Positions 1-64,000 of a stretch of 64,000 bases of DNA are shown in pieces (within the stretch, counting starts at the first letter, position 1; each line of letters opens with the position of its first letter). The position numbers and the translations under genes were made by a program. The stretch comes from Dimorphilus gyrociliatus (taxonomy: Eukaryota > Animalia > Annelida). Under the pieces are notes generated by a model. It had not been told where the DNA came from. It saw nothing but the letters and a program-made list of their open reading frames with translations, and searched no databases. The DNA is taken from positions 1,503,700-1,567,699 of the forward strand of contig CAJFCJ010000019.1 of the NCBI GenBank assembly GCA_904063045.1. The letters run 5' to 3'.

Positions 1-3000
1 GCCTTACAAGAGATGAGGGAACAAAATGAAAAAATTATACAGCAGCAAAAGAATAAAGAAACGTCACTAAACGATGAAATTAGGCAATTAAGAAAGAACC
101 TTTCCCGTTTAGAAAGAGAAACAAATGACAAAGAAACAGCGGTATGCAGCGAAAAAATTATTCATCCCAGCTCATTTAAACATACCATTCTCTATTTGTC
201 TTTGTATAGATTAAGAAAAAAAATGCGGAAATAGCAAAAGCTGCTGAGAAACACTATGAATTAGAGCAAGAAGTAGCTTTTTATAAAATTGATCACAAGT
301 TTGGAGTTTTAGGAAGAGTATCACCAGTTCCACATTATTCAACTGTAAGCCTAGAGAAACAATGTTTAATTAGTATTTAATGTGTTTTTTATACTATTTT
401 TTTTAAGGATGAAAATGATACATTTGGAGAATCACCCTATCTAGGTAAAGGTCGATTCAAACAAGGTGAAAGGCACATTTTCAGAAGACCCGGTGATGAA
501 GAATATGTGGATCCTGATGAACTTCAACGAATGCAAGATGAATTAGATAAACAATTGGCCGAAAAAAATGAAGCCATTGAGAAAGGTTAGTTTTTATACG
601 ATTTTTTTTTTAATTCGATATTAATTCATCGAGGCTATTAAACATTGCTCAATGTAAACGTTTGCCTCACCAGCGATTTAGGCACGTGAGTAGTCACGTG
701 ATAACATTACTTTTACCTTTGTTAGCTCAATTGCGTTTGCAACAACTGAATGACCAGCTGTACCAAACTGAACATAGAATAGCCAAGGCCACCTCTGAAC
801 TAGATAATTTAGCTCAAGAGCAGAAAGCAGCTCACGAGGACCGGAAAGAGAAAGAAGTTATAAGGAACAAGCTTGCCAAAAAGATTGAAAAAGTTCGAAA
901 ATTAAAAAAGGAAGCTGAAAAAATAGAAAAAGAGATGAAGAATACTGAGCAAGATCTTGGAGAACAGGAGAAAGACCTATTTGATATTAAAGGCAGACTG
1001 TCTCGCATGAGCTCAAGAGACTCTTTATACGTAAGTATATGGTTCTATTTATACAGTATATATGTATTTGAGAATTGCAGTACATATCTTTTAAAACTAA
1101 ATCTTAATATTCTAACAGAATGGCCTAAGGAAAGAAATGGTTGATAAACAGCAGCAACTAGAGATGACCTCAGACGAGTATGAACAGCTGCGAAATCAAT
1201 TAGAGCAAATGTTAATGATGATTGCACGTGAAACGGCGGAGATTCGCAGATTAGAGCACGAACTGAGAGATGCATGGATCTCTCAAAACGAGGAAGTTAA
1301 AGACGAATTGAATTCAGTTATCGAAGGCCTTCAAAGTTATTTAGGAAACGTTAAAAATGAACGCGCGAAAGAGCAGGAGGAACGACGGGAACTAATTCGA
1401 GATCGCGAACAATTGAAAAGAGAATTAGAAGTGGTACACGAACAAGTAGAAAAAGGAACTTCTGCGGAGAGAATACTAAAAAGAAAAGTAGATCAACTGC
1501 ACGACCAGTTAAGTACAACACAGCGAAATTTATCTGAAGCTGTCGACAAACATCGCAGGCAAACATCAGATGCTTCTGCCCAAATGCAAAAGCAGCTGGA
1601 AGTCGAAAGACAAGCCTTGAGAAAAGAAATGGAAACCAAGCAAAAAGAGAGCGATCTCTATGAACAAGAGATGCAACAGCAATTAGACGCACTTAGAAAG
1701 CATTTTAATGTATGTTTACAATTTAATCCCAATTAACTTGTATTAATTCTAGAAACCTTTCTATTCTATAGGACGAAAGGGGAAAGTATGAACAAGAGCT
1801 AAAACGCCGCGTAGATCAAAACGCTAAACGAGAAAATGAGATCGAATCAGATTTAAACAATTTACAAAACACAATAGAACATTTAAAGAAACAAATTGAA
1901 AGCGAAAGAAATCTCTTTCACTCTCAACTTCAGGAACTGTCGGCTTTAAATGAAGATAGAAATGCCGATGAAGAGGCTCTAAGGAATAAATTTGCTAAAT
2001 TAGAAGTTAGTCATTATTTATTTTGATTTCCTCTTTATTTTTATATTTTTTTCTTTAGGTTTCGTATGCAGATGCTATTTCTAAATTGGTAGATCCAGCC
2101 GTTGTGCAGGCTAAACTGGAAGAGGTCACGTACTCTCTTGAAAATGGAAAAGTTGTATGTATCCATTTCACTAAGCTATACAAAAAAATAAACAATTATA
2201 AACTATACCTAATAGAAATCGCCCACTCTCACCGAATACGATAATCGGTTAGATCCAATTGTAGAACAACTAACTGATCATATAAAAAGAAGAGAGGAGG
2301 CTTTTGAGCAAGAAAAGGAAAAGGAGGTTATTAATTTAATATAAAAAAAACTACGTTTTATATTTCAGTTATAAAAGAGACATATTTATCTACCCCATAG
2401 TTAAATCATCAAGACGCGTACATTAGAGAGTTGGAGGACACAGTCACGCAACTGGAAAATCACAACGTCAGTACACTTTTATCATATTGATGATGACAAT
2501 TAGATATATTCTTTGATTATAAAAAAAAATAGACAAAACAAGAAAAAGAAATAAGACACCTGAGAGAATTGGTTGAAAACTTACAAAATAGACCAACACC
2601 TCAGCCAGCTCCTTCCGTTCAACGCTCAAAACCTGCATTATCCAGAAGAGTTAACACCGCTGTAGTTAGTTTGCTATATATTATAGTTAAACTTCCTCGC
2701 TAATTGCATATATAAAACATCTAATAGAGCATACAAGCGGAATCACGTTCTACTTACAACACCTCTGAGTGGTCACAAGTTAAGAATGAGTTGTACGAGG
2801 CAATGAATCCCGATGAACAAGAACTTTTCGACGAATTACAAGAGGAAATTGATGAATTAAGAGAACTTTTAGTCTTATTAGCTAAACGTAATCAAAACCA
2901 ACAAGTTCGTTGAGTTATTTTTATTATTTAATTACGGATAATTAGATATGGTAATTTCTATGGTTACAGATTACTAAGGAAGCTAATAATCGCGTTGACC

Positions 3001-6000
3001 GTATACAAGATTTAGTCAGCGAGATAAGTTCCAGACGATCAATTGGAGTAGGAAGTTCCTATGTAAGCAATTTTCTGGTATTTAAATATGTTACTTAAAA
3101 CTTTATTTTCAATTATTTATATAAAACAAACAAAAAAACAAAACACATTCGTTAATTTTGTGCAAATCTCAAATTTAGTATACTCGGAAAAGCAAGGTTT
3201 GTTTCAATTAGATAGAAGGAGCACATAGAACATTTGACGCAAACGATGTTGTTTTTTATCTTGTCTATCTTTCTTTAAAACAAAATATTCTTTATATTCC
3301 ATTTTTAAAACTAAATAATATGTATTAAAGATTTATCATTATATTTTATAGGAATCTGGTGATAATATAGAATCATATCCACCTCGACAACATGCGCCTC
3401 AAAGCAAAGACACAAATTTAACCAATAGAATTGATAGGTCAATGTCCTATGGTACTTCTCCATCTAAGGAAAAAAAGCGTCTTTCTCGCAAAGTTGTGGA
3501 CGGTATTGATTTTTTTGAAGGTTACTTTTTTTTTGCTTTTTAATACTTATTACAAATAATTAATTAATTGTAAAGAGAATGTTGTATATAATATACATAT
3601 ATACAATATTTATTAATATTTATGTATCCATTAATAGATAATTCTCGTCGGCCAAGATCACAGAGTGCTGATAGTTACGGTTATCCGCGAGATAGACGAA
3701 AAACAAATTTAAATAGGCCAAGACAGCTAGAAACTGTCAGTGAACACGCTTCTGAGGTGACTAGAAGTCGCTCAATGACTAATATTCCATTCCAAGAACC
3801 TTTACATGAAGAATTAGCTCCTGTAAGAAAGACAAGAGCCTTGTCAGATACTTATCATCCTGCTGATATGTATCCAGAGTCTTATTCTCATGATCCTTAC
3901 TATAATCCGTCAAGAAAATACGATCCAAATCAACAAAACTACTTTCCTGACCCAAGGACAGTGGCGGAAGCTGGTCATGGAAGTCATAATCCAACTGTAA
4001 ATGAAGGAGTACCTTTATCAAATGCTCAGTATATGGCAGCTGATAACGAATTTTCAAATCAATCCAGGCAAGCTGGACCAAAATTCGATAATTCTCAACT
4101 CTATCATTCATGTCCAACGTCTCTAAATCACCAATCGCAACATTTTCCCCATCAGAATTCACATACACCAAAACAAGTCGATCCTCAGAATTATAATCAT
4201 CATGCTAATTTAAACAATCCAAATTCTGCCTTCCCACCACATGTACAAAAACCCCTAAGTCGTTACCCAACAGAACGCCTACATGTTGGGGGGATCGTTC
4301 CGGAAAGTCATATTACAAACGAAACCGCACGACCTGCACCTCAATTTAGTCACATTCCAATGTCGAATTACACCTACGGTCAGCCTCAAGCTGTTGGAGA
4401 CTACGTAGAACCTCATTATTCACCTCAAGTAATGACCCCAGGCCGTGTCATCGAATCTCAACAACCAGCTTTATTTTCCCATCAGGAACCGGAGGTGCGA
4501 CAAGAGGGGCCAAGTGGATTTGTACCTTTTACTGGAAATAGTAAAGTCTCCTTGCCCTCTTATCTCTTACAACCAAGTCCAAAGGCTAATAAAAAACGGA
4601 GCGCTCCAAGTACAGATATGCAAAAATCATTGTATTGCAATATTAAAGAGCATCATGACTTAGAAGATCATATTTACGAGCTTAAACATAAGTTAAAACA
4701 TAAAAAATACAGTGAGAAAACGAGATCAAACGAATCGCTGGAGTTAGATAGAATCGATAGAATTATCGAAAGACAAACACGTACATTGGAGGCACTCGAT
4801 CTCGCTATAAATCGAAGAAAAAACGTCCTTGAAAGCACAGAAGAACTCTCTTGTTTGGACGAAGAAATAATGGCAAAAAGGGCTGAATTAAGTCGAGCAA
4901 AGCGATTGTTAGAAAAAACTCACCAAGAATTGCATGATGCTGCACAACTTTCCAAGAATAGAAAAACTGATAATTCGTATGAAACCATTAGTAGAACTCA
5001 ACCAATAGAACAAGTCAAAAGGGACTTAGAAACAGTTGTTAAAGAAGTTAATCAGCTATTATTAGAAAAGGATACAGAATTTCAAAATATAACGGAAGAA
5101 GTCAGAAGAGCAGAGGAACAGTTAGTTTTTATCGGTTCTTTATTATTCTTCAAGAAAAATTTAACCATTCATATTTATTATGCTTTCAGCTTGGAGAATT
5201 TGCAACATAATATACAACAATCAGAAACAGAATATAAAGATTCGGAGAAGAAGTTAAACGAGTTAAGTAGCGTAATAAACGACAGACTTCAAGATGCCAA
5301 ATCCTTAGATGATAATCTAAAGAGAAAGAGAATGGAATTGAAGGAAATTCAGGAGAGATCTGCTGCAGAAAAGGACACTGCTGATTTAAGAATGGCTGTA
5401 AGCTAGGCTTTCTATCATTTGTAGCTATTGATAATAGCCGTCTCTTAAATTAATTATTTTTATTTGATCTTCTATATCTCGGTTTTCTATATTGCTTATT
5501 TCTCAATGATTCAGGAATTAGAAGCTAAATCTGTCCTACTTGCCAAACATCTCGATCTTATAGAAAAGTCTATAGATCAGGTTCTGAATTTAATCTATGC
5601 TTTCATATTGGTTTTAATTAGTAGAATATCATTAATTGAACTTTTTATTACCAAATTTATAGAGTCAACTACTTATTGAAGAAACAAAAAGTATTCCAAA
5701 GAAGGAAGCCTCGGTCAATACAGACAATGATTATGGATATTCAAGTATGGCTAGTAAAATATCAAATTCATCTTGTATTCAATGCGACCTAGCCGATCTG
5801 AATTCTATGACAATCAAGATAACAGATTTGGGTAATGAAATGAAATTTTTCTATTCAATTTCTTTCAATTGTCTATTTATTTCTTCATTTATTAAAGAGC
5901 AAGGAGTTCAAGATCGCGAAAGAGAGTTGGAACAATTTAAAGGAGAGAATTCTTCATTAGAAAGTAAAATTAAAAATTTAGAGGAACAAATGCAGACCGA

Positions 6001-6424
6001 AGCTAAGAATCGAGATTTTGAAAACCATCAGTGGACTTCCAAGATGAACGACTTACGTAATATTGCACAGGCTCATTATGTAAGGGCAAACCGATTGGGT
6101 AATGATCTGAATGAAATGAGAGCTGAATACGTTGCATTACATAATAGGACCAAGGTGCTTTCGAAATATTATAGTTTCTTTCAAGTTAACCGCATGTTTT
6201 CTTTTCCTCAGGAGTTGCAAGAAAAAATTCCCGAAACTGACATTCTACCCGAAAGAGATTTATCTAGTCCTGTATCGGTGGACGAAGGTATCGATACCAA
6301 AAAGATATTAATGGAGAAAAAATTGACATCACAAATGGAGGAAGACCTTTTATGGCTTAAAAGAAAATTAAGTGCAATTCGAACTGACGGCGCAGTTACC
6401 GGCTTGGAGCAGCTAACTCATTGA
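1..6424 (+). CDS. CNTRL: Centriolin/CEP110-like coiled-coil centriolar protein; multi-exon, 5'-partial (starts before the window)
   Basis: Spliced exons give ELEQEVAFYKIDHKF...ESPYLGKGRF, matching the recalled vertebrate centriolin segment LEQELAFYKIDAKF...ESPYIGKSRY. Long heptad-rich coiled coils. Many ~55-nt GT-AG introns. Stop TGA at 6422-6424. Confidence 0.8.
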
Positions 6425-6617
6425 TAAAAGTATTAGTAAAGCCTGTATGAATCGAATGTAGAAATTTGTGCCAATAATATAATACGTCCATTGACATTCT
6501 TTTTTCAGTATTTTGTTACAATGTGATGTTGCGTATATGCCTTTATTTGTCTCAGCAAAGCAAATACACTTAAATCACTAATTACTTATTTTACTATTCT
6601 TCAAATGTTCTATAACT

Positions 6618-6979
6618 TTAATGATTGCCTGGTGCATCAAAATGGGTATCTGAAAAAACAGTAAATTGGCACTCAATTGACTGTAGAAAATGTTATTGTA
6701 ATGAAACGTACGGTTTCTTTTTGCACGAATGTCCTTCCACATATTGACGTTGCCCGGTGAATTGACTGAAAGATTGGAACAGATTTATTAAGGATATTCT
6801 TTAAAGTTAAATAGAATAAACATACGTGAAGATGTGATCTTCCAGAACAATGGAGCGCATATTAATAGGGAATAGGCATAGTATCTCAAAAGTCTACCGT
6901 TTTGCCAATGATACTTCCAGGGAAACATCATTACTTTAGAGCCAAAGGTCTGGGGATATCTCATCAGTCTACCGGACAT
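6618..6979 (-). CDS. Small (~79 aa) single-TM protein resembling the Drosophila roh/CG30415 invertebrate microprotein family; 3 exons
   Basis: Reconstructed MSGRLMRYPQTFGSKVMMFPWKYHWQNGRLLRYYAYSLLICAPLFWKITSSLNSPGNVNMWKDIRAKRNHTHFDAPGNH* using two short GT-AG introns. Family call from memory of the MxYPxTFxAKxxxFP...NSPxNVxxW pattern. Confidence 0.7.
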
Positions 6980-7191
6980 TTTCGCTGATTAAATTAAACC
7001 TGTTAAAAAGTTATACATTTAATAAATTATTGTTAACCTTTTATCTTATGAAAATCAAGTAAAAACTATTGAAATTTACCACAATTTCAGAATTTTCAAG
7101 GTGAGTTTAACCAATGTCAAGGTCTAAAAAATCTACAAAAGTCTTTAGAGTAATAATGCAAGTAGCGACATCTGTTAGTAATTGTAAACAA

Positions 7192-8370
7192 ATGTCTAGA
7201 TATCTTCGTCTGCTTGAGAAAATGGATAAAATTCGTTGTTTTTCGGGGCCGAAACTGTATCGTATCTACGCAGACGGGAATGAACGGGTAAAAATTTTTG
7301 TTATAATCGAAAGATTAGCAATATGTTTATCAATTTTCTTTGCAAATTCTATATTTATTGTGAAAATATAAAAGCTGTATTACCAATCGATTAATGTATG
7401 CTTCAATTTTCGGTTTTTTTAGGGTAAAAACTACGAACAGAATCAATTAGAAAAATTTGGAGATAGTGTTATTAAATCTGTAAGTTGATCTGTTCACCTT
7501 TTACGAAAAGAGAATAATTTCTTTGTCATCATATCTAGGTAAAGATACTATCAAGAATCTTTAGGTGGACCCTGCCTTTCTCTCTTCCCTTTATGTATTA
7601 CAAAGGTTAGATCTTTTAATTAAATATTTGAAATCATATAAATAACTTTCATATCTTACAGGAATGTTTACAATTATTGGCATTCAACAGCTTGGCAAGT
7701 TCAGTATCGTTGTCTGTATCAGTTATCTAGTCGGTATATTTATGAGAGGTACGTTTATCGTAAGATTTTTTAACTATTATCCAAGTAAATTTCTTTACTA
7801 ACAGGTCTTGGTAGGATGCTCAATGATGATTATAGTAAATTTAACAGCTACCTATCAAAATCCCTTGAGAGTGAATCGGCAAAAGTGAATATATTCAAAT
7901 AAACAGTTTATAATATAACTATTTTATTCAACAATGTTTTCTTCATTTAGAAATCCCTTTTTCTATATGATTGCGACACATGGGTATTGCCTACAGAGTA
8001 CAGTTACAAAAACAAATCATCGTTAGTAAATTGTAATTTAAATTATTTAAATACTTAATAATCGATTGACCAACAGAAAAGTTAAAGAACGTTCCATTAC
8101 TCTAGAAATTCATCCAGAATATAGTCTCTTAGAGAGACTATTGGGGTATGCCATTGATAGACAGAATCATTAAGAACATATCAACTAAATTGACTTTTTT
8201 TAGATTTTTGGCAATTGTTTCCTTTGGGAGGACTCTAACTTACCCTGGAGCTACGAAACTGTTTCAAACATTAGCTGGTATGAAATTTTCGTTTTTTTCC
8301 AGATATATTCATCTTGAATCTTTTGAACAGGACCTATGATAACTCAAGGAAGAGCGAAGTTAATTGAGGA

Positions 8371-8406
<36 letters not shown>

Positions 8407-9502
8407 AGTATAAAAAAGCGCTTCTAATATTTCTAATAATTTGAAGCAAGGGGGAAAAAGAGCTATGATAGAAACATTAGATGGAAACAGGATTGATACC
8501 GCTTTCGTTGATAGAAGACGTTCGCCAGAGCACGCTAATGGTTCAACACTTGTGATTTGTTGCGAAGGCAATGCCGCTTTTTATGAAATAGGGTGCTCTG
8601 TTACGCCATTAGATGCTGGTTTCTCAATTCTTGGGTGGAATCACCCTGGATTCTGGGGTTCTACCGGCTCACCTACACCAGAGGAGGAAACTAATGCCAT
8701 TGATGCTGTTTTTGCCTATGCTATTGATAAACTGAATTTCGAAGAAACAGACATTTGTTTATTTGGCTGGTCTATTGGAGGTTATCCCGCCGCTTACGCT
8801 GCTGCCCGTCATCCGAACTTAAAATATGTTATATTAGACGCTACGTTTGATGATATTTTGCCTCTCGCTGAAGCTCGAATGCCTAAAGCTTGGAAAAAAT
8901 TGGTTGAAGTTGCCATTCGAAAATATATGAATGTAAGAGTTGATGAAAACCTAAAGCAATATCAAGGTCCCATAACTCTTGTTAGGCGAGCTAAAGATGA
9001 AATGATAACAACTCTGTAAGATATTAAATTTATATTTGTTTGTTTGCTTATTCACGTCTACTTTCAGTGGTCCAGATCATATATGGTCTAATCGGGGTAA
9101 TGAGTTGCTTATGAAAATTTTAGCTCACAGATATCCAAATATTATTACCAATGATGTAAAGCCTACTATGTATCAATATTTAAGTGCAGATGAACAACAG
9201 CGGCAATCTATGCTAAGAATGGTAGAGGAGGATAATTGCTGGGCTCTATTAAAATCATATTGTGAAGAGAAAAAAGATTATGGATTCCCTTGTAGTTATG
9301 GAGCAGAATGTGATAATGAGAAGAAAATTTCAATGGCTCTTTATTTGGTATATATAAAATTGAACATTTAACATGATTTTCTTTAATTTACTATTTTAAA
9401 ATCGAACAGGCTTCAAAATATATGAGAGATTTTACCTCTACCCATTGTACACCACTTCCAGACGCCTTTTTCCAAGAACCATGGATGATCAAAGAAGGAT
9501 AA
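7192..9502 (+). CDS. ABHD16A: Phosphatidylserine lipase ABHD16A/BAT5-like alpha/beta hydrolase; multi-exon; start could be 7192 or 7222
   Basis: CCEGNAAFYEIG, LGWNHPGFWGS, nucleophile motif GWSIGG, ILDATFDD, and C-terminal STHCTPLP. Confidence 0.9.
8376..8403. repeat. (TA)n microsatellite in an ABHD16A intron
   Basis: Uninterrupted AT alternation directly after the GTAA donor. Confidence 0.95.
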
Positions 9503-9798
9503 AATCAATATGCCTAAAATCTACTTTGAAAAGACTTGGATTTTGAAATAGCTATATTGTAGTAATTGTATGTAATAATCGTAACTTTCTTTTATATCAA
9601 ATGAAATATTGATTTAATGAAATTTTTATATTTATAAGCTAATATAAAATATTTGAAACTTATTAACTATATAATCTTTTGCTATTTTTTTTCGTTTTAT
9701 AACCCTGACTTTTGTTTAATATCCACAAAAAAAATGTTTAAAATCTCTACCAGTTTTTTTTACCATTGGTAAAATCTATCTTTGAAAACACGTGCAAA

Positions 9799-12700
9799 AT
9801 GGCGGTGGGGAAGAAAAACGTGCGTGTAAAAGGTGCAAATAGCAAAGGTAAAAAATGGAAAAAGGGACAAAGCTGCTCTTCAAATCCAACAAAGAAAAAT
9901 TTTAGAGAATCTGCAAAAAACAGATTTTTTCAGCCTCAGACTGGTAAGTGGAAAACAAAGTCTTGCTGAGCGATATAGCACCAACTTCCTTACATTTTAT
10001 ATTTTAATTCTTGAATAACATCAGATTTCATTTGCCACAATAAACTAAAATCACTTATCTAAATTTTAAAATATCTAAATATTATAAAAATATATTAACT
10101 TGCTGAAATAAATTTATAGTAATCCTAAGACTACTACTTTTATTATTATTACGCAAAAAAAGTACCATCTCATTCATTTATCATAATCCGCAAAGATTAT
10201 TATTCTTTTCTATATAGATAAATACGAATTTTCAAAGTGTCGATATTAAATAAGCTTATAAAGGATAAACTAATTAATTTTTTATATCAAAGACAATTAT
10301 TTTAATATTTAGGCCAATATCTTAATTTTTGCTATTTACTATATTTGATCAGTATTATACTAGTTTCACAAATTTGATTATATGAATTGGATGTAATTAG
10401 GTAAAAGTCAGCTAACTCAAGATGCTCTGAAGCAACATGAAAGTGAAATGCACGAAAGTGCAATCGATAGTGACGATGCAATGTCGCAATCAGCTATGTC
10501 AGCTGGGAAGTTCACTGAAAAAACGTTTTCAACATGGGCTAGCAATTGGACATCCTGTACAAATACAACTTTTAGCCGGATTCATCGTTATTGGTCTTCA
10601 AATTCTGATCTACACAAAGAGGTGAAAATTAGATTAGAGAACTAGAAATCTTCATCTATCCTTTCGTTTAATTATAGATATTAGCTGTAATAGCTGCAGT
10701 GACTGAGGTTATTAAAGAGAAGGAAGGTGAAGAAAATGAAACGGAATACTTTGCAGCTTTGGTAATATTTTTTCGAAAAAGAAGCTATGCTTTATAAAAC
10801 CATGTTTTATATATTGCAGATGACTACTCTGGAAGTCAGTGAAACCGTGATATCTAAGGCAGCAACATCCTATCTTCTAAGCTTAGTCATCAAGAAGTTA
10901 GTGTGCTAATTCAACAACTACATTTGCTATAATTGTTATTTTTCTTTCCATCCGCAGAGTGTCCAAATCGGTTCTTCAATCTCGATTTTCTGACATTGCA
11001 AGAGTTTTCATTGATACGCTGATGGAGAACAATGAAACAGATATGCCAACTTTATTGCGATCTGTAAATTCATTTATCCAGTTCGAGTAGTTTTATTAAA
11101 TATTTTATTTTCAGATTTTGTTATGCTTAGCTCAATTATTACGAGTTCAAAGTGCTGCAAGGTGGAGCGATCCAGCAACTGTGCACGTGTATCAGACTTT
11201 ATTAGTATTTTCAACACACGCAAAGCCCAAAGTACGAGAATTCAATTGGAAATTTTTTATTACTAATTTTATTGCACATAGGTTCGTAAAGCTGCCCAAG
11301 AAGCAATTAGAGTAGTTTTAAAAGGCAGTTTCTTCATGCAAGAAGATACTACTATTAAACATCATCCAGCCTCTGTTCAAACTGCAAAGTTCTGTTTTGA
11401 AAAGATAGAACAGTCCGGAGGTATGTAAAAAAATAGGATGTTCACATCATTGTAAAATTTTATCTTAATATAGGTTCGGGGAACGATTCGTCAACGACAC
11501 TTTATATTCTAGGTTTATTAAAATATATTATGTCTACCCTTCCGAAAAACTATTTGAAAATTTTGTGTGAAACTCTCCTTAAACTGTTAACTTTGAGTAG
11601 TGTGGTAAGTTGGAGAAAATTAATAAAACAGGTGACGAACGTATAGGGAATTAAATTCATCTTTACAGGTTGTATTCTTCGTTGCAATGCAAACATTACA
11701 TGCAATGTTTAATAGCGCACCATCAACTGATTCTTTGCCCGTTGAATTAAATGGTCAATTGTTAACGGTAGGATAAGTGGAACTTTATAATATTACTTCT
11801 AATTTTTCGAATGTCTATAAATAAGGCTTTATACGATTATCTTCCCTCTGAAAATGATCCCCCAGCCGTTGGCGCGTGGCTCTCGGTAATGGAAAAGGGA
11901 GTACAAAATCTTATAAAGTAAATTTGTTTTTTCATCGTACTTCACGTATTAAACTGTTTAAATTCTTTGTAGCAATAATGTTGAAATGGGTTCTCAACAC
12001 GCCATTAAGCTGTTTAGTACATGCATGAAGTTTTTACAAGCAGAGAGACCTACTGTTCAGAACTCAGCCTTTAAGAACGCCAATGTGAGGGAAAAGAATT
12101 AAAATATATAATTAATGATAACATTTTTGTGTCTTATATCTAGAAATTGTTGAAAAATACATTGAGTCCGGTTAAGGATGCACTTGTTAGTAGAAAAAAT
12201 ACGAAAGATAATATCATTTTGAAAATCTTTCAAGCCATTGAAGGAGGACTTAGCTATCAATACCATGCGTCTTGGGGGAAAGTTCTGCTTCTCATGGCTT
12301 CACTATTCGAGGTCAAATCAATTTATTTAGTCTTTGTTTTTACCAATATTACTTGTTAAATTACAGATTTTCGGAAAACATTGCAAGAACAACATCTCTA
12401 AAGTAAATGTTTGATTTTAACTAAAAACTTTATCTAAATATTTTTTGAATAGTGTTTACAAACTCTTGCTGATTTGAGAGAAAGTCACAAATTTTCATAC
12501 AAAGGGGAATTGGAAAAAGCATTCGGTATGGCATTACGACATATTGGACCTCGAAGTGTCCTTAAGGCGGTACCATTATTAATTGATGGCCAAAAGTATG
12601 TTCTATTTATATAAAACAAGTAAAGCGCATTATATACTTTCGATTTCTTTTTAGTGATAATTATGAATTTCCGAGGAGTTGGATTTTGCCCTTAATGAGA

Positions 12701-15662
12701 GATTATGTTCAAGAAACAGAATTGAGTTATTTTATTACAGACTTTTTACCTTTAGCTGCACAATTGAGAAAAAAAGGTAATCATATTGCTTTTTATAGCT
12801 AAAAATATACTAATACCTTCTTATTTTAAAGCTGGTGAATTTGCTGAAGAAAATAGAATGGTAGAAGCTAGAACATATGATGCTCTTCAAGGTCAAATAT
12901 GGTCCTTATTACCCGCCTTCTGTACCAAGCCAATTGATTTAAAACAGGTATGGAACTTAGCCAAAAGAAATTTAATTTTATATTAATTAAACACGACTTT
13001 TTTCTTGCTAGTCATTCGGCGGAATTGCAAAAGTTCTTGGTATTTCTCTAAACGAACGCCCTGATCTAAGATTAGAGGTTTTACAATCTCTAAGAAAATT
13101 AGTTACTTTCAGTATGGAAAACGGTAGGTTAACGTTGAGTTACTTTTCTAACGAAGTAGTCATTAAAGAATATGAAACATTTTTTAGAGTCAAACAAGAG
13201 TGAAATGCAAAAATATGCAAAAAATTACATTCCCATTCTCTTCAATTTGTATTTGGCAGAGAATAAAAATGATAACCAGGACAAAAAAAGACTAGCAGTT
13301 TTAGAAACAATAAAAGTTTACTTTAATGTGACAGAAAGTTCAGTACGTAAATGATTTTCTGTTGTTAGAAAAACAAACGTTCAATTTATAATTGCTCCTT
13401 TTTTCTAGCTGGTAGACGTGTTTTTCAATAAATGCATACAAAAGATTGAAGAAGAGAAGGATTCAAATTCGAAAAAATATGCACTTCTTGATTTGCAATT
13501 GGCAATGATACCTTTCATAAAACTAGAGAATTTATCAACATTGTTAAAATTGGCTTTAGGAAATATGAAAGTAAGTTAGAAGTTAATTTCACATTCAATA
13601 ATATTTCAACCACAAATTTTAACTTTCAGGATGCCGATCATACAGTACAAAAAAAATCCTATAGAGTGCTTGAAGAAATGTGTTCAAAAGAATCCGAAGA
13701 TTGTAAGAAATGTATAATGGAGAATCTGCCACAATTACAGAAGGACTTATTGGATAGCCTTAGTTCCAGCAGTCCGTCTTCGAAAGGAGTAAGTAAAAGC
13801 TATGTTTTAGTTGTTGCACTCTTATTAAAATAATTTAATATTTCGTCAGCCTCGACTCAACTGCTTGACATTTATTGTGAAACACCTGGAATCTGAAAAT
13901 ACTGATTTCATGGAAACAGTCCTGCCTGAGGTAAGGTTCCATTATTACACTAACTTTCAAATGTTAATACAATTATCAACTACAGGCTATTTTATGCACG
14001 AAAGAAGCTTCTTCGAAAGCTAGACAAGCTGCTTTCAATTTGCTTTTAGAAATGTGTAGAACTTTACAAAGATGGCGTCCTGATCAGTCTACAGAGGAAA
14101 ATATTAAAAATTATCTATATATGGTATTAGCAGGTTTAGCGGGTTCTCCACATATGATATCAACAACGTCTTTGGCTGTATCGAAGATTGTGTATTACTT
14201 TAAAAGTACTATTTTGTTCTTGCTTAAAAACAACTCTAAGTGTATTCTTTTCCACAGAAAATATAGAGAAAGAACTTCTGAGCGACTTAATTGAAATGGT
14301 TTGCGCTTTGCTATCCCACAAAGGAAAAGAAGTTGTCGATTCAGCTTTGACTCTATTGAAAGTTTTATTAGGACAGTTTGACAGGGAATTTCTCTATCCT
14401 GCATTACCTGCTGTGGTAAGTTGTCCGTTTATGAAAATAATGTAATTACTATTGGGATTTGTAATGTTTAGATTAAGAGTTTAATTACTATGAAAGAAGA
14501 GAACAAGCATCACATAAGATCTAAAACAAAAGCAATTTTTGTTAAATTGGTGAAAAAATTTGGGTAAGATGATTATTTATATCATATAGTAACTCTTTAA
14601 TAACAGCGCAAACTTTGAGCAGATTTGAAATCATTCGCAAGTCAGTTCCTGAGTCAATGCACAAATTGCTCAGAGGTATTAAGAAGAAAGAGGATAGGTC
14701 GCAACGCTTAAAAGAGAAATCAAAGGAAGAAGATTCCGAAAGTGAAAATGAATTTGATGCAAAAGCTCAGCCCGATAGGTAAATTAATATTATCACTAAA
14801 TGAAAATATAAAGTCTAATACACGTCTTGTAACAGCATAGAGGAATTGCTGCGAGATACAGACTCTGAGGTCGAGGAAGATGGAAACAAAGAGTCAAATA
14901 AAAAGAAAAAGAAAGTGAAGAAATCAAAAGAAACTAGAAAAGGCGCCTGGATAAAAGAAGGAGATGACGATGAAATTGTTGACTTTTTAGGTGGCTCATT
15001 AGCCAAACAAGTTATGGGTACGCACCGATGTTATTACATTGACAATAATTTGATTTATAAATAATTTAATCACATTTATCATCAGCTTCCAAGCCCCAAA
15101 GTGACAAACGATCCAAAGAAAAAGATAGTAATAGAGGATTTAAAACAACAAAGGATGGAAAACTTATTATAGCCGATGAAGAGGATGAAAAGTCCGCCAA
15201 AAAGCCCAAAGCAGTGAAGGAAGAAGAAATAGATAATTTAAGTGAACTTTTAGATGCCATGGGAGGGCATAGAAAACGAAAACACAAAACTGCTGTCGAT
15301 AGTGATGACGAGGTACCAATGAAGTACCAAGCCGGTGGTAGTGGTATTCATAGACCTACCCCTCATTCTAATAAAACCGATAGCGAAGATTTTGGAGCCG
15401 GCCAATACAAATCCAAAAAAGCAGGAGGTGACGTAAAGAGAAAGGGTAAACCCGATCCTTTCGCATACGTGCCCTTACAAATGTCGGCATTGAATAAGAG
15501 GTTCGTTTTTTTATTTTCATTATTGTCAATATTTAAGTCATTACTAAAAATATTTTTAGGAAAAAAGCGAAATTGGCAGGAAAATTTAAGAACATCGTAA
15601 AAGGAGCACAGAAAGGTGCAGCTAAAGGCCAAAAAGCCAGAAGCAAACTAAAAAGGAAGTAG
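9799..15662 (+). CDS. RRP12: RRP12-like HEAT-repeat ribosome biogenesis protein (NUC173); many short introns
   Basis: N-terminal KGKKWKKGQSCSSNP; TFSTWASNWTSCTNTTFSRIHRYW; LYMVLAGLAGSPHMIS; C-terminal KAGGDVKRKGKPDPFAYVPL and KKAKLAGKFKNIVKGAQKG; stop TAG 15660-15662. Confidence 0.92.
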
Positions 15663-15842
15663 TATTGACTAAGAAAATATTTGTTAAGAAGAATCATGAA
15701 ACATCTTTTAATTGAGGAATGCTTTGTATAGGTTATCTGATTTGGTTAATATTGTACGATTTAACATTTAAATTTCTTGAATAAGTATTTTCGTAGAAAA
15801 ATAAAAATTTATAGAAAGCAACTAATATGCAGTTATTTCCTA

Positions 15843-16839
15843 TTATAACTTTTCACACTTATCAATTCTCCATTTTCTATGTTGTCTTCTTTTGTAATAG
15901 CAAAATATTTCAAAACAAGTAACTAATAATGCACAAATAATCATAAAAAACAAAATTAAAAACAACCCCCATAATGGTACCCTTTTTCTGATTTCTCGAC
16001 CTTTAGATCTAACTTCGTACTGAGTGAAACCTTTATCTATTTGACAGTCCCTAGAAGAATGTGCCCCTTTCCATTGAGTTACTGTTCCAGCAGGGCATTC
16101 AAAGCAAACAACTTGACCAGGTTTCTCTTGATAAAATCCATAACCACAAGAATAGCAATTGTTTTGTTGCTCAAAAAATCCAGGCAAACACGGAGTGCAA
16201 TGTTTGTTACCAAAAGTTTGATTAATTCCATCTCTCTAAAGAATTTTCACATTCATTATTAAAATAAATATACTGTATTTATATCCATGACGCTTACTTT
16301 TAAGTAGCCGCTTGGACAATCGCTTTCAATAGTCTTAAGTTTCCTCCAAACGTGAATATAAATAATTTTCCTTAAAACTGATCGAATTCCGTGTTTTTTA
16401 GCTTCCAAAAAGCTTGTATAAATACCACTATCACTCATCATTACAGGAAAAATCTTTATCCTCCCATCTTCGTAAATAACAAATCTTTGACGAGGTAGTT
16501 TTATTATACTTTTAGAAGAATCAAACCATGTATAGGTTATGTCTGTTAAATGAATATACCAATACTGTCTTGGCGGTTCGAGGAATATGCCACTATTTTC
16601 TTCGACCCATTCGTGATATTCAGTAAACCATTGCCTATGTCCATACCATTCTTCTGTTACATTAGATTGGTTATACTATTTGAATAATTATCAAACATTA
16701 CGGAAATTAATATTAATTCATTTTTCAAACGTTTTACCGTAAAGCGATTCATATTAATATTCATAAGATTTTCAAAGGTCAAAATCACTTTAACATTTGT
16801 CACAGCAATGAAAAGTTGAGAAATAGTAAATTGAATCAT
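15843..16839 (-). CDS. Putative type I membrane protein: N-terminal hydrophobic segment, Ig-like domain, GCC2/GCC3 (ephrin-receptor-like) Cys repeat, TM helix, short basic tail; probably 3 exons
   Basis: Middle exon reads ...YTWFDSSKSIIKLPRQRFVIYEDGRIKIFPVMMSDSGIYTSF (Ig-like DSGxY). Last exon has CYSCGYGFYQEKPGQVVCFECPAGTVTQWKGAHSSRDC, then LWGLFLILFFMIICALLVTCFEIFC. First exon and start are uncertain. Confidence 0.6.
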
Positions 16840-17818
16840 AATTCAAATGAATATGACGTCATTTCAAAGTAGTATGTTAGCTACTCGAAAAAAATTTTAT
16901 TCCTTTATCATTGATGAATATTTATGTTCAATATCTTGTCTAAGTAAAAAAGGAACTGTTAGCACAATTTTATCTTTACAATCAATATATTTAGATATAA
17001 TCTACGATTGTACATTACATTGTAAAACTTTAGTGACAGTCACAAAAAGGTAGGACAATGCGGTTATTCTATTCAATTATTTAGATACCTTAAAGTAGAA
17101 CTTTGGAAACTTTTAATCTATTTTGCAGTATAACTCTATTTTCAAACACAATGTGCTAGCTTGATGTCTATGGTGGGCTATTAAATTATGATAAATCTAG
17201 TTTGTACAAAGATATCTATTATCTTAATATTGTCTCTTAATAATAAAGAAACTTATTTTGTTTTTATCTTATTATCGCTCAAAAATGAGTATGAAACTAT
17301 GTATAAAGACCAACTAATTCTTATAGAATATTTAAAATAAATATTCAGTGTTAACTCTTCAATAACTCTATCAATGTTAGTTATATAAAGAATCTATATC
17401 ATAAAAAAAGCATACGATCCTTTCCCCAAAATACAGATAAAACAGCCGCTACTTTTTTATTTTGAAAAATTTCTGAACAGTATATATTGCGAATTTTCAG
17501 CTAAAGGGGGCCTTGCAAATATTTAGCGATACAATATCGTTTAGTAAAAAACAAGGCCCTATTACGGAAAATGTCTATGGCGACAATGAAAAAACAGAAT
17601 TCTATGATGTAGAAGCAGAAATTGAGCCGATAGATTGGTGTAGAAAAATTTTAACGAGTACTTAAATTGCCCAGGAAGTTAATAGAATAGTTTTTAAATA
17701 CGCCTTCTGCTAAACATTTATAATAACCCGTCTTCCTTCGACGAATTATTTTGTATTCTGAGCGCCATCTATTAACAAAAGTGATTTACACTCTTCCACC
17801 AGAAAAAAGGATAAAAAT

Positions 17819-19865
17819 ATGAACCTACGACATCTCTTAACCTATGTTCCCAAGAGAATTGTAATTTTTGGTATATTAGTAATATTCTCAGTGTTTTATA
17901 TAAAAAATCACCTTATTGGACACCATTTATTGTATGTAACACACAACTTGGTGCACGACGTGCAGCGTGCAGATGAAATGGAAGAGAATTTTCTAAAAAA
18001 TTTCCAACATAGCAGCGACAAATACATATTGGATACACCCAACTGTAAAATTGAGAACCTCCATCCATTTGATTCAAGTATTAAACCTTTAGTGTATGGA
18101 CATAAACCAGAAGAGTGCATAAATAAAGTCTGGTTGCAGCCACTTACCTATCTAAAAAATGGAATTTTGAGCATTAATTCTACGATTCAAAATAGATATT
18201 TCTCATCAGCTATTCGATCTGTTCGAACCTGTAAATACCGAGCAGTTATTCGACCAAAAGGAGATGATTTCAATATAAAATACGGAAAGCCAGTCACGTT
18301 TTCAAAATCTGTAGAAGTGAAGAGTGAATTCATATTTGTTGTATGCTACAATTTTCTATGGTGGAAACTGTATGAAAATTTTCATTCTCAAGTGGTAAAA
18401 AAACACAAAGAACCACGCCAAGTTGACGACAAAAGATTAAATGTTCTACTTTTAGGTATTGATTCTATGTCAAGATTAAATATGTTGCGTCATATGAGCC
18501 ATCTACGTAAGATCTTAATAGACAACGGTGCTATTGAAATGACTGGTAAGTAATTATTCATGCCTGTATAAAAGATTAAAATTTTGTAATATTTATAATA
18601 TGATATCTTTGCAACAGCTTTAAATAAAGTAGCAATGAATACCTTGGTAAATCTCACTCCAATGCTTACTGGAAAATTTTTAAAAGAATTTCCTGATATA
18701 GATAGTAATACACCATTTGACAATTATCCATATATTTGGAAAAATTTCTCATCGTCTGGTTACGCTACTCTGGAGTCTGAAGATGCAATGATGGCTTTCA
18801 ACTATTTAGCAGGAGGATTTAAAAATCCTCCAACCGATCATTATACAAGACCTTTTATGTTAGCTGCAGATTTCTCTGAATTGGATAAAAATTCTGCATC
18901 TAAGATTTGCTTGGGACCAAAAACTCGAATTCAAATTTTATTGGAGTATTTAAATGATTTTATAAAGTATGGTCTATCAAAACTATTTAATTTATCAATT
19001 GTTTATAGTCTGCTTTGTTTCTCTCTCTAGATCGTACGAAAATATTCCTCATTGGGCTCTTATGTTTTTATCTTCTGCTTCTCACAACTATGCAAACGAC
19101 GTATCGAGAGTTCGTCATTTATACGAAGATTTTATAGTAAATTCTTTCAAGTCTGGTGCTTTCGAAAATACTCTTTTGATATTCTTTAGCGACCATGGTA
19201 TTAGGTTTGGTCCTTTGAGGGCAACTCCTCAAGGGTGGTTTGAGGATAGAACACCTTTTATGTTCTTCTGGTTTCCCAAATGGTTTAGGGATGAAAATAA
19301 ACATTTAATTGATAATTTGAAAACAAATAGTCGACGTCTAATTACGTTTTTTGATGTTCATGAAACTCTTAAAGACATTCTAAAATTCGAACCAAACAAA
19401 ATTATTAACAGACAGATTTCTTTAAACCAGAGGGGCATCAGTTTGTTTAACAAAGTTCCACTAAATCGAACGTGCATATCAGCTCAGATACCGCTCGAAT
19501 ATTGTGTTTGTTCTTCTTCAACTACCGCAAAGCTAAGTAGGAAAGAAATAAACAGAGGAGCTAATTTTATGGTCAATCATCTAAACAAGTTAATATCAAT
19601 TGAGGCCTATCACTGCGTACAGTTGAAACTTCTACAGATAATAGACGCAAAAAGGCTGGGCCAAGAAAAAGATTATCTCATCTTATTAACTATACAAGTT
19701 GCTCCATCTAGTGCTATATTTGAAGGTATATTGAAGGTAAATAGTGACAATACAATAAGACTTCAGGGAGATATTAATAGAACTAATAAATATGGAAAAC
19801 AGTCTCACTGTGTTAAAACTCGAGCAATAAGAGAATTTTGTATGTGCAAAGACGTTGCAGTATAA
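17819..19865 (+). CDS. DUF229 family protein (alkaline phosphatase/sulfatase-like), type II membrane; 3 exons
   Basis: N-terminal TM (RIVIFGILVIFSVFYI); LNVLLLGIDSMSRLN; spliced LNKVAMNTLVNLTPMLTG; FFSDHGIRFG; RLITFFDVHETLKDIL; C-terminal RTCISAQIPLEYCVC. Confidence 0.85.
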
Positions 19866-20133
19866 ATTGAAAGAAATGTATTTTTTTGTTCTTATTTGAA
19901 AATGAGATTTGAAATTTGCGTTTGAAAATCATTCCTATTGTTTCAAGACTATTGCCAAAATTTTACTGTTATTACAAGGCGTTGTTAAAAGAATGTTGAC
20001 TTGTAATTATTTATACAGAAAAAAAATATAAATATGTGATTTGAAAACCTTTTTTGTATTTTTATCAAATTCACGAAAGGTGCTAATACTCTAGAATACT
20101 ATATCTAATGTCGAATTATCTTCATTACATCTT

Positions 20134-20898
20134 TTAACGTGCATCTTCGACACCAGCCTGAGTCATCAGATCAGCAATATTCTTCTCCAAATCGTCAATT
20201 CTCTGACCCATTTCATCAAGTAAGCATAAAGTTAAGGAAGGTATAATATTTCATTATTTATATTATTCAATAAGTTATTTACCTTAGTGATTATTACATT
20301 ATTAAAGAAACTGTAATTTTATTAGTGTTTTAAAATATATATTATATATAAGAAACCGACAAAAATTTATGAAAAGGTCTTATCTAAAGTTTACTTATAC
20401 TCTTTTCCAGAAAAGAGCTTTACGATCTATACCTATCAGAATTTTTTTTATATATAATATAAAAAATCTGGTTCAAAAGAAACTTAGTTGACAAAATGAT
20501 TTTCGCAGGTAATTCAATACAATTCAATTGATTATTTGTCTTATCGATTTCTAATGCTTTCGCCTCCACCTTCACTTAATGGTTTGACCATTAAATTACT
20601 CTCTCTTTAGAACATTCTATTGAAATTATTAAATAAAATGAATTTATAAAACATTATTTCCATATTTCAAACTTAAAAAAAGGATATTTCTATTCAAAAC
20701 TTGGTCGCTCATGGTTTGAAATTTGTCCTGCATTTGCTGCATTATGTTCTGGACCTGTTTGAACAGATTCAAACGATGAAATTCTGAAACAATATGTAAA
20801 TTAATAATTTGAACACTTACGAATTGTGTCAACTCTTGAACAGATTTTGGATCAGAGTTTGCTACTGTGAAATCGCGGTTAGCGTTAGTCGTTTCCAT
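20134..20898 (-). CDS. HSBP1: Heat shock factor-binding protein 1; 3 exons, second intron AT-AC
   Basis: Spliced product [76 protein letters not shown], closely matching HSBP1 [40 protein letters not shown]. Confidence 0.95.
20220..20687 (-). other. U12-type (minor spliceosome) AT-AC intron, 468 nt
   Basis: 5' end ATATCCTTTT at 20687; branch point TTCCTTAAC (minus strand, 20231-20239); 3' end ...GCTTAC at 20220. Removing it restores the HSBP1 frame (R-I-D-E-M). Confidence 0.95.
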
Positions 20899-21432
20899 CG
20901 CAATCTTCCTGTTTGTGTTTGAGATTGACGAAATTGCTTTAACCAGTTTTAGATCAAGTCTAGCCTGGAACCTTATTCGATTCCAATAGTATGGCTCACA
21001 AGATAGTAATCCGGTATCTGTAACGAGGCTTTTGCTTATTACACTGAATGATTGTAAAATTGAAGATAAATAATTAGGTGATTAAAGACAACTATTCATA
21101 GATACTAATTAATATTCAACAATCCATAAGTTAACTTGCATGACATATAGTAGAAATGGTAATATAGCTATAACTCGGAAAGTAAAATTGTAACATTTTT
21201 CCTAATGACGAGTTGTCATCATATTACTTTACTACGAATAAGACAGCTTCTTAGTAAAAAAAAGATATGGCCATTTTAAAAAAAAGATTTTAAATGAAAT
21301 TTTCTTTTACGATTACAATCCAAATTTGAAATAAACAAATAATAACAAAAAGAATTAGATATAAATCATAATGATCTTTATCTTAGTATGGATGATGTAA
21401 TAGTTACGTAACTTCCTATTTCTTTTTCTAGG

Positions 21433-22566
21433 ATGGAAGCAGCAAAAATTTACTTGGATTACAATGCTACGACCCCAGTAGCTCCCGAAGTTGTTGAAGT
21501 TGTTTCCCATAGCTTAAAGGACCTTTGGGGCAACCCAAGCAGCTCGCATGAATATGGTTTCAAAGCAAAAGAAGCTATTGCAAAGTCGAGAAATGAGCTA
21601 GCTAAAATGATAGGAGCGACATCTCATGAAATTATTTTCACTTCTGGTGGAACTGAAGCAAATAATATGGTCATTGAAAGTATAACGAAGCTGTATACGA
21701 ACGCGCATATTATTACAACTACACTTGAACATCCGTCTATAAAACAACCTTTGGAACACGTCCCTGAAAGCATATCAGTGTCGTATATCTCAGCTAAAGA
21801 ACAAAGTGGGTGTGCCGTTGACGTTGAAGATGTTATTTCAGCAATAAGGCCGAACACAAAATTAGTCAGCATTATGTTAGCAAACAACGAAACTGGAGTA
21901 ATTCAACCAATTAGAGAGATAGCTAATGCTGTTAAGCAATTAAATCCTAAAATTCTCGTTCATACCGATGCTGCTCAAGCCATTGGAAAAATTCCTGTTA
22001 ATGTTAACAATTTGAATGTTGATCTTTTGACCATAGTTGGTCATAAGTTTTATGGTCCTCGTAATGGGGCGTTATACATTCGCTCAGGATGCAAAATACT
22101 ACCTTTAATGTATGGTGGTAATCAAGAATCAACCTTAAGATCAGGAACAGAAAATACTCCAATGATAGTCGGTCTAGGAGAGGCCGCCAGATTAGTAAAC
22201 TGTAACCTTAAGTCATACAGCACAAAATATGCAACAGTTAGAGATTATATGGAGGAAAAGCTAAAGGAATTGCCGAATGTTATTATTAATGGACAGAGTG
22301 ATGTGAGAGAACGTTTACCAAATACTTGTAATGTGTCATTTCTTGGATTCAATGGTAGGGAAATATTGAAAAAGTGTCAAGTTACGTTGGCCAGCACAGG
22401 CGCAGCATGCCATTCTAGTGAAACGAAAGTTTCATCTATTTTGTTGGCATCGGGGATACCAAAAGAGAGAGCCGCGGGAGCAGTGAGATTAAGTATAGGG
22501 AGGGAGACAACCTTTTCTGACATTGATATTGTAGTGAAAGAGCTAAAAGAAATTGTTTCTAAATAA
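21433..22566 (+). CDS. SCLY: Selenocysteine lyase (class V PLP aminotransferase, group I NifS-like); single coding exon
   Basis: IYLDYNATTP, IIFTSGGTEANN, MLANNETG, HTDAAQ, SCLY-type LTIVGHKFYGP, GTENTPMI, catalytic-Cys loop STGAACHS. No mitochondrial presequence. Confidence 0.88.
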   Translation: MEAAKIYLDYNATTPVAPEVVEVVSHSLKDLWGNPSSSHEYGFKAKEAIAKSRNELAKMIGATSHEIIFTSGGTEANNMVIESITKLYTNAHIITTTLEHPSIKQPLEHVPESISVSYISAKEQSGCAVDVEDVISAIRPNTKLVSIMLANNETGVIQPIREIANAVKQLNPKILVHTDAAQAIGKIPVNVNNLNVDLLTIVGHKFYGPRNGALYIRSGCKILPLMYGGNQESTLRSGTENTPMIVGLGEAARLVNCNLKSYSTKYATVRDYMEEKLKELPNVIINGQSDVRERLPNTCNVSFLGFNGREILKKCQVTLASTGAACHSSETKVSSILLASGIPKERAAGAVRLSIGRETTFSDIDIVVKELKEIVSK

Positions 22567-22670
22567 AAATCACAACGCATATTTCTTTCATTTTTTATTT
22601 TATTCAAATCGGCAAAAAACCAGTTGGGGTCAACATAATTAAAACGTCCTTCAACAACATCGGCTGTTTC

Positions 22671-23730
22671 TTAACGAGCAGCCAAACCGACTTGCCAAAC
22701 ACGGATGAGGTTGTCAGTATAGCCAGCAAAGAGAGTTTGGCCATCAGCCGACCATGCGAGGCAAGTACACTCTGGAGCACGAGCATTGACAACATCTGGA
22801 CGAAGTTCGTCAACAACGACTTTTCCTTCCAAATCCCAGATCTTAATAGAAGGTCCGGTAGCAGCACACAACCAGTATCTGTTGGGGCTGAAGGTGAGAG
22901 CGTTGATGATGTCTCCACTGTCCAAAGTATACAAATGCTTTCCTTCATTTAAGTCCCAGAGCATAGCTTGTCCGTCTTTGCCACCAGAGGCACAAAGAGA
23001 ACCATCTGGAGAGACAGCTACGTAGTTCAAATAGCCGGTATGACCATAGTGGTTGGTCTTTAGCTTGCAGTTGGTCAAGTTCCAGACCTTGATAAGTCTG
23101 TCCCAACCGCTGGATACGATGATGGGATTTTGTGTGTTTGGTGAAAATCGAACACAAGATACCCAATCGGTATGTCCTTCTTCTTGTTGGATAGTGTATT
23201 TGCAAACACCCAAAGTGTTCCACAATTTAATAGACTTGTCTCGGGAGCCAGATACAATTTGGCGGTTGTCAGCTGAGAAAGCTACGCTAAGGACGTCCTT
23301 GGTGTGGCCAAGAAATCGGCGAGTAGTTACTCCACTATAAAATTTTTTACATATGTTAACGAAATTTTGTACAGTTTTCCTACCACTTACTTAGATAAAT
23401 CCCACAATCTTAGGGTGCTATCCCAAGAGCCAGACAAAGCAAATTGACCATCTGAGGACATGACTACATCAGAAACGAAGTGGCTATGTCCACGGAGAGC
23501 TCTTTGGGGGACACCGTAGTTGCTGCCAGCATCATCACGGGTAAGTTTCCACATGATGAGGGACTTGTCTGTGTGAAATACTGAGTTTAAAACACTTTAA
23601 CGTGAATATAAGTACACGCACCTCTCGATGCCGACAAGATCATGTCGGGATATTGGGGAGTGGTGGCAATTTGGGTAACCCAACCACCATGTCCTTGAAG
23701 GACACCTCTCATAACCATCTGTTCACCCAT
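22671..23730 (-). CDS. RACK1: RACK1 (receptor for activated C kinase 1), 7-bladed WD40; 3 exons
   Basis: [40 protein letters not shown]; [14 protein letters not shown]; [19 protein letters not shown]; [24 protein letters not shown]. Confidence 0.98.
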
Positions 23731-23809
23731 AATCGTCTTTCGATCAACTTTAAAATCACAAGATTTTTGACGATAGATATTTTCGACCACGACGACCGCT
23801 GCCGAAACC

Positions 23810-23829
23810 GGAAAAGGAAGATACACGTG
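23810..23829 (-). promoter_or_regulatory. TCT/5'TOP-like pyrimidine initiator (CTTCCTTTTCC) with adjacent E-box CACGTG upstream of RACK1
   Basis: Minus strand reads TCACGTGTAT-CTTCCTTTTCCGG about 80-90 nt before the RACK1 ATG. RACK1 is a ribosome-associated TOP-class gene. TSS not directly observable. Confidence 0.55.
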
Positions 23830-24745
23830 ACGAGACAGCAGCCATCGGTTTCTTTCTAGATGACACCACTATCGTGTGGCGGTAAATTCAAATTTATTTT
23901 ATTCCTGGAATCAGCTGTTTTCAACTACCTAATATTATATTAAATTTTATGTTTTTCACTATATTCCCAGTGCAGATGGCTAAATAAATATTAATTGACA
24001 GATATATCTAAATGAGAGCTGTTATCATTCTTCGTTCGATTAAAAATTAGCCTTTTAAGAAAATCATTCTGCCAAGATGGAAAATTTATTATATGAAAAA
24101 ATTATTTTATCACATTAAAAATAGTTGAAGAAACAAACATAAAACACTTCAAAATTAAGTGAAAGATGACCAATATTTGTCAGCAATGAAGACCACCCTA
24201 GTAAACAGTCTTATTTATTTAACCATTTTTTGTTTGGTATCTATATAAACAATATAAATTTCGTGCATTACTTATCCTCTTAGCCACGTCTAGACGATGA
24301 TTTTTTAAGTAGTAAATTGAAAAGTTAAGTAAAGGAACTATAAATTTGCTAGTGTGCAATTAACGCAATTCGCTGCATAGTTCTTACCATATTTTACCAT
24401 TTATGCAACGTGCTGTGAATCTCTTACCTACAAATCTAGACCCTCTCAACCGATTGTACAAAATTATCAGTCACCTTGTTACTACAATTATAAGGACACC
24501 CATATCGGTTTACACACTCTTTTATCAGGTTTATGAAGGTCGAAATTATCAGAGGACTTACCTTATACCTTTGATAATTTTTTTTAAAGAAACCACTTTT
24601 TATTTACTTTGAAATTATATTTACAAAGTAGCGTTTGATATTAATACTATGGCAAATAATTTATACATATCTACGCAAAACACTTTAAGCGGTAACAATG
24701 GTGTCACAGTTACGAAAATATTTATTAATCTATTGACGATGTTTC

Positions 24746-25743
24746 TCAATTTGGAACATTTGTAGCATAACCAGGAAGTGGCAAATTTAGGCCTTCTTTT
24801 GCCTCAAAAAATGTGTAAGACAGTATTATAGAGTCAACATTTTCAAGTTTTGGATCTTCTACTATGTCAGGATCAATGTAAAAGAAAACAGGCATGTCAA
24901 CTTGTTCGTGAGGATTTAAGCGTTGCTCTTCGAAGCAAAAACACTACGAAAAATAAAACATTTAGTAATGTTTTAAGCTCTCTTTTACAGTTTATCATAC
25001 CTGTATTTTGTTGAAATATTGTCCAGCCTCAAATGGAACAACGTTATAGGTTGATATACCAATAATAGGCTTATCAGTTGGATTTTTTGCAGTATAGAAT
25101 GCTAATGCAGTCTCTCCAGGAACAACTTTAACAGATCCTTGTTGCGGATGAAAACTCCATTGCATGCTTGATGCTGTATCTGCATTAAACCTAATAGTGA
25201 AATCCCTCGTTCTATTAACAGCAACATTTTCTAAATTAGTGTCATTGTGACCGACAGCTGGTGTACCACCCAATCCAGTAGCCTATATCATAAAATATTC
25301 ATATGAATAGATGAAATTAGAAAGAGAATATTAAAAAGTATTACCTGACAAAACATACGATATAAGGGTACACCGGCGTAGGACATGCCGACCATGAATA
25401 TGCCAATAGCGGTCACGTAAAGAACTGCTGTTGTATTACCAGTCTTTGATCTTGTTTCTTGGTAGAAACGAATTGAAGGAGATGAAGAGATTGCATTTTT
25501 TTGAAATATTAACTTTTTAGGATTTCGGATTAGCGATGAAAAGTTGCGATTATGTAGAAGGCATTGAGAACGTGCTTGATTCTGTTATAAAGTTCATTAA
25601 ACACTTTTATTTTCCTTTGAAAAAAATCCTGAAATATATAATGATATAATGTAAACTTTTTAATAAATACTTACTAGGATACTTTGTCCAAAGCTTTGAA
25701 ATACTCTTTTCTGATTTATGAGCGATAATCTGACCAAAAACAT
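24746..25743 (-). CDS. COX11: Cytochrome c oxidase copper chaperone COX11; 4 exons
   Basis: Presequence-like MFLVRLSLINQKRVFQ; TM ...SYAGVPLYRMFCQ; RFNADTASSMQWSFHPQQ; spliced YFNKIQ|CFCFEEQ (copper-binding CFCF). Confidence 0.95.
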
Positions 25744-26002
25744 TTTACTAATGACACTACAAAATAGCAATAGCTGCAGCGCTCAGATCGCTATGAACAA
25801 AACAGCTCAAATATAGTTTAGTTCACTTCCGCAATGAAATATTGGTTTGGAAGTTACTTTAGAGATACTATTTATCTTGAAAATTAAAGGTTCTCTTTTA
25901 TAAATAAATTAAGAACAGAAATGATTGTTTATATTTTCATAAGTTTATTCAAAAATATACTTTTTGAAACTTTGATTGAATAGAATGAAATAATTTTGAT
26001 GT

Positions 26003-27767
26003 CTAGGTATCGTACACTAAACCTGCAATTTGATATCGAATCATAAAAGCGACAATACTACATAATGCTTGAAGCATTAAATAAACACAACACAATGTTT
26101 TCTCATGTAACGGCCCGAACAGCCTCAGTAGCAAGTTCAGAATCGTCATATTAGTGCACTTGTAATGAATATGGTTCTCTTTTTCAACAGTTTGCGTTAG
26201 GTTGATTCTGAAAAAATAGAACAATCACAATTTTTTAATTATATATCTCGTATAGCTCACAATCTAAAGAAAGATGCAATACGGAGAATATATTTTCCTG
26301 GAAATTTGATATCTTTTTCGCTAAATTCGGCTAAGCTAGATTCCAATTTGTCAGTTTTTACATTATATCTATTAAAAAAATAAAATAAATTCAAATCATC
26401 TATAGGTAAGAATTTGAAAAGGTTAACAAACTTTGGCATCCTATGCCTTGGACAGGGAACAAAGTGAAATAGTTGGGGAGCAGAGAAAAGAAAGTTGAAT
26501 ACTTGAGGAATAAAGAATAGGAGCATAGTTTTGCTGTAAAATATAACAAATTACACTCTGTTTTTATAACAATACATTTAATCTATTTTTCAAGCAAACA
26601 AACCTAAAATGACCAAGAATAGCAACAACGGCAAATGTCATACCAGAAAAGTAACAAAACGTATCACCAACAAAGGCGTTTGCTGGATACCTAAAGAAAT
26701 TAATAAATTATGTAAAATTAAAGGAGGGATATAAAAATCTTATTAAATTTACCAATTGTGATACAATAAACCCAAACATACTCCAATATAAGGCATAAGG
26801 AAGTACAAAGAAAAAATATGTGCTTCGCGATGAGTTCCATGAATTTCTAAAACATTAAAAATGACTACTGATATTGCAATTATGAGACTTTGTCCAGCTT
26901 CAACACCATTAATACCAGCTAGAATGTTTATTGCATTGGTACAAAAAACTGCTAGCATTCCCATATATAGATAGTAAAGTGGTCCAATATTTATGGAAAA
27001 TCCAACAAATGCCCGAAATGGTTTAGGAACAATTATCTCTGTGAGATCAAATGTAACGAAATAGACCATAAGAAGTGGTAACGAAGCTATGGTAGGTAAA
27101 AGGAGTTTGTGACGCCATCTAAGTGATTTATTAGGTTTTAATGTGAAAAAAGAATAGTAAAAAAAATTTGAAACTACCGCAGATCCATGACATCATCAGC
27201 AAAACCCAAGAAAATCATACAGCAAATTGACAGTAATGCAGCTAGGAATTGAACATACTGCAAATAAGATATTTTTTAAGTTATATTCAAAGCTTCAATG
27301 GATTGTAAAACATACCTCGGAAAATGGAAATTGAGTTCCTATCGATCGATTATAGAAATATTCATAGAAAGGAACGGGAATGAACAGAAAGAGAACGATT
27401 AGAAAAAATGCTCCTGCTAATACTCCTTGAGCTTCTGGCCTAAACATATAAAAAGTTTTTAAGGACTTTCTTACTACCGATAATTGTGAAAAGATTTATA
27501 ATAATAATAATTACTATTATTACTATTATTATTGTTAAATCATAAATCATACGGCTGCGAACTTAAATTAAGCTGGTAGAATTTCTCAAATGCATTACTA
27601 ACAACTTACAGTTTTTTTAATTGAGCTTTATTTAAATCTTTCCCAAACAAATTAGCGCCAATAAACATTTTGGAGAATCTTGGTATAATTTTAATTAAAA
27701 TTAATGATGAAACCAATGAAAAGGCTGCATTTATGATTAATGTCAAGATCAACTTAGTATCTTCCAT
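26003..27767 (-). CDS. DPAGT1: UDP-GlcNAc:dolichyl-phosphate GlcNAc-1-phosphotransferase (GPT/ALG7); multi-exon
   Basis: LFGKDLNK...PEAQGV; FLGFADD; [23 protein letters not shown]; [10 protein letters not shown]; [29 protein letters not shown]; [10 protein letters not shown]. Confidence 0.95.
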
Positions 27768-28112
27768 ATTTGTTGTTCTAGTAATAAGTGTTTTATTTTA
27801 TAAAGTGTCTCTATTGCATCTTTCACAATTCCAGTTTTTGAGAGTCGTCTGCTTAGAGTTCCACATGGCAAATCTCGTAGAATCTCGTTAAGTATTTTTA
27901 AATATTAGGAGATTAAATTGCAGCAATACTTTATCATTTTATATCCAATAATCTTAGATAATAAAATAATGTAATATTAGAATTGTTATACAACTATTTT
28001 TTCCTATGCAATTGCTAGATCAATGTCATTTTCATTTTTTTTTACAAACTTTGTATATATTATTTCAAACTGCAACACAAAATAGCAGACTACAGCTGCT
28101 TGGGGACAGAGG

Positions 28113-31100
28113 ATGGCGGAAGAGAAAGCAGATTTAAGCAACCTTAATTTTGATTTAGATGAGGTTTGTTAAATAAAGATGCAATTATCTTCACTACTTC
28201 CTTTGGAAACTTATGCTAATACTATTCTTCATAGGAGTTTATCGTTTTTTGTTCTTTTTTCTATTATCGTTCACTAATTTTTCCCCTCCCACCAGATAGA
28301 TGATGAAGAATTTAATTTGCCTCAAGTCGAAGCACCGACACTAGAGAGTATTTTAAATGAAGTACGTAAATATTTTATTGCTTAATATAATCAGTTATTT
28401 TAAATTTTGCTATTAATTGTTGAAAGATTATTTTACTAATCAAATGGAATAAGGTAAATTTTTTATAGGAGTTATATTCAATATTTAGGAATATTTTTTG
28501 TACTATAACCTCTGAAACAAAGCACAAAATTACCTTTATAGTCAGATAATGAAGATCTTGATCCGCATTCCCTGGAATACGATGACTCTCAATCTGTATC
28601 GAGTATTGAATCGCAAGATACTCCAAAGAAAAAGAGAAAACCTATTTCAGCTGTACGTTCAGCCAGCGCTATTCTACGTCATATTGTCTTAAAGAGTGTA
28701 TCTGCCCAATTATCATCAGCCGTTGATAGAGTTTCTGCTGGCTCCCCAACAGTACTGGCTGTGGGAAAATTATTAGCTGTTGGGACTAGTCATGGGTTGG
28801 TTCTTGTTTTCGATCCAAATCAAAGTTTAAAGTGGTGCTTGGGTAGTTCTGTTGTTGGTGAGCTAAATAGTTTTTCATTCAAATTCAGATTGTCTAATGT
28901 AAATCTTACCATTAGGTGTTCAATATGGAGCCGTTACAGCTCTAACTTTCGACAAAACCTCTACTCGTCTGCTGTGCGGATTTGCAAAGTCTGTTATAAC
29001 GATGTGGGATACAACAAATGGCAAATTACTTCGAACAATTACTGATGCTCATCCTCCAGGAACAGCTATTTTAAATCTTCAGTTTACTGATTCACACACG
29101 CTAGCAGTGTCATCAGACAGCGGAGGCTCGGTTTTTGAATTGGAATTCAAGAAATTGATAGCTGTAAGAAGTTGTGAATCACGATGTTTATTCTCCGGAT
29201 CTCGTGGAGAAGTGTGTTGCGTAAAGGCTCTTCATACTGAAGCAGAGCCTAATCATCCTCTTATGAATTTAGGAGTAATTGCCATGGGTACCTTATCGAA
29301 ACTATTATTAGTAGCCTTACGACCGCAACTAAAAGTTGTATATGCCGAGCCTCTCACTGGTACACCGAATACCCTTCCACTTTTAGCTTGGCAATTTGTA
29401 GTTATTCAACTCAATGACGGATCAAAAGTATTTGACCCTGTCTTGGCTTTTGCTAGGCAACAAAGTATTCATTTTGTTCAGGTTTGGAAAGACTCTTTAT
29501 TACTTTTGTTGTACTAATAACATATAATTTCAGCTAATTTGTCGAAAAGGAGCGGAACTTAGCTTCAACAAATTAAAAACAATTACGGTCAATTATACAC
29601 TTTTAAATATCGCTTGGCTCAACACAAGAGCTCTTATTCTTCTGGATCAAAGCGAAAAGTTTCATATCCTCGATATTCGCAACGAATTTGAATTGGATGT
29701 TGTTGATGTTGCAAATATACGCTTTGTGTATAGTTCTAGCTTCTACAAATCTCTTGCCACAGGAGGAAACGTTTCAAAAGCTATGGCTTATGCCGCTGAC
29801 GTTGCTTGCTATAGCTCAATTGCTACTTATAGTAAGCAATTATTACTCTTGGGTGTTGAAGGAGTTCATGTCTATTCTTTAAGAACTTGGAAGGAGAGAA
29901 TTGATGCTGTAGTGAAAACAAGTTACTTAGACGAAGCTTTAAAATTAGCTGTCTCCTTTTACACCGCAAAGCACGGTGAAACAGCAGCTGTATTAGGTTT
30001 ACTATTTCAATAATTTCTTTTTGTAGATTTATAAATAATTTTAAAATCTTCAGGCCTTCCAATTCAAATTCAACGAAGAAAAGTTTTGGTTCGAAAAAGG
30101 GTTGTTGAGCTAGCTAATCAGTATACAAATTGGGCTCTAAGTACAAACGGAGATGAAGACTTTTGGGATTATGTTGCAAGAATTCTAATAGAAAGTTTAA
30201 TCAATGTTGATGAGAGGAGGGAGCTTGTTCGAACAATTTATACAAAATTTGAAAGTAATCAACTTTCAAAGAGAGCATTTTTAGAGAATGTTGAACCATT
30301 TGTTATAAGTGGAAAAGCTCCAGACTTAGGACCGTCGATCATGAGGGATTTAGTGGAATATTATGAATGTAAGTTGGAAATACATAAATTTTTTTCCATG
30401 CTAAGTGTTTGAAATATTATTAGCTACTGATCAATTACACCGTTTGGAAGCCTGTTTAAATCAAGTTGATATGTCAACTATAGATACAAATAAAGTCGTT
30501 CAATTATGCTGGAATTTCGGATTATATGATGCTTTTATATCAGTCTATAATAGGGGATTGAACGATTATTCAACTCCTATTGAAAAGTTAGCTAATTTAT
30601 TAGAAACTAGTGATGAATCTGAAGAAATGAGGAAGCTGGGCAATAAGTTATTAGTTTATATAAGTTGTTCATTATCTGGAGCAGCTTATCCTGTTGGAGA
30701 TATAAAAGAAGAAAAGAAGTCTAATGTAAAATTAGAAGTTTTTGATTGTGTTACTAGATTGCATTCCTCACGAAAGCGAGAAGATGAAGCTTCTTATCCC
30801 TATATGAGAATACTTTTGAGATTTGATACTGTTGAATTTTTGAATGTCTTGGCTTTAGCAAGCCGCTCTGAACCTGAATTTAATGGCGAAAACACAGAAG
30901 GAGCCACCAGACTTCAAAGGCTATTAGATATCTTGTTGAGAGTTATGGTCGAAAGTGAAAGGCGATTTGAATCTTCACAAATGGCGGCTCTCTTTACTTT
31001 TGTTACAAGATTATTAGCTAGAAACAATAATGTAATAGTCAGTAGAGGACTGTTAGAAAAGTTACTACTGAGCGTTCCCGCTGAATCTAGGGCAACTCCA

Positions 31101-32572
31101 GGAGGGCAAGTAAGACATGATGAGCGAGAACAAGCCTTACAAGAACTACTTGACAATGGGGGTCAGGAATATTTCGATGAAGATCGCCTCTTGGAATTAT
31201 GTGAACATGCTAAATTGTAAGCAAAATATATAAATATATCACATTGATGACGTCAGTTTAATTTATCTTTTCTTCTTAGCTACAAAGTTTGTCGTTTAAT
31301 TTATGAAAAACGTAGACGATTTGGTGATGTTTGGAGAAGCTTGTGGAATGATTCAAATTCAACAGAATCAGCTCTAAATTACTTATATTCAGTTCTGATG
31401 AATCATGTACCGAATTTGAAAGAATCAGAGAGAGAAGACATCAAAGCAACTTCTTCAAAACACATCGCAGAGCTTGTTCGACACGATGCCGATCGAGCTG
31501 CTAGATTTACGCTACTAGGTTTGTTTAAAGATGTCAAAACGGCTTCGAATACTTTAGCTGATCCAGAAGATAAATATAGATTGTTGAAAGCAATCATTGA
31601 AATATCACCAAATCAAGACAATGATATTCATAACGAACTAATCGAGTTAATGGCTGAGTTTCAACCAAAGTTAATCGAGTCTCATTTACGGTCGGTTTAT
31701 AATCAATTTGATGCAAGCAAAGCTTTAGAAGTATGCAAACGTAAGAACATTGTCCCTGCTGTTGCTATTTTGTATGAAAAGGATGGTATGCTTATGGAAG
31801 CTTTCGAAACGCTCTTTGGTGATGTTCAAAAAAAGCTAGAAGGCTTTATCTCGGCTGGAAAAGATACTGTTGAACTTCAGAAATCTGTTGAAGCAGTTTC
31901 TGATTTGTGCCGGTAATAAATTTAAATTTGTTAAATAATATCGTAATATCATAGATTTCTTTTTTAAGACGACATTCCAAGGCTTTGGATGGTGATAACG
32001 GAAAGAAATTATGGTTTAGGCTGTTAGACGTTCTACTTGCCGCTGACGAATTTGTGAAAGATCGAATTGACTGCCTAGCGGAAGTTTGTCAGAATTTATT
32101 AAGAAGTATGGTTGGGCATGTTCCACTATCAGATATTGTTCAAAGACTAATGAAAACAAGAACAGGAACTTTTTCTCAAGTTCGTCCTTTATTAACGGCT
32201 CTATTAGCAAATTACAATTATGAGACGACATTGCTTGATATATGCCGAAAATTAGTTGAAAATGACGCTGCAAGACATTTGAAAGAGTATCACGATCTTC
32301 GGGGAAAAGCTATTACTCCATCAATAATTTGTTGCCTTTGTAATGGCATTATTGAAGATGATAACATTTGCTTTAAATGTACTCACACATATCATCTAAA
32401 TTGTCTCCAAAAGGAAATCTATTGCCGACTTTGTGCGCGAAGGAAACCTAAAAATTGTCATATGACCGTTCTAAGAAGACAACCATTAAAAATTGAATCG
32501 CCGTGGGCTTCTTCAGATATCTTACCATCGGAGCTGCGGCTAAAGCCCCCTCCACCATACTCAGCGAAGTAG
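28113..32572 (+). CDS. VPS8: CORVET subunit VPS8 (WD40 + alpha-solenoid + RING); multi-exon
   Basis: PTLESILNE; LLAVGTSHGLVLVFD; SDSGGSVFEL; SRCLFSGSRGEVC; GNKLLVYISCSLSGAAYP; C-terminal RING CCLC...CTHTYHLNC...CRLC. Confidence 0.92.
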
Positions 32573-32945
32573 TGCTAAAAATATACTATTTCATTCAATA
32601 ATTCTAAAGTATTTGTTACAATTTACTTCATCAATACATTAATATCCACAGAATCGTCAATTAAATATTAAGCATAGCTTTTTGATGAATTTCCACTAAC
32701 TTATTGGAAATCTAGCAAATTGTCCTGTAAATCTAAGTTTTATTTATCAATTTCCAAAAAATATGCTTTCAGGTTTGACCTTTCATAGTTTTAACTGTTC
32801 TCTTTGTCGTTTATATTGATACGCTTTATTATTATATAAGTTATTAAAAGTGTTCAAGACAAAGGCTAATAAGCTATCGAAACAACTGTTTATCAGTCGT
32901 CTTGTGACTGATGCATAAAAGTCAGTATTTTTAGCTCTTTACTTT

Positions 32946-34088
32946 CTAACTACCTAAATCAACATCAACAACATCACTCGATAAATTTTCACTCTTTGCT
33001 TCCTCATTATTTTCAGTTTCCATTTGATTATTTTTTCGCTTACGATTCTTTTTTCTATTTTCACATCTAGCGCTTTCTTCTCCAAATATTTGGATTCTTG
33101 TTTCTTTGTCAGTATATTCATCTGTTCTAGTTAAATGCAAGAAAACTCCACCGGGGGTTCTTCTTCTGTTTCCAGACTGTAAACATAAAGTTTTTTAATC
33201 ATTATAACTTTGACAATTATTAACTCTATTGTTATTACCACAATCATCATTCCACCATTTTTCTCTATTTCTTCGGTTTTGTAAAAAATCTCTAAGGCTT
33301 TTTTCTTACCTAAAATCTGCACCACTTTCCCTATTAAAATTAGATCATTTAGTAAGGAATTTTAGATTAAGAAGAAAGTATATATCTATATTTACATATG
33401 AGAGCAACTTTGGGTTCCTTTAGATCTCTAGCAAGTGAACGAACAATTGTTTTTTTGCTATGGGTTTCCTTTAATTTACGATATCCATCATTGGGCTTCT
33501 TGTGTTTTTTGGCCTTTTTACCAGATTTTCCTTTATCATTGTTCTTATGCTCTTTTTTTTCTTCTTCGTCCTCTTTACTGCTTGTACCTTTCGAATCGCT
33601 GTCCTCATTGCTACTATCTGCCTCATGGTCGTATAGAAATGAGAGAGGATCTTCAGGTGGCGAGGTTACATTTGTTAGAGGTCTACTATCTTTAAAGGCA
33701 CTTGAATAATCATAGCTTTCAACATTTCTTTCAATCTTGTGCTCCGATTTTCCAACGCCTATAATAAAAAAAGGGTTAATATTGAATAGTTTGCGACTGA
33801 TAAAAAAAGGAAAACTCTTGTAATAAATTACCAATGCTATTAAGTGTTGAAGTCAAGGTATCCTCTTGTATTACGGAAGACCATATGTTGTTTGTTTTTT
33901 TCTTTTTTGTTTTAGGCTCATTATCTGCATTAATCGAGGTGTTAACTTCAGAGTTTCGAATCTTCGATGTCTGAAACGTCAAATACAAATTATCGCTCAT
34001 CCATAAATTTATTTTTCATATAATCTACTTTATTTATCAAAGCAGGAATATCATCGTCACTAATTTCACCATCTTCAAAATCTGACAT
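32946..34088 (-). CDS. PHAX: Phosphorylated adapter RNA export protein (snRNA export); multi-exon
   Basis: MSDFEDGEISD; KKTNNIWSSVIQE; RNA-binding domain LARDLKEPK...ILGKKKALEIFYKTEEIEKNGGMM...RRRTPGGVFL. Confidence 0.88.
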
Positions 34089-34690
34089 AATCAATGTATG
34101 TTAAAGGTTTATTTAAAAAAGAGAGTTTTTTTTGCAGACAACTTTCAACTATGCTGAGAAACCGAAAAATATGTTCCAGTCTTTAAGGACACTACAAATG
34201 TGTTATTCAACCAAAAAAATGGTATTCAGACATGTATTTTTATTTGTTTTACTTATAAATGAGCAAAGGAACTTTACGTCGCCCAAAATTACTTATAAGG
34301 AGCTTTAAAATATTTATCGTTAATTTATAAAACAATTTTAAATTTAGAAAATTTAGGAAACAATAAAAGTAGTGTTTTGAAAAATAGAAAAGTCCTAAAG
34401 TTTGTCTAAAATTCTTGAAGTACATTTAATTTGAAAAAAAAAACTTAAATAATTTTTTAGTAAAAGGATAAACGAAATTTTTATTAAATAATACAAGAGA
34501 ATAAGAGCGATAACATGCTATTAAATATTTCGTCAATTTTTCCAAGTGACCGGAAATGGAGTTTCTTTAGAAAACTTCCGGTTAAGTTGTTGGCGATTTC
34601 AGGATAGAATTCTCCTAAAATTTCTCTTATTCTGAAAATTATTATTTACCATTTTATTTCCAAATTATCTGATTAATTATTAATATTACA

Positions 34691-35122
34691 ATGGTGAATG
34701 GTAAGCTATTTGTTATGTCTTTTTTAATAGATAGATTAGTTTATTGACATTTCGCCACATTTCAATTCATTGAAATTTAAATGTCTCACATTCTATAATC
34801 ACAAATTCGCAGTATCTTATTTAATTTTTCTCGTCTCTTTTTAGTATATTCTTTCGACGGCTTGATGGTTTTCGGTTTATTTTTAATCTGCACTTGTGCG
34901 TACATGAGACGTGTTCCGAAACTAAAGCAATGGCTTCTTTCTGAAAAAAAAGGATTTTCTGGACTATTTTACAAAGGTGAGCTTGGGAATATGTTTTTTT
35001 TTTATCAATTAATATATAGTACAAATATATTTGAAACAGCTGCTGTGATAGGAACAAGGTTACATATACCAGTGTCAATAAGCTGTATAGCGGCAGCAAT
35101 TTGGGTTCTAATACTGCGTTAA
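34691..35122 (+). CDS. TMEM167B: Protein kish-B; 3 exons
   Basis: Spliced [74 protein letters not shown]. Confidence 0.9.
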
Positions 35123-35314
35123 AGTTTCTAGTGTAGACTAATTTATAAATATTGTCAACATCTAATATACATTCTAAAATTTTAAATCGTTTAAATTTAT
35201 AATACAGTTCGTTTAATCATAGCCTTTTATTTTGAATTGGAAACAGAAAAATTTTACATTCGTTTAATTTTTTTCTTGCAAAATCTTGGATAGGTGCTTT
35301 TAAAACTGAACTAC

Positions 35315-38300
35315 TCAAAAAGCATACACGGTTCGTCCTTTTAGACCTAATAAATTGACGTCTCTTTCAAGCTTTGTCTTCTTTGTCGAATCTAAGAAAA
35401 TTTCAACAGATCGTATACCAAAGATTAGCTTTACTTGCTTCTCAAATTCATTGTATTCAAGTTGATGCTCTTTAATTGGATTCTCCAATAAGATCGTGCC
35501 TTTTCTTCCATCTGCATATGTCACATTAACAAATTTGCAGAATGGTGCTGGTACACTTGATGCTGGTGATGTGATTACTAGTTTTAAACTATTTTCTTTA
35601 ATTGCTGTTTCTTCTTCAATGATAACATTTGCCGAATCAGGCGCTTCTCCTTGGATCATTGTTTGTTTAACTGTAGCCCAAATAAAATCTTTAAAATCTT
35701 TGGCCACTTTCTCAATTTTATCAGTTGTTTTGTAATAGATATTGATTTCATCAGTAGGCAATAAACTGGCCGCTTTACGTAATTTTTGAACCCGATTGAT
35801 AATTTCTCTCGCTAAACCTTCATCAACTAGCTCTTTGGAAGGTACGGTATCCAATAAAACTAGAAATTTATTCCAAGATGTAGCCTTCAAATTACTTCCC
35901 TTTTCATCTGCAGAACTCTTTGGAACGTATGTCAATTTCATCTCATGTCTATTGATTACATGTCCATGAAGAGTTATTTCACCGGTCTCTTGAAATTTTT
36001 CTAGGTCTTTTTCCGGTAACTCGTCTACCATTTTCTTTACTTTTTGCATATCAGACTTTAACCTTGAGCCAACAACTTTAAAGTCAAGCGTCGCTTTGAG
36101 GGTAACATCATATTTCGCTTTGTCTTGACTGATGGTAAGTTTTCGAACGTTTAATTCTTCTTTTATGTGGGATTCCAAGTATAACACATTTTCTAGTGCT
36201 GTTTTTTCTTTGTGGATAACAACCACTTCCGAGAGTGGATACTTGCTGGGAAGGTTGTTTTGATCACGAATCAGACGGCCTGCTTCGATTACGCTTTGCA
36301 TATCAGCCACGGCATTTTCTATTTCGACGTTAATGAGACTTTGCTGATAGACTGGTAGCATTAAGTAGTGTACACTCTCTTTAACATCGACTTCTGCAAG
36401 GTAATTTTTCAATGTCTGATACATAAGCTCTGTTAAATACGGCACAAAAGGAGCTAATAGTCTAACAATAGTGAAAAGAACAGAATAAAGTGTTGTAAGG
36501 GCTTGTTGACAATCTTCGCTTGTAGAATCTCCCTTCAGACGCTTTCTATTCATCCTTACATACCAGTTAGTTAATTGATCGATAAATTTTAAGAGAGCTG
36601 GAACAACAGTGTATAGCCGGTAGTCTTTCATTTCTTGCTGAACTTGTTTTACCAAGCTCTGGATAAAACTAACAATCCATTTATCCATATAATTTGTAAC
36701 ATTTAATTCAGCTTTTTCATCAAATTTAAACTCTTTGCCTTCTTCACTTTCATATATCTGAATATTCTGAATTAAAAATCTATAAGCATTATACCAAGGT
36801 AGGAAAACGTCTTTTAAGATATCACGAACGCCTTTTTCCTTAAATTTTAGCTGCTCTGCCCGAACAACTGGAGAATTAACTAAATAAAGACGGATAGCAT
36901 CAGCCCCATACTTGTTCACTACTTCAACAGGATCTGGGTAATTTTTGAGTCTCTTGCTCATTTTCTTCCCATCTTCAGCTAACACCATTCCTGTGCATAC
37001 AAGATTCTTGAATGGAGGCTTTCCAAACAGTGAGGTAGAAAGAACCATCAATGTGTAAAACCAGCCCCGAGTTTGATCGATTCCTTCAGAAATAAAATCT
37101 GCAGGGAAATTCTCCTCAAAATCCTTTTTGTTTTCAAAAGGGTAATGACACTGGCCATAAGGCATAGAACCAGATTCAAACCAGCAATCAAAAACTTGGG
37201 AAATACGTCTGAGTACCCCCTTTCCTCGGTTGGAAGGAATAGTAAGATGATCGATATTTTCTCTATGAATATCTGTGATTTTTTGTCCTGTTAATTCTTC
37301 TAATTCCTTGATGCTACCTACACAAACCACTTCTTCTCCATCGTCACTTATCCATAAAGGAATGGGGTTACCCCAAAATCTGTTTCTGCTTATGTTCCAG
37401 TCTTTAGCATCTCTCAACCAATTTCCGAAGCGTTTCTCCTTCACAAAATCAGGAACCCAGTAGGTTTTTTCGTTGGAATCTAAAAGAGCCTGCCTTGCAT
37501 GCTCAACACGAACAAACCAACTATTTACACCTTTATACAGCAAAGGTGTATCTGATCTCCAGCAGAAAGGATAACTATGCTTTATTTGACTCATTTTTAC
37601 TAAACGTTTTTTATCTTTAATCATCTTAAGAATGCCTTTGTCTGCATCCTTCACATACATTCCCTTAAAATCGCTTACTGCTGCAGTGAATTTACCCGAA
37701 TCGTCAACAGGACATATTGGTTCTTGATCTTTATCAATTATGCCATATCTCAAATTTACTTGATAATCGTCTTCACCAAAGTATGGTGCTTGTTGAACAA
37801 TACCAGTACCAGATGTATCAGTTACATAACGATCACAAAGTACTTTAAAAGCGCCTTTCGCTTCTTGATCTTTGAAGTAGTCAAACATTGGAACATATTT
37901 CAAGCCTTCTAGTTTTTTTCCAAGTGTTTCTTCTAAAATTTCATACTCAGACTCCTCTTTGAATAATTCGCAAAGCCTTGTCTTCATAATGATAAACTTT
38001 TCTTTTCTAACTTTGTCTAAAACAGTGACGTATATCATATCGGGATTGACACAAAGGGAAAGATTTGAGGGCAGGGTCCAAGGGGTAGTTGTCCATGCAA
38101 TCATTGATACACCTTTCTTATCAACAAGTGGAAAAGAGACAACAATGGCTGGATCACATACATCTTTGTAGTTTAATCCAGCTTCAAAGTTTGATAGAGG
38201 GGTATTACAACTTGTTGAAAATGGCATGACCTGAAAGTATAATTTTTATAGATATTTCCTCATTTAAGTCTGTTTTCCTTACCTTAACACCTTTATACAC

Positions 38301-38813
38301 TAAACCTTTTTCATAAAGTTGCTTAAATACAAACCAAATGCTTTCCATAAAAGTTGGATACATTGTTTTATAATCTTTGTCGAAATCAATCCATCGAGCA
38401 AGACGGGTCATTATCTCAACCCACTCTTTCGAATATCTCATAACAATTTTACGACATTCGTCGTTATAATTTTTTATTCCCATCTTCATAACATCTTCGG
38501 GACCAGTGATGCCTAAAGTTTTATCAATTTCATGTTCAACTGGTAGTCCGTGACAGTCCCAACCAAATCGTCTTTCTACGTGAAATCCAGACTGATGAGC
38601 CCATCTAGTAATAATATCTTTAACTGTTCCAGCCAACACATGGCCATAATGGGGAAGACCAGTTGCGAAGGGTGGGCCATCGAAGAATGTAAAGTTTGGC
38701 TTGCCCTTAGATTGCTTGAGACATGTTTGAAAAGCGTTAATTTTCTTCCAGAGCGCTAATATTTTTTCTTCCTCTTCAGGAAAGTTAATCTTTTCGGGAA
38801 CCGCTTGTGTCAT
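35315..38813 (-). CDS. IARS1: Cytoplasmic isoleucyl-tRNA synthetase; 2 coding exons
   Basis: [16 protein letters not shown] (HIGH), [44 protein letters not shown] (KMSKS); one short intron near 38230-38285. Confidence 0.98.
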
Positions 38814-39724
38814 GATCTAAACATAAGATAAAATATAAAGTATAACTTTATAGATCATTTAACATTCCAAGAGTAAAATAACAGTAGATTACCTCCACTT
38901 CTGTTCAAATACCGGTCTTATATACCTATTGTATTCCTAATTTCTTTATATTATCCTATTTTTGGAGCATGCAACACGTTGAAATATTGCACACACTATT
39001 TTACGGAATATCCGGGAATTTTTTAGTATTTTTTTTTTAATTATTGTATTATTATTTTAATAATTTTATATATTTATTGAATTATTTGTAAAAAAATTCG
39101 ATTATTAAAATAGTCCGAAAATAAAAATACAGTAGACTGGAATTTTCTTATGAAATTTACTTTCCTATCGGGAATTCTTCAATGTCTTGTTTCATTTTAG
39201 AATAATAAAACTATTGTGAATTGAAGCTATTGCGAATTGAAAAACAGTATTGAAATACTGTATAAAAAGCACTATTTCGAGAGAGCAAATTACATGTCGA
39301 TAAAATATATATTATATATTTTAATTTCTATAAAATGAGATATCGCAGAAATATTTCACAAAAATAAAGAATATTTATAGTAGTGTTCCAAAGCATAATC
39401 ATATATACATTTTTGAATATTCTAAAACCTGTCTTTATATTAGTTTGTAAATAAAATAAGAGATGTTAAAGTAAAGAATATCGCATACACTTTAATAGTG
39501 TTATTTATTTACTTTAAGTTCAAAGATATTCTTTTTACTATTAATTATAAAAAATGTCATAATCCTCTAATTTCTTTTACAAAGCAACACTTTGTGTCCA
39601 TCTTTTGGCGGGTGAAGACAGTCAATTACATTTTGTTATTTAACACTCACCAGTCTACACTAATGTGGAAGCTCTTTAGTTCCCATTTATCGCTCTAAGT
39701 GTGCAACGTTAGAATTATTTCGAA

Positions 39725-40874
39725 ATGGGTATTCTGGAAAAAATATCTGAGATTGAGAGAGAGATCGCTCGAACTCAGAAAAATAAAGGTAACCTCTATG
39801 ATCATTGTCTTATTATTATTAAAATTCATTAACTGATTAATAGCTACTGAGTATCATTTGGGTCTGCTGAAGGCAAAATTAGCGAAATACAGGGGTCAAT
39901 TACTTGAACCAACGGGTAAAAGTGGAGCAAAATCTGAAGGTTTTGAAGTACAAAAGTGTGGTGATGCTCGTGTAGCTCTGATAGGGTTTCCGTCGGTAGG
40001 AAAATCAACTTTATTATGTAGTCTGACATCAACACATAGCGAGGCAGCCAACTATGAATTTACGACATTAACTTGTATTCCTGGTGTTATTCAACATAAG
40101 GGCGCAAATATACAGTTACTTGATTTGCCCGGTATTATAGAAGGAGCTGCTCAAGGAAAAGGAAGAGGCCGACAAGTAATAGCTGTTGGAAGGTCGGCTG
40201 ATTTGGTTTTGATGATGCTTGACGCTACGAAGGGAGAAATCCAACGCCAATTATTAGAATATGAATTGGAATCAGTGAATATTCGCTTAAATAAGAGGAA
40301 ACCAAATATTTATTTTAAGAGAAAGAAGGCCGGCGGTTTAACTTTTACGTCAACTGCCCCTTTAACAAAATGCAACGAACAAATGGTTCAACTTATACTG
40401 CACGAATATAAAATATTTAATGCTGAAGTCCTATTCCGAGAAGATTGTTCAGCGCAGGATTTCATAGACGTTATTAACGACAATTGCGTGTATATGCCTT
40501 GTTTGTACGTTTATAATAAGGTGGATCAGATTACCATTGAAGAAGTCGATAGATTAGCAAGACAGCCGAACAGTGTTGTGGTTAGTTGCAATTTAAAATT
40601 GAATTTGGATTATTTGGTAGAGAGAGTATGGGATTATTTGGCTCTTATTAGAGTTTATACGAAGAAGCAAGGTCAAAAACCAGATTTTTCCGATGGCCTC
40701 ATCCTCAGAGGAGGTATTACCATTGAAGGTGTATGCCACTCTGTTCATCGTACTTTGGTAAATCAATTCAAATATGCTCTTGTCTGGGGCACAAGTGTTA
40801 AATTCAGCCCTCAAAGAGTAGGAATAGATCATGTTGTTCACGACCAAGATGTCGTATGTATTATGAAAAAATAA
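39725..40874 (+). CDS. DRG2: Developmentally regulated GTP-binding protein 2; 2 exons
   Basis: [72 protein letters not shown]; C-terminal TGS domain. Confidence 0.96.
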
Positions 40875-40917
40875 TTTTATTATTAATAACTCTCAATAAA
40901 CTTATACTTTATATAAT

Positions 40918-41377
40918 TTAAAAACGGATTACATTATTCCTGATAAGATCCACAACCGTTGAGACTGGTAATCGGCAATACTGCTCATACTTTGCGCACT
41001 CTGCTAATGGCGTATTCATAAACACCGGCTCAATAGTCGTATATCCAGATTCACTTGCCATCTTACTAATTTTTACCTGAAGTTTGATAGGCAAGCTCGC
41101 CCAGTGTCCCAGAGTAAGGTGAAGCAAAAAATTCGGCTTCGTTATGTACGGACAGTAGCGAATAGTATGGCCGTTTTCTCCTTGCGACAAGCAAACCTTT
41201 TAAAACATGCAAACTAAAATTTTTCTTGCTTAATAGTTATTTACTTACGGGACAAGTATAAGCTCTAAGTATTGGGCAACAAATGCGTCCATCTTCGTCC
41301 TTTAGGATATGTGACCAATACAATGCCGGGTCTTCGCCATTGTTTTTACAAAAGACACAAAAGAATGGGGCACTCAT
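40918..41377 (-). CDS. nanos: Nanos-family (CCHC)2 zinc-finger protein, about 133 aa; 2 coding exons
   Basis: Spliced [43 protein letters not shown]|[16 protein letters not shown] matches the Nanos finger CxFCxNNGE...HxLK...CPxLRxYxCPxC...HTxxYCP. Donor GTAAGT at 41248. Confidence 0.88.
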
Positions 41378-41681
41378 TTCTATTATTCTAATAAAATATT
41401 TAATAAAACTAATTAAGTTACGTAAAAAAGTTATTAAAAGTTGAAAATTACCGAAAATTTGTTGAAAATAGCTTTATAGGACAGACAATTAGTGTCTAGA
41501 CGCTTAAAACAATTGTAGTAAGTATGCTTTTTTTGTGCGCTATTGCCTTCTGGGAATTTGAAAGGGTGCGTAAGTTGAGTAAAAAACTTAATGGCCTTGA
41601 CTTATTGATGACTCATACTTCGCAAAATATTGGAATATCGCTCAGGCGTGTGCTTCGATTAAGCGCAATAGATTAAGAGTA

Positions 41682-42670
41682 ATGGATTACTTTAAAAGTT
41701 ATGAAAATTTGGAGGTCCATAGGCTAATGTTAGCAGACAAGAGTCGCATGGATGCTTATCAGTCATTTATTAATGAAAATGCAGCCCTGTTTAGCGGGAA
41801 AATTGTAATGGATGTAGGATCCGGCCTAGGAATACTATCTCTATTTTGCGCTAAGGCTGGAGCAAAGAAAGTCTATGCTGTTGAGGGATCCGAGATGGCA
41901 AAAATGTGTGAAACAATTATAAAAGACAACAACTTTTCTGATACTATTCAAGTAATTCATAAAGCTGTTGAAGATATTCAAGTATCAGATATTGAAAAAG
42001 TTTGTTTTATTTATCCATATATATAGTCTTTATTCTAAAGTTGTTTTAGGTGGATATCATTGTATCTGAATGGATGGGATTTTATCTTCTTCACGAGTCT
42101 ATGCTCCATTCCGTCTTATTTGCTAGGGATACATTCTTAAAAGACGATGGATTGATTGTCCCAAGAATAGCAAATATATACTTGAGTCCAGTAGAATTAA
42201 GAGATTTCAAGTCTAAATTTGACTTTTGGAACAATGTTTATGGTTTTGATTTCTCATCGGCTGGTGAGGCAGAAAGAAATACAACGTTCGGTCAAGCTCA
42301 AATAGAAAACATAAAAGCACAAGATTTGCTTGCTGAGGAGCAACTTGTTTTAAGTATAGACCTTAAAGCTGCAACAGAAGAAGATTTAGAATCTATCATA
42401 GGAACATTTAAGTTTACATTTAAAAAATATGGAGTTATTCACGGCTTTGCACTTTGGTTTGACTGTATATTCACTGATGGAGAAAACGAGGAAACTGAAG
42501 TAACATTAGATACAAGTCCTAACTCCGAAAGTACTCATTGGAAACAAACAATAATACCAGTACCTGAAGCATTTCTTGTCGAAGAAAATGGTGAAGTAAA
42601 CTGTAAATTGTATCTGAAGAGAGATGGTAGATCATATCGTATCGAACTAGAGCATGATTTAGATAGCTAA
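41682..42670 (+). CDS. Type I protein arginine methyltransferase, PRMT6-like, catalytic core only; 2 exons
   Basis: YFKSYENLEVHRLMLADKSRMDAY; VMDVGSGLGILS; double-E loop IVSEWMGFYLLHESML; THW loop THWKQT. PRMT6 versus PRMT1 assignment needs a phylogeny. Confidence 0.85.
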
Positions 42671-42927
42671 TTCAGGAAATTTGATAATAATAAATATTAA
42701 TTAATAAAAAAATTTGATTACTATAAAATGTTATGAATTGAGCAGTTCATTATATTGGGAGTCATGTATGAAAAAATAACAAAAACAAACTCCTCTTCAA
42801 GAGTTTGTTTTGTATTCTCAAAAAAAAATCAATGAATGAAGAAAAATAATTTAGTTTAAAAAGAAATTTTTAATACTTTTTAAACTTTATAGCTTCTATT
42901 CAGTGTCGTTACCATACAAATAAGAAC

Positions 42928-42928
<1 letters not shown>

Positions 42929-42958
<30 letters not shown>

Positions 42959-42976
42959 ATATAGATATATAGATAT
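42929..42976. repeat. (TA)n plus degenerate TAGA repeat between PRMT and CTR9
   Basis: Visible directly in the sequence. Confidence 0.9.
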
Positions 42977-43030
42977 CCATACTTTTATATCTATCAAAAT
43001 TTACATATTTACGGCTTTATATTAATAGTC

Positions 43031-46000
43031 TTAGTCGTCATCATCATCGCTATTGGAAACTTCCCTATTTTGTTCTTCGCCCTGTTCGCTTTGACTGTCT
43101 TGAGAACCTCGAGCCTCTGTATCTTGTTTACTTTCTTCTTGTTCCTCATTTTCAGACGACGAGCTACTTGGAATAAACTTTGTTTGTCTATCACTATCTC
43201 CCCTATTATCATCACTGTCATTGTCACTACGATCCGAGTTATCTGAGTTAAAGGTATCTGCAAATAAAGATAGTTAATTTCTAATTAAAAATGTTAAAAG
43301 TTCATATTTCTTACTATTGAGACTTTGTGATGGTTTGCTGCTTTCCTCATTACTGGATGATGATGAATCTTCAACAAACTGAGCAGATCGAACTTTCTTC
43401 CTTTGCTTAGCGGTTAAACCATCATTTACATTATCTCTCTTTCGTTTTGTTGCCTTCTTTCGCTTTTTTCTTTCCTTTCGGGTTTCACCTTCTTCTTCAC
43501 TTGAAGCACTATTATTATCTTCTTTATTTTCTCTCTTCCCTCCCTTCTTCTTCTTCTCCGGCTTTTCTTCAATTATAGGGTCAAATTGCAATAATTTCTT
43601 GGTCTTTTCCTTAAACTTCTCTCTTTCCTCCAACATTTTCTTTTCTTTTTCTACTCTCTCTCGTTCTCTTTCCTCTTTTTCTTTCTGTTTCTTCAATTTG
43701 AGAGCTTCACACTCTTCCTCATGCTTTCTTCTTAATTCGCGCTCTTGTTCGTCTAATTTTCGAGCTCTAGCTACATGATATTGTGCTTGATTCAGAAGAT
43801 CCATACACTGTCTTGCCTCTACAGCAGCGTGATTTAAATCGAATTTTATCCTGTCACCATGTTTAGACAAGAAAATGAAAGCTTTGTGGGCAAGATCTAA
43901 ATCATCAACAGCATGTAGCACGAGTTTTAATGTTGCTTTTTCATCCTTCAAAGTTTGTGTAGCCAATTTTTGCTGCACTAGAGAAATGTTGTACAACAAC
44001 GCGGTATCTGTGGGCTTAACATGACGAGCTCTTTCCAGTACTTTACGGCAGTCTTGAAGTTTGTTTGCTTTATAATATGCCCGAGCCAGAAATAACAGCA
44101 TTTCGGTGTTATTTTGTTGCCCAAATTTTTTAATACAATTTTCATACATTTGAATAGCTGCTACATATTGGCGTTGTTCAGTGTAAATGTGTGCTATGTT
44201 CAACCAAACGTCACTAAAATCTGCTGTTGCCTCTCTAACATCTGAGAATATATCTCGGGCTTCGCTCAAGTGGCCCTTGTGAGCCAGAATACAAGCAATA
44301 CCATTGGCTGCCCAAATATTTCTTCCGTCAGCTCTGAGAACTGATTTAAAAATTGATAGAGCTCTTTCTTGATGACGTTTTTCTTTGAACTTATCTCTTG
44401 TTGGCTGGTGAAGAGATTGCAACCACACGTTACCGAGAGAGATCATTGCATAGTTATCGTCTTTAGTTGAAGGTCTTTGGATAATTCGTTCAAATTTTTT
44501 CTGTCCGGGTCCCCATTCTTGTTTACCCAAATGAAGATTACCAATAAGGGACCACGCTTCAGGGTTGTCTTGATTAATTTGAAGAGCCTCCTTGAACCAG
44601 TCAGATGCCTCATAAATTTCACCTCTATCCCGTGCCATACACCCCAAACGAAGATAACAGTCTATGTAATTCGGATGTTCTCGCAGAATATTTTTATATA
44701 GCCTTTCGGCATCTTCAGTTTTGTGAAATGCTTCATGCAATCTTGCAAGGTTATAGGTAACTGTTACAGAAATTGCACCGTAATACGAATCATCTGGACG
44801 CTTTCTTAATTCTGCCTCTATCCTTGACTGAGATTTTTCGTAAAACTTGGATGCTTGTTCTAGATCACTGTTTCGGAAATAGAGGGCTGCTATATTGTTG
44901 ATAAGTTCTGGTGGTATATCATCGCCAATTTGATCATATACATCAATAGCTTTATTATACGCTTGCAGAGCTGTTGTGACATCGTAACGTTCCAAAATTT
45001 GTGCATATTGTAACCAAGCTTCAACATCTTCAGGAAATTGATCAGTCACTTTTTTCAAGTAGCTTCTTGCATTCTCACGCTTCTTATCATCAGCATCAGC
45101 TTGTTGAGCATAAATACATCCCAAAATTTTTATTGTTTCATAGTTATTTGGAACAACTTTTAAAACTTTTTCAAAGTGTTCAGCTGCTTCCTTAAGGTTA
45201 TTTCTGGCTATGTACATTTGGCCAAGACCAAAATGAGGTAAGACATAATTTGATGGTGCGAATTGAGTGGACTGATAATAATATTGAAAAGCTTGTTCAT
45301 GATCTTCTTGAACATGAAAAACTCTCGCCATTTGATAACAACTCTCAGCTCTCATAGCTTCATTTTCAGTGTTGTGAAAAGCATGTAGAGCAAGTTGATG
45401 AGTTTTTTCATAGTCCTTCTTGTAGAAAAAATGGTTGGCTAGATGGTTAAGAACCATAGGATGTTGTTGGTCTATTGAATAAGCTCGAGATAACAATTGA
45501 ATACCATTTTTGATGCCTTCTCCAGTATTTAAATTGATATCCATGAGGGCTAAACCAACTAAGGCTCCGACGCACTTAGAGTCGAGTTTCAGTGCTCTTT
45601 CAAATGCCATTCTGGATTTCTCAGTCTTATTCAGTTTGTAATAGCAATGACCTATGCCTAATCTTACACCGGCTGGACAGTTGGGATTAGATCTCAAGGC
45701 TCTCTTATAGAAAGTCAAAGCTACTTTATACTCTTTCTTCCCGTAAGCAATAGCGGCTTTTCCGCACAAAGCTCTTGTGCAATTCGGATCACTGTTCAAA
45801 ACGAAACTAAACTGAGCATCGGCTTGATCCAATTTTTCATTTTTCATTAAACAATAAAAGGCCCGTCCTAGAAGATGGTTCTAAGGGAAGACTCATTTAG
45901 ATGCTGTTAATTATTATTTAGTAAACTACTAACCTGCTCATACATTATAATTTTATCGGCCGCCGTATACATATGCGTGGCTAAACCAAAATATTCCATC

Positions 46001-46418
46001 TTCTTATCTTTGTTCTTTTCTTTACAAGCCATTTGAACATAATGTCCTGCCAAAGAATCAAGGCATCGCATACGATCTTTCTCAGCTTCTGGATAATTTG
46101 TATTCGCCTCATGTCTAGCCGCTTCAAAAACAGTAACAAATTCCCCTATTTTCTCTTGCTTGTAATATTCAAGCTGCAAAATTTATATCAATACCCCGAA
46201 AAACTTGAAAATTTTACTGTCTTACCCCTAGAGCATTCCAAGTGTGCAAAGGAACTTGTTCTTGTCGTAAGATATTGAGTACTTCCTCTCCATCGGGAAG
46301 GTTTTCGACGTCTAGTTCGATAACCTAAGAAAAGGTATATATTAAATACTGTTTTGAACAGAATATTTGTTTTTACCTCATCCGAGTCTTTTAGAGGAAT
46401 TTCGATTGTTCCAGACAT
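43031..46418 (-). CDS. CTR9: PAF1 complex TPR subunit CTR9; multi-exon
   Basis: [18 protein letters not shown]; [11 protein letters not shown]; TPR array; [32 protein letters not shown]; [16 protein letters not shown]; K/E- and Ser/Asp-rich tail, stop TAA 43031-43033. Confidence 0.96.
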
Positions 46419-46736
46419 TTTTGATTATCTATTTAGGTGAATGCATACCCTTTTTGAACGATGTTTTAGAATGATAAACAGCAGACAAAACGTTACCGGA
46501 AGTAAAGGTATACAAGCGAAATATACTGCTTGATGATCGAAAAATATTCTCGAAAGTGGTATATGATTTCTTGAAAGACTTGAAAAGATACTATAATTTT
46601 TAAAAATTTTGACTAATATTTGTTTAAAGATTTGCGAAACCGAGATTTCGAAAAATTTACGACAAAGCATGAGTTTGAGCGATAATTGGACGGTACTTGA
46701 TTGAGTAACTGCGTTAGAAAATTTCCTCCTGCTGAA

Positions 46737-48324
46737 ATGGTATGTAATGCTTTATGTTTCGCTTTACTAAGACTATAGCTCTATCTTATATCATAGCCTA
46801 AAAAAAAGAAGTTCATTGACAAAAAAAAAGCTGTAACTTTCCACTTGGTGCATAGAAGCCAAAAGGATCCTTTACAAGCTGATGATGAAGCTCCCAAAAG
46901 GGTTTTACTGCCAACTGAAAAAGTTCGTCTTATTTTAATTTATTTCGAATGTAGTTGCATGAATTATATTTTCTGCATTTCTAGGAAAAATTGAATGCTC
47001 GTAAGGAAGAACAATTGAAATATGGCATAAACTTCGAAGATGAGTATGATTATATGCAACATTTAAAGGAGTCTAGGGAAATACACAATGTTGAGATGGA
47101 TGGTATTGACCACTGGATTGCCGAATCAAATGAGAATGAGTCCACATTAAATATTAAGCTACCGTCCAAACTCTTTGGATCTAATATGGAAACTGATGTT
47201 GGAATGTTAAACAAGGCAGCACCCGTTTCTGGACCTCGTTTGGATTTGGATCCCGATTTAGTAGCAGCAATGGATGATGATTTTAATTTTGATGATCCAG
47301 ACAATCAGTTAGAAGATGATTTCATTTCTAAGGCAAATTGTGAAGAAGGAGCAGAAGAAGACGAGGGGGAGTATGACGAATGTGATATGTCCAGCGATTT
47401 TGGAGAAGGAGACGATTTTTTTGATGAAAAGAGCTTTGGCGGTGAAACCTTCCGAACATCGAAATCTAGGTTTACAGAATATTCTGTAAGCAGCTCAGTT
47501 ATGCGTCGTAATGAAGGATTAAGCAATCTAGATGACCGGTTTGAAGAGCTTTTTGACCAATACGATGACGACGAGATCGGAGCTTTAGATCAGGAGGAAA
47601 TCCAGGGTAATTTAGGAGAGGACAATTTAGTACTGAAAGCTGCTCTGGAAGAATATGGAGAAGCGATGGAAGCTAAGGAACGGTTGGTATTTGTTTGATG
47701 GTGTGTTGATGTTTAATTGCGAAGTATTTTTTTAGAACTCTTAAAGATGAGGTTCGAATCCCTAAAACTCTCAATTATCAGGATTCAGATGAAGAATTTA
47801 TAGCTGTTGAAGTTGAAGAAGAGGACAAGGGCGAAAAATGGGATTGTGAAACGATACTAAGTAAACTACAAATATTTAAGATTAATAAAAGTTTAAATTA
47901 TATACATTTTTCAGCAACATACTCAACGATATATAATAATCCAAAAGTTATTGATGACAAACCGAAAAAAATTCAATTAACAAAAAGATTAGCTGTTCCC
48001 AATGATGCTCTTCCTTCACAAAATCGCGCAACAAATCGTCAAAAAGATAAGGATATATACAAGTAAGCAATTTTTTCTGTAAAAGTGATCGTAATAATTT
48101 TCCTATAAAATTTCAGACCAAACTTTGACAAAGCTTGCACTGTTAGAAATAAAGAAGAATCTGCCGAAGAACGCAAAGCAAGAAAGAAAGCTATAAAGGA
48201 TGAGCGGCGCGAAAGAAGAAAAGAGAAAAAAGACACTAAACTTACATTCAAATCGGAAAAATTAAAACAGCAGTCAGAAATTGTCAACTTACAAAAAAAT
48301 ATTTCTGCTGTAAAAATTGTTTAA
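46737..48324 (+). CDS. LTV1: 40S maturation factor LTV1; multi-exon
   Basis: M|PKKKKFIDKKKAVTFHLVHRSQKDPL; YGINFEDEYDYMQHLK; SRFTEYSVSSSVMRRNEGL; KWDCETILSTYSTIYNNP; ERKARKKAIKDERRERRKEKK. Confidence 0.95.
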
Positions 48325-48584
48325 TGCTGTTGTTGACTTGTTTTTGAATGCTTACTGTAATAAAATTCGAATATGGCGCTGTCATCCATATCCGGCACGT
48401 GTTTTAAAACACTTCCGCTGCGTTGGTAGTCGCCATCTTGAAAAAGCCGCAAAAAAAAAACTGTGGTATTTTCTGAGACAATCGGACGTATAACGTAAGT
48501 TTTCTCAATAAAAATTGTTCTCAACAGCCAGGTGACGTTTATATGTTAATATAAAAAGGGTATTTAGGTTCATAAGTCAGCCAA

Positions 48585-49472
48585 ATGACTCAATATTTGC
48601 CACCTAATTTACTCGCTCTGTTCGCTCCGAGAGAACCCATACCTTACAAGGGACCGGTCGGTAAGCTTCCATGGGAAAAGGTAATAAAACCGTATAACGG
48701 TATCGCGGAATATGTAAAGTGTTTTGAGGACCCAAAAGATACACCGCCTCCAACTAGAATTGAAACTCGTGAAGAAAGAGCTGAAAGGAAAAGAAAGGAA
48801 CGCGCTGAAACCGCCGCTTACAAATTAGAACAGGATTTAGCGTTATGGGATCCTCACAGTGATGCAAATGCAACTTCAGATCCCTATAAGACTCTATTTG
48901 TAGCTCGGGTAAATTATGACACTTCGGAAAGTAAGTTAAAGCGTGAGTTTGAACAATACGGACCAATTAGAAAAATCAATATCGTTTACAACAAAAAGAA
49001 TGGTAATCCAAGAGGTTACGCTTTTATTGAATATGAGCATGAGAGAGACATGCATAGTGCATACAAAAGAGCAGACGGTAAGAAAATTGACGGTCGTCGA
49101 GTAGTAGTAGATGTGGAGCGGTCAAGAACCGTAAAAAACTGGAGACCTCGTAGGCTTGGAGGAGGATTGGGCAATACCAGGAGGGGCCCAACTGATATGA
49201 ATAGCTGCAGTAGAGCTGAGGACAGTTCTGAGAGGCGTGATAGATCCAGATCACGATCTAGGAAACGTCGAAGCCACTCCAGGTCTAAGGAACGCCGACA
49301 TCGTAGGTCTCGGTCTCGTGACAGACGTCGTCGAAGTAGATCTCGAGATAGAAAACGGCGTAGATCAAGATCACGTAATAGATCTAAATCAAAAGATAGG
49401 AGAAAGAGAGGGAGAAGCCGTGAAAATGGTGCAACAGAAGTGGAGGATGGAGAATATGTCGGTGATTATTAG
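48585..49472 (+). CDS. SNRNP70: U1 snRNP 70K protein; intronless CDS, 295 aa
   Basis: [21 protein letters not shown]; [20 protein letters not shown]...[15 protein letters not shown]...[29 protein letters not shown]; RS/RD tail. Confidence 0.98.
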
Positions 49473-49478
49473 GGAACT

Positions 49479-49754
49479 GTAAGTGTGTGTTAAGTTTTGC
49501 TTTTATTGTCCTTTATGTAACGTGCGCGTGTTCCTATAGGGCGACTTCGCCTGACTTCTTAAAAAAATACACTATGTAAGGTAAGACCTGGTAAGATCGA
49601 GTCCAAAGTCCTATCAATGATTCAATGATGAGTGGTAAGGCTTGGTAAGATATATTTAAACTAAGCTTGAATTTTTTAGTCTTAAATTTTACGTTAGATA
49701 AAACCCAATAAAGTCTAAAAAAAAAAAAGATATTTATATTACGTTGAGGTAAGG
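49479..49754 (+). promoter_or_regulatory. Cluster of 5' splice-site (U1-binding) motifs and a putative 3'UTR intron downstream of SNRNP70
   Basis: GTAAG at 49479, 49576, 49581, 49591, 49635, 49645 and 49749. GTAAGT(49479)...TTCCTATAG(49539) forms a typical 61-nt intron. Confidence 0.7.
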
Positions 49755-49805
49755 CAGCGATTTGGGTTCACATAAACATTGACGCTTAACGTAAATTAAA
49801 AAAAA

Positions 49806-49833
49806 GATATATACATATATAATATACATATAC

Positions 49834-49875
<42 letters not shown>
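49806..49875. repeat. (TA)n/TACA microsatellite downstream of SNRNP70
   Basis: Pure TA run about 49836-49868 with degenerate flanks. Confidence 0.9.
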
Positions 49876-50343
49876 AACTACAACTGTAAAAATAAATAAA
49901 AAAAATCATAAAGTTACGAAAATCTTAAGGAAACTATCATTTCGCAGGTAGTATGTATTCAGGTAAATTTCTTTGACTTTGAATATTGTATCCCCATTTG
50001 TGAATTGTTGTAATTCCAAACGGAAAACTGATTTTAAGGAATAGAAATTATAGAATATCATCTGAATAGTTACTTCATGTGATTGAAGACGTACTTTGAT
50101 ACATTGGTAGGTATACATAGCTCAATATGAAGCGACCAATGGACTCGAATCTAATCAAAGCTTGTGCTGTACTTGTTTTTTTTTCTATGACCGTTTTTAC
50201 TTATTTTTACTTCTCGTTGTTCTTTTGATTGATAGCAGTTGCTTTTGTTGAGTATCAATAAAAGTTGTTTAATCATTCCGAAAATATTAATCTGCAGAAC
50301 ACATACACAAAAAAAATTTACAAAATATTTACAATTAGTTTAA

Positions 50344-53300
50344 TCAGGCTGTTCCTCTTTTTAACTGTTCGCTGGCATCTCGAATCTGATTAACGCGTTT
50401 GGATAAAACTTGCTCGCGAGTTTTCATTTCCGTTATGATTACATTCTGTGCGTCGACAGCCTCTTTTAAATTTTTTACAATATCCTCAAGATTCAATTTA
50501 GCTAACGCTAACTTTGAATCTTCTACATCTTTTGCTAATTTTTCAAGGGAGGATGAATCGAGATGCTTAACTGCAGATAGTCTTTTCATTATATCTTTCA
50601 AATCCTTATCAGTTTTTTCCGTTGACGTTGTTACATTTTCAACGCTTCCAGCTGCTTGTTGAGACAAGTTGATAAGATTCTCAGTTAGTTTTTGAGCGCT
50701 ATCAGTTCTCTCAACTGCTGGCATTATATGGCTTGCATTCAGCTTTGTTACGTTGTTTGCTTGCTCTATGGCACTTGGTACTAGTTCATCAGCTTGGTTT
50801 GATAGAATATCGGATATGTTTTTCGTTGATTCCAGTTCGTCCTTTTGCTTGTTAGCCAACGTTTTCGCTTCATTTGCTATTTGAAGGGCTGAAGCAGAAT
50901 TTGTATTCGCTGGTGTCAGTTGGGTTTGAATAGACTTTGATACTCTGGTTGCATCTTCTGCTTGAGATTGGACCTTTGTTACTGTGGCTAGTGCATCATC
51001 AGCCTCTTTTTTAATTGCGGTTGATTTTGTGCCAAAGTTTTTCATTATATCAAGCATATTTGTGGCGCTATCGAAACTCTCCTTTTCCAATTGCTGTGCG
51101 TCTTTAGCAGTCGTGTGTGACGTCGATGTCTTTGAAAGTATATTTTTGGCTGAATCTGCCCTTTTCTCAGCATCGTTTTTCAGTTTCGAGGCTTCTTTAT
51201 TCGCCTCTGCAACTCTAGCAACTATGGAGGCAGCTTTACCTTTTTCTGTATCAGATTGAGCTTTAACATCACCGGATCTTGTATTCAAAGCGGTTGCTCT
51301 ATCTTGTAAAGCTTTTACGTTTGTTCCTATATCCGCAATTTTCTCCGCTTCATTCTTAGCTTCCATTGCCCGTCTCTCTGTATCAGTCGCATCATTCTTC
51401 AGTTTCTTAGTATTTTCCAGATTTGCATTTGACTCGTGTATAGCTGTGTTAGATTTCTCTTCCAATTTAACCAATTCGCTTTTTAACTCTTCATGACGTT
51501 TTACAATATCTTTTGCCACTTTTAGAGCTTCGTCCGCGTCTTTTTTAGCTTTATTTGCATCATTTCTTATCTTTTGAACTATACTTGTTGTCGATGTTAA
51601 ATCACCGGTTGCCGATGAAGATAAATCTTGCAGCTGTTTTTCAGCAGCTGTCAGAGAATCGGCTAGATTCCTTAATGTATACAATTGATCCCATACTGAT
51701 TCATCTAGCATTCGGACAGTTAAATTCGTAAGCTGTAGAGTTTCATCCAAAGTTGTTTTTCCCTCCGTCAGACACTCTTCCGCTTTAATAACGGATTTGT
51801 TTGCAGTAGCGAGAATCTTCGGTATTTCTTCATCTATCTTTACCCTAAACAATTGCATCGTACTATTCAGGCGGCTAATATCGCTAGATACTCTGTTTTC
51901 AAGTGTTGTTGCGGTAGATAAGAAGGATATTAATTTTGCCATTGATTCAACAGTATTCGATAGTCTATAAGCAAATGGTCCAAGAACTGTATTATTATCA
52001 TTTGTTTGAAGTATTTCTACGTAGTCACTAAGGTTCTGATTTAGTTCCCTAACTTTAACAACCTCTACGTCAACTCTACCGTAACACGAATCGCATACTG
52101 AAAGGGATGAAGGAATTGATTACAAGCTTATCTCCTATTTGATAATTATAAGATAATGCACGTACCCTTGCAAGTATTTGCTAAGTCATAAAAATTATCT
52201 TTGCATTCGTCGCACTTGTCTCCAACAACGTTGATCCTGCACTGGCACTTTCCAGTTTTTTGATCACATTTGCAGGTATTTCCTGCGCAATCAGCTTGTA
52301 CAGTTCCATCTTTGTTACATTTGCAAGCTATAATGTATAAAGAAAAGCTATAGCGATTAACTCTTATTTTCAAATAAATTCTTTCAACTCACGGAGGCAT
52401 CCTTCCCGAAATGGTCCCCAGAATCCAGAAAGACATGTTTGGCAGGATGAGTCCTTCCCATCTACATTAGCACTACATGTATCGCATTTATCACCCTTTG
52501 TACCATTTTTACAATCAAGGCAAATTCCTGTAGTTTCATTACAAGAGGGTGGTGAAGTAGCAGGGAACTTACAGTCACAATTAACACAAGCATTATAAGG
52601 ACTATTAGAAGTGGCTTTTCCCCTCCAATTTCCTGTTTTAGCATGGGAATATGACAATTAATTTTACATTAGTTTGTAATTTATATGTTAATTAATGTAT
52701 GGAAAAGGGATTAACCTTTAGAACAGCTTGCACACGATTTTCCGCCAACCTTCTTAGTCGCTGTACATTGACATTCCTCTACGGATGTTGATACTTCGCC
52801 AGATGTTCCCTCAACCGCTGAATCCAATCGAATATTCCGGAAGCTAATCAGTTGTGATCCGATTCTAGTTTTAACGTAGAGAGATTTCAACATTGCTAAA
52901 ACTCCTGAGAATGAGAAAGAATCGATTACAGTAGTGTCATTCAAGTACCATTGGGAATGATGTAAAACAACAGAAATCTGTTTGAATGTAGGAGTTATAG
53001 TTTGAGCTTCTAATTTGTAAAAAGTTGTAACATCCTCCCCCTTTATGTCACCAGTCATATAGATCACAGCTCCTTCATATTTTATAGGATTAGAAGATTG
53101 CACTTCAAAGGCCAATTTATTTCCATAAGCCGGTAGAAAATCCCCCGTCCACGAGGCTCTTTTAAAATCTCTTCTGCCATTGATCTCCGCCCACGGCCAA
53201 TTATCTATTTCTGAACTTGACGCTGTTAGCGTTTGCTTTTGGAAACCGGAAGCACTTTTACAAGCTGTCCCGTGACCAAAACAGAAGCATTTTTGACATC

Positions 53301-56300
53301 CTTCAGGATTGTCTGCTCTTAGATTGAAAGAATCCGATTTGCATTTCATACATTTATCTCCTTCCGTATTTAATTTACACGTGCATTTTCCTGCATTATC
53401 ACAAATTTTTCCAGTTGAACCGCTTGTGCTACAGTTGCAAGCTCTGTTTAATTTTAAGAGTTATCTTAAAATTGCTGTTTTTTATTATTATCCTAGACAT
53501 ATCAATTCTTTTATTTGATTTACTTACGAGCAACCATCTGCCGAAAACTTAAAGAACCCTTCTTCGCATTTATCACACATTCTTGATGTTATTGTTGGTT
53601 TACAAGGACATTGACCACTATCGGCGCATTGTGATCCTGTACTTCCATCCTTATTACAATTGCACGATGAGCAACCTTTTCCAGTTGAAAAACCCCAATG
53701 AAGGGGTAGGCAGGCTTTGCAACGTCTTTCAGTTGTGTCAGACGATGTGGAATTTTCGCCAAATTTGGCAACATTTGTTCTACAGGGACACTGTCCAGTC
53801 GTATAATCGCAGACACCGGTTTTAGAACCGAACGAATCACATTCGCATGCTGTTTGAACAAGTGAAAAAATATTGTTTTGGGATTGGGAATAAAACAGGG
53901 ATGTTCCTCAATTTAAACGGCGGAACCGTTAATTTCGTCGAATGGTCCATACTGGGTTAACGGTAATCGTGATGATGCTGGAGAATCGACCAGAGCCTCT
54001 TCTAACAGTTGTACTCTTTTCTCAAGAACGGATTTATTTGGACCAGTTGGTGTTGGTAACTTTCTTCTGTTTACCTGTGCAGCCGTTGATTTCACTTTCG
54101 GTGTTACTTGAGTTGGTTTGCTCGTTAAGATTTTTGTTGGTAGAGTTCGGCGATCAGTTTGAATAGCTTGCACGTCTTGATCGACTCCAACTTGGATGGC
54201 TCGAGCGTCTTGTTCGACTATAGCTTGACTCGCTGTCGATGCTGTGTCCACTTCAATTTGAGATGCGGTTGTCTTGAGATCATCTACTCGAGGTGGTGTT
54301 GGCGTTAATTCAATAATCTCCGAAGCTTGGCTTGCTATTGACTTTGTCTCAATGGCGCTCGGTTCAACTTGAAGCTTCTTTGCTTCAACAGAAGGTGTTG
54401 CTTGCGATGAAGCGTCCCTTGTATATAGTTCTTTAGCTTGTGTCATGTCTATCGACATTCGGTCGCTAAGACTTAAGTAGTCTCTGAAATCAAAGGAGTT
54501 TGATTCTGAAGGTAGAGAAGAAGGCCTTTCGGTAGGTGGAGGGGGAGGCTCTTCTCTCTCTTCAGAGTTTTTAGGTCGTTGAATGGGAGCTGGCATTAGA
54601 TTCAGTTTTAAAGATGGTTCAGATACGAATGATATTGTGTCATTGCTTATAGCCTGCTCAGGAGAATTATCTTTATGAACTCGCTTGATCTCAGATTCGT
54701 TAAAGTTGAATGCTCCCAAATAAACGTCTTTACTATAGAGTGGACTTTTAGGATCCTTTAAACCCAAATCTGAGGCCATTAATTCTTGTCTTTCGTATGG
54801 TTGATTGCCCCTACATTGTTCTCTGCACTTTTTCCATAGCAGGATAATGAGAATGATGAGAACAATCGCTAATCCAATGATTATGGCTATAAGTACCCCT
54901 GTTTGTAAACCACCTCCAGACGACTCATCTTTTTCCCCAGGATATGAACCTACTGTGACGAAATTAACGTTCCGAATCTTTCCAGGGGGATCTAATACAT
55001 CATTTACAAAGAAATGAACTTATTTTACTACTTACGTTGGCATCCGCTCGATGTGAAATTAAAAAAGCCTGGACGACATACTTCGCACATTCTACCCATA
55101 ACTCCAGGCTTACAAGGACATTGGCCACCTTGGGGAGAACACTGATGGCCTCCGGTTGTTCCAGTTTCATTGCATGCACAGGGAAGGGCTCCATTAACCA
55201 TTTCCGCCATTATTCCTCTTTCCATCGTCTTACAATCTGGATCTTGCAAAGCCGCATCCCTGGTACTTAAGGCACTTATTCTCTTTGTACAATCTTTTAA
55301 TTTTTCTTTCGACGTTATATCTTATAGATAAAAGACAAACATAGACATACTTATCAATGACTGATACAACTAAACGGAAATTCCGTGCCTACTTACTTGC
55401 AATATAAACAGTACTATTTATCAATGAAGGCATATATAATATCGCATCTATTAAAATTTCTGAAGCGGCATCATCTTTAGATTGACCAACTTTTACTTGA
55501 GCTGAATACTGACATCTAGCGTCTATAGTGACAGTATCGCTGCTTAACCAGGATTGAGCTTGTCCACTTGTAAGGTTTGTCAAAGAAAAGGATTTTAGCA
55601 GACCAGCTGGCTGTGAACAAGCAGGTGTAATGGTTTCGTTTGTACGATTTTTATAATAATCTAATGATATTGCTGCATCGACGCTTAGGACGCTTAATTC
55701 AAGGGTAACTTCTGCCCAAGAATTTGTAACGTTTGTTGAATATCGAAGTCCTAGATTGTATTCCCAAAGAATCATCGTTTGACGTTCTATACCGTTTACA
55801 TTGTCAAATACAGCCGTTTGTCCAGTTTTGCAGACAGCAAATTGTCTTCCGGTATATTTAACTTCAGATGATTTAATTTTTGATGTAAGTACACAAGTAC
55901 TACTTTTCTCAATAGGCTGAGAGTACAACCCATCGATATAAGGCACGAATTGATTTTTACCAATTGTTGAACAGTTTCTTCCCGATAAACCTAGTCTACA
56001 GGTGCATACACCCGAAACTTTATTGCATACTAAAGAGGCTGATCCCCCCCTATCGCAGGCGCAATCTCTGCAATCATCCGTTGTCAACTGTGGATAGGAA
56101 TAGTAGCCTTCTTTACAGATTGAACAACTCCGACCACCAATATTTGCCTTACAAGGACATTGTCCATTCTCGTAATTGCATACATTACTAGAGCCAACAG
56201 TTCCAAGTGTTCTACAGGCGCATTCCTTACAAACACCTTTTGATTCTGGAAGTAGTAGACCATAGTACTGGTCCTTACATCTATCACAACGTCTTCCCGT

Positions 56301-57967
56301 GACTTGTACCTTACAAGGACACTGTCCAGGTAAGACGGAAAGATGACTACATTTGGTATCGTTATTGACGACTCCACTTAATTCACAATCGCAGTCCAAG
56401 CATACTCCAGGATCGTTTAGATTAGCGGATATATTACGATAGTAGCCAGCCGTACAACTCTCGCAATTATTACCTATAGTATTATGGGTACAATTATCGC
56501 AGACCCCTCTGTTTAGAGCCTTATCATAATGACAAGAAGAAGCGTGATCGTTGCATTCACATTCTGTTTTAGGATATAATAAAATAAACTAGTATTAAAT
56601 AGTAAATAAAGAATTAGATGTTTACTTTCACATTCGTTAGCAGTTCCATCGGGATATGGTAAGTAATTACCGGCTTTCCAGGGTCGATTGTTGTATAAAG
56701 GTAAGCATTTCTCGCAACTTATACCGTCAGTATTATGGGAGCATACGCACGCCATTTTCCCATTATCTTTCCTACAATATTTCGCATGTAGATTACATTG
56801 GCAACCGGCAATTAATTGAACGTCATTTATCCCGTAGAAGTATCTTAGTAAATCTTTCTTGTCTTGCCTAAATTCATAGCCATCGGTATTTGGTGCTTCT
56901 AATCTTAACCTTAGATCGGTGAACGTTAAGAAGCTATTCAATTTAGTTTTATCGAAAGTTTCGTATAGTTTCTCGTAATTTGTTAAAGATGTACCTAGAA
57001 ACGGTTGGAAGCGGTCGGCGACTACTTCGAAATAAAGTCTACCATTCGAAAATGGTAATCTATGAGAATATTTCTGAGTACAGACAACCGTATCCGGTTT
57101 ATCATTAGGTATTTGGGTAACGGAGTCTTTAGGACATTTTTGGTTATAGATTTGTAAAGGTTCCCACGTTTTTCCAAAGTCATCAGATTTTTCAAGTACC
57201 GCTATCCTAGGTCTAGACGTAGTAAATTGAAAATAAAAATCTGTTTGCAATTCGTAAGCATGATCCATAGAAATTGTAATATTAGTTGCCAAAGGAGTTG
57301 GATAGTCTATCCAAGTTTTAGACTGCCACCATGTCTTTTCATTTCCAGATCCAATATTTGGTATCGTATCGTACAAATACTCCAAGGGATGTTTTTTATC
57401 ATTTTTCGAAGCGTCACATTTATCGCAAAAAGTAGACGCCTAATAAAAAACAATAAATATTTGCGTAAGTTTTATTTTTTTTTTAAAAAAACAAAAAAAA
57501 GGAAAGAAAAAAAAAATTCATCATCGATTTCGGTTATTATTCAAGCTTTATTCTATTTATCGATTTCGGTTTAGACAGCAATTTTTTCTTTTTGCAGCTG
57601 TTCCAATCAACCAATAGACACGCGTGCGTTTTTATATATGTATATACCAATATATAGATATATATACTTTTACGTAAATAGAGAAAATGTAATAAAAAAA
57701 AAAAAAGAAAAGAAGAAATAAATATAAAAGTGTTAATTTAACTCATACAATAAGGCAATTAATGAGAATCTTACCTGATTAATACAATAATCCGCTGGTG
57801 GTGTACCACAAGTAATATCTGGATCGATTGTTACATTAAAGTTAGCATTTGCTTCCCGTAGTAGATGTGATGGTTCGCTTATACAAGCAAAATATTTAAT
57901 CTTCGAATTTACGACAGTTTGGCAAGGATTACTCTGTTATGATAAACAATTACTAATTAATTAGTGA

Positions 57968-58003
<36 letters not shown>

Positions 58004-58191
58004 TATTTCTATACATAGAATTCATTATATTTTTTAAATTATGACTCTTTTGCAAAGTACTTGGTTTTTTTTATACGATTATCAATTAAAAAAGTCAATT
58101 TTTTACTTACGAGTATAGTTCTGGGAGCTGTTTCGCATTTTACAAAAGTGACGCCTAAACAGCATAGAATGAGATTTATCACAATAAACAT
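50344..58191 (-). CDS. Laminin beta/gamma-like chain: signal peptide, LN, LE repeats, beta-type LF-like domain, LE, gamma-type L4-like domain, LE, ~530-aa coiled coil
   Basis: Signal MFIVINLILCCLGVTFVKC; LN motifs KTWWQS and SRPRIAVLEKSDDFGKTWEPLQIY; many LE repeats; LF-like insert ending AEMVNGALPCAC; L4-like insert after CQKCFCFGHG; terminal heptads. No LG domains. Confidence 0.88.
53913..54991 (-). CDS. Putative alternative terminal exon inside laminin intron 53850-55035: TM helix plus ~306-aa cytoplasmic tail
   Basis: Phase-1 donor at 55035 (TGCCAAC|GTAAGT) joins in frame to AG at 54992, or to tandem CAG/TAG about 40 nt further. Product: ...SGCQHPPGKIRNVNFVTVGSYPGEKDESSGGGLQTG-VLIAIIIGLAIVLIILIILLW-KKCREQCR...DEINGSAV*. 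Confidence 0.75.
57971..58000. repeat. (TA)n microsatellite in laminin intron 1
   Basis: Visible directly in the sequence. Confidence 0.95.
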
Positions 58192-58493
58192 CTTCCGTTC
58201 AATGTATCTTTCGTAAAAAAAGGAGTTTTAAAACTGTGACAAACTGCGGACTTTGTGTGCATCTGGCGTCGGATTGGGGAGCTCTGAAAAGAAAAAATAT
58301 AACGCACCTGCGCTCGTTTGCATTCTAAAATCGATTGAAAGTTTGCACGAACTAATGAATAATGCTCTAAATGATTGTAGGATCTTGAGAAAATTTGTTT
58401 TATGGATTGTGAGAAAATGTTTGCATAACTTTAGAGGTTATTGAACTCGGTATATAAAAAAAGCTAAACGATTTTTATACTGCCGAACTCAAT

Positions 58494-58548
58494 ATGCAAA
58501 TGAGATATAAAATACTATTTGCTATATTTTTTATCATCGCTATATAAG
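58494..58548 (+). promoter_or_regulatory. External Pol III promoter elements of tRNA-Sec: octamer ATGCAAAT and TATA box
   Basis: ATGCAAAT at 58494-58501 (about -79) and TATATAAG at 58541-58548 (about -32). tRNA-Sec genes are known to use upstream U6-like promoters. Confidence 0.6.
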
Positions 58549-58572
58549 CCATTTGTAAATTCTTTATTAATT

Positions 58573-58659
58573 GCTTGCATGAGCTTCGGTGGTCCGGAGT
58601 GCAGGCTTCAAACCTGTAGCCGACTGGCGTCGGAGTGGTTCGATTCCACCTTGCAAGCG
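58573..58659 (+). tRNA. tRNA-Sec (anticodon TCA)
   Basis: GCTTGCATGAGCTTCGGTGGTCCGGAGTGCAGGCTTCAAACCTGTAGCCGACTGGCGTCGGAGTGGTTCGATTCCACCTTGCAAGCG: 87 nt, colinear with vertebrate tRNA-Sec. 9/4 acceptor/T arms, long variable arm (GCCGAC-TGGC-GTCGG), compensatory acceptor changes, followed by TTTATTTTT. Confidence 0.98.
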
Positions 58660-58774
58660 TTTATTTTTGATTTTTGATTGACTAGTTAATGTTGGTAATT
58701 TTGATATAAATATATTTAACGAAAGAACTTAAATCAATTACAGTAGTAACAGCAGCATTAACAGTTAAACATTT

Positions 58775-61700
58775 TTACTTTTTTCTGGTTTTCGGAATTG
58801 CTTCAAATATTCCACTCCCAACTTCAATCAATTTTCCCGCTATGATTTTGGATGAAGGCGAAATCATTGAATCTTTTTCACCGTAAATAACGGCATTCCT
58901 TAAAGATTCCATTGTAGATTCAAAACTCATTCGCTGCAATGGTGACGGTGATGTTTCTAAAGCCATTCTATTGAATGGTTTATAACTTCCCTCAAAAGTC
59001 ATATAATCGGCTATTAAAGAGAGATGCCTGTAATTTACTGTAATACCATAAACTGCAAAAACACTTTGTATCTCAGTAATAATGACTTTGTTAGCCGCCT
59101 CTATTCCATAAATATTTGCAACAGCATGAATGTCGTTTGTTAACAAGTTATTTAAATCCAATATTCTATCGTAATTGTACATGTTACGTACATTAACACC
59201 TTCTGTTGTCAGTACTTGTGAGTCTTCGTTTCGTTTAGGTTGAGATAAAAGAGCTCTTTGAATCCCCTCCACTTTATGAATAACTGTTCGTTTTACTTCC
59301 TCCTCTAGTATGGATCGGACGTCAACCTTTCGTCTTCTTAATGGATGCTAGATAAAAAAAATCGAATTGAATTTTATAATTACATTTTGCAGTATATAAG
59401 ATTATTATTTACCTTATATACTACTTCGCACCATTTGAATTCGGAGCGTTCATATGTATAGCTAATAATTTCTTCACGCTTTATAGCCTTAGTATCGGCT
59501 GTTGAATATCCTTCATCATCATCGTCAAGTTTCTCTTTTATCTCTCCTTCATCTTCAGAGGAGGCGCTATCGCTTGCTTCGTTGTCGAATGCGTTGGCAT
59601 CTTCTAAACGCAATTTTTTAACTTTTTCATCATCGTCATCATCATCTCCTTCTTCATTGTTTCCCTGATTTTCTTCAGTTTCATCTACTTCTTTAGGTTC
59701 TTTGAATTTATCAGTTTTAAGTAGCTTATTGCTATCGAGCTGCTCAGCAGCTTTTTGTAAGGTATCAGCAAACCTATTAAGAAACTTTTCCATAAATTTT
59801 CTAATATGCTTTCTTTTAATATAGCAACTTTTTTCGTAAATTTCTTGAGGAAGGAAGCGGAAGCGTATAGTAATTAAACGGCAATTATTTTGATGATTTC
59901 CTGCTGTGATAATCTTTTCCGAAATTTTAATGTCACGCATTACTTGATTCAAGATCACTTTTGTTAGTTTCAATTTCAAGTTTTCCGCCTGATTCTTAGC
60001 ATAGTCAGTATTAAGTAATGGTACAGACATTGTTGGAGTTTTAATATTAGCACTAGCAACCATAAGGATTTCTCTCAATCTTGGAATACCAAGTGTTACG
60101 TTCATTTCACCACGACCGGCAAAGTGAAAGGTATTCAATGTCATCTGAGTTGAAGGTTCTCCAATAGACTGAGCAGACAAGAGTCCTACGGCATCACCTG
60201 GCTGAGCTAAAGCTCTCATCGCTTTCAAATACATAAGTTGATCAAAAACTCCCGCTAACTCTTCCTCCTTTTTAACGTAGTCTTTGACTTTGGCGTAAAA
60301 ATTTTCAGAGACACTTCCTAAATATCGATCTGGTTTATATCTGGTCAAAACTGGATCGGGTATTTTTCTAAATTTATATTCATGTCTAAAGCATAGAACG
60401 AACAAAGAGATAATTAGTCATTAAATATTATTAATAATCAAAATTTTGAAAAACTCATTCTTACTCAGAATAATCGATTTCATCTTTAACTTGGAACCAT
60501 GATTGATAAAATTTCTGTTTGGCACCAACAAAATCATCAATAGAATCAAAATTAGTAAGGGTTATATTTTTAGAATGTGTTTTAGAGTATTCTAAAAAGG
60601 GTGAAACTCTTTTTTCCGTATAGTTACGTTTTCGTTTCTTAATCTTTTCCACCTGTGTTAAAATACGTAAAACATGAATAATAGAACTTATTTATATAAT
60701 AATTATTAACCTTTTTCCATGATTTATTGGCTTTATTTATATCAATAGCTGATTCAATTTCTTTTAAGGTCTTTTTACTGACTATTGAAGACATATTATC
60801 TTTATAAAATTTAAACTGGCTATCATGTAAAAATTGAGCTTTTGTTATATCTAAAGCATCTTCTCCGTAGTAGAATTGAATAACGCTCTTGTCGTGATCG
60901 CGCACAGTCAAATCGTAGTTAATACAAATCCCTTCTAGATGTTTAATCAGACATCTTTGTAAATATCCACTTCTACTAGTTTTTACAGCAGTATCTATCA
61001 AGCCCTGTGTGAATAATAAGTATTAAGTTAATTTTTACTATTTTAACGATTTTTCTTCGTAATTACTTCTCTTCCAGCCATACAATGAAAGAAATATTCC
61101 TGTGGCTTAATTCCTGTTAAGAATCGACCTCCAACAAAACCGCCCGCGTAGGGGGAAAAATCATATTTTTTAAAGCTAGGAAGCGATCTGCCGCTAAGCA
61201 TAAGTGGAGGTCGACGGCCTTCCAATTCAATTTGACCAAGTAAACAAGAAATTTGCATGCAATTTACCTATAACAGAAATTTAAGACAGTTTAGACTGAT
61301 TGAGTAATAAATATATGATTTACTTTAGATCCCTTTGCTCCAGATTCAACCATCAATTGCAAATTATTTTCAGGAAATTTCTTATATAAGCCGTGTGGCA
61401 TTAGCATTCTGGTAAAGTAAGAGTAATACAATAAATTTTCAATGAAAACCCATCTCTTAAAATTAAAGTAATTTACTTAGTAACTGAGCTGTTTATGTTA
61501 TCAGTACACTGTTTCATGCACAAATCAAGATCTTTTAGTCCCCCACCATCACCATAATGCGCCTTTTCGTATTCTTCAGTAAGTTTATCAACGTCTTTGC
61601 TCTGACAATCTAAACCCCGAGCTGCTGCTGCTATATCAATCTTCGAAGCTCTGGATAGAATTTTCTTTCTTTTCATATCCGCCTAATATTTGTCAAACAG

Positions 61701-64000
61701 TAATGAAAACTAATTAGCTACGTTTATTACGCTATAATATAAATATATCATACGTATGGTGTACAGGTAATATCTGAAATACCCAAAGTAAACCCAGCAT
61801 ATTGTAAGAAATATGTAAATAGTCTAGCGAAGCGAGTTAGCAGGTCATTAGCAACTTGTCCTCCATATACCTGGAAATAATTTTTTTAACCAAAGAAATG
61901 AAAGGGACACAACTAACCTCATAAATACAATGAACAAGACCGTATTTGGTCGGCCCGTAATGAGCTTTATCTAATACTCCAACAAGTAATTCTGCTTCAC
62001 GAAACACAACTGTACTCTCATCCATATGTTTTTCTGCGTCTATTTGATATTTTTCATTTTCACTAATTGACCATTCCCGTCTGCAATTATCATAAAGGAA
62101 TAAATTTTAAGCCTTTGAATGCAATAGAATAGATAGCTCACGGTGAAACTTTAGCAGAACCATATAAATTGATTGGAGTTTTATTTGAGGGGATAGTATT
62201 AAGAATGATGGTTGTAATAACCTAAAAAAGTGGTCAAGTAATTATTTTTTCATCGATTTACTAAACAAAAGAGCTGAAAAAGTGTATTCCTCACTTGTTT
62301 TCCAGTCCATAAGGGCTTAGGCTTCAATATTGTTGGGGGCAATATCTTTAATTTCTTGTGATTATCAGATAAGGCACTAGTAATCAATTGATAGTAGTGT
62401 TGTTTGTCAAAAAATCGACCTCTAACGCTTAATTTAACGCCGGATATCATATGATCTTGAATTAAACCACCGAGCGGTGAACCATCCTTAGGCACAGTAT
62501 AATGATGATTTGTTGCTACTAAATTATAAGCTTCGGATCTAGCTATTTCATTTTGCGGGAAATGGGCATTCATTTCATCTCCATCAAAATCAGCATTATA
62601 AGCTTTGCAATTTGAATAATGAAGTCGGAGAGTTTTTTCATTTGCCAATACTCGCGCTCTATGAGCTTGAATACTTGGCCTATGTAAACTTGGTTGACGA
62701 TTAAGTAAAAGTACATCGCCATTTTTCAAATGCCTATATACAACTTTATGAGCAACTTTGCCATATTTTCCTTCAACGGATGTCAAGGGTTTCAATAATT
62801 GTTTGGCAATTGCTTCTCTTTGGTTTTTATTAGAACGTGATAAAACAATTTTTGCCCCTTGCTCATCAATTACATGAGTAGCACTAAAATTAAAATTGAA
62901 ACTATTTATCAGAGAGCTATAGTTAACAATATCTAAGAATTACCCTGGATATATATTCGGTCCATTTATTACGGCTTCTTTCAACGCCCTAAAGTTGTTT
63001 GACGTAACATACTGCGGATACGTCAATTTGGTAGCAAAAACGTAAGGTATCCCTATTTCATTCGCACTTATAAAAGGATCGGGTGATATAACGGAGCGAG
63101 CTGCATAATTAACTCTTTTGCCCATCATATTCATTCTTAGCATACCCTCTTTTTTTTCCAATATCTGATAATATTAAGACTTATTATATGATAAAGTATT
63201 GAATTCTTAAATATAAATGACCTGTTTAACTCCTCGATTTTTTTCCATTGATAATTTATCCAAATCTGAATCAACTATCGCGTTGACTGACCTTTGTAAG
63301 TTTAACCACGCATAGTTTATTTTATCTATCATACTATTTCCAGGATACATGTTTAAGTCAAACTATACAAATTTCATTAAGTGTAATTATTAATTTGAAT
63401 TTTACTGTTAAAGATAATACAAAACCTTTTCCGTTACGCCATCCTCTTCCGATTGAGAAATAGTTAATAGCTTTTTAATATTGTCCGATGCCTGTATAAC
63501 TTTTGAGAAAATAACGCTTTGTTCATGTTCAAATAATTGACCGCCAACAGGATTCGTCTACAAATATACAATATATATTAAGTATACTGTATACTTTGAA
63601 AAGGAAACTTTTAACTAAACAACTAACTGGTCTAAATTTTGGCGGTGGTACCGGAATAGATCCAAGAACGAAAACCTCTGTAGTACTCGTTCCAATTCCA
63701 CTAAGCATTAGTTCTAATAGTTCTTTGTCATGTTGCCATAATAGATTTAAATGCTCCTCAACACTCATTGGTGTTAAATAGCTTTCGTGTGCTGAAGCAA
63801 TCCCAGTATCCTTTTCTTTCCTATAATTGTAAACGTGAAAATAAATGACCTTTTCAAAAGTACATTATATATAATTATTTACGTTTTAGATTTTCTTATA
63901 TTATCCGTGAAAAATATTTTAGCGTTGTTTTCAGTTGCCAATTTTCTATTTTGTTTCTTGCAGTATGGACAAGATTTAGCAAAAAAGTCTCCTCTTAAGA
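58775..64000 (-). CDS. POLR1A: RNA polymerase I largest subunit RPA1/A190; multi-exon, 5'-partial (begins beyond the window end)
   Basis: [22 protein letters not shown]; [16 protein letters not shown]; catalytic [11 protein letters not shown]; [18 protein letters not shown]; [20 protein letters not shown]; [13 protein letters not shown]; acidic insertion typical of Pol I. Confidence 0.97.

What the first reader, a model, noticed from the sequence alone, without database searches (positions are those of the whole stretch)
49473..49968. Array of U1-binding 5' splice sites right after the U1-70K stop codon: candidate autoregulatory sensor
Seen: the CDS is intronless, yet seven GTAAG donors lie within ~275 nt of the stop (49479, 49576, AAG|GTAAGA 49581, 49591, 49635, 49645, GAG|GTAAGG 49749). 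Two more CAG|GT sites follow at 49948 and 49963, next to a 3'ss-like TTTCGCAG (49947). After removing the 61-nt intron 49479-49539, the competing donors would place junctions 42, 47, 57, 101, 111 and 215 nt past the stop, straddling the 50-55-nt NMD boundary. Established: vertebrate SNRNP70 is feedback-regulated by cryptic 5'ss and an NMD exon inside the gene; U1 snRNP bound in terminal exons blocks polyadenylation via U1-70K; U11 proteins use tandem 5'ss repeats (USSE). Inference: this lineage rebuilt U1-70K homeostasis in the 3'UTR after losing its coding introns.
Basis: partly seen in the sequence, partly recalled or inferred. Interest (0 to 1): 0.8.

Follow-up and report, generated by a model that had tools for sequence, protein, structure and literature searches.

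The report
Splice-site array in U1-70K 3'UTR
Right after the stop codon of this worm's intron-free U1-70K gene lies an almost unchanging stretch with one real small intron and a row of perfect binding sites for the U1 particle that the protein belongs to. It is most likely a self-measuring brake on the gene, like one known inside the vertebrate gene but moved to the tail of the message.

Summary
Observation confirmed. All seven GTAAG donors, the two CAG|GT sites and the CGCAG acceptor are at the stated coordinates. Seven GTAAG in 275 nt compares with 3-4 elsewhere in the window and at most 5 in 300 simulations.

The window matches assembly GCA_904063045.1, which I take from memory to be the annelid Dimorphilus gyrociliatus.

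- **Conservation.** Two diverged relatives (26-35% difference at fourfold sites) keep every site. Stop codon to 49655 shows 3 substitution columns where about 110 are expected. It is the most conserved stretch in the 9 kb compared.
- **RNA.** An RNA contig of one relative has the 61-nt intron 49479-49539 removed exactly and reads on through the array. Another is unspliced to about 50045.
- **Other animals.** Six other bilaterian U1-70K genes have no GTAAG within 300 nt of the stop. Their 5'ss-like clusters sit in the coding intron after ERDMH, which this gene has lost. Limulus has six GGTAAGT there.

The anatomy (a used 3'ss, adjacent 5'ss cluster, one distal site) matches the published vertebrate exon-7a switch. 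I read it as a U1 snRNP occupancy sensor moved to the 3'UTR (confidence 0.6).

Not shown: isoform use in this species, the poly(A) site, and any response to U1 or NMD.

New variant of a known kind.

The parts
48585..49472 (+). U1-70K coding sequence, 295 aa, no introns. The RNA contigs of a relative begin 26-27 nt upstream of the ATG.
49479..49539 (+). Real 61-nt 3'UTR intron (GTAAGT...TATAG) starting 6 nt after the stop. Its 3' splice site lies 37 nt upstream of the array. The interior is 97% identical between lineages, unlike neighbouring short introns (about 55%).
   Evidence: The L003 contig lacks exactly this piece while L002 keeps it. Conservation.
49540..49575 (+). Start of the 3'UTR exon. 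It holds a small self-complementary GGCG-ACTT-CGCC element at 49540-49551, and all three reading frames are closed within 39 nt.
   Evidence: read directly from the sequence
49576..49597 (+). First group of 5'ss motifs: TAT|GTAAGG (49576), AAG|GTAAGA (49581), CTG|GTAAGA (49591).
   Evidence: invariant in three lineages
49634..49651 (+). Second group: GTG|GTAAGG (49635) and TTG|GTAAGA (49645). It is a copy of the 18-nt unit at 49580. The spacer between the copies carries an 8-nt tandem duplication in this lineage only.
49707..49712 (+). Candidate proximal poly(A) signal AATAAA in the poorly conserved A-rich stretch 49700-49745. Each lineage has an AATAAA here, but not at the same position.
   Evidence: use not shown
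49746..49758 (+). Isolated conserved island TGAG|GTAAGGCAG (donor at 49749), identical in three lineages amid about 50% identity. Likely a real distal donor or U1 site.
49749..49947 (+). Putative second 3'UTR intron: conserved ends, diverged interior.
   Evidence: splicing not observed
49948..50320 (+). Conserved downstream block (85-92% identity). It starts exactly at the CGCAG| acceptor and holds CAG|GTAAAT (49963) and a conserved AATAAA at 50257. Probably the terminal 3'UTR exon. Its far end overlaps the 3' end of the convergent laminin gene.
   Evidence: The L002 RNA contig runs unbroken to about 50045.

Best explanation
The 3'UTR of this intronless U1-70K gene carries a sensor of U1 snRNP occupancy.

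Anatomy:
- A short intron starts 6 nt after the stop.
- Its 3' splice site is followed within 37-106 nt by five closely spaced consensus 5' splice sites.
- A sixth site lies 100 nt further on.
- Next comes a diverged intron-like stretch, then a conserved acceptor and a conserved terminal block with a poly(A) signal.

Inferred mechanism:
- When complete U1 snRNP (with U1-70K and U1C) is plentiful, it fills the array.
- As in the vertebrate exon-7a switch, this favours use of the adjacent 3' splice site (49539). The array then stays in the transcript instead of being removed with a long intron 49479-49947.
- Crowded 5' splice sites are poor substrates, so the array-bearing RNA is unproductive in one of three ways:
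  - U1-70K on unused 5'ss in a terminal exon blocks polyadenylation.
  - The RNA is held in the nucleus.
  - A late splice from an array or distal donor to 49947 leaves a junction 57-215 nt past the stop and triggers NMD.
- When U1 is scarce, more productive mRNA is made.

Shown here: the motifs, their extreme conservation, transcription through the array, and splicing of the 61-nt intron.

Inferred: U1 binding, the direction of the switch, and which decay route applies.
For: 1. The motif density is far above chance. Every site pairs 5-7 nt with the U1 5' end.
2. Three lineages differ at 26-35% of fourfold sites but keep all nine sites. From the stop to 49655 there are 3 substitution columns plus indels. 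Window bins 49450-49600 are 98% identical to L004, the highest of 9 kb. The CDS is 78-98% identical, and introns and intergenic DNA 45-65%.
3. The donor at 49749 and the acceptor at 49947 are conserved islands or edges flanking diverged sequence.
4. Relative's RNA: L003 is spliced exactly at 49479-49539 and continues through the array. L002 is unspliced to about 50045. Both start 26-27 nt before the ATG.
5. The same anatomy is published for vertebrate U1-70K. There an alternative 3'ss is activated by an adjacent cluster of 5'ss A-C within about 85 nt, with a further site D. The cluster is bound by U1 snRNP and rarely spliced, and the region is highly conserved (PMC3798272).
6. Six other bilaterian genes have 0 GTAAG in the 300 nt after the stop. 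The five invertebrates among them are enriched for strong 5'ss motifs in the ERDMH intron. Limulus has six GGTAAGT in three 27-nt units just after a 3'ss-like site.
7. 5'ss motifs in terminal exons are known to block polyadenylation through U1-70K. The mammalian U1A 3'UTR has such a site and HPV-16 has four in tandem (PMC5071671). They also cause U1-70K-dependent nuclear retention (PMC9074902).
8. Thermodynamic structure and known RNA families do not explain the conservation.
Against: - No read-level RNA data for this species.
- No junction using an array donor, and no 49478-to-49948 junction, was seen.
- Only two isoforms are known, both from metatranscriptome contigs of a relative.
- The 3' end of the mRNA is unknown.
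- No premature stop is created, so the vertebrate NMD logic does not carry over directly. Whether annelid NMD follows the 50-55-nt rule is unknown.
- The whole block is conserved, spacers and intron interior included. Something beyond U1 pairing, or other than it, is under selection.
- The three lineages are too alike in the block to tell motif positions from spacer positions.
Confidence: 0.6

Rival explanations
1. It is an ordinary multi-intron 3'UTR. The gene lost its coding introns and keeps or gained UTR introns for the general benefits of splicing (export, expression). The GTAAG sites are merely alternative donors. The block is conserved for other reasons, such as binding of other proteins or small RNAs, localisation or stability, with no feedback from U1.
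For: Intron 1 is real and intron 2 has typical intron conservation. Conservation is not limited to the motifs. No functional data exist.
Against: Five unused consensus donors within 70 nt are not needed for splicing benefits, and they would harm an ordinary mRNA (PMC5071671, PMC9074902). The gene is U1-70K itself, whose relatives carry comparable clusters. No other place in the 64 kb has such a cluster.
Confidence: 0.22
2. The conserved block acts at the DNA level or for the neighbouring gene. It could be a terminator or insulator between the convergent U1-70K and laminin genes, an enhancer, or part of a long laminin 3'UTR read on the other strand.
For: The genes converge, and the block 50100-50320 next to the laminin stop is about 90% conserved while the laminin coding sequence is only 60-78%. 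Poly(A) signals of both strands lie at 50257 and 50268.
Against: All nine motifs face the U1-70K strand. The RNA contigs are continuous from the U1-70K CDS through the array, and one is spliced on the + strand. The most conserved part touches the U1-70K stop, 870 nt from the laminin stop.
Confidence: 0.08
3. An unannotated small RNA gene or short coding exon lies in the block.
For: Extreme conservation of non-coding sequence.
Against: No Rfam match at E<=1 on either strand. Folding is no better than for shuffles (z +0.72 and -0.39). All three frames of 49540 onward close within 39 nt, and there is no + strand ORF of 60 aa or more. The protein already has the normal C-terminus.
Confidence: 0.05

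Closest known systems
Vertebrate U1-70K (SNRNP70) exon-7a switch, the U1C/U1-70K cross-regulation (Rosel-Hillgartner et al. 2013, PMC3798272)
   Same: - Same gene.
- A 3' splice site is followed within about 100 nt by a cluster of closely spaced 5' splice sites, plus one further downstream.
- The region is highly conserved.
- RNA uses the 3'ss and then stays unspliced across the cluster (L003 here; 7-7a reads there).
   Different: - Here the module sits after the stop codon, not in the coding intron after ERDMH.
- No premature stop is created.
- The sites are strong consensus GGTAAG in duplicated pairs, not weak sites A and B.
- U1 and U1C dependence and NMD are untested here.
5' splice-site-like inhibitory elements in terminal exons: BPV-1 late 3'UTR, the HPV-16 element with four tandem sites, and the U1 site in the mammalian U1A 3'UTR (reviewed in PMC5071671)
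   Same: Unused 5'ss motifs, sometimes in tandem, lie in a 3'UTR upstream of poly(A) signals. One example is in a U1 snRNP protein gene. The effector is U1-70K, so here the product would act on its own message.
   Different: Here the array lies next to real splice sites and may be intronic in one isoform. The poly(A) site in use is unknown, and inhibition of polyadenylation was not tested.
USSE of the U11-48K and U11/U12-65K genes (Verbeeren et al. 2010, as cited in PMC3798272)
   Same: Tandem 5' splice sites bound by the cognate snRNP activate an upstream 3'ss. This feeds back on a protein of that snRNP, partly through 3'UTR isoforms.
   Different: USSE repeats are U12-type (ATATCC-like) and bind U11. 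No such motif occurs here. These sites are U2-type.
3'UTR-intron NMD autoregulation of splicing factors (for example SRSF2; from my own knowledge, not checked in a paper here)
   Same: A splicing factor gene has conserved 3'UTR introns more than 55 nt past the stop, whose removal would mark the mRNA for NMD.
   Different: There the factor binds enhancer-type sites. Here the sensed element would be the 5' splice site itself, and use of the second intron is not shown.

Membership tests
U1-70K exon-7a-type switch (alternative 3'ss plus regulatory 5'ss cluster) | Lies in the U1-70K gene transcript | tested here: met
   Pfam U1snRNP70_N and RRM_1, with orthologues. RNA contigs are continuous from the CDS through the array.
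U1-70K exon-7a-type switch (alternative 3'ss plus regulatory 5'ss cluster) | A used 3' splice site immediately upstream (under about 100 nt) of three or more closely spaced 5'ss motifs | tested here: met
   The 3'ss at 49539 is used in L003. 5'ss lie at +37, +42, +52, +96 and +106, and a distal one at +210. In vertebrates the cluster lies within about 85 nt.
U1-70K exon-7a-type switch (alternative 3'ss plus regulatory 5'ss cluster) | Strong conservation of the 3'ss and cluster region | tested here: met
   97-98% identity against 26-35% fourfold-site divergence in three lineages.
U1-70K exon-7a-type switch (alternative 3'ss plus regulatory 5'ss cluster) | Located in the coding intron between exons 7 and 8, so that use of the 3'ss introduces a premature stop. 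That this is the intron after ERDMH is my assumption; the paper does not give the residue. | tested here: not met
   The CDS has no introns. The module starts 6 nt after the normal stop. The ERDMH intron is present in six other animals.
U1-70K exon-7a-type switch (alternative 3'ss plus regulatory 5'ss cluster) | U1 snRNP binding by base pairing, U1C/U1-70K dependence, and NMD of the product | not testable with these tools
   Needs binding assays, knockdowns and NMD inhibition. Only complementarity is shown.
Terminal-exon 5'ss elements that block polyadenylation via U1-70K | Unspliced 5'ss motif in the terminal exon upstream of the poly(A) signal in use | tested here: inconclusive
   AATAAA lies 60-130 nt downstream (49707), but not at a conserved position. 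A conserved AATAAA is at 50257. The 3' end of the mRNA is unknown, and the relative's RNA reads past 49707.
USSE (U11 snRNP feedback element) | Tandem U12-type 5'ss (RTATCCT) | tested here: not met
3'UTR-intron NMD autoregulation | Spliced intron more than 50-55 nt downstream of the stop | tested here: inconclusive
   The candidate intron 49749-49947 has conserved ends and a diverged interior, but no spliced RNA was seen. The one proven intron is only 6 nt past the stop.

The most novel reading that the evidence does not exclude
Arrays of 5' splice sites that measure U1 snRNP would be a feature of U1-70K genes across bilaterians, not only vertebrates. When the dinophilid lineage lost every coding intron, perhaps through a retrocopy at a new locus, selection re-created the sensor de novo in the 3'UTR. 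There it works without any premature stop. U1-70K, carried by U1 snRNP onto the array, would directly shut down 3'-end formation or export of its own mRNA.
Probability: 0.3. Interest if true: 0.8.

Novelty: new variant of a known kind. Interest (0 to 1): 0.62.

Why it matters
U1 snRNP level sets splice-site choice and protects transcripts from premature cleavage, so cells must measure it.

The only worked-out sensor for U1-70K sits in a coding intron of vertebrates. Here a gene that lost that intron carries the same kind of module in its 3'UTR, under stronger constraint than the protein. This suggests the sensor is indispensable and can be rebuilt elsewhere.

It is also a compact module of about 300 nt, free of any premature stop. 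That would make it useful for separating the three ways unused 5' splice sites can silence an mRNA: polyadenylation block, nuclear retention and NMD.

The clusters seen in the Limulus, Owenia, Danaus and Eurytemora introns suggest the principle is older than vertebrates. My literature searches found no report of this.

Tried and rejected
- **Read laying on 48450-50450.** Alignments, Rfam scans and folds were run on 49473-49803 and on 49886 onward. I took no contig for human.
- **Word search with the C-terminal half.** No near-identical fragments, so no further contigs with this 3'UTR.
- **Exact look-up of the window's own protein.** Only the NCBI genome contig.
- **Look-up of the minus-strand 70-aa ORF 49909-50118.** Not on record.
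- **JGI metagenome scan for the start of the UTR exon.** No match.
- **Lingula and Alligator look-ups.** Not on record.
- **Rfam on both flanks.** Nothing.
- **RNA folding.** No better than shuffles, so a structured-RNA reading was dropped.
- **A 7-of-9 consensus score for 5'ss clusters.** Too strict to be useful, so it was replaced by GTRAG counts.
- **Alternative coding exon.** Rejected: stops in all frames and a normal C-terminus.
- **U12-type element.** Rejected.
- **Closer relatives among the protein hits.** None beyond the two lineages found, so the relocation cannot be dated.

Full report
**What is there**

The window matches NCBI assembly GCA_904063045.1, contig CAJFCJ010000019.1. From memory I take this to be the annelid Dimorphilus gyrociliatus, but the accession was not found in the genome paper's text. 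The best named protein hits include the annelids Helobdella and Owenia, alongside a scorpion.

The ORF 48585-49472 (+) encodes a 295-aa U1-70K with U1snRNP70_N and RRM_1. It has the usual N-terminus and the tyrosine-rich C-terminal end of orthologues. It is therefore complete and has no coding introns. Owenia, Helobdella, Limulus, Danaus, Eurytemora and a woodpecker have 8-9 coding exons.

**Check of the observation**

- GTAAG lies at 49479, 49576, 49581, 49591, 49635, 49645 and 49749.
- The CGCAG acceptor ends at 49947.
- CAG|GT lies at 49948 and 49963.

Five of the seven are GGTAAG. The + strand has 71 GTAAG in 64 kb, and no other 275-nt window on either strand has more than 4. In 300 Markov simulations the maximum was 5 for GTAAG (observed 7) and 3 for GGTAAG (observed 5).

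The sites are not fully independent. An 18-nt unit with two sites 10 nt apart occurs twice, 54 nt apart. All nine motifs offer 5-7 contiguous pairs to the canonical U1 5' end. That the U1 5' end is the same in this animal is assumed from general knowledge.

**Relatives**

The protein's 90% cluster holds two further sequences, which give three lineages.
- Lineage A is the window.
- Lineage B is represented by contigs L002 and L003.
- Lineage C has genomic contigs with the same gene order (LTV1, U1-70K, convergent laminin), L004 and L005, plus the shorter L006-L008.

At fourfold-degenerate sites the lineages differ by 33% (A-B), 35% (A-C) and 26% (B-C). Neutral sequence should therefore be heavily changed.

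All seven GTAAG, the acceptor and both CAG|GT sites are nevertheless present at matching positions in B and C.

From the stop to 49655 the three-way alignment has 3 substitution columns, two homopolymer length changes and one 8-nt duplication. A tree length of about 0.6 per site would predict roughly 110 substitutions; that estimate is my own arithmetic.

In 50-nt bins against L004:

| Region | Identity |
|---|---|
| 49450-49600 | 98%, the top of the 9 kb compared |
| U1-70K CDS | 78-98% |
| Laminin CDS | 60-78% |
| Short introns and intergenic DNA | 45-65% |

The 61-nt intron interior is as conserved as the array, which is unusual.

Beyond 49700 identity falls to about 50%. A 13-nt island around GAG|GTAAGG (49746-49758) remains perfectly conserved. 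Identity returns to 85-92% exactly at the CGCAG| acceptor and holds to about 50320, including an AATAAA at 50257.

That is the signature of a second intron, 49749-49947, followed by a conserved terminal exon.

**RNA evidence**

L003 lacks exactly the 61/62-nt piece bounded by GT and AG, and it continues unspliced through the whole array to the distal site. L002 keeps the intron and runs unspliced to the equivalent of about 50045. Both start 26-27 nt upstream of the ATG, as transcripts would.

So the first GTAAG is a real donor, 49539 is a real acceptor, and the array is transcribed.

I could not get read-level data for the window's own species. The look-up of sequencing runs listed holders. 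I worked beside those places from then on.

**What it is not**

- No Rfam family matches at E<=1.
- Folding energy is ordinary.
- No coding potential: stops occur in all frames within 39 nt of 49540.
- No U12-type motif.

**Comparison with other U1-70K genes**

None of six other bilaterian genes has a single GTAAG or GTGAG in the 300 nt after the stop. Each has an intron after ...ERDMH, and in the five invertebrates that intron is enriched for strong 5'ss motifs: 1.4-3.3 per kb against 0.7-1.6 in the rest of the gene.

The clusters found in that intron:

| Species | Locus and position |
|---|---|
| Owenia | L009 45263-45329 |
| Helobdella (a pair) | L010 6721 and 6738 |
| Danaus | L013 5532-5628 |
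| Eurytemora | L014 8153-8257 |
| Limulus | L012 26701-26781 |

The Limulus array is the most striking. It has six perfect GGTAAGT in three 27-nt tandem units, each unit with a pair 9 nt apart. It lies 24 nt after a 3'ss-like TTATTTAACAG.

The intron is long in each species. Location alone is therefore weak evidence, and I did not test conservation of these clusters.

**Known system**

In vertebrates, intron 7 of U1-70K has the following features (PMC3798272):
- An alternative 3'ss is activated by an adjacent cluster of cryptic 5'ss (A, B, C within about 85 nt, plus D further on).
- The cluster binds intact U1 snRNP.
- The sites are rarely spliced, probably because they are so close together, and the rest of the intron stays unspliced.
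- The product carries a premature stop and is degraded by NMD.
- The region is highly conserved.

The annelid module has the same anatomy (used 3'ss, crowded 5'ss, one distal site, extreme conservation, RNA that uses the 3'ss and stays unspliced beyond it). It sits after the stop codon.

Separately, unused 5'ss motifs in terminal exons block polyadenylation through U1-70K. The HPV-16 element has four in tandem and the mammalian U1A 3'UTR has one (PMC5071671). Such motifs also cause U1-70K-dependent nuclear retention (PMC9074902).

**Mechanism I commit to (inference)**

The array reports how much complete U1 snRNP is available.
- **High occupancy.** It promotes the nearby acceptor 49539 and keeps the array in the RNA. 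That RNA is then lost by polyadenylation block, nuclear retention, or NMD after a late splice to 49947.
- **Low occupancy.** More productive mRNA is made. This may be by removing the whole 49479-49947 interval, which would leave a harmless junction 6 nt after the stop.

I put 0.6 on 'U1-sensing negative feedback element'. I do not rank the three decay routes firmly. The 50-55-nt 'straddling' idea is possible but rests on arithmetic alone.

**Novelty**

This is a new variant of a known kind. It has the same logic and parts as the vertebrate switch and the terminal-exon 5'ss elements, in a new place and without a premature stop, in a gene that lost the ancestral site of the sensor.

The scan's earlier notes on this genome held nothing on this element.

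Noticed in passing
L012:26677-26840 (Limulus polyphemus U1-70K, intron after ERDMH): Six perfect GGTAAGT sit in three 27-nt tandem units, with pairs 9 nt apart. They lie 24 nt after a 3'ss-like TTATTTAACAG, and TAG|GTAAGG follows at 26833. This is a candidate invertebrate counterpart of the vertebrate exon-7a cluster.
   Followed up: partly
L009:45263-45329; L010:6721-6745; L013:5532-5635; L014:8153-8262: 5'ss-like clusters lie in the same ERDMH intron of the Owenia, Helobdella, Danaus and Eurytemora U1-70K genes. The intron is 1.4-4.5 times richer in strong 5'ss motifs than the rest of each gene. Conservation was not tested.
   Followed up: partly
L010:10702-10745: Three GTGAGG motifs within 40 nt on the gene's strand, 1.36 kb downstream of the Helobdella U1-70K stop. 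Whether they lie in its 3'UTR is unknown.
   Followed up: no
window 50100-50320: The non-coding block between the convergent U1-70K and laminin genes is about 90% identical to lineage C, while the laminin coding sequence is only 60-78%. It holds facing poly(A) signals: AATAAA (+) at 50257 and ATTAAA (-) at 50268-50273.
   Followed up: partly
window 58573-58658 (+): Selenocysteine tRNA gene (Rfam RF01852, 80.7 bits, E 1e-15).
   Followed up: no
L001:4760-6888 (window about 50344 onward, - strand): The public gene call here is a 3864-aa product carrying both RNA polymerase Rpb1 domains and laminin domains. It looks like two neighbouring genes fused in the annotation.
   Followed up: no
L009:351-1913 (-) and L011:1-1139 (-): A potassium-channel gene (BTB_2, Ion_trans) lies just upstream of U1-70K on the opposite strand in both Owenia and a woodpecker. 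In this window the upstream neighbour is LTV1. This would fit the intronless gene being a retrocopy at a new locus.
   Followed up: no
window 49612-49627: An 8-nt tandem duplication (TCAATGAT twice) lies between the two 5'ss pairs. It is present only in the window's lineage, so pair-to-pair spacing is 54 nt here and 46 nt in the relatives.
   Followed up: yes
window 49804-49885: A low-complexity stretch inside the putative second 3'UTR intron.
   Followed up: no

Follow-up and report, generated by a model that had tools for sequence, protein, structure and literature searches.

The stretch of DNA analysed here, a window of 64,000 nt from a small marine worm, holds on its minus strand a laminin gene that runs from 58191 down to 50344; the next gene downstream, on the opposite strand, is U1-70K. 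The exons of the laminin gene are the following:

58111..58191, minus strand: exon 1, start codon and signal peptide (MFIVINLILCCLGVTFVKC/ETAP), read from the sequence
57774..57933, minus strand: exon 2, start of the LN region
56626..57438, minus strand: exon 3, LN domain and first LE, set by RNA joints
55397..56563, minus strand: exon 4, LE repeats and an LF-like globular insert, set by RNA joints
55036..55320, minus strand: exon 5, a complete 8-Cys LE domain ending in GCQ, with the phase-1 donor common to both isoforms
53528..53849, minus strand: next LE exon, with which the part unique to the full-length chain begins, joint 55036→53849
50344..53443, minus strand: rest of the full-length chain (LE, Laminin_B (L4), LE, coiled coil of ~530 aa), to the stop

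The join between exons 1 and 2 lies outside the RNA-covered stretch and was inferred from the sequence; the 3′ end of exon 2 is set by the RNA joint 57438/57774 and its 5′ end is inferred (AG plus open frame). The frame is open through all joins. The last segment of the list rests on open reading frames, Pfam and RNA joints down to 52097.

The full chain reads signal peptide, LN, LE, LF-like, LE, LE, L4, LE and coiled coil, and the combination of a signal peptide, LN, LE arrays and a coiled coil at the C-terminus, with no LG domains, is laminin beta/gamma-like. Pfam recognizes Laminin_N in exon 3 (E 2.7e-32), EGF_laminin in exon 4 (E 1.6e-22) and, clearly, Laminin_B (E 2e-12); LAMININ_IV_B is weak in the window, below the Pfam cut-off (21 bits versus 27), and is recorded for orthologues in Acanthaster, Strongylocentrotus and Branchiostoma. 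Gene models of full-length orthologues, 1,775–1,912 aa in size, exist for cnidarians, echinoderms, amphioxus, molluscs and a leech. In a quick maximum-likelihood tree of the LN-LE region (35 rows), the window chain pairs with its leech orthologue (SH-aLRT 98) inside a beta/gamma-like clade of 18 rows plus two netrin-G rows (SH-aLRT 98), the latter nested within it, and stands apart from laminin beta, laminin gamma/netrin-1, laminin alpha and usherin. This placement agrees with published work (PMC3516229), and the laminin beta/gamma-like chain group is reported to be that of Fahey & Degnan 2012. The closest solved LN relatives are netrin-G1 and netrin-G2 (E 1e-56, versus 1e-29 for laminin gamma1). 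We read the gene as a laminin beta/gamma-like chain, and chordate netrin-G arose from the same clade.

The intron that follows exon 5 (55035-53850, minus strand) is 1,186 nt long, while its RNA-confirmed neighbours measure 62, 65, 68, 76, 83 and 84 nt; a single neighbour reaches 335 nt. Its donor, CAAC/GTAAGT, directly follows 55036 in phase 1, and its distal acceptor AG at 53851-53850 leads into GCQ/PCECD. Between the two lie the following features:

54953..55035, minus strand: proximal intron, 83 nt, removed in the transmembrane (TM) isoform, RNA joint 55036→54952
53913..54952, minus strand: coding part of the TM/tail exon, with a 17-aa spacer, the predicted TM helix, a predicted cytoplasmic tail of ~305 aa and the stop at 53915-53913
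54834..54896, minus strand: predicted TM helix, 21 hydrophobic residues V-L-I...L-L-W, then positive-inside KKCREQCR
54714..54773 (approximate), minus strand: membrane-proximal tail block DLGLKDPKSPLYSKDVY, common to Bulinus (FGLDDPNGPLYSNNIY) and, weakly, Owenia
53916..53942, minus strand: C-terminal motif FDEINGSAV, an ending of the class I PDZ-ligand type (S-x-V-COOH)
53850..53912, minus strand: spacer from the stop to the distal acceptor, 63 nt, of equal length in the related species L001

The frame runs uninterrupted from 54989 down to the stop (359 codons), and three AGs (54992, 54953 and ~54897) are in phase with the donor. Its chance origin is excluded, since 346 sense codons in a row have P ~5e-10 at the local composition and across 2,000 shuffles the longest open frame reached 230 codons at most, with a mean of 76. 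The coding segment of 1,040 nt, a 346-codon exon in frame with the phase-1 donor, lacks any in-frame ATG ahead of the TM helix. Stop-codon read-through into laminin was rejected, as the tail frame does not match that of the LE exon and ends at 53589, and so was recursive splicing at 54953, where the joined sequence regenerates no GT donor. The first acceptor, 54992, has no RNA joint and is out of frame in L001.

A reading of the letters without any database search (hereafter the sequence-only reading) had already listed these features, and all of them are present on the minus strand where it had placed them: the three in-frame acceptors, the 21 hydrophobic residues at 54896-54834, KKCREQCR and a tail that it put at ~306 aa (~305 aa here). 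It had estimated the intron at ~20 times the usual length, which held in part, as we find ~15 times. Its caveat that no AATAAA is visible in the 63 nt after the TM stop also held; ATTAAA is equally lacking there, and neither signal occurs between the TM stop and 53515. AATAAAs stand further on, in the next intron, at 53515 and 53486.

RNA data support the use of both acceptors. Runs X2 and X4 behave as cDNA, with the small introns all spliced out and bin depths that fit zero intron coverage. In X2, the joint 55036→53849 has a depth of 40 and the joint 55036→54952 a depth of 16.3, the upstream exon having 46.9; from the X2 contigs, ~29% of the flow from donor 55036 takes the proximal joint and the rest goes to 53849. 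In X4, the distal joint has a depth of 17.6 and the TM exon is covered at 4–9. The proximal junction is reported in one run only (X2), whose contigs touch it with just the assembler's 30-nt overlap. The coral metatranscriptome run X1, with no more than one unspliced piece of 251 nt, is uninformative.

The contig 53820-54952 is unbroken, i.e., RNA of the TM exon runs through the stop, across 53850 and into the next LE exon unspliced. As the RNA reads on into that exon, the "terminal" status that the sequence-only reading gave to the TM exon is not shown. For the same reason, and because no poly(A) site is seen, the TM stop precedes at least five exon junctions, and it is possible that the TM mRNA is a decay target. 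Assembled contigs could have lost a minor poly(A) branch.

The TM exon is under strong purifying selection, including the part upstream of the first ATG. We used the related species L001 for comparison of selection and intron identity and found pN 0.129 and pS 0.754, with all indels multiples of three, which matches the constitutive laminin exons (pN/pS 0.09–0.24). The 58 codons upstream of ATG 54779, i.e., spacer and TM helix, are the best conserved of the exon (pN 0.078), and the helix is ~90% identical. The 83-nt proximal intron is 74.7% identical, versus 32–49% for ordinary introns, and its 3′ half is nearly invariant. A 1-nt indel upstream of 54953 leaves this acceptor as the only one in frame in both species.

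Beyond close relatives, the TM exon has orthologues in molluscs and annelids. Orthologous TM proteins with the same tail ending are present in Owenia, an annelid, and in five gastropods; Patella, Haliotis rubra X2, Bradybaena, Bulinus and Owenia share the order of ectodomain, TM helix and a tail ending in [YF]DE[IV]NGS.V. Both Owenia and Haliotis rufescens carry the exon in the orthologous phase-1 intron. In Haliotis rubra, where NCBI automatic annotation models both isoforms and already carries the TM tail under the name "laminin subunit beta-1-like isoform X2", X1 and X2 part exactly at ...SSSGC/T. The exon is not found in the orthologous introns of Nematostella (166 nt) and Branchiostoma (279 nt); the Acanthaster intron (2.1 kb) has no TM frame, and that of Helobdella has only repeats and no TM exon. 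The Owenia genome annotation splits the locus into a TM-protein gene and a downstream laminin part.

The TM-isoform coding sequence assembles into an open frame of 1,181 aa. A type I single-pass topology, with signal peptide, one helix of ~21 residues and cytoplasmic positive charges, is a model prediction that rests on hydropathy (Kyte-Doolittle mean 3.74 over 19 residues) and AlphaFold2 only; the latter gives a helix at residues 14–48 with pLDDT 94–96, the rest being mostly <50, and the tail of ~305 aa is likewise predicted to be largely disordered. A Pfam search of the tail gave no match. The second match of an all-library tail search, the multi-kinase protein P0002, was alike only in the composition of the TM helix, and homology was rejected. 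The cytoplasmic parts alone match Bulinus by BLASTP (E 1.5e-5). The ending [YF]DE[IVL]NGS[AML]V occurs in eight other sequences from gastropods, Owenia and L001, and its free C-terminus (-G-S-A-V here; -G-S-[LM]-V in gastropods and Owenia) fits the class I PDZ ligand S/T-x-hydrophobic. Attachment to a PDZ scaffold is a possibility inferred from this type of C-terminal sequence, with no binding data. Gln-anchored (LC8-like) tail repeats are confined to the window species and L001, molluscs and Owenia having none.

The data show the junction, an unbroken frame of 1,181 aa, selection acting on the exon, and orthologues in molluscs and annelids; together these results support the core inference of the sequence-only reading, namely that one locus yields a secreted chain or a signal-LN-LE-LF-LE-TM protein. 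Of the junctions it had proposed, 55036→54952 (its second acceptor) and 55036→53849 are seen and the 54991 joint is not. Lack of conservation in close relatives, which it had named as a refutation, is not met given the constraint measured against L001, and the search it had suggested at the orthologous intron was positive in two species and negative in four. Its statement that no description was known held in part: NCBI models the Haliotis rubra X2 form, and in the literature that we searched for transmembrane or membrane-anchored laminin we found only "laminin receptor" phrases and no paper on such an isoform. Exact-sequence look-ups of the 288-aa ORF of the window and of Haliotis rubra X2 returned no record. 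There is no protein-level evidence for the TM isoform.

A new feature of the locus is a predicted, conserved 34-bp long-range RNA helix in which the proximal acceptor is base-paired to the final 12 codons of the TM exon. Its arms are the following:

54936..54974, minus strand: arm E1, taking in 21 nt (polypyrimidine) from the 3′ end of the 83-nt intron, the AG acceptor and, beyond it, 17 nt of the TM exon
53921..53956, minus strand: arm E2, the codons for QYGPFDEINGSA, pairing with E1 over 34 bp from ~1 kb away

The pairing has a 13-nt perfect core, and only four distinct 13-nt inverted pairs 200–1,300 nt apart exist in the whole 64 kb. The helix belongs to the MFE of a 1.3-kb fold with a mean pair probability of 0.94 (0.89 in L001), and its duplex gain is −23 kcal/mol versus −4.2 ± 2.7 for shuffles. 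E2 shows zero synonymous changes in 11 codons against L001. There is no covariation in the helix, both arms being invariant between the window species and L001, the sole relative compared; the single changed pair, at the helix edge, is broken and not compensated. A helix of this type in Owenia is not significant (−20 versus −14.9 ± 3.4 kcal/mol).

Long-range splicing helices are known from conserved intronic pairs of Drosophila and conserved complementary regions of human, in which, as here, conserved complementary boxes ~1 kb apart flank an alternative segment; one box overlaps a splice site and the pairing loops the segment out (PMC2724269, PMC8052449). E1 and E2 present this conserved complementarity of two distant boxes beside a regulated splice site. 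The window helix differs in that one arm is coding and doubles as a conserved C-terminal peptide, and in that, in a genome of ~70-nt introns, it would also restore a short effective intron, an effect on splicing that is untested. That the helix sets the splice choice is probable, although inferred, as no experimental effect has been shown.

Among the alternatives, the one that survives best concerns the helix itself: the E1-E2 complementarity may be real and have another role, as an ADAR substrate or an element for mRNA localisation or stability, or none in splice choice, the conservation coming from splice signals and the peptide motif only. In its favour, invariant arms leave no covariation, E2 encodes a conserved peptide while E1 holds 3′ splice-site signals, and no equivalent helix is seen in Owenia. 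On the other hand, peptide conservation cannot explain the absence of synonymous change in 11 codons at pS 0.75; two conserved blocks complementary over 34 bp, with pair probability ~0.9 in both species, would remain unexplained; and the helix covers the alternative acceptor exactly. We cannot set this alternative aside, but the balance leans against it.

A second alternative is an unproductive variant, in which the proximal acceptor only lowers the output of full-length laminin through a premature stop, a long 3′ UTR and decay, and the TM protein is not made in a meaningful amount in this species. The RNA that passes the stop into downstream exons without a poly(A) signal within 63 nt, and a TM stop upstream of many exon junctions, speak for it. 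Against it, the protein-level constraint on the TM exon equals that of the laminin exons, and the C-terminal and membrane-proximal motifs are kept from annelids to gastropods, neither of which is expected for a poison exon; moreover, the proximal joint takes ~29% of the flow in steady-state RNA. We regard this explanation as unlikely.

It is also unlikely that the locus consists of two overlapping genes, one upstream for the TM protein and a separately started, N-truncated laminin, with the full-length join as minor read-through. Downstream exons are indeed 4–5 times deeper than upstream ones in both cDNA runs (253.7 versus 46.9 in X2; 71.6 versus 17.6 in X4) and the Owenia annotation divides its locus in the same way. 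However, 3′ bias alone can account for the depth difference, and most upstream transcripts continue downstream, since the joint 55036→53849 carries 40 of 46.9 in depth. Furthermore, the downstream part begins in mid-array (PCECD) without start codon or signal peptide, and full-length orthologues are modelled in several phyla. Finally, an independent nested gene with its own promoter within the intron, encoding a 288-aa cytosolic protein from ATG 54779, is very improbable: this ATG is conserved in L001 and gene callers predict a 290-aa product from it, but the 58 codons upstream are the best conserved ones and are joined by RNA to the laminin donor, and the mollusc and Owenia proteins hold ectodomain and tail in one chain.

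We return to the reading of one donor and two acceptors yielding a secreted chain or a TM protein, which, with its inferred helix switch and function, we consider likely as a whole. Joining donor 55036 to the distal acceptor at 53850 gives the secreted, trimer-forming chain, and joining it to the proximal acceptor at 54953 would give a type I membrane protein of 1,181 aa with LN-LE-LF-LE outside the cell. The E1-E2 helix would bury the proximal 3′ splice site and loop out the TM exon, shortening the effective intron to ~120 nt, near the usual length in this genome, and so favouring the distal site. The proximal site would be free until E2 is transcribed, and the isoform ratio would therefore depend on the speed of splicing versus elongation.

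Laminin chains are textbook secreted proteins, and, to our knowledge, no gene-internal short laminin forms are known other than the LaNt proteins, which are secreted and vertebrate. As in LaNt alpha31, where the LAMA3 gene yields a full chain and a short LN-LE protein by keeping an intron between LE exons whose "intronic" sequence encodes the C-terminus (PMC9788559), the window TM isoform has its N-terminal exons and, judged from the RNA joints, its promoter in common with the full chain and a C-terminus encoded in the intron of the latter. LaNt alpha31 and its full chain share one promoter, so that splicing sets their ratio (PMC9788559). In contrast, LaNt alpha31 derives from a vertebrate alpha chain, is secreted and has a short unique C-terminus with polyadenylation within the retained intron, whereas the window isoform belongs to a beta/gamma-like chain, has a conserved 346-codon exon with a predicted TM helix and long tail, and is entered via a proximal 3′ splice site with no intronic poly(A) site seen.

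Netrin-G1 and netrin-G2 (laminets) are also membrane-tethered LN-LE proteins and nest in the same laminin beta/gamma-like clade (PMC3516229; PMC10084454). Netrin-G is generally held to be chordate-only; these are separate genes for LN plus three LE and a GPI anchor, without LF insert or cytoplasmic tail, while the window form is a laminin-gene isoform of annelids and molluscs with an LF insert, a TM helix and a 305-aa tail of the PDZ type. Since the orthologous intron of amphioxus lacks a TM exon, the netrin-G and TM tethers probably arose independently. Usherin (USH2A) too combines an LN-LE ectodomain with a single-pass TM helix and, at its C-terminus, a class I PDZ-binding motif. It differs in that it is a giant protein encoded by a gene of its own, with LamGL, FN3 and LamG domains, and in that its LN lies outside the beta/gamma-like clade in our tree.

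As for function, we infer that a laminin short arm is displayed at the cell surface and linked to a PDZ scaffold. By analogy with GPI-anchored netrin-G in chordates, the TM form would serve cell–matrix or cell–cell recognition; laminin-like or netrin-G-like binding is untested. A bolder hypothesis, which remains no more than possible, is that annelids and molluscs make their own "netrin-G" as a laminin isoform, wired to PDZ scaffolds via ...DE[IV]NGSxV; in the compact genome of the window species, its dosage relative to the basement-membrane chain would be set by a co-transcriptional helix timer. As the chain belongs to the clade from which netrin-G arose, it can be asked in a testable way whether protostomes have a membrane-bound LN-LE protein for cell–cell or synaptic recognition.

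The RNA helix would be a simple and mutable handle on the isoform switch, and an example of how a genome with ~70-nt introns may cope with one of 1.2 kb. The TM form, with a conserved cytoplasmic tail kept across at least two phyla, would link a laminin short arm with the cell surface and the cortical scaffold in a new manner. If the bolder hypothesis above is true, membrane tethering of this LN domain would be recurrent or ancient, and a netrin-G-like adhesion system would exist outside chordates.

The minus-strand gene encodes a laminin beta/gamma-like chain with the following layout:

58191, minus strand: start codon and signal peptide (sequence reading)
After the signal peptide, minus strand: LN domain (Pfam, E 2.7e-32)
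After the LN domain, minus strand: LE repeats with a weak LF-type insert (Pfam)
3′ end at 55036, minus strand: a single complete LE exon, ending ...FNFTSSGCQ
From 53849, minus strand: LE exons resume, followed by a Laminin_B (L4) insert and more LE
Ending at 50344, minus strand: coiled coil of ~530 aa, the last part of the chain

A phase-1 donor follows 55036, and the acceptor at 53850 restores ...GCQ/PCECD (a slash marks the splice point). The two sites are separated by 1,186 nt; other RNA-confirmed introns measure 62–84 nt, with one of 335 nt. Within this intron, a same-strand frame stays open for 359 codons, from 54989 to the stop at 53915-53913. Such a length is not due to chance (P ~5e-10; 2,000 shuffles gave no frame longer than 230 codons). 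The sequence-only reading had described in this frame a spacer, 21 hydrophobic residues (54896-54834), the cluster KKCREQCR and a long tail, all of which held exactly, as did its caveat that the 63 nt past the stop contain no poly(A) hexamer. Separately, the 335-nt intron, located after exon 2 (57439-57773), holds a repeated or low-complexity element at 57516-57712, where depth in sequencing run X2 reaches 930 and many DNA contigs stop.

Three sequencing runs were placed on the window. X3 is DNA, and the window probably derives from it; X2 is labelled "?" and X4 "DNA?", yet both behave as cDNA, and we take them as such because all small introns are missing from their contigs and their bin depths fit zero intron coverage. 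The joint 55036->53849, which skips 1,186 nt, has a depth of 40 in X2 and 17.6 in X4, and the joint 55036->54952, which skips 83 nt, has a depth of 16.3 in X2. Taken with the upstream exon depth of 46.9, the X2 values indicate that roughly 29% of donor flow enters the hidden exon (54952-53913). X4 reads lie over this exon at depth 4–9, and the 55036->54952 joint was not reported for that run. Among the acceptors proposed earlier, the second (cacag/TA GGT, 54953) is the one used, and the first (54992) is unused in RNA. Joining the exons in silico gives an uninterrupted 1,181-aa frame; since no in-frame ATG precedes the transmembrane (TM) helix in the hidden exon, this helix is translatable only within the laminin reading frame.

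The earlier claim that the hidden exon is terminal was not shown. An X2 contig beginning at 54952 runs continuously to 53820, i.e., through the stop, the 63-nt spacer, the acceptor at 53850 and 30 nt of the next exon, and, therefore, termination of these transcripts at the hidden exon is not established. The nearest AATAAA past the TM-exon stop are at 53515 and 53486, both in the next intron. This small intron (53444-53527, after the next LE exon) also carries ATTAAA at 53452; past the TM stop, no poly(A)-type hexamer occurs before these three. It is possible, as an inference from sequence alone, that TM transcripts end in this intron if it is left unspliced. Alternatively, the TM mRNA might extend to the normal 3′ end, in which case the stop would precede many exon junctions. 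Exons past the switch (52166-53849) are also 4–5 times deeper than those upstream (55036-57438), at 253.7 versus 46.9 in X2 and 71.6 versus 17.6 in X4. This excess could reflect either 3′ bias or a second, internal transcript start, the latter being analogous to the LAMA3A internal promoter. Neither the open 3′ end nor the depth excess undoes the evidence for the hidden exon as selected coding sequence.

That evidence comes from a related species. The tail has one close relative among the 5.8 and 1.8 billion proteins searched, located on a genomic-type contig (L001) that is collinear with window positions 57447-52387. Identity to L001 is 72–82% for laminin exons, 32–49% for ordinary introns and 67.7% for the hidden exon, whose indels are all multiples of three. 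The hidden exon shows pN 0.129 and pS 0.754 (saturated); pN/pS in constitutive exons is 0.09–0.24, and the hidden exon is thus equally constrained. Its best-conserved part is the 58 codons ahead of the first ATG, TM helix included (pN 0.078). Because the relative carries a 1-nt indel between 54992 and 54953, the acceptor confirmed by RNA is the only one that keeps the frame in both species. The tail also contains Gln-centred repeats (ASQIEVD, AIQVGVD, AIQTDRR, PTQVTPK and AAQVNRR; 54060-54330, tail residues ~205–295) inside a predicted helix, kept in the close relative and missing from mollusc and Owenia tails.

Using the relative's LN-LE-LF part as query, and then its best match as a second query, we recovered orthologues at 36–45% identity. 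Several of these are short forms that pass from the same LE into a spacer, a TM helix and a tail whose last residues are [YF]DE[IV]NGS[AML]V; they come from Patella caerulea, Haliotis rubra ("laminin subunit beta-1-like isoform X2"), Bradybaena similaris, Bulinus truncatus (two models) and the annelid Owenia fusiformis. The two H. rubra isoforms, X1 and X2, share one sequence as far as ...SSSGC/T; from there X1 goes on to LE and Laminin_B, and X2 enters the TM tail. The same intron of the annotated full-length gene in Haliotis rufescens contains a frame of 294 codons that encodes a TM helix and ends ...YDELNGSLV. A juxtamembrane inner block, GL.DP..PLYS..[IV]Y, is common to the window and Bulinus (E 1.5e-5, cytoplasmic parts alone). 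The Owenia TM exon lies 1 kb past the orthologous LE exon, also with a phase-1 donor, and 3.4 kb ahead of the next LE exons; annotation divides this locus (L004 10001-48130) into an LN-LE-TM gene ending at 38130 and a Laminin_B/LE/coiled-coil gene from near 43034. LE exons at 41546-42680 fall outside both models. The corresponding intron lacks a TM frame in Nematostella (166 nt), Branchiostoma (279 nt), Acanthaster (2.1 kb) and the leech Helobdella. As sampled here, the hidden exon is a mollusc and annelid feature. An Elysia marginata protein (P0142, "laminin subunit beta 1, partial", 1307 aa) has a strong hydrophobic stretch at mid-protein (residues 530–563), and its gene model may read through the TM exon.

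Two blocks are nearly invariant in the relative: one spans the downstream half of the 83-nt intron and the exon's first 17 nt, the other the last 12 codons of the TM exon (no synonymous changes in 11 codons, against pS 0.75 elsewhere). An inverted-repeat search showed that they are complementary, with a 13-nt perfect core in each species, 1,017 and 1,023 nt apart; only 4 distinct 13-nt inverted pairs spaced 200–1,300 nt exist in the whole 64-kb window. The core lengthens to 34–35 bp, pairing 54974-54936 (arm E1) with 53956-53921 (arm E2), and belongs to the minimum-energy fold of the entire 1.3 kb, with a mean pair probability of 0.94 (0.89 in the relative) and a pairing gain of -23 to -25 kcal/mol, against -4.2 +/- 2.7 in shuffles. 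We hypothesize that this helix occludes the proximal acceptor while looping the TM exon out, bringing the donor to ~120 nt from the distal acceptor. Once E2 is transcribed, the full-length splice would be favoured; before that, the proximal acceptor would be free. Since it would be free only until E2 is made, we propose that the isoform ratio depends on splicing speed relative to elongation. Control of splice choice by the helix remains an inference, with no covariation to prove its role, and no such helix is apparent in Owenia, whose TM exon has kilobases of intron on each side. A second, imperfect inverted repeat (54889-54909 with 55003-55023; 21 nt, 76% complementary) encloses E1, with one arm in the 5′ portion of the 83-nt intron and the other over the first TM-helix codons; the relative does not retain the intron arm.

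AlphaFold2, run on the hidden exon alone, predicts a confident TM helix (pLDDT 94–96) and a mostly low-confidence tail with two moderate helices (residues 222–268 and 304–322). The C-terminus, -S-A-V, is of the class I PDZ-ligand type. We infer a cell-surface protein that would display a laminin short arm and be anchored by a PDZ scaffold; such a protein could conceivably enter laminin polymer nodes, block them, or bind a partner of the netrin-G-ligand type. No description of a transmembrane laminin isoform was found in the literature searched. The earlier statement that none was known held only in part, as public annotation contains gene models with the TM form. The nearest described case, LaNt alpha31 of LAMA3, arises from intron retention and intronic polyadenylation (PMC9788559) and is secreted, whereas the isoform reported here is predicted to be transmembrane.

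The closest solved structures to the LN domain are netrin-G1 and netrin-G2 (E 1e-56), against 1e-28 to 1e-29 for laminin gamma1 and netrin-1 and 1e-20 to 1e-22 for beta1. A quick ML tree of LN-LE regions sets the window gene beside an annelid's, in a cnidarian-to-amphioxus clade (SH-aLRT 98) separate from beta, gamma/netrin-1, alpha and usherin. This clade corresponds to the "laminin beta/gamma-like" group. Netrin-G falls inside its bilaterian portion, in agreement with the published placement of netrin-G, which is described there as chordate-only and GPI-anchored (PMC3516229; PMC10084454). Taken together, the tree and this placement indicate that the same laminin clade twice gave rise to a membrane-tethered LN-LE protein: in chordates as netrin-G, with its own gene and a GPI anchor, and in annelids and molluscs as a transmembrane isoform of the laminin gene.
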